NCBI GenBank assembly: GCA_963711945.1
Contig: CAVQGB010000013.1
Span: forward strand, 3,893-67,892
Direction of reading: 5' to 3'
Origin: an uncultured Verrucomicrobiae bacterium
Lineage (GTDB): Bacteria > Verrucomicrobiota > Verrucomicrobiia > Limisphaerales > UBA11358
DNA: 64,000 nt
Made by a program: the position numbers and the translations under genes. Position 1 is the first letter of the stretch. Each line of letters begins with the position of its first letter. The notes under the pieces were generated by a model. It saw nothing but the letters and a program-made list of their open reading frames with translations. It was not told where the DNA came from and made no database searches. Positions 1 through 64,000 of the stretch are shown one piece after another.

Positions 1-2
1 CG

Positions 3-875
3 GACTTTGCGCGGCAGATCACGTATTTCACAGATGTGGCGGCGGATTATGAATCGGATTTTGTGCTTTTCCCCGAGCTGGTCACGGTCCAGCTTCTTTC
101 GCAAACCGAAACCCTTTCACCGCACGAAGGAATGCGCCGGCTTTCGGAATACACGGCAAAGTATGTTGACCTCGTCAGTGGCCTTGCCAAGAAATTCGGG
201 GTGACGATCATAGCCGGCAGCCATCCGGTGCGCGAGAAACAGCGTCTGCTCAACGTAAGCCACGTGTGCCTGCCGAACGGACTGGTCGTGGCCCAACCCA
301 AGCTGCACATCACGCCCAACGAACGGAAATGGTGGCGGATGAATGGCGGCGACACGCTGCAAGCGATAGACACGCCCGCCTGCAAAATCGGCGTGCTGAT
401 TTGCTACGACATCGAATTTCCCGAAGCGGCGCAATACCTCGCCGAGCAGGGCGCGGAAATCATTTTTGTTCCCTTCTGCACGGACACCCGCCAAGGATAC
501 CTGCGCGTGCGCTATTGCGCCCAGGCGAGAGCGGTTGAAAACCAGATTTATGTGGCCCTCGCCGGCAACGTCGGCAATCTGCCGGACGTGTCCAACATGG
601 ATATTCAATACGGCCAGGCCTGCGTGCTGACGCCCTCCGATTTTGCCTTCGCCCGTGACGGCATCAAAGCCGAAGCGGACTCCAACGAGGAAACAGTTCT
701 TATCAGCGACCTTGATTTGGACGACCTTCACGAATCCCGCAGCGGCGGCACGGTGACACCCCGCCTGGATCGCCGCTCCGATTTATTCAAATTCACCACA
801 CGATTTGCCGCAACCGATCAAAAGCAGGATACGGACGAGGGGCCGTTGGGTGACCAGCCTAAAGCGCGGTCATAA
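3..875 (+). CDS. carbon-nitrogen hydrolase family protein (nitrilase/amidase superfamily), 5' partial
   Basis: The frame is open to the window start (DFARQITYFTDVAADYESDFVLFPELV). Candidate catalytic E-K-C contexts are FPELV, QPKLHITPNE and GVLICYDIEFPE. The listed GTG start at 36 is probably internal. Confidence 0.8.
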   Translation, partial: DFARQITYFTDVAADYESDFVLFPELVTVQLLSQTETLSPHEGMRRLSEYTAKYVDLVSGLAKKFGVTIIAGSHPVREKQRLLNVSHVCLPNGLVVAQPKLHITPNERKWWRMNGGDTLQAIDTPACKIGVLICYDIEFPEAAQYLAEQGAEIIFVPFCTDTRQGYLRVRYCAQARAVENQIYVALAGNVGNLPDVSNMDIQYGQACVLTPSDFAFARDGIKAEADSNEETVLISDLDLDDLHESRSGGTVTPRLDRRSDLFKFTTRFAATDQKQDTDEGPLGDQPKARS

Positions 876-1099
876 ATCAAAATGCGAACACGGTTTTGAC
901 AGAACGCAAGCTTCAATGAGAAAACCGTGCTGCTCGTCTGGAACAAGAATGTGTAGATGCTCCGTGTTTGCTCGGCAGTGGGAACATTTCACGTTTTTGT
1001 GCCATCGGAGAGGGATTAAAATATTGTCCGCGCAGCAATGGTTGCTTAACTTTGGAAGCAACGGTCGTCAGACAATCAAATCGGCGGAACGAAATTAAT

Positions 1100-3337
1100 A
1101 TGGCATCCGCTCCTTCAGAAGTCCGGTTGAGCCGTGAAATGCGGCTGCTGGACATCACGCTGATTGGCGTCGGTGCGATGATCGGCGCGGGCATCTTCGT
1201 GCTGACCGGCATCGCGGCGGGCGTGGCCGGGCCGGCATTGATTCTTGTTTTCCTCCTCAATGGCATTGTCACGCTGTTTGCCGCTGCGGCTTATGCCGAA
1301 CTGGGTTCTTCATTCCACAGTGCGGGCGGTGGCTACCTTTATGTGAAGACCGGGTTGAAGGACCCGCAGGGATTCATGAGCGGCTGGATGGCGTGGTTTG
1401 CCTATATCGTGGCCTGTGCGTTGTATGGCCTCGGATTTGGCGCGTATTTCAAACAAGCGTTGCCGCTGTTTGGCCTGGAAAATTTGGTGACGCCGTTGCT
1501 GTCGCCTGAACAATGGGCGGCCGTGGCCGTGGTGGCGGTGTTCTGCTTGATCAACTATCGTGGCGCGTCGGAAGCCGGTGGTGCGGGCAACCTCGTCACC
1601 AGCGGCAAAATCCTGCTGCTGGCCATATTCATCGGGTTCGGTGTCTCGATTACTGTTCATAAGCCCGACTGGCATCTGACGTTCACACAGAATTTCATGC
1701 CCAATGGCATCGGGCATGTGTTCATCGCCATGGGCCTTACGTTCATCGCCTTTGAAGGTTATGAAATCATCGCGCAATGCAGCGAGGAGGTGCGTGCGCC
1801 CGAACGCAATGTGCCGCGCGCGATTTTCCTGTCGCTTCTGATTGTTGTGCCGATTTATCTGCTGGTCGCGTTTGCGGCACTCGGCGCGGCCCAGCCGGGA
1901 GGAGATACGCCAAGTTGGCAATATCTGGGCCAGCTCAAGGAAACCGCGCTGGTGAATGTGGCGAGGAATTTCTTTCCCGGCGGCGACCTTCTGATTTTGA
2001 TTGGCGGACTCTTTTCGACGATGAGCGCGTTGAACGCCACGATTTATTCCTCGTCGCGAGTATCGTTTGCGATGGGACGCGACCGCAATCTGCCATCGTG
2101 GTTCGGCAGCGTGCATCCACTGCGCAAGACACCCCATTGGGCGATCCTGGCCTCGGGCGTTTTAAGCATCATCATGGCGGTGAGCCTGCCGATTGAGACG
2201 GTCGCCAGCGCGGCGAACATCATGTTCCTGCTGTTGTTCATCCAAGTGCAGGCGGCGCTGATTACCCTGCGGAAAAAAAGGCCCGACTTGAACCGTGGAT
2301 TCAAGGTGCCGTTTGTGCCCTTGGTCCCCATCATCGGCATCATCCTGCAACTGGCACTGGCGGTGTTCCTGTTTTTCTACAGCCCAATGGCGTGGTTGAG
2401 TGCGGGCATCTGGATTGGCTTGGGGTTGGTGGTTTTTTACGCCTACTCGCGCCGGCGTGACCGTTCCTATGAGCAAATGCAGTCGGTGCGCGAGGCGGCA
2501 GAACATCGGGAATACCGGATTCTGGCCTGCGTCGGCGATCCGCGGCGGGCCAAAATCATCCTCAATGCGGCGGTAGCCGTCGCGCGCCGATACGATGCCG
2601 AGTTGATTGCGCTTTCGGTCGTGGAGGTTCCCGAACGTGAATTACTGGCGCAAGGATTTGAACGCGCGTTCAGCACGCGGAAAGCGCTCACGCAAGCGGT
2701 GGAAGATTTGCAGAGCGACGGCATTCCCGCCAAGGCAGTAGTCAAAATCTCGCATCGGATTTCCTACGGCATCACCGAGACCGCGCTGGAAGAGCGGTGC
2801 AACATGATTGTCATGGGCCGCGCGCGGCGAACTGGGTTGCTGGAGCGGTTTGCCGCCACGATTGTGGATCGGGTAGTTCGCACCGCGCCCGCACAAGTGA
2901 TGGTCGTGAGCGCCGAACGCTGGCCGGAGAAAGCCGGAACCGTTCTTTTCGCCTACGAACGCGGACCACATACCGCAGTGACGGCTGACGTGGCGGGAGC
3001 CTTGAGCGAAACCGGCCAGGGGCGGGTGCGGGCCGTGCATGTGTTGCCGCGCTCGGCCAGCGCGGCGCAAGAACAGGAGGCCAAGGCCGACCTCAATCAA
3101 ACGCTCGGCTCGCGTTACAAGGAACGTGAATTAAAGGTGGTTCACTCTGGCGACATCGTCACCGGATTGTTGCGCGAATCCAAAGATGCGGACATCATTG
3201 TGATTGGCGGCACCGAAGCGGGCTTGATCGAACAGCTTTTGGGCTATGCGCTGCCGCTGGAACTGGCCGACCGGACGGCCAAGGCGGTGGTCACCGTGTA
3301 TGAAATGCCGGCCAATCCCAAACGATGGCTGGTTTAA
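1100..3337 (+). CDS. APC-family amino acid permease fused to C-terminal tandem universal stress protein (UspA) domains
   Basis: An ATG at 1100 gives MASAPSEVRLSREMRLLDITLIGVGAMIGAGIFVLTG, a typical APC N-terminus, followed by about 12 hydrophobic segments. The C-terminal 300 aa has two USP-like halves (YRILACVGD...MIVMGRAR and VLFAYERG...ADIIVIGGTE). Confidence 0.85.
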   Translation: MASAPSEVRLSREMRLLDITLIGVGAMIGAGIFVLTGIAAGVAGPALILVFLLNGIVTLFAAAAYAELGSSFHSAGGGYLYVKTGLKDPQGFMSGWMAWFAYIVACALYGLGFGAYFKQALPLFGLENLVTPLLSPEQWAAVAVVAVFCLINYRGASEAGGAGNLVTSGKILLLAIFIGFGVSITVHKPDWHLTFTQNFMPNGIGHVFIAMGLTFIAFEGYEIIAQCSEEVRAPERNVPRAIFLSLLIVVPIYLLVAFAALGAAQPGGDTPSWQYLGQLKETALVNVARNFFPGGDLLILIGGLFSTMSALNATIYSSSRVSFAMGRDRNLPSWFGSVHPLRKTPHWAILASGVLSIIMAVSLPIETVASAANIMFLLLFIQVQAALITLRKKRPDLNRGFKVPFVPLVPIIGIILQLALAVFLFFYSPMAWLSAGIWIGLGLVVFYAYSRRRDRSYEQMQSVREAAEHREYRILACVGDPRRAKIILNAAVAVARRYDAELIALSVVEVPERELLAQGFERAFSTRKALTQAVEDLQSDGIPAKAVVKISHRISYGITETALEERCNMIVMGRARRTGLLERFAATIVDRVVRTAPAQVMVVSAERWPEKAGTVLFAYERGPHTAVTADVAGALSETGQGRVRAVHVLPRSASAAQEQEAKADLNQTLGSRYKERELKVVHSGDIVTGLLRESKDADIIVIGGTEAGLIEQLLGYALPLELADRTAKAVVTVYEMPANPKRWLV

Positions 3338-3351
3338 CCACAGGAGATACC

Positions 3352-4053
3352 ATGCAAGAACATCCTTTTGAATCGGTGCAGGACATGATGTCCAACATCG
3401 TCAGTTATCTACCGACGCTGTTTGCGGGGTTTGTCGTGCTCGTTGTGGGTGCCGGTGTCGCCTGGCTCATTTCCAAGCTGGTCGTCCGCGTTCTGCTTTT
3501 TCTCCGGTTGGACAGGGTGGTTGCGCGTTTGGGCTGGGGTCGCGCGCTGGCAAAGGGCGATGTCCGCCATTCGCTGTTCGGCTTCGTGGGAACAATCGTC
3601 GGCCTGTTTGTTTTTCTGGTCTTTCTCGAAAATGCCATTTTGATCTGGAAACTGACTGTGCTTTCCGAACTGCTGGAGAAACTCGTCGGATTGATCCCGC
3701 AATTGATTACCGCCGGGGTTATCCTGCTCATCGGCTGGGGCGTGGCGTCAGCGGTGTCGCGCGCCGTCCTGCGCACGCTTTACCAGGAAGAATTCGACCG
3801 GGCGCGGCTCGTCGCCAAGCTGGTGCGCGCGGCGATTCTGGTGTTCACCTGCGCGGTCGCCTTGGTGGAGCTGGACATCGCGGTGGGGATTGTGACGGGC
3901 GCGTTTCTGATTGCTTTTGGCGCGCTGGCCCTGGGGTTTGCCCTTGCCTTCGGCTTGGGCAGCAAACGCGCCGTCGAAACGATGTGGGAAAAGCGCCTGG
4001 CGCCGCCAAAGGATGAATCCAAGCCGAAAGAGGACAAGCCGGACGGCAAGTGA
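3352..4053 (+). CDS. membrane protein with repeated conserved TM-helix motif (CmpX/PF05552-like, mechanosensitive-channel associated)
   Basis: AGGAGA lies 5 nt upstream of the ATG at 3352. The motif is repeated (YLPTLFAGFVVLVVGAGVAWLISKLVVRVL / LIPQLITAGVILLIGWGVASAVSRAVLRTL). The C-tail is K/E/D-rich. Confidence 0.5.
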   Translation: MQEHPFESVQDMMSNIVSYLPTLFAGFVVLVVGAGVAWLISKLVVRVLLFLRLDRVVARLGWGRALAKGDVRHSLFGFVGTIVGLFVFLVFLENAILIWKLTVLSELLEKLVGLIPQLITAGVILLIGWGVASAVSRAVLRTLYQEEFDRARLVAKLVRAAILVFTCAVALVELDIAVGIVTGAFLIAFGALALGFALAFGLGSKRAVETMWEKRLAPPKDESKPKEDKPDGK

Positions 4054-5868
4054 TCATCTCCCGAACGGCCACACCAGCGGCGTGACCAGCGTGGCGATAA
4101 TCCAGGTCAACAACGCCATTACTCCGCCGATTTGCAGATAGTGTTTGAATTGGTAACGGCCCGGTCCCATGACCAGAATCGTGCTCTCATGCGCCACCGG
4201 CGTGCAAAACGCCGAGGAGACGCAAATCGCCAGACCGACCAGAAACGGTTTGGGATCCACGCCGGTATCTTTGGCCATTTGAAACGCGACCGGCGCGAGG
4301 ATGATGGCGACGGCGGCATTCTCGATGAATTGCGTCAGGATGGCGGCGAAGGCCAGGAGCGCGCCCATGATCACCAACGGGCCGAATCCGCTCAACGCTC
4401 CGACGGTGGCGTGCGCCAGCCCGTCCGCCGCGCCGGTTTTTTCCAGCGCCAAGCCGAAGGGAATCATGGCGGCGACCGTCACGACCGCCTGCCAGTTCAC
4501 CGATTCATACGCGTCCTTGATTTTTACGCAGCCGAGCAGGATGGCCAGAACCGCCGCCAACGGAATGGAAACCGCCGGGCTTAGCAGTCCCGTCACCGCC
4601 AGAATTGTCACGGCGGCGAGCAACAAAAGCGTGACGGCGGCTTTTCGCCGACCGAGTGCGGTGAAATGAGTGTGGCCCACCAGAATCAGATTCGGGTTGC
4701 GGCCCAACCGTTCCACGCCCGAAATGTGTCCGAGCAACAGCAGCGAATCGCCAAATTCCAACGGTGTTCCCATTGGCCGTTCACGAATCGTTTTACCGTG
4801 TCGCGAGATGCCCATGACGGTAAATCCGTAATCGCGGCTGAAGTCCATTTGGCCAAGCGTGGCGCCGAGGTAGTCGGAATTCGGCGCGAGCAACGCCTCC
4901 ACCGTCACCAAATCCACACTGTGCAGGGTCTGGTTGTCAATTTTCAATTCATCCTTGAGTTGAAAATCCGGCGACTTGAGCAAATCGCCAATCGTCGGCA
5001 CCGGCCCTTGCATGATTAGAACATCACCGGGCTGCAATTTGATCCACCCGGAAGCTGGAGCGCGCTCGGTCCCGCGGATCAATTCAACGACGGTGAGGTC
5101 GCTCCGCTTCCACCAAGCGAGCTGATTGAGCGATTTGCCCACCGTCGCCGATTGCGGCGTGACCAGCACTTCAGTCAAATACTCGCGGGACAGTGATTCC
5201 TCGGCGGACTCCCCTTCATTTCCCTTGGGCAGCAATCGTCGGCCATGAATAAGGAAATACCCAACCGCTCCGGTGAAAACAATTGCGGCGATGGGCGTGA
5301 AATCAAAGAAACCGATGCCAGTTCCCGTCCGTTCCAGCAGGAAATCGCTGATGATGATGTTGCTGCGCGTTCCCACCAGCGTCCATTGTCCGCCGAGTAA
5401 TGAGCCATAGGCGGCGCAGAGCAAATACCGCGAAGGCGAAAGATTTCGTTCCTTGCAGACCGCCATGATGAGCGGCATGAACACGAGCACGACGGTCGTG
5501 TCGTTCATGAACATTGAAAAGAGGGTGGACAAGCCCAGAATCGCGACTTGCAAGAGCGCCTCGCTGTGGGCACACGCGCGAAACAGCCTGCCGCCGAGCA
5601 TTTCCGCAGCGCCCGTCCGCACCATCGCCGCGCCCAACACGAACATGGCTGTGACCATGATAACGGCGACGCTGCCGAAGCCGGAGAATCCTTCCTGATA
5701 AGTCAGGATGCCCCGCCAATGTCCGTCCAGATGCAGCCAGGGAATGATGAGCGAGAGCATGACGAGCAAGGCTGTGATGTCCGACCGCAGCTTTTGCGTC
5801 CAGAAAAAGAACAGCGCCGCTGCCAGGATGATTCCCAGCGCGACATATTCAGGATTGAGGCCCTGCAT
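4054..5868 (-). CDS. SLC13/DASS-family permease with two central TrkA-C (RCK-C) domains
   Basis: The 604-aa ORF has hydrophobic N- and C-terminal transporter halves. A soluble middle carries two TrkA-C-like repeats (VLVTPQSATVGKSLNQL...IRG and VEALLAPNSDYLGATLGQMDF...GISRHG). Confidence 0.8.
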   Translation of the reverse strand: MQGLNPEYVALGIILAAALFFFWTQKLRSDITALLVMLSLIIPWLHLDGHWRGILTYQEGFSGFGSVAVIMVTAMFVLGAAMVRTGAAEMLGGRLFRACAHSEALLQVAILGLSTLFSMFMNDTTVVLVFMPLIMAVCKERNLSPSRYLLCAAYGSLLGGQWTLVGTRSNIIISDFLLERTGTGIGFFDFTPIAAIVFTGAVGYFLIHGRRLLPKGNEGESAEESLSREYLTEVLVTPQSATVGKSLNQLAWWKRSDLTVVELIRGTERAPASGWIKLQPGDVLIMQGPVPTIGDLLKSPDFQLKDELKIDNQTLHSVDLVTVEALLAPNSDYLGATLGQMDFSRDYGFTVMGISRHGKTIRERPMGTPLEFGDSLLLLGHISGVERLGRNPNLILVGHTHFTALGRRKAAVTLLLLAAVTILAVTGLLSPAVSIPLAAVLAILLGCVKIKDAYESVNWQAVVTVAAMIPFGLALEKTGAADGLAHATVGALSGFGPLVIMGALLAFAAILTQFIENAAVAIILAPVAFQMAKDTGVDPKPFLVGLAICVSSAFCTPVAHESTILVMGPGRYQFKHYLQIGGVMALLTWIIATLVTPLVWPFGR

Positions 5869-6039
5869 GGCCGGCAGCTTAACGCTTGATACCGAAAGTG
5901 ACCAGTCCTGCCTGATGTCGCTAGATGCTCCAAATCCATTTTTTCAAACATCCCGGCTGAAAATCTCCATTCGAAAAATGACCCTATTAAACGGTTTGCT
6001 TGGTCACTGATTGGTTCGCGCAAATTGGTTTCTAAATGA

Positions 6040-7455
6040 TCATTTTGCGGGCGGTGTCTTCTCAAAACTGGCGCGAAGCTGCGGCAAACTTTGCGGATGA
6101 TTTTTTTGGATGTAAGCGATGAGCTTTTCGCGGATGTCGCAGCGCAAATCCCACGACTTGGACGAGTCTGCCGCCGTTGCCAGCACGCGGATTTGGATCG
6201 TCTTTTCAGTAGCGTCGGTCACCTGCAAATTCCAAAAGCGTTTGTCCCAAAGCGGATTTGACTCGATGATTTCCTTCAACGCCCTTCGGGTTTCATCCAG
6301 TGGCAGGGAATAGTCCACCCAAACGAAAACCGATCCGAGCAATTCCGCCGAGGCGCGCGTCCAGTTTTGGAATGGCTTTTCGATGAAATAACTCAAGGGG
6401 ACCACGAGGCGACGGTCGTCCCAAATGTGTATGACGACATAGGTCAACGTGATTTCTTCGATGCGTCCCCATTCGCCTTCTACAATAACCACGTCATCGA
6501 GGCGGATCGGTTGCGTCATGGCAAGTTGAAACCCGGCGAAGAGGTTGGATATGGTTTTCTGCGCGGCAAAACCGATGATGATGCCGACGACACCCGCCGA
6601 TGCGAGGATGCTGGTGCCAAAGCGACGCATTTCCTCGAACAGCATCAGAATGGAGGCCACCGTGAAGAGACCGATGATGACGTAGAATGTTTTGCCGAGA
6701 ACATGAACCTGCGTGTAAATTTTTCGGGCCTGAAGATTGTCCGCCACGGTGATGTCGTATTTCGCCAGCACGGCTTTTTCGCCAATATTCACTGCCTGAA
6801 ATGCAATCAGCGCCACCCCCACAATCAGGAGGATGCTTGTGCCTTTTGAGAGCAGGCCGGCATATTCGGGAGGCAAATTGAGAACCGGTAGCGCGAAGAT
6901 GATGCCCACCACCGGCACGATAACGCGGAGGCTTTTTCCAATCAGCGGCACAAATAGGTCGTCGAATTTGCTCTCGGTTTTCGCTGCCCATGCCGCCAGC
7001 CGCGCTTCCAGGACATGCGTGAACCGGAAAAACAACCAGAACAGAACGGCGAACACGCCGAGATCAAACAGCTTGCTGAAAAATTTCCGTGAATCCTCCA
7101 ATCCCTCGCCCGCCGGCAGCTTCAACAGCAACGGCGTGGCCGCAACGTAAATTCCGTAAATCCAAATCAGCAGATACAATGGCTTGCCAAGCGCGCCAAA
7201 GACATGATGCTTCAATTCCTTCGCATCCGCCTTGGCTTCCTTCGTTTTGCGGCGCAGGAAAGCGGCGGCCAGTCCATGGACCAGCAGCACGAGCAACACC
7301 AGACAAATGGTCACCGCCAGGTCGGTCCAGGTGATTGAACCAAACGCCGGGCTGTCCATCCGCGTGCCAAACAACGCTCTCAGCCCGTTGGAAAACAATG
7401 CGGTTAGGCCAGAGGTGAACGTATCCAGAATATCTTTTCCAACCATTACATTCAT
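6040..7455 (-). CDS. mechanosensitive ion channel, MscS family
   Basis: It contains GIIIGFAAQKTISNLFAGFQLAMTQPIRLDDVVIVEGEWGRIEEITLTYVVIHIWDDRRLVVPLSYFIEKPFQNWTR, the canonical MscS pore helix plus beta domain. Confidence 0.9.
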   Translation of the reverse strand: MNVMVGKDILDTFTSGLTALFSNGLRALFGTRMDSPAFGSITWTDLAVTICLVLLVLLVHGLAAAFLRRKTKEAKADAKELKHHVFGALGKPLYLLIWIYGIYVAATPLLLKLPAGEGLEDSRKFFSKLFDLGVFAVLFWLFFRFTHVLEARLAAWAAKTESKFDDLFVPLIGKSLRVIVPVVGIIFALPVLNLPPEYAGLLSKGTSILLIVGVALIAFQAVNIGEKAVLAKYDITVADNLQARKIYTQVHVLGKTFYVIIGLFTVASILMLFEEMRRFGTSILASAGVVGIIIGFAAQKTISNLFAGFQLAMTQPIRLDDVVIVEGEWGRIEEITLTYVVIHIWDDRRLVVPLSYFIEKPFQNWTRASAELLGSVFVWVDYSLPLDETRRALKEIIESNPLWDKRFWNLQVTDATEKTIQIRVLATAADSSKSWDLRCDIREKLIAYIQKNHPQSLPQLRASFEKTPPAK

Positions 7456-7673
7456 GTTGTTTCTTTGACCGTTGGCACGGCGGATAATTCACGCAACATC
7501 CGCCGGACGGCGGACGGATTGCCCAGATAACTCCACAAACCGGTCGTCAGCCCGCCCGCGTTGGGTTTGAACTGCGGCGAACCTTCTTGGAACGACGCTG
7601 TGAACGGCAAACGATTCGATACGACAACCAACCGCATAAAAATAATTTCCACCTTTGGCACTTTCATTGTCAA
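7452..7673 (-). pseudogene. remnant of a trehalose-6-phosphate synthase (GT20/OtsA-like) N-terminus, 73 codons
   Basis: MRLVVVSNRLPFTASFQEGSPQFKPNAGGLTTGLWSYLG matches the conserved OtsA start (RLvvVSNRlP...aGGL.tGL), then similarity is lost. Its stop overlaps the ATG of the downstream MscS gene (ATGA). Confidence 0.55.
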
Positions 7674-7970
7674 GCAACTGTCCCGAAAATTTCATGAATC
7701 CGATCAGCGACCGTGTTCGATTTGCCAAGGTGGAACGTTCGCAGATTCGGGAGGATTCCCTGGCTGACCGCCGGGTATCCCGTCCATCAAGCTTGAAACC
7801 AAATCTCTTTAGCGGCAGGATGGCTGTGGAAGTTTTACCTAACCCCTTGGCGGGCCTTGTAATCACAAAGATCCTCCTCGTGGTTTAGAAATCCAAGTCC
7901 GTCCGGTGAAATGTGCTAAACTCACAAAAGATGAAGGTGATCGAAAACGTTCAAATCAACAGCCAGAGAC

Positions 7971-8480
7971 ATGAAACTCAATGAACGGAAAATCCACCTC
8001 CTTTTCAAGTTGGGGGTTTTGATGAAGGGAATTGACGGGGCTTTGGAGGCGATTGCCGGCATTGCCCTTTTGTTCACCTCTCCGGAATCACTCCGCACCC
8101 TGGTTGGCTGGCTCACGCAAGGAGAATTGCAGGAAGACCCGACAGATTGTGTTGCCAACCATTTGGTTGAATTTTTCCACCGGCTTTCGTTCAGCACAAA
8201 GCATTTTGCATCTGCCTACCTGCTGGTTTATGGATTCACGAAAATCGGACTGGCAGCCGGTTTGTTGCGCGGAAAATTGTGGTCATATCCGACGGCTTTG
8301 ACGGTGCTCGGCATCTTTTTGTGCTATCAAGTCTATCGGTTTAGCCACAATCATTCGATTGGACTTGGCTTGGTAAGCAGTCTTGATCTCATCGTAATTG
8401 TTCTCATTTGGCGGGATTACAAATTTGTGAGAGCGCGGCGCGGTCATCACGATGGAGACATTAAACAAATTGGAACATGA
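7971..8480 (+). CDS. DUF2127-family membrane protein
   Basis: It has four hydrophobic segments. Strings KGIDGALEAIAGIALLF...QGELQEDPTD...LLRGKLWSYP...YQVYRF resemble DUF2127 as I recall it. Confidence 0.55.
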   Translation: MKLNERKIHLLFKLGVLMKGIDGALEAIAGIALLFTSPESLRTLVGWLTQGELQEDPTDCVANHLVEFFHRLSFSTKHFASAYLLVYGFTKIGLAAGLLRGKLWSYPTALTVLGIFLCYQVYRFSHNHSIGLGLVSSLDLIVIVLIWRDYKFVRARRGHHDGDIKQIGT

Positions 8481-8585
8481 TTCTTTACCCTGCCAAAAGT
8501 TGGATTATCGTGCAGGAGTTGGTGGAGATTTGCCGCATACGAACAACCGCCTGGCTGCCATCAGGCCGAAGGCAAGGAGAATGAT

Positions 8586-9503
8586 ATGAACGAAACATTG
8601 AACCATTGGTGGGCGGAAATTCAAAACGTCGTCAATTATCCACTGATTGATCTGGGCGGCAATCAACTGACGTTGAACAGCATCGCCAAGCTAATGCTGG
8701 TCATGGTGGTGGTGGTGGTCACAGAGCGCTATTTGCGGAGACTCGTGCGAAAGCGTGTGCTGGCCCGCACCCATCTCGAACCCGACTTGCAATACGCCGT
8801 CAGCCGCTTCGTGGGTTACTGTTTCATTGCCGTGGGTTTCTTTTTCGCGTTCAGGGTAGTTCACCTGGATTTGAGTTCGCTGGCAGTCATCGTGGGCGGT
8901 TTGGGCATCGGCATTGGCTTCGGCCTGCAAAATATCGTCAGCAACTTTATCAGCGGACTGATCATCTTGGCGGAACGGCCCATCGCTCTCGGCCATCGGA
9001 TTGAAGTCGGCGGCGTGGCCGGCCAGGTCACCAAAATCAAACTGCGGAGCACGGTCGTCGTGACCAACGACAACATCACCATCATCGTTCCCAACTCGAA
9101 TTTCATCACCAACCCCGTGACCAACTGGAGCTATGGCGATCCCAAGGTGCGGTTGCGCCTGCCGATTGGCGTCGCCTACGGCAGCGACGTCGAAAAACTG
9201 CGGCGGGTGCTGCTCGAAGTTGCGGCGGAAAACCCGGTCGTGCTCAAGGACCCGGCCCCATCGGTGCGCTTTCTCGAATTCGGCGACAGTTCACTGAACT
9301 TCGAACTGGCTGTCTGGACCATTGACATGGCGCGGAGTCCGACGCGCTTCCGCAGCGACTTGTATTTTGCCATCGAACGCAAGCTGCGTGAAAACAACAT
9401 TGAAGTTCCGTTCCCGCAGCGCGACCTGCATTTGCGTTCAGGGAAGATCATGCTTGAATTCAAGGGCGACGGACGGTTCGAGGGGAGCTTGCAGCCGGAT
9501 TGA
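8586..9503 (+). CDS. small-conductance mechanosensitive channel (MscS family)
   Basis: It contains GLGIGIGFGLQNIVSNFISGLIILAERPIALGHRIEVGGVAGQVTKIKLRSTVVVTNDNITIIVPNSNFITNPVTNWS. Confidence 0.9.
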   Translation: MNETLNHWWAEIQNVVNYPLIDLGGNQLTLNSIAKLMLVMVVVVVTERYLRRLVRKRVLARTHLEPDLQYAVSRFVGYCFIAVGFFFAFRVVHLDLSSLAVIVGGLGIGIGFGLQNIVSNFISGLIILAERPIALGHRIEVGGVAGQVTKIKLRSTVVVTNDNITIIVPNSNFITNPVTNWSYGDPKVRLRLPIGVAYGSDVEKLRRVLLEVAAENPVVLKDPAPSVRFLEFGDSSLNFELAVWTIDMARSPTRFRSDLYFAIERKLRENNIEVPFPQRDLHLRSGKIMLEFKGDGRFEGSLQPD

Positions 9504-9920
9504 GGGGTCGGAATGAAAAGCGACTTTGCCAGTATGGTTTCATTTCCCGCAGGTCGCCCACGGGCATGGCGGTGGCGTGCAAATGCCGCCAGCGGCAAGC
9601 TGCTTGGGCCTGGCCACACTGCGCGATTTGCTGCGCGCCTAAATCAACGTCGCGCAAAGCGGCCCTTGAACCGGAGGAGGCTCGTGCTTTCACGGACATT
9701 TACCGGCGATTCAAGTGCCAGTGAAAGTGCCAGTGAATGGGTGATGAATGCGTAATTGATGAGTAGTCAATTGGTATTGGGTGCGTAATCGCTGGTGCTT
9801 GACAAACATGCAAAAATGCCTGATTCTATTGACGTTCGTTAGTTATGAGGCTGTTCGCCTCTGGTGGTGGGGTGGTAATTGCGGAGTAGTGGATTTTGGA
9901 AAAATCCTCTGACCTCGTTC

Positions 9921-9940
9921 GATTCCGACCCTCGCCTCCA
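9921..9940 (+). repeat. copy 1 of tRNA-3'-end-like 20-mer GATTCCGACCCTCGCCTCCA (putative attL core of island E1)
   Basis: It exactly matches 26861-26880 and 47427-47446, and copies 1 and 2 share 22 nt (TCGATT...). It reads as T-loop/T-stem 3' half, a 7-nt acceptor strand, N, then CCA. The integrase gene starts 165 bp to the right. Confidence 0.7.
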
Positions 9941-9987
9941 GCTCTTACTGCTTGAGCAGTAACGAATTAGGAGGTTCGGAAAGCCGA

Positions 9988-10007
9988 TGGCTAACGGTTT
10001 GGCTAAC
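9988..10007 (+). promoter_or_regulatory. pair of TGGCTAAC direct repeats, 12-bp register (candidate integrase arm-type sites, left arm of E1)
   Basis: TGGCTAAC occurs at 9988-9995 and 10000-10007. The same pair with the same 12-bp spacing occurs at 26741-26760 just inside the other end of E1. A second direct repeat ATTGTTCCA x2 lies at 10017-10036. Confidence 0.55.
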
Positions 10008-10104
10008 AATTTTTGGATTGTTCCAAAATTGTTCCAGTATTTGGGCGCATTGCCCGACTATTGCCTAACCGCCGGAATCTTCGCACTGGTAGGCTGGACG
10101 ACGC

Positions 10105-11130
10105 ATGAAAATGAAACTGCGTTATCGTTTATTCCTACGCCGCAAAAGCGTTTACTACGCCTTTGACGACACCACCAAAACCTTCACCAGCCTCAAGACC
10201 AAAGACAAGGCCGAGGCCAATCGCCTGCTGATGGCCATGAACGAGGCGGGCAAACAGCCCGCCATGAACTTGAGCCTTGCCCGCGTCTATCTGCGGCACA
10301 GCGACCCGATGGTTTCCGTGCGCACCTGGCAGAACGTGCTGGAGGAAATCATCGGCATTAAAACCGGCCCGACGCAGGCGCGTTGGAAGTCAGCCGCCAA
10401 GGACAAGGCGTTCGTTCCGCTGCTCCCTCGTATTCTGATTGAGACGCAGGCGGAACATTTGCTGGCGGTATTGCGCGCCGGCACGGTGTCAACCAATGCG
10501 TTTCTGCGGAAGGTTCACAACTTCGCGGTGGACATGAATTGGCTGCCCGCGACGGTAATCCCCCGCCGGCAATGGCCGGCCATCCACTACAAGGAGAAAC
10601 GCGCCATCACGCTGGAGGAACACCAGAAGATCATCGCCGCCGAGGTCAACCCGGAGCGCAAGACGCTGTATCAATTGTGCTGGCACTTGGGCGCGAGCCA
10701 GGGCGACATCGCGAACCTGAAAGGCGAGGACGTGGACTGGACCAACAACACCGTCAGCTTTGTCCGCAAAAAGACCGGCGTGCCGGTGCTGGTGCATTTG
10801 GGCGGCGAGGCGCTGAATTTGTTCCAAGACCTGCCCGCCGAAGGCCCGCTGTTTCCGTATCTGTCTCGCGTGCGGGCTGGCGACCGGGCGACGGAATTCG
10901 CTTCGCGTTGCCGCCAGCTCGGCATTACAGGCGTGACGCTTCACAGTTACCGTTACGCTTGGGCGGAACGCGCCAAGACCGTCGGCTATCCCGAACGGTT
11001 CGCGCAGGAGGCTTTGGGACACAACAGCAAGGCCGTGCATCGCGCCTATGCGAAACGCGCTTTGATGAAAATCCCGTCCTTGGAAGACTACGAGCAACGG
11101 GCTGCCGTGAAGGTTGAACCGGTGGCTTGA
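10105..11130 (+). CDS. tyrosine recombinase / phage-type integrase
   Basis: Box II is LHSYRYAWAERA (H-x-x-R) and LGHNSKAVHRAYAK (H...Y). The N-terminus is arm-binding-like (RKSVYYAFDDTTKTFTSLKTKDKAEA). It lies beside the att-like repeat. Confidence 0.85.
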   Translation: MKMKLRYRLFLRRKSVYYAFDDTTKTFTSLKTKDKAEANRLLMAMNEAGKQPAMNLSLARVYLRHSDPMVSVRTWQNVLEEIIGIKTGPTQARWKSAAKDKAFVPLLPRILIETQAEHLLAVLRAGTVSTNAFLRKVHNFAVDMNWLPATVIPRRQWPAIHYKEKRAITLEEHQKIIAAEVNPERKTLYQLCWHLGASQGDIANLKGEDVDWTNNTVSFVRKKTGVPVLVHLGGEALNLFQDLPAEGPLFPYLSRVRAGDRATEFASRCRQLGITGVTLHSYRYAWAERAKTVGYPERFAQEALGHNSKAVHRAYAKRALMKIPSLEDYEQRAAVKVEPVA

Positions 11131-11319
11131 ATGCTGCGCCCGGCTGGACTGGCAACGGTTCAGCCGGTTTTGCCATATTGGGGATTCTGCGGCCATCCCC
11201 AAACCCCGCCGCCAAAGGCATGGCCTCTGGACTCCTTTATCCGCTCGCGCTGGCCGGAACGCTGACGCGCCCTTTCCGACCGGGCGGAAAGGAATTGGTT
11301 TTGGTGATCCCCGTCGCCG

Positions 11320-11640
11320 TTATTGGACAATCAGTATTTCCGATTGTTCCTTGCCCCGTTGTTTTTTGTTCTGCTCCTGAATCTGCTTTTCCACGATGCG
11401 AACGGCCTTGTCGAGCCAGTCCGGGTCACAGCTCATTCGCTCGATCTCGACGGTTGCAAACCATTTGCGGGCATTTTGTGCGGGCTTGCCCAGCGGTTTG
11501 AGATGCCCGGCCCGCACCAGGAACGGCAGGTAGTAATTCGGCCAGCCGAACATCGCCGCAGCCTCCTCCATGCTCACACACGCACGCCGGGGCCGTCCGT
11601 TTGATGTTGCCTGTCGTTCCATTGTGATGTTCCGATTCAT
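11320..11640 (-). CDS. helix-turn-helix DNA-binding protein, excisionase/AlpA-like
   Basis: VSMEEAAAMFGWPNYYLPFLVRAGHLKPLG...RKWFATVEIERM resembles excisionase-family HTH proteins. It is the last gene of the leftward E1 operon, and its start overlaps the preceding stop (ATGA). Confidence 0.5.
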   Translation of the reverse strand: MNRNITMERQATSNGRPRRACVSMEEAAAMFGWPNYYLPFLVRAGHLKPLGKPAQNARKWFATVEIERMSCDPDWLDKAVRIVEKQIQEQNKKQRGKEQSEILIVQ

Positions 11641-11795
11641 GCTTTTCCTCCCCGACGCTCCGCCACGATCTTCCCCTCATATTCCTGCAACGCGAACCGA
11701 AGCCGCAACAGCAAGGCCAGGTCCGCCGCCGAGAGCTTCCGCTTCTCGCCGGACTTGACCAGCCGCCACAGCATTTTCAGTTCGCTCGTTTTCAT
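11637..11795 (-). CDS. hypothetical small protein (52 aa)
   Basis: An internal ATG gives MKTSELKMLWRLVKSGEKRKL.... It is chained by overlapping stop/start to both neighbours (TGATG at 11793-11797, ATGA at 11637-11640). Confidence 0.35.
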   Translation of the reverse strand: MKTSELKMLWRLVKSGEKRKLSAADLALLLRLRFALQEYEGKIVAERRGGKA

Positions 11796-12049
11796 CAGTG
11801 GTTCAGACACGACTCGAATTCCGTTCCCGCCCGGTTCAAATCTTCCCGCAGATACGGCAGCCAATCCCGCGCCGGTATCGGCGACACCGGCCAGGCTCCG
11901 GCCTCCGTCACCCACTCGGCCTCATACAAACGCGAGGCAAAAGGGTCGGCCTCCACTTCGCGCAGCCGGCCGCGAATGCGCCGCATCGCCGCCAAGGCGA
12001 CATCCCGGGCCGCCTCGCGCACCAACCGTTCGTTGTAGGTTTCTCTCAT
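11795..12049 (-). CDS. hypothetical protein (84 aa)
   Basis: It is an ORF in the E1 leftward operon. No motif was recognised. Confidence 0.35.
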   Translation of the reverse strand: MRETYNERLVREAARDVALAAMRRIRGRLREVEADPFASRLYEAEWVTEAGAWPVSPIPARDWLPYLREDLNRAGTEFESCLNH

Positions 12050-12097
12050 GGTTCGATTTGATCTGGACGTAATTCTTCTTCAAGCAATCCCGCCCTA

Positions 12098-12149
12098 CCC
12101 CCACCCGCCGCTCCGCGGCGGGTGGGGGCAAGGCGGGAACTGCCTTGCC
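12098..12149. other. two adjacent GC-rich hairpins in the 258-bp gap downstream of the Rep-like gene
   Basis: 12098-12111 (CCCCCACCCGCCGC) pairs perfectly with 12115-12128 (GCGGCGGGTGGGGG) around a 3-nt loop. GGCAAGGC (12127-12134) pairs with GCCTTGCC (12142-12149) around a 7-nt loop. Confidence 0.6.
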
Positions 12150-12307
12150 CGGTGACAACTGGCAGAATTGCCGCAGCCTGGACGAATCTAGTGCCCCTGT
12201 TTGCAGCTTTTACGGCCCGGCTGGAGCTGGTCTTAAGCCTGCTGCAATCCAAATGCGGTGTGCGCCGTTATCGCCAGCGCAGTGGCCGCCTTCACAGGGA
12301 GTTCGCC

Positions 12308-12826
12308 TTACTCCGCTTTGCGTTGTCCTTGACGGCGTCTCTTCCCTATTTGTCGCCGGCCTTCAAGCACTTTGAAGACCGACTCGGAAAGCATGACGTC
12401 GCAGTGTTTCCCAAACTTTTGGGTCTCGTAAAAATCCCCGCCGGCGCGCTGGTATTCAGCTTCACAGCCTTTGAGGACATAGCCCACACCGTCAAGCAGT
12501 GGGCTATAAAGGGTCACGCGTGCCATCCCGCCACCGAATTGCTCCCATATTTTCATGAATGCAAAACAGGTGGCTGTGGTCAGCGCGTGTTTAGGAAACC
12601 CTGCGATTAGTGCGTGCAGGTGCAAACGCCCGGTTGCTTCACCAGCTTCCGTTCGCAGGCACCAGATCGTTTTCTTGAAATGAACCCCGAAATTGTCCGC
12701 CTGCTCCCGCATGAGTGCGAAGAACATCTTTATGCGCACCGCGTCCGCCAGGCGTTCACTTTTAAACGTGAGCGAGGCGAACAGTTGCCATTCGATGAGT
12801 GACAGGGCGTAGATTTCGGGGTTCAT
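12308..12826 (-). CDS. HUH-endonuclease-superfamily Rep-like protein (rolling-circle initiator or relaxase-like), 172 aa
   Basis: Three motifs occur in canonical order: FASLTFK (motif 1), GRLHLHALIAG (HUH motif 2) and GYVLKG (Y-x-x-K motif 3). Confidence 0.55.
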   Translation of the reverse strand: MNPEIYALSLIEWQLFASLTFKSERLADAVRIKMFFALMREQADNFGVHFKKTIWCLRTEAGEATGRLHLHALIAGFPKHALTTATCFAFMKIWEQFGGGMARVTLYSPLLDGVGYVLKGCEAEYQRAGGDFYETQKFGKHCDVMLSESVFKVLEGRRQIGKRRRQGQRKAE

Positions 12827-12835
12827 TTTGTGTGT

Positions 12836-13114
12836 TTAGTTTTTGCCGTCCGGGCCGTTGATGATCGCACCACGCGCCCGGAGACGACCGCCAAAGGGCA
12901 CCAGCTCGCGCACTCCGATGACAATGTGCTTGTCCAGGAGCTTGCCGGCCCATTTGGCTTTTTCGTCATCCGTCAGCGTGTAATCAAACGGCACGAGCAG
13001 ACGGTAGCCAGACGGGTCAACGTCCTGGCAGGTGATGATTTGGCTTTTGACCAAGCCCCGTTTCCCGACGTATTCGTCAGGCCGGTCCGATATGATTGCG
13101 ACTTTGAGCTGCAT
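12836..13114 (-). CDS. 92-aa protein, possible OB-fold ssDNA-binding protein (filamentous-phage g5p-sized)
   Basis: The start was re-picked at MQLKVAIISD. It ends 9 nt upstream of the Rep-like gene. Size, beta-strand-like alternation and position beside Rep recall g5p, but there is no sequence-level proof. Confidence 0.3.
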   Translation of the reverse strand: MQLKVAIISDRPDEYVGKRGLVKSQIITCQDVDPSGYRLLVPFDYTLTDDEKAKWAGKLLDKHIVIGVRELVPFGGRLRARGAIINGPDGKN

Positions 13115-13267
13115 TGTTTTTCTTTCGTTTTTCGGCACACGTTGAATTCCAGTCCATTGCCGACTTGAACTGAAACTGTGAAGGTTCCCCTTCGCCGCGC
13201 GCAATATGCGCCGAAGGTGGTAGGCTGTCAGGAGATTGGGACAAGACGCCGGGGATGGCGTCCTAAA

Positions 13268-14200
13268 CTATTGACTTTCGGTCTTGGGAGGCGGTCCGGG
13301 CGGACGTTTAGTGGTCAGGTCGAGCCGCTCACGGCGTTTTTTGATGAAGTCAGCCGTCAGCTTGAAACCGGGCGCCAGCCACCTCCAAACCTTGCTGAAG
13401 ATTGAATCCGAAAGTTCTTTGGCGGTCATGCGGTTGTAATTCTCACGCAACCAGTTCAAAGCAAGGTCATGATTTATAGGATCAAGTTGGCGACGTGGCT
13501 CGCGCATGACTTCGCTAAATTCACACATCCAGCCCGTCCCAATCGGATTGCTCCGCTGCCAAGCCAACACTTCAGCTTCCTTCCAGTAATGCGCCAGCTC
13601 GGCAAAAAATGATTGAACTGCTTGACGCTCCACGAACTGGCGTTTGATTGGGTCTTTCGTTGCGTTGGCAATTTTGATCAAGGCAACCGTTTTGGGCTGC
13701 AATTCTTCCATTACCTTCAATCGGGCGTGATACAGGTCATATTTTTCCGTGTCACGGGGGTCGGGTTCTTCCTGATAGTTCGGATGCTTATCCTCAATGT
13801 ATTGGTAATCCTCTTCTTTGGCTTCAAAACATTGAGTCAAGTCCAGCAATTCTTCTCTGGTCGTGTTTTCAAAGTCCTTCATTTGCTGCATTCGCTTCCG
13901 GGCATCGTCTTCCGTTGCCGGCGGCGAACGAAGGTAACAGCTATCGCCTCTTTCTTCGTGTCCGTCCTCAAATCTATACCACTGGGCAACTATCCAAATT
14001 TCCTCACCCGGCTCACAAAACTCATGGAACGGCGGCGCATCCTCGTCCGGGTGATTGGCAAAATCGCTGGCCTTCATTTTGCCATAACCGAAACAAATGC
14101 GGACTGCCGGCACCGGCGCAAGCTGGATATGATCCCGACATTCGATCAGTCGAACGCCGGCAAACGGCGGAATATACAATTTTTCGGGTTCCACGGACAT
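13268..14200 (-). CDS. hypothetical acidic protein (310 aa), first gene of E1 leftward operon
   Basis: It is a long ORF with coding-like composition and a Pro/Lys tail (KRPPGPPPKTESQ). No family was recognised. Confidence 0.45.
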   Translation of the reverse strand: MSVEPEKLYIPPFAGVRLIECRDHIQLAPVPAVRICFGYGKMKASDFANHPDEDAPPFHEFCEPGEEIWIVAQWYRFEDGHEERGDSCYLRSPPATEDDARKRMQQMKDFENTTREELLDLTQCFEAKEEDYQYIEDKHPNYQEEPDPRDTEKYDLYHARLKVMEELQPKTVALIKIANATKDPIKRQFVERQAVQSFFAELAHYWKEAEVLAWQRSNPIGTGWMCEFSEVMREPRRQLDPINHDLALNWLRENYNRMTAKELSDSIFSKVWRWLAPGFKLTADFIKKRRERLDLTTKRPPGPPPKTESQ

Positions 14201-14761
14201 GTTTTAACTAACACCAAAAGCTTCATTTTGTTGCTCCTCTGAAATCGTGACCAAACCCGGCCGCCTCCATCTCCGCGTCAATCCGGCCTCCGTTCCACTT
14301 GTGTGCTCGTTCCGTCGCGCTGAATTTGCACCCGTCCCCGCGCCAGACTTTCAGCCAACGCGCTTGACGCCGTAAGCCGAAAGACTGGCCTGCCCCAAGA
14401 CACCCCACGCGACCGAACGGCACAAAGCTTCTCTCCGCCCGGCTTGCCGCTCCATTCCGGCTGCCTCTTAATACGCACCCCATGATACTATCCAGAAGTA
14501 ATGGATATATTATGAATTAAATATACTTAGTTCAGTCTTATCAATGTCACAAAATAGTCATTGCACGCGTTTTATAAGAGGTGTAAAAGGGTGCCGCTCT
14601 TTCGAGTCCGTGTGCGGATCGCGCGTTGGGTTTGTGAAAACAAATAGTCAGACTGGGTTGATGGCACGCTTGGTTTGGGTTTCTGGGCGTGGGGGAGATT
14701 GCTGTTCTTCAGAGGGCCATTCAATTCGCAATCTTACATTCTGTGGTCATTCCTCTTATTT

Positions 14762-17700
14762 ATGAAAATCATATCATTGTCCATTTTGGCGTTGACCGTC
14801 TCTCTGGCGGAGGCGCAGACCACCACGACCGGGGCGCAGGGTGCCGTGGCATCTCCGGCGCTGCCGAACCCAACGGCCTTTTCACCAGTCTCAAGCGACG
14901 GTGGTTCCACCGTGTGGGAGCGGACGGCGTATAGCGCGGGAACCAACGGAACGGTAGTCGCCAGGAAATCTCGCTACACAGAATTAAGCAGCGGACTGAA
15001 TTACAGGCAAAACGGCCAGTGGGTAAAGTCCCAGGAACAAATCAACATCCTGCCGCAAGGCGGCGCCGAGGCCGTCCAAGGCCAGCATCAGGCGCATTTT
15101 CCCGGCGACATCTACAAAGGACAAATCGAGTTGGTGACTCCCGACAACAAGCACCTGAAAAGCCGTCCGCTGGCCATCAGTTACGACGACAGCCAAAACA
15201 CGGTGTTGATTGGCCAATTGAAACATTCGGTCGGCGTATTGGTCGCTTCCAATCGTGTGATTTATCCGGATGCCTTCTCTGGAATCAAGGCAGACATCGT
15301 TTTCGAATATCGGAAAGGCTCGTTCAGTCAATCGGTGGTTTTGAGGGAACAACCGCCCACGCCGGAGAGCCTGGGCTTGAAGGCGCAGGCGCATTTGCAA
15401 TTGTTGACAGAATTCACGGGTTCGCCAGACCCCGTCCAAAAAACAGCGGCGCGGGATGCGAAGGACAATTTGCAAGATAGCACACTATCGTTCGGAGCCG
15501 GGGGCATGACGATGGTGCAAGGCAAGGCGTTTTCAATGGGTGGCAGCGGAAGTGATTCCGCTCAAAATAATCAGAGCCGATTCACATCGGCTGCTACAGG
15601 CAGCACGCCGACGTATAAGAGCTGGATGCATTTGCAGAACCGAACGTTTCTGATCGAGGAATTGCCCTATCAACGGCTGGCCACGCAATTGCAACAACTG
15701 CCGATGACGAGCCGACTGGAAACGGCGGACACGAATTTGCTCGCGGCGAATTCGATCCTGGGCAAGGTCTCGTCCCAAAGGTTACTGCCGCCGATGCGGG
15801 AGGCGGAGACGGAAACGGGGAAAATTCTGCTGGCCAGTGCGGACTGGTCCAGGCAACCCGGCGTGGTGCTGGACTATGAGGCGGTGGATTCCAGCACCGC
15901 CGATTTCACCTTTCAAAGCGACACCACCTACTATGTCAGCAGCGAGGTCTATCTGTCCGGATTGACGACGATTGCCGGGGGAGCGGTAATAAAATACGAC
16001 ACCAACTACATCTGCGGGGTTAACATCCTGGGAACAGTCCAATGCACGACCAGCCCGGACCACCCGGCGATTCTGACCTCCGCCGACGACAACTCGGTGG
16101 GCGAGGCGATAACGACGGGCGGTCCGAACAACGGCACGGGATCATTGACGCTGTGGGTGACAGGCGATTCAGGCGTCAACCTGGCCGACCTGATGGTTTG
16201 GATTTGGGATGGCAATGGAAATTACATCGTCACCGGCCAGTCTTTATATTGGAATGGTTCCTACGAACCCATTATCTTCCCCGCCGGGGTGGGGCAAGGC
16301 TATGGGTTTGGGGCCGTCTGCGACGGTGAGTATTGGGAATCGAGCTTCTGGCCAACACTGAACACCGGCACTTTGACGCTCTCCTCCGGGAGCGCTTCCA
16401 CCTACCAAAACTTGTCTTACAGTGAGACGGGCGATGCGCTGGCGACGCAGGCGGGGGCAGCCGTGGGGTTGTCGTTGCCTTGGGGATCGTCGGTGAACGA
16501 TCTGGTCATCCGCAATCTGGGCACAGGTTTGCAGAGCGGTTATGGATTATGCTCGGTCACCAACGTGCAATTCCTCCATTGCGGCGTGGCGTTTGATTTG
16601 GAACCTTATGCGTCCCTTTACGCGGGCAATATCCTGATGTCCCAGGTGGACCTGGGCTTTTCCGGCCAGGCATTTGGGGCGACGGTCGAACACCTGACTT
16701 TTGATCAGGGGGCATGCCTTGCGGAAGATGTCAACCCGGGCTACTACAGTTTCACGCTGAACAATTCCCTGCTGACGGGCATTGCCGATTACGGAAACGT
16801 GGACCTTTCCACCAACGAGGTGGTCGCGCTTTCATCCGGTGCCGGGGTGTATGCAACCGCCGGCAATGACAATTACTATCTGGCCCCGAACAGCCCTTAT
16901 CGCAATACGGGCACGACGGGCATCGCCCCGGATTTGTGGGCCGAACTCCAGACACTGACTACCTCCGCGCCACAGGATGGCGGCTGGCCGGACAATGATG
17001 GAATGCCCGACCTCGGTTATCATTATCCGGTAAATACAAACTCCCTCTTCAATGGAGTCCCAGCGTGGTGGCTATGGAAATATTTTGGCACATACGCTTA
17101 CAGCGGCACCAATCTCGATGACACTGGCACCAACACCCTGCTCCACGATTACACCTACAACCAAATCCCCGCCGTGTTCAGTTTCACCGGGTTGGAAGTG
17201 ACCAATGTCTATGTTCATTCATCGTGGGTTCCAGTGCAATTGGACGTGACGGGGAATCCGTATTACGTCGCGATAACCGTGGACGACACCAACTTTTTGA
17301 ACGATGCGACGTGGACCCTTTATGCGGGGGCCAATATCAGCGCGTTTCTCGGCACGACGCAAGGCTGGCATGACGTGCGGGTTGGTTTGCGCGGTCATGG
17401 GGATGCCCCGAGCAGCGCCGTGTGGCAGGGAGTTCGGTTGAATCTGGATCCCACGCCGCCGTTGTTATTCATCACCAATCTAGCGACGCGCACACTGGGC
17501 GTCCCTCTGGTGCAGGTGCAAGGATATGCGGGCGAGCAATTGGCGGCGTTGACTTTTGATGTCAGCAACGCCACGGGTGTTGTTGCCGGGCAACAGGGCA
17601 TCGTGATGAACCGGGATTTTGACACGAGCGTATGGGGCTTTACGACGAATTATTTCCAGTGCTTCGACATCACGCTGGTTCCGGGAACAAACCTCGTCAG

Positions 17701-20103
17701 CATCCACGCGACGGACGTGGCGGGAAACACGACGACCACGAATCTGCTGCTCAACCTGGATTTCTCCACGCGGACCGATCCGCCAGCGGTGGCGCTGACC
17801 TTTCCGCAGGACGGCCTGAAGGTGAGTGGCACGAAATTCACGCTGGATGGCTTCGTAGACGACCCGACGGCGACCGTAGCCGCGCAAATCGTGGACGCCG
17901 GCGGGAACACCAACGTGGCGAGCGGCGAAGTGGAACGGACCGGGCGGTTTCTGGGTGGATGATCTGCCGTTGAACGCAGGAGCGAACTTGTTAACCTTGA
18001 CCGTGACCGACGCGGCGGGACACAGCAGCGTGACAAACATCGGCGTGATTCAAAGCACGGTGACGTTGACCATGGACTCACCAACGGATCCCAGCCAGTT
18101 GTGGCATCCGGCGATGGATGTGAGTGGCACCATTTCAGTTTCGGGTTATGCTGTGAGTGTGAACGGCATAGCGGCCACGGTTAGCGGGAATGCTTGGAGC
18201 GCACCCAACGTGCCCGTGCCTCCCGGCGGTGTGGCGAGTTTTACGATGCTGGCAATCTCCGGGGGCCAGACGAACGCCAACAAGTCCAATCCGGCCAAGC
18301 CGGACCTTGGCATTATCATTCAAAGCGACATGCAGGCGGCGACAAATCACACGGATGCGCGAAGGGAGTTTTGGGACGTGTGGAACGACGGCACCTGCGA
18401 TGAAACATGGGTGACAAATGAATTGGCGCAGCACTGGACCAATGGGCTTGGCGGCAGCGCCAGTTCAACCGTTGCGTCGGATTTTTGGGTTGGTGATTGG
18501 GGTTGGCCGATTCCGGGCCAATGGAATATGACTCGTGATCCGGATTACCCTGGCATCCTTTTGGGGGGGTGGCTGTTTCCCGCAACGAACTCCGTTCCTT
18601 ATGCTAATTATGATCGAGGTTTAGGGGCGGTTCCCTATGGATTTAGCGTCAACGCGCCCCTGGGATGCGAATATTGCGAGGTGCAAACCAACTACACAAC
18701 GAAGACAACTTCAGACGACGGCCTGGAGGTGGATACTTTTTACCGCACCTACAAGCGGAACGCGCGGACGACGATGATGCTGGTGAGCGGGGGCCGGGGG
18801 ATGCCGGCGCGGCCGACCTTGCACCGGATTACGGGATGGGTGAAGCACATCCCGGCTGATCATTTTGATGCCAATCCGTCTTATTATGATTTCATTAAAA
18901 CTGACGTGCCGCCCACGTTTTATCATAATCTGCCACACGTGCCGAACGCCTCGGTGCATTTGCTGGGGAACAACACTCTGCACGATGACCCGAACACTCC
19001 GGGGGCGGGGTCGCTGTATTACGTCACCCCGGCGGGGGCCGGCCCGATTGATTGCACGCCGACGGTATATGGCGACAACTTTTACACGTGGGGTTTCAGC
19101 GACTTCCCCGATGACGGTAATGACACGCCGAGTTTCAGCGACACTCCGTATCAGCCGTTTATCACGGCCAACAGTATTAACATTACCACCAACACGCCGA
19201 CGTTTTGTGTGGGCCAAAATATAATATTCAGCATTGGATGGAATGGCTCTCCACCATATGTAGAAGGTGTAACGCATTGGACTCTGCCGGGGACATTTGT
19301 AAATACAAACCCCTATCCATATTGCCCCACGTATTACAATAAAAATGCCGATTTCCTGACGCGCATTTACTCAAGGGACAACACATTGAGAACATGGTGC
19401 TGGTATGTGCGGGATTTTGTCGCTCAAAGCGCCAGCGTGGCAATGAACCTCACCTTCCCTAATGGCCAGACCATCTTTATCGGGTCTGCGGGAAAGTTCA
19501 CGGTTTATAGACCGGAAATAGAGAGCTTTTATCTCTCGACTAATGTAACGGTTATTTTGGAAACAAACACAGATATCTGATTCAGGTCTTGGGGAAAAGA
19601 ACTTGCCAAGACCAAGTCAAATGAGGTGGATAACAGAAGTCGGCGCGGAGGCGGCATATCGTGGTTGGCTATCAAATGTTCAGTTAGTTAACTTCTGGGA
19701 TAAACATGATGCGGTTTATGAAACCCCAACGAGTGGCGACTTTTGGCTAGACAACAGTGATCCCTATGGCTTGCTTCCAAATAATAGCCCTGAACAATAT
19801 CTTGTCAGCACGTATTCTCCTCAGACAACGACTGTTACTCACGTTGATAGGCCGGCGATAGAAGGGAATTTTACTAATCTTATTGAATACTCTGGGGATT
19901 ATGTTTGCTATATTAGGTTTCAGCCTGACGGAGGAATTCCGATTACAATTGGGTCAGTAAGTTGGGGCTGGCATGGGAAGGCATCAACCGATACGAGTGG
20001 CCGCTGGAACTTAGATATAAACGACATAACTCATGTGATTCCAGATTTAGATGACGATACATTTCCGCAATGGAATAACATATACACCAACCACAACCCC
20101 TAA
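14762..20103 (+). pseudogene. giant secreted beta-helix / Ig-like repeat protein 'A' (about 1780 aa; two frame changes as assembled at ~17.95 and ~19.58 kb)
   Basis: It has a signal peptide (MKIISLSILALTVSLAEA/QT) and parallel-beta-helix-like repeats (VIRNLGTGLQ...VQFLHCGVAFD...). Ig-like modules occur, for example HATDVAGNTTTTNLLLNLD. The three ORFs 14675-17962, 17955-19580 and 19603-20103 are colinear with the single ORF of paralog B, so they are one gene. Confidence 0.7.
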
Positions 20104-20111
20104 ATCTACAT

Positions 20112-20765
20112 ATGACTATTAAACCTCTTATCTGGCAATGCCTTTTGCTACTGATATGTTGTCTGGCATCCGGATCTGGCGCAAAAGATGATTCACGAAT
20201 ACCTTTATGGCAACCTGATCCATTCATAATCAATATGACCAACGTCATTTGGGGGATCGAAACAAACCATGTTAAAGCCGGATTGGCAATTCAATACTCA
20301 TCAAGATCAACAAATGGTCCTATAGTTGGATTTTATGTCGTTGTGTATAACAACAGCGACACCAACGGAAATATTGCGCCCGTATTTAAGACAAAAAACG
20401 GATACGTAAAACAGAATATACTGTCGTTAGGTATTCCCCCTGATGGATATCGTTACACTATGGCTCTATTTGATACCAATGGGAATGCTGTAGCAAAAAC
20501 GGAATTGGGCAAGAAGCTTAAGCCCTTTGATTCGCAGGCCAAAATTGATAATTATCATGGCTACGGAGAGAGAGACATTCTCCCGTTTACATTGGATGTA
20601 TTGCCTTTTTCTTCAATTGTTCTGGAAGATTATTTTGTTATGACAAATGCCGGGAAATACCATCTTAGGTTTGTATTGAATACTTTTACAGGAGCGGATA
20701 AACTAGGCATTATCAAGCCGTTATGTCTTCCAGTAAATGCTGACATTGAAATCAAAAAATCGTAA
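20112..20765 (+). CDS. signal-peptide partner protein 'A-prime' (217 aa), unknown family
   Basis: It starts 8 nt after gene A with MTIKPLIWQCLLLLICCLASGSGA. It is paralogous to 24715-25398 (VIWGIETNHVKAGLAI vs LTWGQETNGVRVALIP; AGKYHLRFVL vs PGRYRVEYEQ). Confidence 0.65.
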   Translation: MTIKPLIWQCLLLLICCLASGSGAKDDSRIPLWQPDPFIINMTNVIWGIETNHVKAGLAIQYSSRSTNGPIVGFYVVVYNNSDTNGNIAPVFKTKNGYVKQNILSLGIPPDGYRYTMALFDTNGNAVAKTELGKKLKPFDSQAKIDNYHGYGERDILPFTLDVLPFSSIVLEDYFVMTNAGKYHLRFVLNTFTGADKLGIIKPLCLPVNADIEIKKS

Positions 20766-20841
20766 TAATTGAACCTTACACGCCAACCATAGCACGCATG
20801 GTGCCAATGAAAATCAAACGCCGGAAACGGGTCGGAAACGG

Positions 20842-27842: not shown

Positions 27843-30560
27843 TCAGCGGTGGACAAGCTGCGCGATGATCGTGAGCAGCAATTCTTCGAGTTGAAACGGC
27901 TTGACCAGCCTGGCGGTTGTATCCGCACTTGAAAGCGCCTCCAGCTCACCGCTCATCAGAATGATGGGCACCGCTGGCGCCCGGGCGCGCAGGAACGGAA
28001 TGGTGGCCTGGCCGTCCAGCACCGGCATGTCCGTGTCGAGCAGGACGAGGCGCACTTCCCCGGCCTGCCGCTCGAACAGGGTTACGGCATCGGCACCGTT
28101 CGCGGCGGTGATGACGCGGTAGCCTTGCGCGGCGAGTCCAAGCGAAACCATTTCGCGAATCGCATTGTTCGTCATCCACGACCATAATCAATTCGCCATT
28201 GCCGCGGGGCAGTTCGGCCGGAGAAATACGTATTGCGATTGGCCGCCGTCTTCAGGATCGCGCAAGGCAGGTAAATCTCGAAGGTGGCGCCGCGTCCCGG
28301 TCTCGCTTTTCACATTCACAAATCCGCCGTGCTGGCTGACGATCCGCGCCAGTGGTGGAAAGCCCCAGGCCGGTTCCCTGCCCTGCCGGTTTGGTCGTGA
28401 AAAACGGCTCGAAAATGCGCGGCAGAATCTCCGGCGCGATGCCGCCGCCGGTGTCGGAAACGAGCAGCATGACAAAGCTGCCCGGCTTGCCGTTTGGAAT
28501 CTGCCCCGCTTCGTCGGCGCCCAGTTCGACGTTGTCCGCGGCCAGCGTAAGTTCGCCGCCATGCGGCATCGCGTCGCGGGCGTTGACGCAGAGATTGAGC
28601 AGCACCTGATGCAATTGGGTCGCGTTGCCAAGCACCGGCCAGAGATCGGCGGGCACCAGCGCGGCAACGTTGATGGATTTCGGGAAGGTTTGCCGGACGA
28701 TGCGTTCCATTTCGCGCACCAGGCCGCCGAGTGACAGCGGTTCCTTTTCGCTGGTCGCGTCCCCGCGAGAACAGCAGCACCTGCCTCACCATGTCCGCGC
28801 CGCGATGCGTGTTCTCCTCCATGACGGACAACATGCGGCGCGTCTCCTCGTCCAGGCGTTGCTTCTGCAGCAGTTGCAGCCCCATCAGAATCGGCGAGAG
28901 CGCATTGTTCAAATCGTGCGCCATGCCGCCCGCCAGCACGCCGATGCCTTCGATCCGTTGCGCGCGGAAAAACTCCAGCTTCCAGCCGCTTCTTTTCCGT
29001 CACGTCGGTGTTGATGAACAGCAGTGAGGTCGGTTCGCCGCGTTCGTTTCTGATGAGCGTGCAGCGGCTGGCGACGGTGAGCTTGCGGCCGTCGCGCGTC
29101 GTTTGTTCCAGTTCGCCCAGCCATTCGCCGGTCGCAAGCGCGGTTTGTCGCGCCTCGGCAAATTGTTTTTCGCACGGCGACCTACGGTCCGCCACGCCGC
29201 GCCGTCGCCTTGCAGTTCGGCGGCGCTCCAGCCGTAAAGCCGTTCCGCGCTGGGATTGGCGTAAATGATCCGGCCCGCGAAATCCTCGACCAGAATCGCG
29301 TCCTGCGCCTTTTCGATGAGCGCGGCCTGCTCGCGGATTTTCAGCTCGGCGGCACGCCGTTGCTGCTTCGAACCTCCGCTTTTGCCGATACCATTCGAGC
29401 GATTGGTAAAGCACGGAACCGGCCAGCGCCCCGGGGATTTGCACCGCGCCGATGATGAGCCAGGGAAACCAGATTTTCCCGGCGGTCAGCGCGAGCGCGG
29501 CGGCGCCGAGCACGCACAATTCAGCGGCCACGGCCGATGCCCGCCGCCGGCAGCGGCCGGAAACAAAACAGCACCCAGCCACATAAAATGGCGGAGAACA
29601 CCAGCACCAACACTTCCCTTGCCGGCGACAGACGGCGCAGCGAATCGCCGCGAAGGAGATTGAGCAATTGCGTGGCATGCACTTCCACCGCGGGCATGAA
29701 CAGTTCCCGGTCGCCCCAAGTTGTGAGCGGGCTGCGAAATTCATCTTTGCGTTCCAGAAACGATCCCGCCATCGGCCGCGCGCCAATGAACACAATCTTG
29801 CCGCGGAAGAATTCGTCACTGACTTCGTCCGCCCGCAACGCGGCGCTGTAGCTGACATGCGGCAGTGCGAGCGGCCTGCCGTAATAGCGCAGCCATTGCG
29901 GTCCGGGCGGGTTGGTCGCCGCCAAGCCCGAGGAGTTGCGCGGTGGCAAAGGCGAGACCGGGTTCCGGCAATGTGAGGAAGCCGGATGAACTGGCGGCGC
30001 ACAACAAAATCGTCGTCCACGATCAGCGTTCGCGAGGCCCCAGGCCGCCGCCGCGTCGAGAAATGGCTTGGCCGGCATGGAAAGTTGCAGCGATCGGGTG
30101 CCTTCCACCTGCGGCGTGGCGCGGCTGGAGCGGCTGATTTCCGCCGCCAGCACGGCGTGGCCGTTCGCCCGCAACGCCTCGGTGAATTCACGGTCCGCCG
30201 CCGCATCCGCGCCGGCTTCGTCGAAGATGATGTCGAACACGACCGCTTTCGCCCCGGCAGCGGTGAGCCGGTGAAGCAATTTGGCGTGCAAGGCGCGGCT
30301 CCACGGCTCGAGCGGGGTTCTGCTTTTCGCGCCGATACGAATCGAGGTCGAGATAGACGATGACCACCGGCGCGTTGCTCAACGCGGTTTCAGCAAGCAA
30401 TGTCTGCGACCAATCGTAACTTGCGCGCACCAGCGACGTGCCGGGGCGCGACCCGGGCGACAGCAGCCACACGCTCAACACCGCGAGCAGCGACGGCAAA
30501 GCCCGCCGTCGCCAGCGCGCGCGGATGTGTTTTGGATAAATCGGCGCAACACGTTAATCA
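27843..30560 (-). pseudogene. hybrid sensor histidine kinase CHASE2-TM-PAS-HisKA-HATPase-REC; at least 6 frame changes as assembled (5' end approximate)
   Basis: Fragments lie in different frames:
- CHASE2: APVVIVYLDLDSY, LHAKLLHRLTAAGAKAVVFDIIFDE, KIVFIGARP
- PAS: GEWLGELEQTTRDGRKLTVASRCTLIRNERGEPTSLLFINTDVTEKKRLEA
- HisKA: LAGGMAHDLNNALSPILMGLQLL
- HATPase: [19 protein letters not shown]...[33 protein letters not shown]
- Linker: PRGNGELIMVVDDE
- REC: AIREMVSLGLAAQGYRVITAANGADAV...LLDTDMPVLDG...KPF. Confidence 0.75.
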
Positions 30561-30561
30561 A

Positions 30562-33500
30562 TCATATCGCTAAAAGTTCATTCGCACCGACGACCGTCAA
30601 CGTGCGGCTGCGGGCGAGTCCCGATTGCAGGTTCAACGGATTGAGCCGGTAATCCTGGTCGGTCAGATTCAACATGCCGAGGCGCAGTTCGGCGCGGCGA
30701 TGCGGAAAAACATAGCCGGCAAAAATGTTGTGCTGCCAGAAATCATCGCCCGGCCACGCCCGGCGTATAGCCGTGGTTGTCCTGATGATACCAGTCCGAC
30801 GACCACTCGGCGAAAAATCCGCACGGGTGATTGTAGATGCAGAAAAATCTGGCCGTGATGCAGCACCGCGCGCTCATTTTGCTCCTGCGACGAAACGCCT
30901 GGAACGCCGGCCAGATCGGGAAGCCGCGTGTTGAGTTTCGCCTCGCTCAACCGGTAGCGCGCTCCGGCGGACCAATCTCGTCCGATCAGTTGATTCACAT
31001 ACGCCGAGAGATTGCGCTCGCTGATAATCGAGCGTCTGGCGGGTCGTCGTCGGCGCATCCGGCACCGGGAATGAACGGGATGGAATTGGTGAACGCACCC
31101 ACATTCGCGCGAGCCGTCGGATTGGAGCAGTTCCGCGCCGATGCCGAAATACGTCTGGCTGGGCAGCGATTGATCAAAGCCGAGCGTCCACGAGTCGAAC
31201 TTCGTGCCGGGCACCAGCCCTTCGACGGATTCGGGAATCAAACTGCGAAACGCGCTGGTCGAGCCGGCAACCTGCGCCGGTTCCAGCCGGATGCTGTTGT
31301 CGAAAAAAAGTCCGCCGAGCGAACGCGTCCACGCGCCGCGCAGCCAGCCGCCGCGCCACGGTTCAGCCGTGAACCCCACTTTCGGCCCCAGCAGCGAACG
31401 CCGATCCTTCGCCGCCGAGCACCGGCGGCAAATCCACGTTTTGCGGATAGGTCAGCTGGTCGTAACTCAAACCGGCGGTCATACGAAACTCGGTGATTGG
31501 CCGCCATTGATAATAGCCGTAGCCGTTGAGCCGTTCCAGATATGGCGATGCGGACTGGTCAATGATCGTCGCTGACCAGGCGCGTGAGCGTCGAGTGCGT
31601 GTCCACCGTGCCGTGCTGATAACGCCCGCCGATAATCAGCGCGTGTTGCGGGGATTCCCAAATCTGCTGCGCTTCGGCGGAATAAAGCGTGAAATTCAGG
31701 TCCTGCTTCAACGTGAAAAGCGGGTCGGCATCCACACCGACTGAATCCCGCGCCATCCTGCTGCATGAACAGCACGCTCGGCTGCGGGTTGGTCAGCGAG
31801 AGCCGGTCGGTAAGCCGGGAGAACAAGAGCAGCGTGTGGCTGCCGGGCGACCATTCGTGATTCCAGCCGAGGAACAGATTTGGGTTCTGCTCCTCCGTCA
31901 CGCGCAAACCGAGGATCGGCGTCCGATCGGATCGTAATGTTGCGCCACGTCGCCGCTCTCACCGTGAAAATAGCCCGCCTGAAAATAGGCGCTGTCGCCC
32001 GGCGTGATTTGTTGTTTGGCCGTGAATGAGAACTGGCGGTCCTTCAGGTCATTGTTCGGGCGCTGGCCGTTCTGGGAAACATATTGCGCATCGAGCGCGT
32101 AACTGAATCCGCCGGCGGAACCAAAGGCCGTGGCCGCCTGGTTCCAATCGCCGCCGCTGCCGTATTCGGTCAACGAACTGAAACCAAACGGGCGCGTGTC
32201 GAAATATTGCAGGCGGTCCTGCTGCGACAGGATTTGCGACAAGATTGCCGCCGCCCGGCGGCGCGAGCAGGTTGGCGACCAGCAATTCGCTTTCGCGCGC
32301 CGTTTCCAGACGCAAATCGAACCGCTGCGGGTCTTCCTGGTTTCCCAGGCTGTCCGCGAGAAACAGATGGCCGGCAAAATCGGAATACGATTCCTCGACG
32401 GCGCGGCTGGCGGCGCGGTCGCTGACTTCGGTCATTCCCGCCGCGTCATAAATTGCCGCGAGATCGGCGCTGCGCGCGGCGCGGTCGCGATCCAGTTGCA
32501 GCCGCGAGCGGAAGACGCTGCGGTTGTCGTTCAACTCCACCGAGTGCTCCAGGTCGCGCACGGCAGTCATTGACCTGATGCGTCTGAAACCGGTGCAACG
32601 CGGAGTAAAGCCACGCCGTCGGATCGGCCGGATCCAGCTTTTGCGCGAGGGCGAAATCCTTTTCGGCAAGTTTGTCCTCGCCGGATTGGCTCCACGCCTT
32701 GCCAAGGTAGCTGCGGAACAATCCGCGCTGCGGCTCCAGCGTGGCGGCAATCTGCAAATCGCGGCGCGCCTGCTTCGTCGTTGCCCAGCTTGAGCCTCGC
32801 GCCAGCGCGCGGCCAAGCCAGGCGCTGGGCAGCGAGCCGTCCAGCGCCAGCGCGCGGTCAAACCAGTCCAGCGCGGGGTGCGGATGATTTTCCGCCAGCG
32901 CCATGAACCCTTCCAGCGCGACCGCCTGCGCGTTGCGCGGCGAAAGCGACCGGGCGCGATCCAGCGCGTCGCGCGCCGCGCGGCGATGCTCGAAATCAAA
33001 TTCCAGCTCGGCCACGCGCGCCCAGGCGAAACCGAATTCCGGGCGCGAGCTTCGCCGCCTGCCGCGCGGCGTTCAACGCGGCGGGAAGTTGCGACCGGGA
33101 TTGGAGATAATACGAACGCGCCAGCCAGCCGCTGCTGTTGGTGGGATCGGGCAGCGGAGTGATCGGTTGAAATTTCACGGCGGCGATGAGTTCGCGGAGT
33201 GGAGCGGCGGTTTCGCCCGCGGGCGCGATCAAGGCTTCGGCCTCCTCGACCTGGCCGACGGCAAGTTTGAGCGCGGCGAAATAGGTTCGCGTGGCGGCGG
33301 ATTGCGTCGGCCAGTTCGTCCGGCGCTTCGGCGAGAGCCTGGAGCAAATCGCCGCGGCGTAGGCGGAAAGCGATTTCGCGAGCGCGGTTCTTTCCGCGTC
33401 GGTGAACGGAATTTCGTCCGGATTCAGAACGGCCGGGTAATAAAAGCACCATTGGATCAAATTCACGGCGGGCAAAACGGCGATGAGTTGCGCGCGGCTG

Positions 33501-34078
33501 GCCGGGTTGCACCAGCGCCTGCTGGCCGCTGGTGAGCTGCAATTCCTCGCCGGCCGTCTTGAGATCCACCGCGCCGTCGAGCAAGGCCAGGCGCGTGGCG
33601 GCATCGGCTTCGGCGACGGCGAGGAAAAATTCCGTGCCGCGAATCGCGCCGGTGGCCAGCGGCGTCTCGAACTCGACATCGGCGGGCTGCTCGCGATCGA
33701 AGAAAGAAGAGCGCGCCGCGCTTGAGTCCGAAACGATGCCGCGCGGGCTGCGCGGGCGGCTCGATTTCGAGGAGGGTGGATTGGCTGACGCGGATGACGC
33801 TGCGGTCGGAAAGCTGCAGGGTCGCCCGGCTGTCGGCGGCGGTCCGCAGGCGGTCGCCGGGATGAAGGAATTGATTGATGCGCGCCGGCTGCCAGTCGTT
33901 GGTGTTGGCGACGGTGATCTCGACCTTCCGGCAAATTCGACAAGCCGGCTGGCGGCGATTGGTGTCGGCGGACGCCGGCGGTTCGGCGCGGGCGATGGAA
34001 ATCATCGCGCAAAACGCCATGCCCGCCAGCGTCCAGCGAAGCGCGCGAGCCGGTCCAATGACAAAATGTTTTTGACAT
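30562..34078 (-). pseudogene. secreted FecR-domain / TPR-repeat / C-terminal beta-barrel protein; at least 8 frame changes as assembled
   Basis: The signal peptide is reconstructed as MSK.HFVIGPARALRWTLAGMAFCAMISIARA. Other fragments are FecR-like (GDRLRTAADSRATLQLSDRSVIRVSQSTLLEIE, LLDGAVDLKTAGEELQLTSGQQALV) and TPR (ALDWFDRALALDGSLPSAWLGRA...YLGKAW). A barrel-like tail reads GWNHEWSPGSHTLLLFS...LNLTDQDYRLNP. Confidence 0.6.
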
Positions 34079-34235
34079 CGAGTTCTGGCAAATTCTTACG
34101 AGCAGTTGACGATGCCGGGGCGTGCGGCATGGATAAAATCACGTTTGCCGGTCCGTTCTTCAGAGTCAAACGGACCATTGCCGGTCCGCAATCGAACCGC
34201 GAAACGGAGTTTGGCCAGAGTCGTTCAAATACGTT

Positions 34236-35658
34236 TCAGGTTGGGCGCGGAGTCACCTGCCGCAGCTCCGGCCATTTTTCCAGCCGCCGCAGCAGCGCCT
34301 GATGCGTGATGCCGAGGCGCGTGGCGGCGCGGCGGATGCCGCCGCCCTCGGCCTGCAACGCCTGCTGGATGAGGCGGTATTCCTGAAGATCAATCGCATT
34401 GAGTTGCCGCTCGGGCGGAGGCGGAGGAAATGAATCGCCGGTGACGGCGGCGGCCTCGCCGCCCGGCGTGCTGCTCAACCACGCCGAGATCAAACGCCAG
34501 CCAGGGAGCATCGTCCGGCGTCCGCAGCAGGGCGCGTTCGAGGAGATTGCGCAACTCGCGCACGTTGCCGGGGAAATGATAGCCGCGCAAGGCTTCGAGA
34601 TCGCCCGGTTTGAGGAACGGTTTCTTGCGCCGGTATTTTTCGCAGAGCTGCGCCAGGAGGTTTTCAACGAGCGGTTCGAGATCGGAAATGTGCTCGCGCA
34701 GGGCCGGCAAGCGCACCGTCGCCACGGTCAGGCGAAACATCAGATCCTCGCGAAAGCGTCCGCGTTTGACTTCGTCGGCCAGCGAACGGTTGGTGGCGGC
34801 GACGATCCGGCCGGAGAATTCGCGCAGCGTGTTGCTGCCGAGCGGGCGATACTCGCGGGACTCCAGAAAGCGCAGCAGCTTGGCCTGTTGCGGCAGGGGC
34901 GTCTCGGTGATTTCATCCAGGAACAGCGTCCCGCCGGCGGCGGCTTCGATGAGGCCCTCGCGGCGTTTGTCCGCGCCGGTGAAAGCGCCTTTCTCGCTGC
35001 CGAACAACTCGGATTCAAACATCTCGGCCGGCACGGCGGAGCAGTTCAACGGAACGTAAGGCGCGGGCGCCGGCCGGGCGGCATAAGTGAGGCGATGCAG
35101 CAGCCGCGCGGCGAGGTCCTTGCCGGTGCCGGTCTCGCCGAGAAGCAGCACGGTGGTTTCGGCATGGCGGGCGGCCTGCCGGAGCGAGTTCACGGCTTCG
35201 CGCAGGGCCGGAGAATCGCCGATCAGTTCGCCGGCAACGTCCGCGCGGTCGGGATGGCTGAGGCGTTGCCGGACGCGGTGCAGGCAGGCGGTGAAATCGG
35301 CGACATTGAGCGGTTTGGTCAGATAATCGAACAGGCCGTTGCGCGTGAGTTCAACGGCCTGGGCCAGTTCCGGCACGCCCGTCACCATCACGACAACGCT
35401 GTCGGGGCAGCGTCGGTTCAACTGCGGGAAAAAATCATAGCCCGTGCCGTCCGGCAGGCGGTTATCGAGCAGGACGAGATCAAAGGCGCGGCGTTCGGTT
35501 TCAGCGCGCGCGGATTTCAAATCCGCGCACTGGCTGACCTGGCCGCCTTCCTGGCTCACGACTTTGGCAAGCATGGAGACAAAACCCGCGTCGTCATCCA
35601 CGATGAGGCAGGAGAACTTATCCGGGTTGCTCATGAATTTACCGGATTGGTTTGACAC
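34236..35658 (-). pseudogene. sigma54-dependent response regulator (REC-AAA+-Fis HTH, NtrC family); one frame change near 34.45 kb
   Basis: Fragments are FSCLIVDDDAGF...LLDNRLPDGTG (REC), LLLGETGTGKDLAARLLH (Walker A) and GAFTGA, the sigma54 contact motif. Further fragments are GGTLFLDEI, and after the shift IRRAATRLGITHQALLRRL (HTH). Confidence 0.85.
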
Positions 35659-35674
35659 ATATTCCGCGGAACAA

Positions 35675-37372
35675 TCAAGGCGTATGAACGCGAAGGAACA
35701 GCGGGCCGTTGTCGGTCGTCGAGTTGGTCAGCCAGATAATGCCGCCGTAATCCGGAAAGGCATTCGTCCAGTACGACCAGGATCCGGCGCCGAAATCGGC
35801 GGCGCAGTCCACCGAATATTGGTAGCCGCGGACACCCGGGAAAGGCGGAAACCATCCAGTTTGACGCCGGGTTCAGGCTGACGAAGGGCGAGCTGACCAC
35901 CGTGACGTTGGCGGGGGCGCTGGTGACCGAGCCGGCAAAGTTGGTCACGACCACCGTGTAAACGCCGCTGTCCTGGCTTTGGGGAGATCGGAGCAGAAAG
36001 GCTGGCATTGGTTTGCTGACTGAAGTTTGGAATTGTTCTTCCACCATTGATAGGCAAGAGGCGCGGTGCCGCTGGCGACGACGCTCAGGGCCACAGCCGT
36101 TTGCGTCGCCAACATCAGGGGTTGCGGCTGGCTGGTCAGAACGGCGGCACTGCCGGAAGGCCCGGGCTCAACGAGTAATTCAAGTGCGCGATGCCGCGCG
36201 CGCCGTTGACGCCACCCACGACGATGAAATAGTTGCCGCCGTTGGTGGTGATGAATTGAACCTGGCTGGCGTTGGTGCCGGTGCCGCCGCTGTTGTTGTC
36301 GCAGGCGACGGAAATCAGGTTGCTGTAGCTGGTGAGCGCGCCGGTATAGGTGAAACCGCCAAGCAGCGTGGGGAACGAACTGTTGCTGGTGTCGATCGTC
36401 ATGAGGCCGTTGGTCGGGGCTTGATAGGAAAACCAATATGCGGCGCCGGGCGGCACCCCGCAAATCGATCGGCGCATTCGGATCCACGATCGCGTTGGTG
36501 GTGTTGAAGATTTGTGTGCCATTGTAGCCGAGCATCAACCCCGCCGCTCAAACCCGAGATGCGCGGCGTCGGCAAGTTTGTTGCGGGCGAGCACCTTGGT
36601 CTGGCCCTCCGAATTCACCTGGATCTCGATGGCGGAACTGAAAAAGCTGTCGTCGTTCAAATAGAACTTCAACGCGTAAAGCCCGAGATTGGTGCGTTGC
36701 AGGCTGGGAATCACCAGCGTCGGGTCCACGGAATCGTCGTCCTGACCGGAAACCGGCATGCCGTTGAGATACCATTTGAATTGCAGGTTCGGGCTGGGCA
36801 GCAGATTGATGGTGAGAATGAGCGGATCGCCCAGACGCAACGACTGGTCACCCGGCAGACGCAACACCGTCGGCTGGAGGTTCGAGGAAGAGAGAAAATT
36901 GAGTTGCAAGGAGAATATTCCCGCTCGCGCCGTTGAAGCCGTCCACGGCGATTTGATAGGTCTGGTTGGAATTGGCGCCAAACTGCAGATAGGAGGTCAC
37001 CAGCCCGCCGTAATCGTCGTCGGAGGCGATTCCCTGAAGCCGTTCCAGCGGCGGGTCGTTGCCCGACTCCAGCGTATAAACCGCCAGCAAGGTGTCAAAC
37101 GAACTGCCAGCCGTGCTCAGCGTGACCAGGCCGTCGCCCGGCGCGAGCCAGGAAATCCACACCGAATGGCCGCCGATTTTGCCGGCATGCAAAGGCTCGC
37201 CGGGTTCGACCGTGGCGTTTGTGTTTGAACCGGTCACCAGCGCGGAAGTGGTGTTGGTCAGCGCCTGTCGTCCCGCGAACATGTCGGAAAAGCTTTGGGC
37301 AAATGACGCCGGGCGCAGGAGCAGGAGGCCGAACAAAACCACCAACCACTTGACTTGGACATTTCGAATCAC
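35675..37372 (-). pseudogene. secreted protein with two PPC/pre-peptidase-C-like domains and Ig-like domains; about 5 frame changes
   Basis: It has a signal peptide (MIRNVQVKWLVVLFGLLLLRPASFAQS). A repeated domain reads EPGEPLHAGKIGGHSVWISWLAPGDGLVTLSTAGSSFDTLLAVYT and GVPPGAAYWFSYQAPTNGLMTIDTSNSSFPTLLGGFT. An Ig-like repeat reads LQFKWYLNGMPVSGQ. The reconstructed C-terminus is RGYQYSVDCAADFGAGSWSYW...LFLRVHTP*. Confidence 0.55.
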
Positions 37373-37758
37373 GCTCGCACCGTAGCATATCTAATTCAGA
37401 CAATCAACCAAACTGTTAGTAATTCACCCGCCGTCTGCCCGTTCGGTTGGCCATGGTCGGCTGCTCCAGTTCTGGGCCGGGGCGCGAGGGCCGGTTTCGG
37501 ACCAACGATGGTTATCGGACCACGAACCCGGACCGTTTGACGGATCAGGCATCTGCTTTCCGGAACGCCGGCGTGCAAATTCCCGCTTGGCACCAGTGCT
37601 GCTTAAGACCAGCGACGCTGCCTAATCCGCCGGGCAAATTGGAGGCAAAAGCGATCAAACATGATGGAACAAGCACAAGTTCTGAACAAATTGATGACCG
37701 CAGTGGTGGTAGATTCCACTGCCGCCGGGCAGGATCAATTTTGGAGAACGCACCGTTT

Positions 37759-39906
37759 ATGAATCCGAGGTTTTCAATTCTCTGGCGTATAATACTTCGC
37801 AACCAGCCGTCCGCATTCGGGTGTATCGCGTTATCCTTCTATTTAACTCGCGCTCAAGCCGCGCCGCTCATGGAAGAGGGTTTCAATTATCCCGCCGGAA
37901 CGGCGCTGGCGACCAACCCCCCCTGGTCGGGCGGCACCGGCGCATCCGTGGAAGTCGTGGGCGGCAATCTGATATTGTCCAATCTCCAGGACACAGTGCC
38001 CTCCGGGAACAAGCTTCAAATCGGCGGAGGGTCCAGCCGGACAGTTTATCGGAATTTCAGCAGCAATGCCGTCACCGGAGGCGCGGTCTATTGTTCGGCG
38101 CTGATCCGTTGCACCCAGTTGCCGACGAATATCACAGTTCATCGCCAGTTTGTTGCCCGCCGAAAGCACGTCGCCCAATCGGGACACCGATCCATTGACC
38201 TTGAGTGTCACCACCGGGGGCGGCGGCTACCGGTTCAGTTTGAGCAGCGCCGGTGGAGATTCGAGCACTGGAGGCGCGGGGTTGACCTTAAACAGCACGC
38301 ATTTCATCGTTTTGAAATACGTCTTCGGTTCCACAGGACAGGCCAGCATGTATGTGGATCCTGCCCCGGGCGGGGTTGAGCCGTCGTCGGCCACCATCTC
38401 GCCCGAACAAGGCGATTCCGGAACTGGCGCCGCCAATCTTCAAGTTTTGCTGCTCCAGTCCTCAAGCTCCGTCGGCCAGGGTGTTTTCAATTTGGACACA
38501 ATCCGCGTCGGAACAAATTGGGCGGATGTGACGCCGATAGAATTCCGCGCCGTCCGTGACCGGTCCGCAGAACCAGGCGGTTTGCTCCGGCAGCCCCGCT
38601 GAATTCAGCGTCACTGCCACCGGCGTGCCGCCTTTCAGCTACCAGTGGCGGACCAACGGAATCGCCATCCCAGGCGCGACGAACGACACCTATCTATTGC
38701 CAAGTCCGACCGCCGCAGACGCGCTGAACAGTTACGACGTGGTGGTCGCCGACGCGTTCGGGTCGGTCACGAGCCAGGTCGCATCGCTCGCGATCAGCTA
38801 CAGCGCGCCTTCCATTTCGATTTCTCCCACCAACCAAATGATTGTTCCGGGTGTTTCCAATGCGACTTTCAGCGTTTCGGTCTCGGATGGCACGCCCTTG
38901 AGTTTTCAATGGCGCACCAATGGCATCGCTATTCCCGGCGCCACCAACACCAGCTACACCACCACCAATATGGCGCCGGCCGATGCGGCGAACGCTGATT
39001 GACGTGGTGGCGTCCAATCCGTGCGGTTCCATCACCAGCACTCCGCCGGTTGGCGTGTATTTCCCCACCGTGTTCTACGCCGCTGTGGACGCCGGGGCGG
39101 GATTCTTCAGCGGTGAAAATGTCATTTTCACCAATACCAGCGGGCTTGCTTTCTACGTCTGGTCATCGCCCGATCCGACGATTTCCGTGACCAACTGGAC
39201 TTTGGAAGGACCGATGAGTGAGCTGCCCCTCGGGCACCTCGGGCTATAGTCGCTATGGCATCAATCTGAATCCTGTCACCTCCCCGGTCTATTACATCTT
39301 TGCTCAAACGAACATGGGGCCCTACACGCCCACCGAGTGGGTGGTCTGGCTGACGACGCCTGACTTCGCGAGCTACTTTGTGACCGACGCAAACGTGGCC
39401 ATCAGCGCTGACGGTATTTTTCAATTTCCGGATGCCGCCGGGCATTACGCAGCAGCCCCAAAACCGACGGTGCTGGCCGGGCAAAACGCCAGCTTCAACG
39501 TAACGGCCACCGGTGTCGGGATTGGTTACCAGTGGTTGTCCAACAACTCCGGTCATTTCCGCCCCGTCGGCCCCGATGCTTGGCCTTGACCAACGTATCC
39601 GCCGCCAACGCCGGACCTTATGTCGTGATCGTCACCAACTCACTGGGTTCGGTGACCAGCAGCGTCGCGACGCTGACAGTGGCTTTGCCGCCGGCCTTCA
39701 ATCTTGGTTTCGCCGCTCCCGGAACCATCCAGTTGAACGCGAATTCCATCACCGGTTTGACTTACGTCGTGCAGTCGGCCACCAATCTGACCAATCCGGT
39801 CTGGGTGCCCATCCTGACCAACAACACCGGCACTGGCGGCATCGTGAATTTCCAGACGGGCACGTCGGGCGCCCCGCAGCAATTCTACCGCCTGGTCTTC
39901 CCATGA
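37759..39906 (+). pseudogene. secreted LamG/lectin-like plus Ig-like repeat exoprotein with conserved C-terminal beta-sandwich tail; about 6 frame changes
   Basis: The N-terminus is MNPRFSILWRIILRNQPSAFGCIALSFYLTRAQA. Ig repeats read PPFSYQWRTNGIAIPGATNDTY and PLSFQWRTNGIAIPGATNTSY. The tail is NANSITGLTYVVQSATNLTNPVWVPILTNNTGTGGIVNFQTGTSGAPQQFYRLVFP*. Confidence 0.6.
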
Positions 39907-40060
39907 TACACTGACCATTGAACGCACCAACCGCACGCATTTGTTCATGGGAAAACCATTTCACACGGTCCGACAAGGCGGAAAGAACAGGCTTCCGACT
40001 CGGGCGCACGTTCCCGGGTTCGTCGGCGGACGCGGTTGATCGCGATGACGCGTGGCCTTG

Positions 40061-41382
40061 ATGCTGCCGCTGTTGCGGGTGAGTCGCGCCTTGGGACAGG
40101 AAGAACGAAGTGGGTTATCGCAAGTCCTATTATCAGGAGGATGACAACCGGATCAACGTCACCACGGACACGTTGCAGTTCGATGTCGGCTTGAGGGACA
40201 ATGTGCGCCTGAACGGCGACGTGGTGATCGACGCCATTTCCGGCGCCACGCCCACGGGCGCGCCACCGCAGACCCAGTGGCCGTTCCCCACTTTCAACAA
40301 CCTTTACCAGTCGGCCTACCAGAGCGCCTATGCCAGCCAATACAATCAGTTCATTGCCAACAACCAGATTTACGTGGACAGCGGGCTGGAAACCTATCAG
40401 CAATTGACCAACGACGCGGCCGGCCTATGCGCAACTGACGGCGCCGAACATCGCCACCAACAGCGCCACCGCTTCCTACCAGAGCCTGACCAACAATCCC
40501 AACTATCCACAACACCAAGGTGCCGTTGACGCAAATGCACGACTATCGGACGGCGTTTTCCATCGGCGGTTCCCATGACGTTCGGCCGGCACCAGATCAC
40601 GCCGTCGTTTGCTTACAGCGAGGAAAGCGATTACATCTCGTTTGCCGGAGCGCTGAATTATTCCCTTTCGCTAAACGACAAGAACACCACGTTGAGCACC
40701 GGCTGGGCGCACAACAGCGACACGGTGCGGGACGATCTGTTCATCTGGGAGACCAAAGACGACGGATAACTGTTTTCTCGGCTGGGTGCAGTTGTTCGGG
40801 CCCAAGGCCTATTTGACCGTCAATGCCTCGCTCGGTTTTGAGCACGGTTATCTGGCCGATCCTTACCGCGGTGTAATGTTCGCCAACGAATTGCAAAATA
40901 ATCCCGACGACGCGGCGTTGAGTCCTGAAGTCCGCCCGCGCCATCGCAACAGCCAGATTCTTTATGCTTCCTGGACCCAGTTTGTCACGCCCGCGAACGG
41001 GAGCTATGAATTCAGCTACCGTTTCTTTCATGATACCTACGGCATCTTTGCCCACACGGCGGAACTGGACTGGCACCAGAAAATCGGCAAGAACCTCGTC
41101 ATCTCGCCGATGTTCCGTTACTACGTCCAGAATGCGGCGGACTTCTATTACATCCTCGTGCCGGACTCCAACAACCCGCCGGCTTATTACTCGTCGGACT
41201 ACCGGCTTTCGGAATTTGAATCCTTTGCCACCGGCGTCACCATCACCTGGCGCATCGTGAAACACCTGTCTTTCGATGCCAGTTACATGCGCTATGTCAT
41301 GCGCGGGCTGGATGGGGTCACGTCGCAAAGCGCCTATCCGTCCGCCAACGTGTTCAACATCGGTCTGCGCATCTGGTTTTAA
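40061..41382 (+). pseudogene. DUF3570-family predicted outer-membrane beta-barrel protein; about 3 frame changes (start approximate)
   Basis: YRKSYYQEDDNRINVTTDTLQFDVGL..., ITPSFAYSEESDYISFAGALNYS and a long C-terminal ORF ending NVFNIGLRIWF* (aromatic terminal residue) fit DUF3570 as I recall it. Confidence 0.6.
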
Positions 41383-41501
41383 CCAAATGGATCCCAAATG
41401 CATAACCATTGCGACCAAACAACGCTTCCGTCCGAAATGGCCCGGCTTCCGCCGATCACAATCGAGTTCGCGCCCGCGGTCAGCAGCCGCGACTGCCGCT
41501 G

Positions 41502-42472
41502 ATGTCGTTGCGCCGCGTCACGCAGTCGGCGCAGAGTTCGGTTGAAGAGGGCCTCCACAAACTGCAGTTCCGCGCCATGAGCACGCACTGCCAGGTGAAT
41601 TGCCACGGCGTCTCCGGCGGCAGTCGCGCCGGCGATTCCAGCGCGACGTCGTCGCGTGGGTCGCGCAATTCGAGGCGCGCTATTCGCGCTTCATTCCGGA
41701 CAGCTTGATCGGCCGCATCAACGCCGCCGCCGGTGAGCATTGGGTGGAAACCGATCCCGAAACCGACCGGCTGTTCAACCTCTGCCAGGAATTGTTCTTC
41801 TTCACGCGCGGCTCGTTTGATCCGACCGCCTTGCCGCTCATCAAGCTGTGGAACTGGAAACAGCAGCCGCCGGTCGTTCCGGACGATCAGGCCATTCAAG
41901 CCGCCCGCGCCCTGGTCGGCTGGAACAAAATCCAGCGCCGGCCCGGCGGCATTTTTCTGCCGCAACGCGGCATGGCGCTTGACCTCGGCGGCATCGGCAA
42001 GGAATACGCCGTGGACTGCGTGATGAACATGGCCATCCAGCGCGGCATCCCGAACGTGCTGGTGGATTTCGGCCAGGACGTGCGCGTGCGCGGCCATGCG
42101 CCGGACAAAAAATTCTGGTGGATCGGCCTCGACGACGCGACGAGCCCCGGCAAATGCTGGGCCGGCGTGGCGGTCACCGACCACGGCGTCGCCACCTCCG
42201 GCGATTATCTCCGCAATTTTCACGTCAATGGCCGCCGCTACGGCCACATCATTGACCCGCGCACCGGCTATCCCGCGTTCAACGATTGCCGGGCCGTGTC
42301 CGTCATCGCGCCGAGCTGCACCATCGCCGGGCTGCTTTCCACCAGCGTGTGCATTCTCGGCGCGAAGGAAGGCCTGCAACTCATCGAACTTCATCCCGGC
42401 GCCGCCGGTGCCGTGACCACTGAAACCACCAAACTCTATTCCCGAAAATTCCATGAATACATCCCTGCTTAA
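41502..42472 (+). pseudogene. apbE: FAD:protein FMN transferase (ApbE family); one frame change near 41.62 kb
   Basis: FRAMSTHCQV lies in the first frame. The second frame reads RFIPDSLIGRINAAAG...GSFDPTALPLIKLW...LDLGGIGKEYAVD...VATSGDYLRNF...GHIIDPRTG. Confidence 0.8.
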
Positions 42473-42955
42473 AAAACTCGCCTTGGCGGCGCTGCTCGCC
42501 GGAACCGTTTTCACCGCATCGGCCGCGCTGAAAGTCGGCGACAGCTTTCCCTGACCTCGCCACGCTTCAAGCTCGAAGGCAAGCTGCCCGACGCGCTCAA
42601 AGGAAAAGTCGTGATTGTGGATTTCTGGGCGTCGTGGTGCGGGCCTTGCAAGGAATCCTTTCCGGCAATGAATGAACTTCAAAAAAAATACGGCGATCAG
42701 GGGCTGGTCATCATTGCCGTCAACGAGGACGAGGAGAAATCGGACATGCAGGATTTTCTCAAAGACAATGCCGCCGCGTTTACCGTCGTGCGCGACGCCA
42801 AACAGAAGCTGGTGGCGGTGGCGGGCATCCAGACCATGCCCAGCTCATTCGTGCTGGATGACACCGGCAAGGTGCGTTTTGCCCACAGCGGATTTCACGG
42901 GGCGGAAACGCGCAAGGAATACGAGCAGGAAATCGAATCACTCCTGAAAAAGTAA
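42454..42955 (+). pseudogene. TlpA-like periplasmic thioredoxin (thiol:disulfide oxidoreductase); one frame change near 42.55 kb
   Basis: It has a signal peptide (MNTSLLKKLALAALLAGTVFTASA). The second frame reads VIVDFWASWCGPCKESFPAMNELQKKYGDQGLVIIAVNEDE (WCGPC active site). Confidence 0.75.
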
Positions 42956-42960
42956 GCGTT

Positions 42961-43193
42961 ATGCGTCCGCTCCCGAAAAAACTGATCCTGCTGGCCGCCC
43001 TCGGCCGCGATCGTCGGCTCGCAAACCGGCTGCGAATCCGTGAAGCCGTGGCAGCGCAAAACCCTGGCGGATTACACCATGCGCGGTGACCGCGATCCCA
43101 TCGGCGACGAACATCACCGACCACATTTTCTTCTCCCGTGAAATGGCCTCCGGCGGCAAAGGCGTCGGCGGCGGCGGCTGCGGCTGCAATTAA
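42961..43193 (+). pseudogene. DUF4266-like small lipoprotein; two frame changes
   Basis: It reconstructs as MRPLPKKLILLAALG.IVGSQTGCESVKPWQRKTLADYTMRGDRDPIGDEHH...SREMASGGKGVGGGGCGCN*. The lipobox-like TGC and the terminal GGGCGCN match my recollection of DUF4266. Confidence 0.5.
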
Positions 43194-43209
43194 CCAAAAT
43201 GAAACCAAT

Positions 43210-44855
43210 ATGAAATCACGACTCAATTTCCTCGCTGATGCTGGCGGCGGTTGCGTTTCTGCCGGCGGCGACGAAAGCCCTCGATTTGCCGACGCGCAGT
43301 CCGTTTGGCGTTGCCGTGGTGGCGGCCAATGACGCGGATGGTTCCAAAGTCCTGCGGGTGAGTTTCACCGTGCCGGCGGGGTGCGTCCTGTATTTTGACC
43401 GGCTGCATTTCCGCACGGCGGACGGCTCGGAAATCCAGCCGTTGAAAATGCCGGATGCCGTGCTGGAAACCGACAAAGTCACCGGCAAACCCCGGAAAGT
43501 TTATCTCAACAGATTTCTCGGTGGCGGTGAACCCGGCCGATTTGCCGGACCACCAACTGGCGGTGAAATTTCAGGGTTGCACCAACGCCGCCTGCTTCTT
43601 TCCCGAGCAACGATTGTTCGCGCCGGGCGCGGACGGGACTTTTGCCGAAGTCACTTCCGGCACGCCGGCCGCCAGTCCGGTTGCCGGCGGCGCAGGCTCC
43701 GCGATTGATTGGGCACGGGAATTCGAAGGCTTCACAGTCAAGGGCCAGCAGACCGGCTATTTGAACGCCGCCGAGTTCAACACTTTCCTGGATCGGGCCG
43801 TCGCTGGACAGGGAACCGCGGATCCGCTGGCGAGATTTCAAAACATGGGAATGCTGGCCACGCTCCTGCTGATTGTCGCCGGCGGTTTTTTGCTGAACTT
43901 CACCCCGTGCGTGCTGCCCATGATTCCCATCAACCTCGCCATCATCGGCGCCGGCAGCCGCGCCCGCTCGCGAACGGAAGGATTTCGCAACGGCGCGGTT
44001 TATGGTCTGGGCATGGCCCTGGCCTACGGCACGCTGGGATTGGTCGTGGTGCTGACCGGTTCCAAGTTCGGCACGCTGAATTCTTCCATGTGGTTCAACG
44101 TCGGCATCGCGCTCGTTTTCGTGGTGATGGCGCTGGGCATGTTCGACGTGTTGAACATTGATTTGTCGCGTTTCAGCGGCGCCGGTCCAAGCGGCTCCCA
44201 GGCGGCCAGAGGAGCGTTGGCGCAGAATGCCGTGGTGCTCTCGCTGGGCGTCATGTCCGCCTTGCTGGCTGGCGCTTGCGTGGCGCCCGTGGTGATTTCA
44301 GTGGTCCTGCTCGCGACCAATTTTTACGCCAAAGGCGCGGTGGCCGGTTTGTTGCTGCCGTTTCTGCTGGGCGTGGGCATGGCGCTGCCCTGGCCGTTCG
44401 CCGGCGCCGGCCTGACGTTTCTGCCCAAACCGGGCAGGTGGATGAAATACGTGAAGTATGGATTTGGAATGATGATTCTCGCCTTCGCGGTTTACTACGG
44501 CCATCTGGCCTGGCATGCGCGCCAAACGGCCGGTGGTTCCATTACCGGCGCCGCCGCAACGGTCGGATCGGTCAACCACGCGCCGGGTGAAACGGACCGG
44601 GAACTTTTAGCCGCCCTCCAACAAGCGCGCGCCACCGGCCGGCCGCTGTTTGTTGATTTTCACGCGAGCTGGTGCAAGGACTGTTCGGCCATGGATGAAA
44701 CGGTTTTCAACCGGACGGAGGTAAAAGATCATCTGCAACGATTCGTCGCGGTGCGGTATGCGGCGGAACAGCCCAATGCGGCCCCGGCCAAACCGTTGCT
44801 CGACCATTTCAACATCGTCGGTATGCCGGCCTATCTCGTTTTGTCGCCGAACTAA
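43210..44855 (+). pseudogene. dsbD: DsbD-like thiol:disulfide interchange protein (N-terminal domain, CcdA-type membrane core, C-terminal thioredoxin); about 2 frame changes
   Basis: The membrane core reads LLNFTPCVLPMIPINLAIIG and GACVAPVVISVVLL. The C-terminus reads RPLFVDFHASWCKDCSAMDE.... Confidence 0.7.
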
Positions 44856-44894
44856 GTAATTCAACTCGAAACTAATAAACCAAAGGAGACACCT

Positions 44895-46819
44895 ATGAAA
44901 ACCAAAACCATTCAATTCATGTCCGTCCTGCTCGCGGGCATGCTGCAAGTGGCGCCATTGATGCGTTCGTTCCTGCCCAATGCGCAAGGGTTGGCCCCTT
45001 CCGTCGTGGGGATTCATCCTCAAGATCGGCGTGGGTGCGACGGCGCTGCTGGGATTTGACGCCGTATCCCAGGCCTCGAGCATCTCGATTTCGCCGCCGA
45101 ATGCCACCGTGGGCCAGCCTTACATTGGCACGGTCACCTATTCCGGCGGCCATGCCGGTTCGGTCCGATCGATGAGCCTGACCAACACCTGCCTGGGCAG
45201 CGGTGTTCCTTTTGTTGACGGGTTGACCATTGTTTATGCGGGTGCCAATACTGCCACCGTGACGGGCACGCCGACGAACGCGGCCAATTATCCGTTCACA
45301 CTTAAGATTTTTGACTCCAGCGGCTGTGGTGGCGGCGGGCAACAGTGATACTCGTTCCACAACCCTGATCGTTGGCGCCGGCACCGGCGGTCCGTTCGCC
45401 CCGAATCATTTCTGCCGCGCCTCCAAACACCTGCGCCCAGATTGGCTCGGACGTGCAGTTGAGTGGCGGGGCGTCCGGCAATCCGATCACCCCAATATCA
45501 GTGGTGGAGCGGCTTGACGCCCATACCTGGCGCGACCAATTCGGTTTTGACCATCCCCAATGTGCAATTGACCAATTCGGGAGTCTATACGATGACGGCG
45601 TCCAATTCCCAAACCGCCGGCTTTTCCTTTGGCAGCCTGCCCAAAGCCAATTGTTACCTGTCGGTGGCCATCAGCGGCGGCACCAACTTCACCGCTTACG
45701 AATTCACCAATTATGCTCCGGCCGGCGTGGCTTTGACCATGTCCAGCTGGGTCACCAATGTCTCCACCGCGACCAACTATTATTTTTGGACCTACAATAG
45801 CGTCAACGTGATCAGCACCAGCAATACAGTTCCACTCTCTGCAACCGCATTGACTCCAGCCAAAAGCGGCACTTACACCGTGACTTTCAACAGCACCAAC
45901 GCGAGCGGGGCAATCCTTTCGGGACAAAATTATGATTCCTACTGGGCCTTTGGCTATCTGCCGGCATTTACCAATTCCCTGCCCGTCTCGACCAATGTCA
46001 ACTCCGGCGCCAGCGTCACTCTGTCGGTTGGCATCCGGGGCACCTTGAACGTTTATAACGGAGCCGGCGGCAATGGCAGTTATTCAACCAACAATGGAGT
46101 TCCCTGTGTCTTCTGGTATCAGGGCACCAATCTTGTGGCGGCCCAAAACTATGTGCTGGGACCGACCAGTGGCACCGCCTATTCCAATTCCGCCGTCACC
46201 GCTGCCTTGACCTTGAACAACGTCTCCCCGGCCAACGCAGGCAATTACACCGTGGTGGCGACCAACTTTTGGGGCAGCGTGACGAGCAGTCCGGTTGCCT
46301 TGTTAATTGCGAGTTCTGCCAATCCTCCGGGTATCACCACGAACCCGCCCGCAGCCTTGTCGCTGCTGGCCGGGCAGAGTTCCACCATCAGTGTCACCGT
46401 GACGGGCACGCCACCCTATTTTTTCCAGTGGCGTGACGGCGGCACCAATCTTGCCAACGGCGGGGTTTATGGCGGAGTGTTTACGAACACCCTGACGCTC
46501 AAGGCGGCTACCACCAACAACAGCGGCAATTACACCGTGGCGATCACCAACGCCGCCGGCGCCGTCACCAGCAGCGTCTCGGCGTTGAGCATTGTCCTGC
46601 CGCCGCAGTTGACATCCGTGGCTGGCAGCCCCGGTAATTTCCAGTTCAACGCCAATACCATCACCGGTCTTGACTATGTTGTCCTAACGGCCACCAACCT
46701 CGCTGTCTCCGTTCTGGACTCCCATCCTGACCAATAATACCGGCTTGAGCGGCATCATCAACTACAAGACCAACACTGCGAGCGGCCCAAATCAATTCTA
46801 CCAGCTCATGTTCCCTTGA
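44895..46819 (+). pseudogene. secreted Ig-like repeat exoprotein, paralogous tail to 37759-39906; about 4-5 frame changes
   Basis: AAGGAG lies 7 nt upstream of the ATG. The N-terminus is MKTKTIQFMSVLLAGMLQVAP. Ig repeats read PPYFFQWRDGGTNLANG and SGNYTVAITNAAGAVTSS. The tail is NANTITGLDYVVLTATNL...PILTNNTGLSGIINYKTNTASGPNQFYQLMFP*. Confidence 0.6.
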
Positions 46820-47426
46820 TCGCGGAATGATGACGTGCTTTGCTTGTGCCAACCTGTATTTAACCACGTCGAGTTTGCGCCGAGGTTTCGCCCGTGCTGT
46901 AGCCGGAAATTCGCGCGTTGAACTGCGCGACCCGCCGGGCATCTTTCCATCTGGAGGCGGGTTAATTGCCGCAAAAAGCATGAATTTGAAAGGAAGGCGA
47001 GGGTCGGTTTTCAACCAACGCCTATCCATCCGATTACAGGATGGCGTTGGCTTTCTCCAACGTTCCTCTGCCCGCCACTCCAACAACGCTTCTTGCAGAG
47101 TCGCCTGCCTCAAAAGGCGGAATGTCGGGTTTACCATGTTTCTCTCGAACAGTGATGATTGATTCAGCCCCCGCCTCTGCACCGGCTTTCTTGCATCCGT
47201 ATGCCCGCAAACTGGGTCGCGCCGGTGCCGATAGACTCTGCGGACGGAACCGCAGGTGTGTTTATGATGTGTCCATAACAAACAACTGTTCAGGCGACCT
47301 CATGTCGCATTCAGTGAAATCTTCAGTAACGGAGTTAAGCCAAGTTAAGTCAGATAGTGCAGGAGTATATTGAAATAGTGCGGAAATTGGTGTAGATTTT
47401 CCTCGAAAAACGGGCTAAAACCGTCT

Positions 47427-47446
47427 GATTCCGACCCTCGCCTCCA
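47427..47446 (+). repeat. copy 3 of the tRNA-3'-end-like 20-mer (putative distal attR)
   Basis: It exactly matches copies 1 and 2, and lies 20,566 bp from copy 2. Confidence 0.65.
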
Positions 47447-47455
47447 TGAAAAATG

Positions 47456-47475
47456 CCTGTAAAAACAGGGTTTTT
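47456..47475 (+). terminator. weak intrinsic-terminator-like hairpin directly after repeat copy 3
   Basis: CCTGT-AAAA-ACAGG is followed by G and TTTTT. The stem is only 5 bp. Confidence 0.3.
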
Positions 47476-47965
47476 GGAGGAAAAGCGTCGAGTTTCAGTG
47501 GCCGGACTACTCCGGCACTATTCGGCTTATTCACTTTAACTCTGCCATTACTCGCTAACGGGGGCGGCAACGCCTCATCAATGGAGGTTGACAGCGACGC
47601 CTCTGTCACATTGTTCCGGTCGCTGGACAAAACCCCTTGCCAGCGGATGACGAGGGCTTCGCCCGTCCTCCGAAGCAGAACTGCTGAGGGTAGACAGCAC
47701 ATTTCTGCGATGGGGCGTCGCAGTCATCCACAGGCTGATTTCGGAGTTCGGTATATTCTTGATTGTTTGGGGGGGGCTGAAGTCCGTCCGACGGGGGCCG
47801 CAACCGGTTCAATTCCAATTAGCTAAACAGATGATTAACATTTGACATGCTCACGAGATGTGGCGTATGCTGAATAAGCAGTGGCGTTGTGCTGCGTTGT
47901 GCTGATTTGTTTTCCAAAACAGGCGCACGTCAACCGTCGCCGGCCACGTATTTATTTGAGGTTTC

Positions 47966-49790
47966 ATGAGTAACACAATCGCAGATGCGTCGTCCTCGAA
48001 CGGCGCCCCGAAGGTTTCGCGGATCAGCGAGGCGGTCATCCGCATCGCCGGCAATTCACAGGACGGCATCCAGGCCATCGGCGGCTTTCTCGCGCGGCTC
48101 GCCGGCCGCAGCGAGCAGGAGGTCATGACGTTCATGACCATTCCCGCCACCATTTCGGGCGGCCCGTCCATTTTCCAGGTGCGCATCGGTTCGGGCGAGG
48201 TTTTGAGTTCCGGCGACGAGGCGGACGTGCTGCTGGCGTTTTACCAGCACTCCTACGAAGGCCACATCGGCTCGCTCAAAAAGGGCGGCATCGTGATGTT
48301 CGATTCCGACCACGTGGAGGCCAAACCGGAGTGGCTGAAGGATTATCACCACGTGGGCGTTCCGATTTCCTCGCTCACGGTTGAGGCCATCGGCGGCACG
48401 GCGAAGGACAAGGGCAAAAATATTTACGCGCTCGGCCTCATCGCCAAGATGTTTGATTTGAACGTGCCGAAACTCGAAAACCTCGTCGGCGAGCGTTTTA
48501 CGGGCAAGAATCCCGCCATTTTGAACAATGCCCTCGCGGCGTTCCACGCGGGCTATGCGCACTCGTTGGGCAACGTGCTGGAAACTTTCAAGTTCGTTGA
48601 CTCCACCAGCAAGGGCGGCCATCAGGTCGTGATGAACGGAAACGAGGCGCTCGGCTTTGGCCTCATCGCGGCGGGCGTCCGATTTGGCGCGGGCTATCCC
48701 ATCACGCCGTGGACGGATATCATGGAATTGCTGCGCCGCGAACTGCCGAAATACGGCGGCACGTTTGTGCAAACCGAGGACGAAATTGCCGCCATCTCGA
48801 TGGCGATTGGCGCGAGCTATGCCGGCCGCGTCGCGGTCACCGGTTCGAGCGGTCCGGGAATTTCGCTCAAAACCGAGGCGCTCGGCTGGGCGGTCATGGC
48901 GGAAATGCCGCTCGTGATCGTGGACGTGCAACGCGGCGGGCCGTCCACCGGCATGCCGACGAACATTGAGCAGTCCGATTTGAACATTGCTTGCTTTGGC
49001 GGCCACGGGGATTCGCCGCGCGTCGTCATCGCGCCCGCAAACGTCGAGGATTGCTTTTACACGGCCATTGAGGCTGTCAACATCGCCCGCAAATACAGCG
49101 TGCCGGTCGTCATCCTCACCGACCAGGGCATCGCCACGCGCATCGAGGCGTTCATGGAGCCGGACCTCGAAAAAGTTTGCCAGGACATTTCGCCGGACTT
49201 CACGCCGGTGCCCGAACACAAGCCCTACGATTTGTCCGCGCCCGATGGCGTGACGCGTCACATCGCGCCGGGCACGCGGATTTTGAACGGTCAATATCCG
49301 ATTGCCACCGGCCTGGAGCACGACGAGGCGGGCCACCCGACCGGCTCGCCAAAACTGCACCAGTTGATGACCGCCAAGCGTCGGAAAAAATTGCAGGCGC
49401 TTGCCGCAACGCTGCCGGCGCCGAAAATTTATGGCCCGTCCGAGGGCAACGTCCTTCTCGTCGGCTGGGGTTCCACGCAGGGGCCGATCCGGGAGGCCGT
49501 GGACCGCGCGCGCGCCGCGGGCGACAGTGTTTCCTCGCTTCACATCAAGCACATCAACCCGCTGCCGCCGGGACTGGAGGAAATATTTCTCCGGATTCAA
49601 CCACGTTCTCGTCGTTGAGATGAATGACGAGGGACTTTACGGTTACGGCCAGCTTGGCGGTTTGCTGCGCGCGTGTTTTTGCGACCCAAAAATTCAGGGC
49701 ATCAACAAGTCCGAGGGCCTCACTTGGAAAGTCAGGGAAATACTCGATCGCGCCAAGACCGCCGTGGCCGCCGGTTTGCGCAAACTGTGA
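47966..49790 (+). pseudogene. korA: 2-oxoacid (2-oxoglutarate):ferredoxin oxidoreductase subunit alpha; one frame change near 49.59 kb
   Basis: It contains GNEALGFGLIAAGVRFGAGYPITPWTDIME and VTGSSGPGISLKTEALGWAVMAEMPLVIVDVQRGGPSTGMPT. After LPPGLEEIF the protein continues in another frame (SGFNHVLVVEMNDEGLYGYGQL...). Confidence 0.8.
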
Positions 49791-49805
49791 ATTTGAACCG
49801 AGCCA

Positions 49806-50786
49806 ATGTCCGAATGTCCAATTATTAACATGAGCCAGACTTTGATAGAAATGCCGGAACGCGCCGGAACCGCCGCGTCCGCCGCCGCCGTGCCGGTTTT
49901 GCCCGCAACCGAGGAACGCAAGGGCCTGACGAAAAAGGAAATCGCCGCCGACCATCCGACGTGGTGTCCCGGCTGCGGCGATTTTTCCGTGCTCGCGCTT
50001 TACTTCAAGTTGATCGAGAAGCGCAAGTTGTGGCATGAGAAAATCACGACCGTCGCCGGCATCGGCTGCTCCAGCCGGTTCCCGTATTTCGTGCAGGCGC
50101 ACGGCGTGCATTATATCCACGGCCGCGCGCTGCCGTTTGCCAGCGGCATTTCGCTGTCGCGTCCCGATTTGCATGTGTTTGTTTTCGGCGGCGACGGCGA
50201 TGCGTTTTCCATCGGGGGAAATCATTTCAACCATACCGCGCGAAAAAACGTGAAGCTCACCTACGTCGTCATGGACAACTGGGTTTATGGCCTGACGAAA
50301 AAACAGACTTCGCCCACCTCGCCGCTCGGCTTCAAGAGCAAGACCGACCAGTGGGGCGCGGTGGATTATCCCATCAACCCGATGAAGCAGGCCATCGCCG
50401 CCGGGGCCACGTTTGTCGCGCGCACAACGTCCACAAATCCGAACCATGTTTTGGCGATGATGGAGGCTGCGATGGACCACGACGGTTTCGGCTTCATCGA
50501 ATGTTTGAGCGAATGCGTGGAATTTTACGAGGGCGCTTTCGACGCTGCGAACCCCCGCAAGGGCGGCATGTTCCGCGAAGTGCCCAAGGACCACGACGTA
50601 AGCGACGAGGCCGCCGCCTACCATCTCGCCGGCGCGGATTTTCCGGGTTACTTCGGGATTTTTTACAGGAACAACAAGCCGACCAAGAACACCAAGGAAG
50701 CCGCGATCAACAAAACGTTCCAGGACAAGGTCGCCGGCCTGAAGGACTGGCAGATTCTCCAGAAGAATTTCGACAAGATGAAATAA
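49806..50786 (+). CDS. korB: 2-oxoacid:ferredoxin oxidoreductase subunit beta (TPP-binding)
   Basis: It contains HPTWCPGCGDFSVL and GIGCSSRFPYF...IHGRALPFASG...FVFGGDGDAFSIGGNHFNHTARKNVKLTYVVMDNWVYGLTKKQTSPTS. Confidence 0.85.
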   Translation: MSECPIINMSQTLIEMPERAGTAASAAAVPVLPATEERKGLTKKEIAADHPTWCPGCGDFSVLALYFKLIEKRKLWHEKITTVAGIGCSSRFPYFVQAHGVHYIHGRALPFASGISLSRPDLHVFVFGGDGDAFSIGGNHFNHTARKNVKLTYVVMDNWVYGLTKKQTSPTSPLGFKSKTDQWGAVDYPINPMKQAIAAGATFVARTTSTNPNHVLAMMEAAMDHDGFGFIECLSECVEFYEGAFDAANPRKGGMFREVPKDHDVSDEAAAYHLAGADFPGYFGIFYRNNKPTKNTKEAAINKTFQDKVAGLKDWQILQKNFDKMK

Positions 50787-50974
50787 TTTCCCGCCGCCGT
50801 GTTTTGTGGCGCGTCTTGAGGCCTCTGCAAAACCTCCATTTAGCGGGAGGCAGCCTCCGGGTTTGGCCGGAACTGCCTGATATTCCAGCGGATGTTTCGG
50901 GACTCAGCCCCGACTCTGCACGTTTTGCCCACGGCCTCCGTGTTTGAACATCCACGAATGCCATCTCATGATTT

Positions 50975-51409
50975 CTAATCCCAATTGCCGATGTCGTCGT
51001 CCGTTCCTTCCTTGCCGTCGGGACCGACTGACAGCAAATCGAAGTTATTCTGGTTGTGTTTGCCGGGGTAATAATAAATGTAATAATGTCCCCAAGGATC
51101 CACGGGCAACTTGTCCAAATACGGTCCGGTCCAGTGTATGTCCGAGGATGGTTGCGTCAACAAATCCTGGAGGCTCTGCGGGAAATGGCCGATATCAATT
51201 TCATAACGGCCAAGCGCGGATTTGATGCCGCTGTTGATGTCGGTCCGGGCCGCCGTAATGCGGGAGCGTTCACTCACGCCTACGACGCGCGGAATGACCA
51301 GCGCTGCGAGGATGCCGATGATGGTGACGACCAGCAGCATTTCGACGAGCGTGAACGCGCGGTTCCGGCGTTGGTTTTGGACTGTGATTTGACGGATTTG
51401 TATTTTCAT
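50975..51409 (-). CDS. type II secretion pseudopilin (GspG-like; prepilin N-terminal methylation motif)
   Basis: It contains RAFTLVEMLLVVTIIGILAALVIP and the GspG-like body DPWGHYYIYYYPGKHN..FDLLSVGPDGKEGTDDDIGNW. Confidence 0.75.
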   Translation of the reverse strand: MKIQIRQITVQNQRRNRAFTLVEMLLVVTIIGILAALVIPRVVGVSERSRITAARTDINSGIKSALGRYEIDIGHFPQSLQDLLTQPSSDIHWTGPYLDKLPVDPWGHYYIYYYPGKHNQNNFDLLSVGPDGKEGTDDDIGNWD

Positions 51410-51920
51410 AATTTGCCTTTCATTTGTCGTGTTCGCCCGTGGAGAGGGCCGGCGGCAAATACAGAATCAGCGGCGCCGGTGAACGCCACGGCGGTCTTTC
51501 GATCGCGATGCCAATCGCATTCTGTCAGACATTGCAATCGCACGCATGGAACGTGCCACGCGGCAAAGTGCCGTATTCAAGGCAAATTCGGATGGCGACC
51601 GTGAAATTGCTGCGCGGTCAACCGCATCTGATGCGCAGGTTTTGCGCGGTGTTGCAATGGTAGCCGGCGCGTTTTCCAAACGCGCGAGCAAATGGGGTTT
51701 TTGAAGCAAGCGGCGCAACAGGGTTACACCGCAGTGATGTGTTTTATTGGCATGGTCCAAGCACGAATCATGGCGTGGTGAACCCGGTCGCCATGTTCCC
51801 CAATCTGGCCGGGAAGCATGGCGGTTTATTGGTCAAGCAGAGGCTCTCGAACTTTGCCGGCTGGCGCCGCTTTCGCTTTTCATTTTCGACGGTTCGACTA
51901 ATTTCTCATCCGCACGTTTT

Positions 51921-53773
51921 ATGGCTGAAAATCGAAAACGCACATTTACGACGAGAGCAAGATCAAGACGCTGTCCTCGCTGGAACACATCCGGCTGCGC
52001 ACGGGCATGTATATCGGGCGCATCGGCAACGGCGCGCATCCCGACGACGGCTGCTACGTCCTGCTCAAGGAGGTCGTGGACAACGCGATTGACGAATACA
52101 TCATGGGCCACGGCAAGGAGGTCGAGATCAAGATTGACGGCAACCGCGTGGCCGTGCGCGATTTCGGGCGCGGCATCCCGCTGGGCAAGGTCGTGGACTG
52201 CGTTTCCAAAATCAACACCGGCGCGAAATACAACGACGAGGTGTTTCAATTCAGCGTCGGCCTCAACGGCGTCGGCACCAAGGCGGTCAACGCGCTGTCG
52301 AAAAACTTTTTCGTCCGCAGCCATCGCGACGGCGAATATTGCCGAGGCCAGCTTCAAGATCGGCAAACTGAAGAAGGAAGACACCGGCAAGACGAAGGAG
52401 CCGAACGGCACGTTCATCGAGTTCGAGCCGGACGAGGGCATTTTCAAGGACAGCGAATTCCGCCTGGAACACGTCGAGCGGCGGCTGCGGCATTACAGCT
52501 ATCTGAACACCGGGCTGAAGCTGATTTTGAAAACGCCGGAACTGGCCGAGCCGAAGGTGTTCCAGTCGCGCCACGGCCTGATGGATTTGGTGATGGAAGA
52601 TCTGGCCAGCGACGGCAGCGAGCCGATTTATTCGCCGCTGCATTACGCGGGCAAGACGCTGGAGTTTTGTTTCACGCACAGCAATTCGCGCTACGGCGAG
52701 ACGTTTTATTCCTTCGTCAACGGCCAATACACCAGCGACGGCGGCACGCACTTGAGCGCGTTCCGCGAAGGGTTGCTCAAGGCGGTCAACGAATACGGCA
52801 ACACCAAATACGAAGGCGACGACGTGCGCGAGTGCATGGTCGGCGCGGTGGCGATCCGGCTGAAGGACCCGGTGTTCGAGTCGCAGACGAAGAACAAACT
52901 GGGCAACACGGAAATCCGCACCGAACTCGTCAACAGCGTGCGCGAGGAACTGCTGCATTTTTTCCAGCGCAACAAGCAGATCGCCGAGACGATCATGGCG
53001 AAGGTCAAGGACACGCAGGAATTGCGGAAGGAATTGCAGAACGTGAAGAAGCTCGCGCGCGAACGGGCCAAGGCCATCACGCTGCGCATCCCGCAGTTGA
53101 AGGATTGCAAGCATCACTTCGACAAGAAAAAGGACAAGGGCAGGAACACGATGGTTTTCATCTGCGAAGGCCAGTCCGCCGCCGGCTCGATCACGAGCTG
53201 CCGCGACGTGAACAACCAGGCCGTGTTCGTGCTCAAGGGCAAGCCGCTCAACGTCTGGGATCTCAAGCGCGACGTGATGTATAAAAACGACGAGATGTAT
53301 AACCTCATGCAGGCGCTCAACGTCGAGGACAACACCGAGGGCCTGCGCTACGAGAAGGTGATCCTCGCCACCGACGCGGACGTGGACGGCATGCACATCC
53401 GCAATTTGATGATCACGTATTTCTTCAGGTTCTTCGAGCAGCTCGTCCACGACGGCCACGTTTATGTTTTGGAAACGCCGCTGTTCCGCGTGCGCAACAA
53501 GGACAGAAGACAATTTACTGCTACAGCGAAACCGAGCGCGACAACGCCGTCAAAGAACTCGGCGGCAAACCGGAAATCACGCGGTTCAAAGGTCTGGGCG
53601 AAATCAGCCCGAAGGAATTCGCGCAATTCATCGGCAAAGAAATGCGCTTGAGCAAAGTGGAATACGCGCCGCGCGCCGAGTCCGCGCCGATCTTCAATTT
53701 CTACATGGGCAAGAACACGCCGGAGCGCAAGGACTACATCATGGACAGCCTGGTCGTGCCGGTGGAGGAATAA
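51921..53773 (+). pseudogene. type IIA topoisomerase subunit B (ParE/GyrB family, short Bacteroidota/PVC-type); at least 3 frame changes
   Basis: MAE.. is followed by a shift to [28 protein letters not shown]...[12 protein letters not shown]...GRGIP. A further shift gives the Toprim region ([26 protein letters not shown]). A final shift reads YCYSETERDNAVKELGGKPEITRFKGLGEISPKEF...VVPVEE*. Confidence 0.8.
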
Positions 53774-53791
53774 CTTCATTCTATTTTCAAA

Positions 53792-55930
53792 ATGTCAGCC
53801 AAACGTAAAAAAGATTCCGGCCAGCCTGAATTGCCCATCGAAGGCGCCGCAATTCCAGCCGCGCCCGCCGAAACCAAGCCGGTCAAAAAATCACCCGCGA
53901 GAGCCAATGGCAACGGCGCGGAGCACGTCGTCGCCGAGGCGGTCGAGACGCTGGCGCACCGGCCGTTTGACCCGAAGAAAATCGGCGGCCGGTTTGCACA
54001 CGCGCGTGGACCGCGGGTTTCTCGATTACGCCAGCTACGTCATCCGCGACCGCGCCATTCCGAATCTCGCCGACGGCTTGAAGCCGGTGCAGCGGCGCAT
54101 CCTTTGGGCGTTGCACGAGAAGGACGACGGGCGGTTCATCAAGGTCGCCAACGTCGTCGGCCACACGATGCAGTATCATCCGCACGGCGACGCCTCCATC
54201 GGCGACGCGCTGGTGGTGCTGGCCAACAAGCGTTATCTCATCGAAGGCCAGGGGAATTTCGGCAACATCTTCACCGGCGATCCCGCGGCCGCGCCGCGTT
54301 ACATCGAATGCCGGTTGACCGAACTGGCGCGCGACGGAAATGTTCAACGATCGAGATCACGGATTTCGTTCCGAGCTACGACGGGCGCAACAAGGAGCCG
54401 GTCACGCTGCCGTGCAAACTGCCGCTGACGCTGATGCTCGGCACGGAAGGCATCGCCGTCGGTTTGAGCGCGCGGATTTTGCCGCACAATTTCCCCGAAC
54501 TGCTCGAAGCGCAGATCGCCATCCTCAAGAAGCAGCCGTTCAAGTGCCTGCCGGATTTTCCGACCGGCGGCCTGATGGACGCGCGCGATTATCAGGACGG
54601 CAAAGGCTCGGTCAAGGTCCGCGCCAAGCATCAAGGCCAAGGACGAATCCACCGTGGTCATCACGGAAATCCCGCCGACCACCACGACGGATTCGCTCAT
54701 CGCTTCGATTGAGGACGCCACGCGCAAGGGCAAGCTCAAGGTGAAATCCATCAACGATTTCACGTCGGAAAACGTCGAGATCGAAATCAAATGCCCGTCC
54801 GGCGTGGACGCGGAGAAAATGGTGGATGCGCTTTACGCCTTCACCGATTGCGAAGACGACCATCGCCAGCCGCATCGTCGTCATCAAGAACAACCGCCCG
54901 GTGGAGCTGACCGTGTCGCGAGGTGCTGCGCGAGAACACCGAGCAACTCGTCGCGATTCTCAAGCGCGAACTGGAGTTGCGCGAGCAGCAACTGCTCGAC
55001 GAACTGCATTACCGCACGCTGGAACGCATCTTCATCGAGGAGCGCATTTACAAGGCGATCGAGAAGTGCAAGACGAACGAGGCGGTCATCGCGGCGGTTT
55101 ACGACGGATTCAAGCCGTTCAAAAAGGAATTGATCCGCGAAATCGTGGACGCGGACGTGGAGAAGTTGCTGCAGGTGCGCATCCGCCGGATTTCGCTCTT
55201 CGACATCAACAAGCACCGCGAGGAGATGGAGAAGACCAAGGCGGAACTGGACGAGACGCGCAAGAATCTGAAGAGTCTCACGAAATACGTCATCGGCCAT
55301 CTGGAAGCGTTGCTGGAAAAATACGGCCCGCAGTATCCGCGCCTGACGACCAAATCCGCGCGCCACGAGGAGGTGGACGCGAAGGCGGTGGCGTTCAAGG
55401 CGTTCAAGGTCAGCTACGACCGCGAGAGCGGCTACGTCGGCTACAAGGTTTCCGGCGAGGAATTCAAGCTGGAATGCACCAAGTTCGACAAGATCCTGCT
55501 CGTGTTCCGGGACGGCACCTACAAGGTCACCGAATTGCCGGAGAAATTGTTCGTCGGGCAGGAATTGTTCTATTGCGGCCTGCCGGAGCGCGAGCGCGTT
55601 TTCACCTGCGCCTACACCGACCGCGACGCGAGCTATCTCAAGCGGTTCACGTTTGGCGGCACGATCCTGAACAAGGTCTATCCGTGCATTCCGGACAAGT
55701 CGCGCATCCTGTTCTTCGCGCCGGACACGCCGAAGATGCTTTACGTCCGCTACAAACCGGCGCCGCACCAGAAGATCACCCAGCAGACCTGCGAGCCGTC
55801 GCAAGTGGAAGTGAAATCGCCCAAGACGCGCGGACGGCAGATTTCCATCAAGGACGTTTCCTCGGTCACCACCGAGCCGACGCGCGGCTGGGATGAAACG
55901 GAAACGACAACCAAGATCGTGTTTGCTTAA
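53792..55930 (+). pseudogene. type IIA topoisomerase subunit A (ParC/GyrA family); at least 5 frame changes
   Basis: FLDYASYVIRDRAIPNLADGLKPVQRRILWAL...HPHGDASIGDALVVLA...NFGN...AAAPRYIECRL contains the catalytic Tyr context. Colinear fragments in other frames run through to KIVFA*. Confidence 0.8.
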
Positions 55931-55986
55931 GATGGGTAAAGCCGTTGCCAGGACTCGAAACCGCGGTCACCCTTGACGAACACAAC

Positions 55987-56835
55987 ATGACAGAAGATAA
56001 AAAGCCATTCACTGAATACGCAACCAAGGCCAACCATCCCCTCGACGCGACCCGCTGGGGTTGGATCACTGCTGGCATCCTTGCCGCGCTTTTGTTGGTG
56101 ACGTTGCTGCTCTGGGCTTCGGCCGTGGGCAAGGCGCGAGGTTTGCAATCGCTCCAATCCAAACTCGCCGACGCCAACGCGAGCCTCGCCGCGGCCCGGG
56201 AGGCGAATCAAACAAACAAGGACCTCATGGCGGCCCTGCAATCCAAACTCGCCGACCTACAGCAGGCGCAGGAGACGTCAGCGCAAATGTCCAAAGCCCT
56301 GGAAAACGAGATGCGCGGGGATCTTGAGTCCAAGGACGTGACCATCTCCAACCTGCAAGGCCGGCTCACGGTGAACATCCTCAACCGGGTGATGTTTAAC
56401 TCCGGCGAGGCGGTCCTGAAACCTGCCGGCCAGGCCGTGATGCGCAAAGTGGCCGCCTTGCTTGGCGAACACCCCAGGCTGCAGATTCAGGTCATCGGCC
56501 ATACGGACAACATGCCCATCCGGCCGGATGCCCGGAGCCGGTTCGCCAGCAACTGGGAGCTTTCCACCGCCCGCGCATTGGCGGCGGTGCATTTTCTTAC
56601 CGAGCAGGCGGGCGTGGATGCGCGCCGCGTCGGGGCTGTTGGCTATGGTGAGTTTCGGCCGGTTGCTGACAACTCGACCGCTGATGGCAGGGCCAAAAAT
56701 CGTCGCATCGAAATCGCCATTCTGCCGGACCAACTGGCTGTGACCAGCTCCGCGCCGGCAGCGCCATCTGCCGTTTCCACCAATTCACCGCCTCAAGCCA
56801 CTGGAACCAATCTGCCACCTCTCCTGATGCAATAG
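55987..56835 (+). CDS. OmpA/MotB-family peptidoglycan-binding protein with N-terminal TM helix and coiled coil
   Basis: WGWITAGILAALLLVTLLLWA is followed by a coiled coil. The OmpA-like domain reads NSGEAVLKPAGQAVMRKVAALL...QVIGHTDNMPI...SNWELSTARALAVHFL...GYGEFRPVADNSTADGRAKNRRIEI. Confidence 0.8.
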   Translation: MTEDKKPFTEYATKANHPLDATRWGWITAGILAALLLVTLLLWASAVGKARGLQSLQSKLADANASLAAAREANQTNKDLMAALQSKLADLQQAQETSAQMSKALENEMRGDLESKDVTISNLQGRLTVNILNRVMFNSGEAVLKPAGQAVMRKVAALLGEHPRLQIQVIGHTDNMPIRPDARSRFASNWELSTARALAAVHFLTEQAGVDARRVGAVGYGEFRPVADNSTADGRAKNRRIEIAILPDQLAVTSSAPAAPSAVSTNSPPQATGTNLPPLLMQ

Positions 56836-57597
56836 GCAGATAGGGCGCGGGCCTTAAAACGATCCCAGTTGGTGGGCGACAGGTTCGCGCAGGCTGCTGT
56901 GAAATAACACCGGACGCGCGATTTCCAAGCCGATGCCGGGCGACAATTCCTTCCTCATCATCAAAGACCGCGCCGATGGGAAGATGAGCGGGAGGCCCGG
57001 CGCAAGTGGCCGCCAGGCACCACGAGTCCCAGGTTGAACTGAAATATCACAGCCGGTTCAAGTCGTCAGACAACCGTCGTCAATCGGCGTTGGCATTGCG
57101 CATGAGCGAATTGTGACTTCAAAATGTCACCCTGCATCCGGCCTATGAGCTGTCGCTCCGCTTGCGCACGCAATGACATCACTGATGCACAGTTGCGAAC
57201 AAATTTATGAAAGATTTTATTTGACGATATTTCGTTTCACCCGCTTGACAAGCTGGAAAACAGGACGAGTATGCATTGGCTGGTATGGACGTGAGTGCGG
57301 TTGACGGTCCCAAGACGGCGCAAGAACAGTGGACCGTCGTTGGAGTAGTGAGAAGTTGAGAAAGACAGTCAGTTGGTAGATACGCCCATGCCAGCCATAT
57401 TCTTCATGCCGGAACCGGCATTTTGACTTCACGTTCCAATCGCCGGCCCAAACGATCATCCATGATTTCCAAATCGTGGTGCAATTGCAGGTCCAGTCAG
57501 CATTGCGCCGACATCTTGAAGAAACGGCCCAGGCGCAACCGGACGTCCACCAGTGTGGGAGGACGGCGGAGGTTGCCCTCCGCCTGTCACACGATTT

Positions 57598-58539
57598 TTA
57601 AAACCGCATGAAGAAATCCCAGGTCTCTTTTGCAATCCAGTTAACATTTGAACCGGGATCCCGGTTGGAATCTGTATGCGGGCCCACGAAGGAGCCAAAG
57701 ACAACGGGATATTCAGGCTTTAGCCCCTTGAACTCCGTGGTGACATGTGTGGAAGTGGTAGCGATGGGTATTTCGGGCAGTTCAGTAACCCCGTTGTCTT
57801 CGAGGTGCTGCAGGACGCAGTATTTCCCGCCTAGTTTTCGCTCATCCGAGTTGATCCACCTGCAAGTGCCGTCCCTGGTGCCGGTCGTGCTATAAAACGC
57901 CAGGCGTTCGTGCTTGTTGATGGGAAGATAGATGTTCCAGTTGGCCGGAGCATAACAGGCAACGGCGCGCAGATCCTTCTGGTATTCCAACGAGAGCGAG
58001 TAGGTGAACATCGCGCCGAAGCTGAAGCCGCAGCAAAAAATGCGGGAGGTATCCACGTTCAGCTTGTCCTTGAACAGCGTGAGCATATCACCAAAGAACA
58101 CATGGTCTTTATCATCACGCCCTCGCCAAGGAGACCCGTCGGTATATCCCTGGGGTGCCACGAAAATGACGGGAACATTATCCCGTTCCGCATAGGTCTT
58201 AAGCCCGTAAAAATGTTCTTTCACCATCACATTCATGTTCCCGCCCATATAATGCATGGCAAAAATCAACCGGTAGGGTTTGTTTTTGTCGTAATTGGTG
58301 GGGATGTCAATGATGTATTGGCGGGTAAGCCCGGCGCTCGTGATCGTGTTCGTGTAGGTGCCCATTTTGAAATCCACAAGCTCTTTGCCGCGACCGGCGC
58401 TGGGGATTGGAGCGTTCTTCAATTTACGAGAGGCATCAACATGTGATGAGGATGGACTTACGGTGCTGCACGAAGTGCATATGGCCAAAGCAATCACTGC
58501 GAAAGAGATGGTCTTTACGAAAGATAGGGTCTTTAACAT
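57598..58539 (-). CDS. secreted alpha/beta-hydrolase esterase (PHB-depolymerase/feruloyl-esterase-like), probable lipoprotein
   Basis: It has a signal/lipobox-like N-terminus (FAVIALAICTSCS) and the nucleophile elbow GFSFGAM. It is visibly lower in GC than its surroundings. Confidence 0.65.
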   Translation of the reverse strand: MLKTLSFVKTISFAVIALAICTSCSTVSPSSSHVDASRKLKNAPIPSAGRGKELVDFKMGTYTNTITSAGLTRQYIIDIPTNYDKNKPYRLIFAMHYMGGNMNVMVKEHFYGLKTYAERDNVPVIFVAPQGYTDGSPWRGRDDKDHVFFGDMLTLFKDKLNVDTSRIFCCGFSFGAMFTYSLSLEYQKDLRAVACYAPANWNIYLPINKHERLAFYSTTGTRDGTCRWINSDERKLGGKYCVLQHLEDNGVTELPEIPIATTSTHVTTEFKGLKPEYPVVFGSFVGPHTDSNRDPGSNVNWIAKETWDFFMRF

Positions 58540-58781
58540 TGGGTTGTTTCCTGTTGAATTATTGATTGAATTGATATTGCGCGCCGATCGAACTTAACGC
58601 TAATCGGGTGATGGAGAATTGGTTTCGGACTCACCAATCACAGTCCGATGTTGTCAGAACGCAGTTCACGGTGTCAATATGCTTTTAAAAGGGGGCAGCT
58701 CTTGGTTTCGACAACTCACCCACTCGCTGTCTTTCCACATTTTAACTTTGTCAAAAACTCCTTACTATTGCCGCCAAAACA

Positions 58782-58940
58782 TCACCACACGGGCGGGATT
58801 TCCCGCTGCCGGCATTTGTTGCAGACCCGCAGCAGGGCCATTTCCCCTGACTCCTCGGCCAGCAGGTGTTTGATGGGATTGATATCGGGCGAGTAATACG
58901 GCAGAAACAACAATGCCCGCCGTCCTTGTAGCGTAATTAC
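58782..58940 (-). pseudogene. IS630/Tc1-mariner-family transposase C-terminal fragment
   Basis: The minus-strand reading ALLFLPYYSPDINPIKHLLAEE matches the LPPYSP-[DE]-LNPIE motif around the third catalytic acidic residue. No upstream part is present. Confidence 0.5.
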
Positions 58941-58980
58941 CCCGCGCTTGAGGTCATTGATTCAAAAACGCGCCGCATCG

Positions 58981-61900
58981 CTACGAATAATTCTCCATCC
59001 CCGCGCAGGAGCAGACCGGATTGCGGTCGCCAAAAACGTTGTCCACGCGGCTGACATGCGGCCAGAATTTGTAATCGTGCAAATCCTTCGCCGGAAACGC
59101 CGCCTGTTCGCGCGAATACGGTCGGTTCCAGTCGTCGCTGGCGATTTGATCCGCGGTGTGCGGAGCGTTTTTGAGCAGATTGTTCTTCGCATCGGCGGTG
59201 CCGTTTTCCACGGCGGTCATTTCGGCGTGGATGGCAATCATCGCATCGCAGAAACGATCAAGTTCGTATTTCGATTCGCTCTCGGTCGGCTCCACCATGA
59301 GCGTGCCGGCCACCGGAAACGAAAGCGTCGGCGCGTGGAAGCCGTAATCCATCAGCCGTTTCGCCACGTCCTCGGCGGTTGTGGCGTGGAAGCCGCGCAA
59401 ATCCAGAATGCACTCGTGCGCCACGAGCGGATGTAATCCGCTGCTCCTGTAGAGCGTCGGGAAATGTTTCTCGAGCCGCTTGGAAATGTAATTTGCGTTG
59501 AGGATGGCGAATTTCGTCGCTTCGGTCAGCCCGTCCGCGCCCATCATGGCGATATACATCCAGGAAATGGGCAGGATGCTCGCGCTGCCCCACGGCGCGG
59601 CACTGACAGGGCCGATGGCAACGGTAGGGCGCGTCACTCCGTGCGCGCCGGTTTTTTCGACATCATCTGACGGCGCGCACGGAGTGACGCGCCCTACCAG
59701 CCGCGATGTGAACACGGGATGACTCGGCAGGAACGGCACCAGATGTTTCGCCACGCCGATCGGTCCGACACCCGGACCGCCGCCGCCGTGTGGAATGCAA
59801 AACGTCTTGTGCAGATTCAAATGGCAAACGTCCGCACCGATGAAGCCCGGCGAAGTCAAACCAACCTGCGCGTTCATGTTCGCGCCGTCCATGTAGACCT
59901 GCCCGCCGTTCGCGTGGATGATGTCGCAAATCTCGCGGATGGTTTCCTCGAACACACCGTGCGTGCTCGGATACGTCACCATGAGGCAGGACAAATCAAT
60001 TTTGTGCGCCTCGGCCTTGGCCTTGAGATCGGCCACATCAATGTTGCCGTTGGTGTCGCACGCGACGGCGACGATTTTCATGCCGGCCATCGCGGCGCTG
60101 GCGGGATTCGTGCCGTGCGCGGAAGTGGGAATCAAACACACCTTCCGGTGTGGCTCTTTGCGCGATTCGTGCCAGGCTCGGATGACGAGCAGTCCGGTGT
60201 ATTCGCCCTGCGAACCGGCATTCGGCTGCAATGAAATGCCGGCGAACCCCGTGCATTCCGCGAGCCAGTCTTCGAGGTTCTGAAAAAGAATCTGGTAACC
60301 GCGTGCCTGCCCCAGTGGCGCGAACGGATGAATCTTCGCAAACTCCGGCCACGAGACGGGAAACATCTCCGCCGCCGCATTCAGCTTCATAGTGCAGGAG
60401 CCGAGCGGAATCATCGAAGCCGTGAGCGACAGATCGCGCGATTCCAGCCGCTTGATGTAGCGGAGCATCTCCGTCTCGGAGTGGTGACGATTAAAGACGG
60501 GGTGCTGAAGGAATTTGCTGGTGCGCTTGAACTGATCTGATGGTCCTGACTTTATTTCTCCAACATCAAAATGTTTTTTCGGTGTGACATGTTCCAGAGG
60601 TTTGCCGGTAAAAATGGAAATCAATTCATACAAGGTTGCTAAACTTGAAGTTTCATCGAACGAAACAGAAATCAAATTTTCTCCGCACGAACGGAGATTA
60701 ATTGAAGCTCCTGCCGCGCGTAGAAGTATTTCATCACGTTGTTTTGTGGGCTCGCATTTCACTCCAACCGTGTCAAAATATTCTGCGCACGTCAGTTTGA
60801 AGTTATATGCCGTCAATGCACCTGCAAAAGAATCCGCGATGTTATTCACGCGCGCGGCAATCTTCTTCAATCCATCTGCCCCGTGATAGCAGGCATAAAG
60901 CGACGCCATGTTCGCGAGCAGCGCCTGCGCCGTGCAGATGTTGCTCGTGGCCTTTTCGCGGCGGATGTGTTGTTCGCGCGTGCCGAGCGCGAGGCGCAAC
61001 GCCGGTTTGCCGCGCGAATCTTTGGAAACGCCGACGATGCGTCCGGGCATCTGGCGTTTAAATTCGTCGCGCGTGGCGAAGAACGCCGCGTGCGGTCCGC
61101 CATAGCCGAGCGGCACGCCGAAGCGTTGCGCGCTGCCAACGGCGATATCCGCGCCGAATTCGCCCGGCGGCTTGATGAGCGTTAGCGCCAGCAAATCCGT
61201 GGCGACGGTGAGCATCGCGCCGACAGCATGGGCCTTTTCGCCAAGGCCGGAATAATCGTGAATCGCGCCAAAAGTGTCGGGATATTGCACCAGCACACCG
61301 AAAACTTTGCCGCTGAACTGAAAAGTTTCGTGGTTACCGACGACGACTTCAACGCCGAGCGCCGCGCCGCGCGTGCGGACGACTTCGATGTTTTGCGGAT
61401 GGCAATTTTCGGAAACGAAGAAAACATCGCGTAGCTGTGCCGCCCCGTCGCAGATTGTGCGCGCGACGCCTCCGTCGCGCGAAACCGGCGACGAGGCGTC
61501 GCCTTTACCCTCTGCGACGAAGGCGGCGCAGCTACGCGCGCCTTTGCACCGATGGCTCATCATCATCGCCTCGGCGCAGGCGGTGGCCTCGTCGAGCAGC
61601 GAGGCGTTGGCGATGTCCATTGCCGTCAGGTCAGTGACCATCGTCTGGAAATTCAAAAGCGCTTCAAGCCGGCCCTGCGAAATCTCGGCTTGATACGGCG
61701 TGTATTGCGTGAACCAGCCGGGATTTTCCAGCACGTTGCGCTGAATGACCGGCGGCGTGATGCAATCGTAGTATCCCTGGCCGATGAACGAGCGGAAGAC
61801 CTTGTTTTCACCGGCAATCCGGCGGAGTTCGGCGAGCGCTTCGAATTCACTTTTGGCGGCGGGCAAATTTAATTTCTTATCGAGCCGGATTTCCTTGGGA

Positions 61901-62034
61901 ACGGCGGCGTCAACAAGTTCGTCGAGATTATTGAAACCGAGCGACGCGAGCATGTCGCGCGTTTCGCCCATGTTCGGGCCGATGTGTCGGCGGACAAACT
62001 GGTCGGGATGCGATAAAATGTCGGTCAAAGCCAT
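58981..62034 (-). CDS. gcvP: glycine dehydrogenase (decarboxylating), glycine cleavage system P protein, single-chain; 1017 aa with two extra in-frame segments
   Basis: Similarity is end to end (FVRRHIGPN..., [59 protein letters not shown]). It is about 60 aa longer than typical GcvP because of the two palindromic inserts listed separately. Confidence 0.92.
59623..59698. repeat. 76-bp perfect palindromic element inside gcvP coding sequence
   Basis: GGTAGGGCGCGTCACTCCGTGCGCGCCG (59623-59650) is the exact reverse complement of 59671-59698, with a 20-nt loop. It is translated as ..[24 protein letters not shown]... Confidence 0.9.
61428..61538. repeat. 111-bp compound palindromic element inside gcvP coding sequence
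   Basis: The outer arms are CGCGTAGCTGTGCCGCCCCGTCGCAGA and TCTGCGACGAAGGCGGCGCAGCTACGCG (about 24/27). Inner hairpins are CGCGACG-CCTC-CGTCGCG and GGCGAC-GAG-GCGTCGCC. The length is exactly 37 codons. Confidence 0.8.
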
Positions 62035-62168
62035 CTGCGGAAATTAAAGTTCACGCAGGAAAAAAGCGAGTCAAAGTCGGCTGCGGGTCCTGTCCGTCAT
62101 TGGCGCAATTCCCCTGTCCCGCGCTGTTGACACAAGCGGGGAATATCCAGCACGGAATCAAACGGAAT

Positions 62169-63261
62169 TCAATTAGCCGCGCCCGGCGGCTTGGCGTAAG
62201 GCCGGTCCACGTCCTTCAGCCGCCCGCGCACCATGTCGGCGCGGATGATGTCGCGTTCCTCGGCGGTCAGTTTGTCTGAAAATTGCTTCTGCAAATGCGC
62301 CGGCTGTGTGGTCAAAAACAACTCGTCCACCAGCGACCGCTCCTCTCCGGGAAACAACCCCAGGTCCACGCCCAGACGCATCAGCGAAAGCAAGTTCATC
62401 GTCTCCTTCGACGAAATGCTGTGCGCGTTTGCCAGAATGCCATACGCGCGGCCGATGTGGTTGAACACCACCTTCGGTTTTTTCTCCAGCAACGTCTGCT
62501 GCGCATTTTCCTCATGCTCGATGATCTGCGACATCACTTTTTCGAGCCGCTCGACAATGATCGTTTCGCTTTCGCCGAGCGTCATCTGGTTTGAAACCTG
62601 GAACACGTTGCCGAGCGCCTCGGTGCCTTCGCCGTAAAGTCCGCGCACCGCCAGGCCGAGTTTGTTGACGGACTGGATGATCGGGTTGATCTGCTCCGAC
62701 AAAACCAGCCCCGGCAAATGCAGCATGGCGCTGACGCGGATGCCGGTGCCGAGGTTGGTCGGGCACGCGGTCAAATAGCCCAGCTCGCCGTCAAAGGCGT
62801 AATTCAGTTTTTTCTCCAGCGCGGAATCCAGCCGGTCAATGGCCGTCCATGCCTCGCGGATTTGGAAGCCGGGCCGCAGCGCCTGCATCCGCAAATGATC
62901 CTCCTCGTTGATCATCACAGCAGAAAGATTCCTCGCGGTTCAGGACGAGGCCGCTGCCGGCGCTCTTCGCCGCGTGCTCGCGGCTGATGAGATGCCGCTC
63001 CACCAAAATCTGCTTGTCGAGCACTGTAAAATTGTCCATTCCCTCTGAAAAAGAATCCTTCATCTCCGGCAGGCTCTCCACCGCCGGGCGCACGGTTTCC
63101 AGAACCTTCATGCGCTCCAGTTTTTTGGCCCAGCCGGGAAACGCGAAATCCTGCAAATTGCGCGCCAGCCGCACGCGGCTCGACATCACAATGCGGTCAT
63201 GCGGTCCGTGGCGGCGCGCCGTCTCGGCCGGCGGCCAAAGAAATGCGTGCAGATCCTTCAT
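62169..63261 (-). pseudogene. mcsB: protein arginine kinase McsB (ATP:guanido phosphotransferase); one frame change near 62.9 kb
   Basis: SSRVRLARNLQDFAFPGW lies in the first frame. The second frame reads MINEEDHLRMQAL...LGYLTACPTNLGTGIRVSAMLHLPGL...GLYGEG. Confidence 0.85.
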
Positions 63262-63774
63262 CTTGTCAAATTTTTTGGCGGCGCCGGGCGCTCCGATATT
63301 TCCCTGATTTCATCGCGCAAACGGGCTGCTTCCTCGTAATTTTCCGCCTTGATGGCTTTCTCCAGTTTTTTTTGCAGCGGTCTTCAACCGGTCGGACTGC
63401 TCGCGCGAGGCGCGCAACGCCTCCGGCACCTTGCCGACGTGCCGCGTGCCTTTGTGCATCGTCTTGAGCATGCCCGCCAGGCCTTCCGCGAACGTCTTGT
63501 AACATTCCGGGCAGCCGAGCCGGCCCGACTTTTTGAAATCCGCCTGCGTGAAACCGCAGCGCGGGCATTTCGTCTCGACGCCGCCGACGGCCTGCTCGAT
63601 TTCCTGCGACGCGCCAAGCCCCAGCATCAGGTCCGCGAGCGCGAAGCCCGCCGGGTCATTGACGCCCTTGGCCTTGGCGCAATCCTCGCACAAATCCAGC
63701 TTCTGCATCTTCTCGCCCACGATCTGGGTCAGATGCACCGTCGCCGGTTTCTCGTTGCAAATGGAGCAGAGCAT
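63258..63774 (-). pseudogene. mcsA: McsA-like activator (zinc-ribbon CxxC pairs plus UVR motif); one frame change near 63.38 kb
   Basis: It contains MLCSICNEKPATVHLTQI...LDLCEDCA and CPRCGFT...LGCPECY. After the shift it reads LEKAIKAENYEEAARLRDEIREI (UVR). Its stop overlaps the mcsB ATG (ATGA). Confidence 0.65.
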
Positions 63775-63778
63775 AAAA

Positions 63779-64000
63779 CTATATCGGCTCGCCGGACACT
63801 TTCGTCAAGGCGTGATAATCTTCCTCCAGCCGTCGCGTGATTGGCCCCGGTTTGCCCGTGCCGATGACGCGACCGTCAATCTTCACCACCGGAATCAGTT
63901 CCGCGCCAGTGCCGGTCAGGAAACATTCATCCGCGTTGAACAAATCGTAGCGCGTCAGGTTCGGCTCGGACACTTTCAAGCCCGCCTCCTCCGCCAGTTC
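63779..64000 (-). CDS. class IV aminotransferase (branched-chain amino acid or D-amino acid aminotransferase), C-terminal part; continues beyond window
   Basis: ECFLTGTGAELIPVVKIDGRVIGTGKPGPITRRLEEDY resembles the IlvE/Dat C-terminus. The frame is open to the window end. Confidence 0.65.
   Translation of the reverse strand, partial: ELAEEAGLKVSEPNLTRYDLFNADECFLTGTGAELIPVVKIDGRVIGTGKPGPITRRLEEDYHALTKVSGEPI

Follow-up and report, generated by a model that had tools for sequence, protein, structure and literature searches.

The window, by which we mean the whole 64-kb stretch of DNA analysed here, raises the question of how a long, perfect palindrome came to lie in frame within an intact gene for a conserved metabolic enzyme, and of what it has become there. 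The gene codes for GcvP, as indicated by 8000 homologues, the Pfam families GDC-P and GcvP2_C, and a best solved relative (4LGL) matched at E = 0. The closest GcvP in the database is only 84% identical. The features on which the analysis bears are the following.

58981..62034, minus strand: gcvP, glycine dehydrogenase (decarboxylating) P-protein, an intact ORF of 1017 codons hosting both palindromic inserts
59671..59698, minus strand: REP unit 1, the gene-proximal arm; gene strand GGTAGGGCGCGTCACTCCGTGCGCGCCG, encoding V780-P788
59651..59670, minus strand: spacer of 20 nt; gene strand TCAGATGATGTCGAAAAAAC, encoding SDDVEKT
59623..59650, minus strand: REP unit 2, inverted copy of the unit 1 28-mer; gene strand CGGCGCGCACGGAGTGACGCGCCCTACC, encoding G796-T804
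61431..61535, minus strand: second palindromic insert, 105 nt or 35 codons, at about amino acids 167-202

Anatomy and reading of the palindrome

The initial annotation described 59623-59650 and 59671-59698 as exact reverse complements placed in frame in gcvP. A repeat search does return two arms of 28 nt, 100% complementary and 20 nt apart, inside the sole long ORF of this region. The arm 28-mer occurs at these two places only within the window (matches in shuffles, 0/100). The window holds no further copy of its family, and a scan of the window for GTAG heads followed by hairpins yielded no further convincing REPs. Each arm, read on its own strand, opens with GGTAG, and hence with the GTAG/GTRG head of such repeats. 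In unit 1 the head precedes a stem-loop (GGCGCG-t-CAC / TCC / GTG-CGCGCC), and a single 28-mer is predicted to leave GGTAG unpaired and to form a stem of 9 bp, interrupted by one bulge and closed by a loop of 3 nt (-10.3 kcal/mol, z = -3.0). The complete 76-mer gives -43.4 kcal/mol as single-stranded DNA (z = -12.5). The corresponding transcript segment has a predicted fold of -72.7 kcal/mol (z = -8.7), as anticipated by the earlier suggestion of a very stable hairpin in the middle of the mRNA. Scans of the window with Rfam (gathering thresholds) and for tRNAs gave no match, and therefore no glycine riboswitch or known RNA lies at the element; a CRISPR was rejected as well, there being no array.

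The REP-encoded residues of GcvP are 780-804 (25 aa), to which the third base of the Leu779 codon must be added. The REP unit has two reading frames without a stop codon and the gcvP copy uses one of them; being in a stop-free frame, it would be transcribed and translated as 25 extra residues. The annotated gain of about 25-28 residues needs correcting, since some 8 loop residues (E-D-M-D-H-S-K-Q) are replaced in comparison with the nearest empty-site orthologues and the net gain over these is therefore 18 aa. Compared with E. coli GcvP, it would be roughly 23 aa. The loop bearing the palindrome lies 37 residues downstream of the PLP lysine, K743, and the encoded segment probably occupies the protein surface. 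An AlphaFold2 model of the whole GcvP, built with 60 homologues (all >75% identical), was too poor to place the loop (mean pLDDT 46, pTM 0.31), and our search for a literature description of the corresponding loop in the Synechocystis P-protein structure found nothing usable. The insert is presumably neutral, and tolerated by the enzyme.

Such a hairpin inside an ORF would hinder ribosomes, and it would be convenient if the segment were an intervening sequence, missing from the mature protein through RNA excision, translational bypass or protein splicing. We give this next to no credence. The palindrome measures 76 nt, or 74 nt when counted from GTAG to CTAC; neither length is divisible by three, so that excision would shift the frame. 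On the other hand, orthologous gcvP copies differ in length by multiples of three and none contains a stop codon, as expected if the element is translated. An intein was rejected on size, 25 residues being far too few, and an intron or a translational bypass on length and frame; no intron family was matched.

A dispersed family of 28-nt units, and neighbouring RAYT-like genes

A search for further copies of the 28-mer elsewhere uncovered a dispersed family. Scanning one genome per species with a core 22-mer, we found at least 119 stretches of DNA that carry it, in some 80 MAGs, almost all of them Verrucomicrobiota; Limisphaerales, Pedosphaera, Verrucomicrobiales, Chthoniobacterales and Ca. Udaeobacter are represented among the matches listed, and several contigs of one MAG often bear the family. 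At the positions that the search left free, 102 of the 143 units among the matches listed are identical to the window 28-mer, and the heads of these 143 units are mostly GGTA (102), followed by GGCA (13) and GGTG (5).

The units tend to be paired. Among those listed, 73% have an inverted partner within 140 nt. The partner is either another unit of their own type or one of a second type, GGTAGGGCGGGCAGTCCTCTGCCCGCCG, which folds on its own at -13.2 kcal/mol (z = -5.4). Since inverted partners are common and the modal spacer between paired units is 18-20 nt, the window copy is a typical doublet. Many doublets of the family are heterodimers of the two unit types; units are also found singly, and pairing with the second type occurs across spacers of 0-107 nt.

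About 20-25 of the roughly 120 listed loci look intragenic and the rest are intergenic, the family being in this sense mostly extragenic. Nevertheless, it lies in frame in at least nine further genes, which are genuine in that Pfam domains run across the insert. The hosts are GlnS, a pyridine nucleotide-disulphide oxidoreductase, PrpD, two methyltransferases, MetH (with two inserts), a DNA methylase, a Ser/Thr kinase (in the activation loop) and a radical-SAM enzyme. A protein-database search with the concatenated REP-encoded peptide returned 18 candidates, all short hypothetical ORFs.

In two related MAGs, L090 and L015, a gene for a protein of 155 aa has doublets of the 28-mer family on both sides.

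L090, 1318-1785: RAYT-like gene, doublets on both sides
L015, about 3890-4348: RAYT-like gene, doublets on both sides

The protein carries HUH (LLMPDHLHAII) and Tyr (TSYILMNPV) motifs, and scores 67 bits, with a cut-off of 80 bits, against the NCBIfam model of REP-associated tyrosine transposases (NF047646, E = 1.3e-18). Similarity of the L090 protein to E. coli TnpA-REP (4ER8) is weak, about 32% over 81 residues, with the HUH and Tyr motifs aligned. A Pfam search of the RAYT-like proteins gave no match, and no RAYT gene was found within the 64-kb window. The RAYT-like genes came to light only when E. coli TnpA-REP itself served as the query; when 3075 ORFs of the repeat-bearing loci were clustered all against all, no protein family recurred beside the repeats.

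These data bear on the kind of element that is involved. The initial annotation spoke of a REP/MITE-like element that had landed in frame, and the REP/REPIN half of that description is the one that stands. A classical MITE derives by deletion from a DDE insertion sequence, ends in inverted repeats and is bordered by a target-site duplication; it would likewise be short, palindromic, dispersed and non-autonomous. We nonetheless consider it very unlikely, and rejected it for want of a target duplication: the flanks of the gcvP copy, CGGCT ahead of its first G and GTTGCC after its last C, contain no direct repeat, and none was found when the insertion in L128 was compared with the empty site of L124. 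Absence of a target-site duplication agrees better with a transposase of the Y1 type than with one of the DDE type. Furthermore, each arm is a GTAG-headed stem-loop of its own, the occurrence of single units and the variable pairing with a second unit type also speak against a MITE, and the sole transposase-like gene found flanked by units is of the Y1/RAYT type.

The gcvP site in orthologues and a second palindrome

We compared the same site in 120 GcvP orthologues, in which the loop varies in length. An insert is present in 25/120 and none in 95/120, and the empty site is not palindromic. The inserts belong to at least six unrelated families, and the five that were read at the DNA level are all palindromic (5/5). 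Five orthologues carry the same element, with a homologous spacer, at the same codon, one of them being represented by two independent assemblies (L001 and L002, L003, L125, L133, L134). If the peptide segment were encoded without a DNA palindrome in such relatives, the reading as an inserted palindrome would be in difficulty; on checking, the orthologues with the same peptide turned out to have the palindrome too, intact in two of them and partly decayed in the others.

The same comparison deals with a possible artefact. The window comes from a metagenome-type assembly and a related contig, L003, resembles a large fold-back assembly, so that the palindrome might be a local fold-back or chimera. 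This is hardly credible: assemblies made independently of one another, and from different samples, agree in placing the element at this codon, the frame of 1017 codons stays open, the element is a typical member of a family present in some 80 other genomes, and fold-backs give long mirror duplications, not arms of 28 nt round a unique spacer of 20 nt.

In three lineages the arms are much better conserved than the gene in which they lie. Between lineages, spacers differ at 4-5 of 20 positions and arms at 1-5 of 56; the window and L001, whose genes are only 81% identical, have arms that differ at 1 of 56 positions (binomial P = 1e-4). Maintenance of the arms is not universal, since those of L133 and L134 have decayed.

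Conservation of this kind could mean that the hairpin was selected because it serves the host, as RNA or as DNA, the palindrome being kept as a regulator of gcvP. It might be processed by RNase III or RNase E, make ribosomes pause at a domain boundary, bind gyrase or terminate antisense transcription. Besides the arms, this explanation can call on the stability of the hairpins, on the occurrence of at least five unrelated palindrome families at the same codon position in different lineages, and on the antisense strand, where the unit followed by GGTTTTTT fits the consensus of a terminator. We find it improbable all the same, given that most orthologues do without any insert at the site, that the arms are decaying in L133 and L134, that no Rfam family is matched, and that the 28-mer family occurs in many unrelated genes and mostly between genes, and hence has nothing specific to gcvP.

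Simple vertical descent fails to explain the patchy spread of one homologous insert over the GcvP tree. Families A and B share exact nucleotide boundaries in gcvP, the left one between CGGCTG and G(T/C)AGGG and the right one immediately after CCCTACC, and within family A the homologous spacer is kept while the right arm switches between unit types. It is conceivable, though we regard it as rather doubtful, that the GcvP loop is a landing pad at which a REP doublet of one family can supplant that of another in situ. If so, REP populations would be actively copied anew or converted within a conserved gene that is translated, and alleles would move between lineages; taken together with the near-identity of the 28-mer across several Verrucomicrobiota orders, this would make coding sequence a regular habitat of a REPIN-like replicator in the phylum.

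While the palindrome reported in gcvP is real, the initial annotation overlooked a second palindromic insert in the same gene (61431..61535), which is unrelated to the one at 59623-59698. It consists of two GC hairpins set between outer units with a GTAG head (GTAGCTGYGCCGCCYYCGTCGCAG), and has a predicted fold of -92.8 kcal/mol (z = -10.1). It is absent from all other orthologues (119/119), the region measuring 52 aa here vs 17-24 aa in the others. The same compound architecture is found at another locus, in L132. A comparison of its 14-mers with about 1 Mb of other Verrucomicrobiota DNA revealed no family, and a metagenome scan with the outer unit gave four loci only.

Origin of the element and comparison with known systems

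We consider it very likely that the 76-nt palindrome is a REPIN-like inverted doublet of a 28-nt GTAG REP, a member of a Verrucomicrobiota-wide family, that landed in gcvP and would be translated as part of it. If REP/RAYT systems are a guide, a RAYT of the Y1 (HUH) type probably mobilises or maintains the family in the form of single-stranded DNA hairpins; we know of no direct demonstration of RAYT transposition. One copy would have come to the length-variable loop of GcvP past the PLP lysine, where it would require no host function and may persist because the loop is permissive. Its arms may have been held near the master sequence of the family by repeated re-copying or gene conversion, or by selection for recognition by the transposase.

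None of these findings overturns current understanding. The locus is a clean and well-anchored example of REP doublets in conserved enzymes, apparently read as protein, and extends a phenomenon on record for one cultured Verrucomicrobium to many uncultured lineages, with a specific 28-nt family and a candidate transposase. In practical terms, REP inserts add to the length of proteins and show up in alignments as spurious 'variable regions', and recurrent short REP-encoded peptides could pass for motifs. A single loop repeatedly occupied by unrelated palindromes, with arms that outconserve the gene around them, offers a tractable case for the maintenance of REPINs; the same two observations bear on whether target choice or selection decides the sites at which elements survive.

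Among known systems, the initial annotation had pointed to Rickettsia. Palindromic elements of this genus (RPEs) lie in frame in conserved protein genes, as Ogata et al. reportedly described in 2000 and 2002. Presumably they are accommodated at the surface of the protein, and proteins that carry them are expressed. RPE-1 measures about 100-150 bp and is longer than the gcvP element. To our knowledge no link of RPEs to RAYTs has been established, and their hosts belong to a different phylum. RPEs are cited in PMC3733652 and PMC10969869, and in the scheme of Di Nocera RPE-4 and RPE-6 are intragenic REPs of R. conorii in the CGTC-tagged group, not the GTAG one (PMC3733652). The analogy therefore holds for an in-frame palindrome in a conserved protein gene, but the closest precedent is provided by the intragenic GTAG REP dimers of Opitutus terrae and other bacteria (PMC3733652).

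With the REP/BIME repeats of E. coli and their TnpA-REP (4ER8) the gcvP element shares the GTAG head, the imperfect palindrome and the inverted pairs, whereas the E. coli repeats are extragenic and their unit sequences unrelated. REPIN-RAYT systems have one copy of a Y1 transposase gene, with repeats on either side of it, and REPINs are essentially extragenic (Bertels and Rainey 2011, PLoS Genet, PMC3116915). As there, the inverted doublet makes a long hairpin and the population is arranged round a master sequence; the gcvP copy differs in lying inside a conserved metabolic gene, with which it would be translated, and many doublets of its family are heterodimeric.

GTAG REP dimers inside genes, encoding 20-30 residues, were catalogued in 2013 and are most numerous in the Verrucomicrobium Opitutus terrae; GTAG units often form inverted dimers, and some ORFs have two inserts (Di Nocera, De Gregorio and Rocco 2013, BMC Genomics 14:522, PMC3733652). 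The same work links GTAG REP families to RAYT genes flanked by REPs, and reports different REPs at about the same site of recB in related species of Xanthomonas. Like those repeats, the gcvP element consists of units with a GTAG head and a stem-loop, set as an inverted dimer in an ORF. Since intragenic repeats of this kind have been on record since 2013, it is a fresh case of a phenomenon already described, clear but fairly ordinary. In contrast to that catalogue, the 28-mer is absent from its supplementary tables and gcvP is not among its host genes, the family is nearly unchanged across many Verrucomicrobiota lineages instead of belonging to one species, and one codon position of gcvP is used repeatedly, by at least six families of inserts.

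Anatomy and folding of the palindrome in gcvP

The initial annotation had described a perfect 28-nt inverted repeat with a 20-nt spacer lying in frame in a 1017-codon gcvP gene, and both the repeat search and the ORF list confirmed it:

58981-62034, minus strand: gcvP host ORF, 1017 aa (ORF list)
59623-59650 and 59671-59698: inverted-repeat arms, 28 nt each, 100% complementary, 20-nt spacer (repeat search)

The product of this ORF is the aminomethyl-transferring glycine dehydrogenase GcvP, with the Pfam domains GDC-P and GcvP2_C found in thousands of homologues; source records assign its closest homologues to Verrucomicrobiae, and among solved structures its best match is the Synechocystis P-protein (4LGL). 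The sequence of the element on the gene strand is, in order, GGTAGGGCGCGTCACTCCGTGCGCGCCG, TCAGATGATGTCGAAAAAAC and CGGCGCGCACGGAGTGACGCGCCCTACC. The mRNA segment containing it folds at -72.7 kcal/mol (z = -8.7), in agreement with the very stable mid-gene hairpin initially proposed, and the 76-mer as single-stranded DNA folds at -43.4 kcal/mol (z = -12.5). Beyond being one half of the long hairpin, each arm folded alone leaves GGTAG unpaired as a head and forms its own stem-loop, whose 9-bp stem has one bulge and closes on a 3-nt loop. A REP unit is defined by a GTAG head and a short imperfect palindrome, and two such units in inverted orientation constitute a REP doublet, or REPIN. Two of the three reading frames of the unit are open, the third containing TAG or TGA, and the gcvP copy uses the open frame VGRVTPCAP...GAHGVTRPT. 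As originally claimed, most orthologues read directly through this site; in the window GcvP the REP-encoded insert spans residues 780-804, beginning 37 residues past the invariant PLP lysine K743. We consider it highly probable that the element is a REP doublet read through in gcvP.

Read on the plus strand, which is antisense to gcvP, 59628-59659 (the left REP unit and then GGTTTTTT) fits an intrinsic-terminator consensus. Most of the gcvP copies keep the A-run of the spacer, GAAAAAAC (codons Glu-Lys), all of which may be coincidental. Even when three mismatches were tolerated, the 64-kb window had no further occurrence of the 28-mer, and shuffled sequence had none at all. A different palindrome, at 12088-12138, has 24-nt arms that are 92% complementary and a 3-nt loop, and it contains CGCCCTACC. 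It sits, seemingly between genes, a little past the position, about 12048-12050, where a minus-strand gene appears to have its start codon, and could be either a terminator or a REP-like unit from some other family. The G+C content is 46% at 24-26 kb (24001-26000) against 62-66% at 28-36 kb (28001-36000) and about 57% elsewhere in the window, a shift that may mark a boundary of foreign DNA.

A dispersed repeat family and its RAYT-like genes

A search for the core pattern GGGCGCGNCNCTCCGTGCGCGC in bacterial genomes, each species represented by one, yielded at least 119 stretches in about 80 MAGs. Among the matches listed, almost all were labelled Verrucomicrobiota (Limisphaerales, Pedosphaera, Verrucomicrobiales, Chthoniobacterales, Ca. 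Udaeobacter, subdivision 3), several MAGs had copies on three to five contigs, and 102 of 143 units were the window's 28-mer at every position left free by the pattern. Among these same matches, 73% of the units had an inverted partner no more than 140 nt away, which was the window's unit itself (type 1) in 45 cases and a second type, GGTAGGGCGGGCAGTCCTCTGCCCGCCG, in 60, with a modal spacer of 18-20 nt. With two identical units 20 nt apart, the window copy is therefore typical of this dispersed REP-doublet family. Some matching loci are titled Bifidobacterium, Klebsiella, Hyphomicrobiales or Ca. Sulfotelmatobacter (L017, L018, L035-L037, L057, L061, L067, L079-L081, L089, L119), implausible names for co-assembly bins with a Verrucomicrobiota repeat; probably the labels are wrong or the bins contaminated.

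Intragenic candidates were defined by an open frame across the unit with at least 60 codons on either side, and 55 unit-by-frame candidates were found among the matches listed; by location, about one in five of the loci sampled seems to lie within a gene and the others between genes. Both open unit frames are used in host genes (GRARHSVRA...RRARSDAPY or VGRVTPCAP...GAHGVTRPT). A Pfam scan of nine candidates found a domain spanning the insert in all nine.

In-frame host genes with a Pfam domain across the insert
Glutaminyl-tRNA synthetase
Pyridine nucleotide-disulphide oxidoreductase
PrpD
Two methyltransferases, one of them PrmC
MetH, with two inserts
N6/N4 DNA methylase
Ser/Thr kinase, insert in the activation loop
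Radical-SAM CofH/MqnC-type enzyme

A search of all fetched DNA with E. coli TnpA-REP (sequence checked against PDB 4ER8) revealed ORFs resembling REP-associated tyrosine transposases (RAYTs) at two loci from other genomes:

L090, 1318-1785: RAYT-like ORF
L015, about 3890-4348: RAYT-like ORF

Both encode about 155 aa with the HUH motif LLMPDHLHAII and the tyrosine motif TSYILMNPV, and doublets of the window's 28-mer family directly border them on both sides, which is the 'REPtron' arrangement. The sole NCBIfam match of the protein was NF047646, REP-associated tyrosine transposase (E = 1.3e-18, 67 bits against the curated 80). A Pfam search gave no match for these proteins, and the TnpA-REP search found no RAYT-like gene within the 64-kb window. 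In two related genomes the REP family does border RAYT-like genes, and the protein's motifs and NCBIfam match suggest a divergent RAYT. Together with the REP anatomy, the dispersed family and the in-frame copies, these genes support the reading of the initial annotation, a REP-like palindromic element in a coding region.

Inserts at the same loop and elsewhere in GcvP

In the protein alignment, 95 of the 120 best homologues have no insert at the site, and 25 carry one at exactly the window's position, in at least six unrelated peptide families. DNA was examined for eleven orthologous genes; all insert families examined were palindromic and the three with readable unit structure were REP-like, and the empty site of one orthologue (L124) is not palindromic. 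Besides family A, the window's kind, they are:

Family B: GGCAGGGTCGTCGCGCTGCGACGA...CCCTACC, palindromic
Family C: GTGG heads, two hairpins, palindromic
Family D: 20-nt arms, CGTTGGAGTTCACGCTTCAG..., palindromic
Singleton insert in L128: 14-nt arms with a long spacer between, palindromic

Nucleotide boundaries are identical for families A and B, with about eight native loop residues absent; the singleton is placed within an intact native loop. No target-site duplication was found at any gcvP-site insert examined, and a DDE-type MITE, which fails this test, was rejected.

A second palindrome, unrelated to the first and overlooked in the initial annotation, lies in the same gene:

61535 (GTAG) to 61431 (CTAC), minus strand, in gcvP: second palindromic insert, 105 nt, 35 codons, about residues 167-202

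Its folding energy is -92.8 kcal/mol (z = -10.1). Among the 120 best homologues it is confined to the window protein, whose segment is 52 aa long; the remaining 119 have 17-24 aa there. Its outer units, GTAGCTGYGCCGCCYYCGTCGCAG, are GTAG-headed stem-loops around a pair of inner GC hairpins. When metagenomes were scanned with the outer unit, four loci came back. One of them, L132, shares the compound architecture, at an unrelated locus. In L129-L131, from a soil bacterium, the roughly 40 nt around the match contain one GTAGCTGCGCCGCCCTCGTCGCAG unit together with its partner, in frame within gcvT (aminomethyltransferase). From the few loci and their architecture, the second insert belongs to a rarer family of the same general kind as the first. 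Another glycine-cleavage gene, gcvT, is thus palindrome-decorated.

Other GcvP positions carry short lineage-specific repeat-like inserts (VGQASSLPDSR, GQASRLSPS, EMRQARRLS; homologues P0015, P0039, P0046, P0052, P0089, P0094 and P0116; alignment columns 249-271 and 542-626), and some orthologues are 1038-1057 aa long with three or four inserts. In homologues P0069 and P0081 the insert (columns 801-829) reads ...VLFFDEADALYGKR..., resembling the Walker B segment of AAA+ ATPases, and their precomputed Pfam list includes PF00004; the insert may be a fragment of an ATPase gene within GcvP. The 53-aa insert …TRVTVEMKAGLEKISQERGEGISVIAREAFREYL of P0022 (L003 gene 10001-13117; columns 542-598) looks from its sequence like a ribbon-helix-helix (CopG-type) domain within GcvP, on a suspect contig: at 5700-14450 of L003 (ena:ERZ25039473:contig_164268), fragments of gcvP, hemerythrin and DUF2817 genes mirror complete genes on the opposite strand, which looks like a fold-back assembly. 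Finally, gcvP has gyrB as its upstream neighbour in L001, L123 and L126, and in L001 and L126 gyrA comes after gyrB. Gyrase is known to bind REPs in E. coli, and this curious neighbourhood is probably coincidental.

History of the gcvP copies and comparison with known systems

Family A is carried by six orthologues (the window, L001, L003, L133, L134 and L125), and the presence of the same element in independent assemblies makes an assembly artefact very unlikely. Their spacers are homologous (SDDVEKT, SADVEKS, SADAEKS, PDEGEKS, AADETS, SDSTKS), whereas those of intergenic copies of the 28-mer family are unrelated, which points to the gcvP copy having arisen once. In a neighbour-joining protein tree with the loop columns removed, the six carriers are scattered among empty-site lineages, and parsimony requires 21 state changes for 25 inserted sequences; on this weak tree, with short internal branches, the scatter taken at face value implies repeated loss and/or lateral allele exchange. 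Wherever the copies differ in length, it is by a multiple of three, an argument for translation of the segment. Neither the 76-nt length nor these triplet indels fit its removal as an intron, as an intein or by bypass, and that reading was rejected.

Conservation is far higher in the arms than in the host gene: the gcvP genes of the window and L001 are 81% identical overall and 64% at third codon positions, while their arms differ at only 1 of 56 positions (binomial P = 1e-4) and their spacers at 5 of 20. The arms of L133 have decayed, with nine mismatches between them, in L134 one arm differs from the type-1 unit at 10 positions and the other at 7, and the right arm nears the type-2 unit in L125 (4 differences) and L134 (5), against 7 from type 1. 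The simplest reading is that the arms are refreshed in some lineages and that elsewhere the element drifts as a relic. Refreshment could mean gene conversion with other copies as donors, renewed copying, or selection that keeps the arms recognisable to the transposase, and the perfect arms in the window suggest that it was recent.

We disfavour the alternative that the hairpin is selected for a gcvP-specific function (an RNA processing site, a translational pause or an antisense terminator), since most orthologues (95/120) lack any insert, some copies decay and the repeat family is not confined to gcvP. The best-supported explanation is that a selfish or neutral REP doublet, from a family linked to a RAYT-like Y1 transposase, survives and is translated in a permissive, length-variable GcvP loop. 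From what is known of IS200/IS605 and RAYT enzymes, it would be mobilised as a single-stranded hairpin, without target duplication. We infer that the insert is exposed at the protein surface, as initially proposed, and neutral for the host.

The phenomenon is already described, and Rickettsia palindromic elements are its classic analogue. REPs fall into two superfamilies, GTAG and CGTC, in the scheme of Di Nocera et al. (2013; PMC3733652). In that study, intragenic GTAG REPs are most numerous in Opitutus terrae, a Verrucomicrobium, some ORFs carry two REP hits, different REPs occupy about the same recB site in two Xanthomonas species, and REPtrons (RAYT genes bordered by REPs) go with most GTAG families; its supplementary tables contain neither the window's 28-mer nor gcvP. 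Our results extend this literature modestly in three respects: a unit near-identical across many Verrucomicrobiota lineages, one GcvP loop used repeatedly by unrelated palindromes, and well-kept arms against a drifting spacer within a translated gene.
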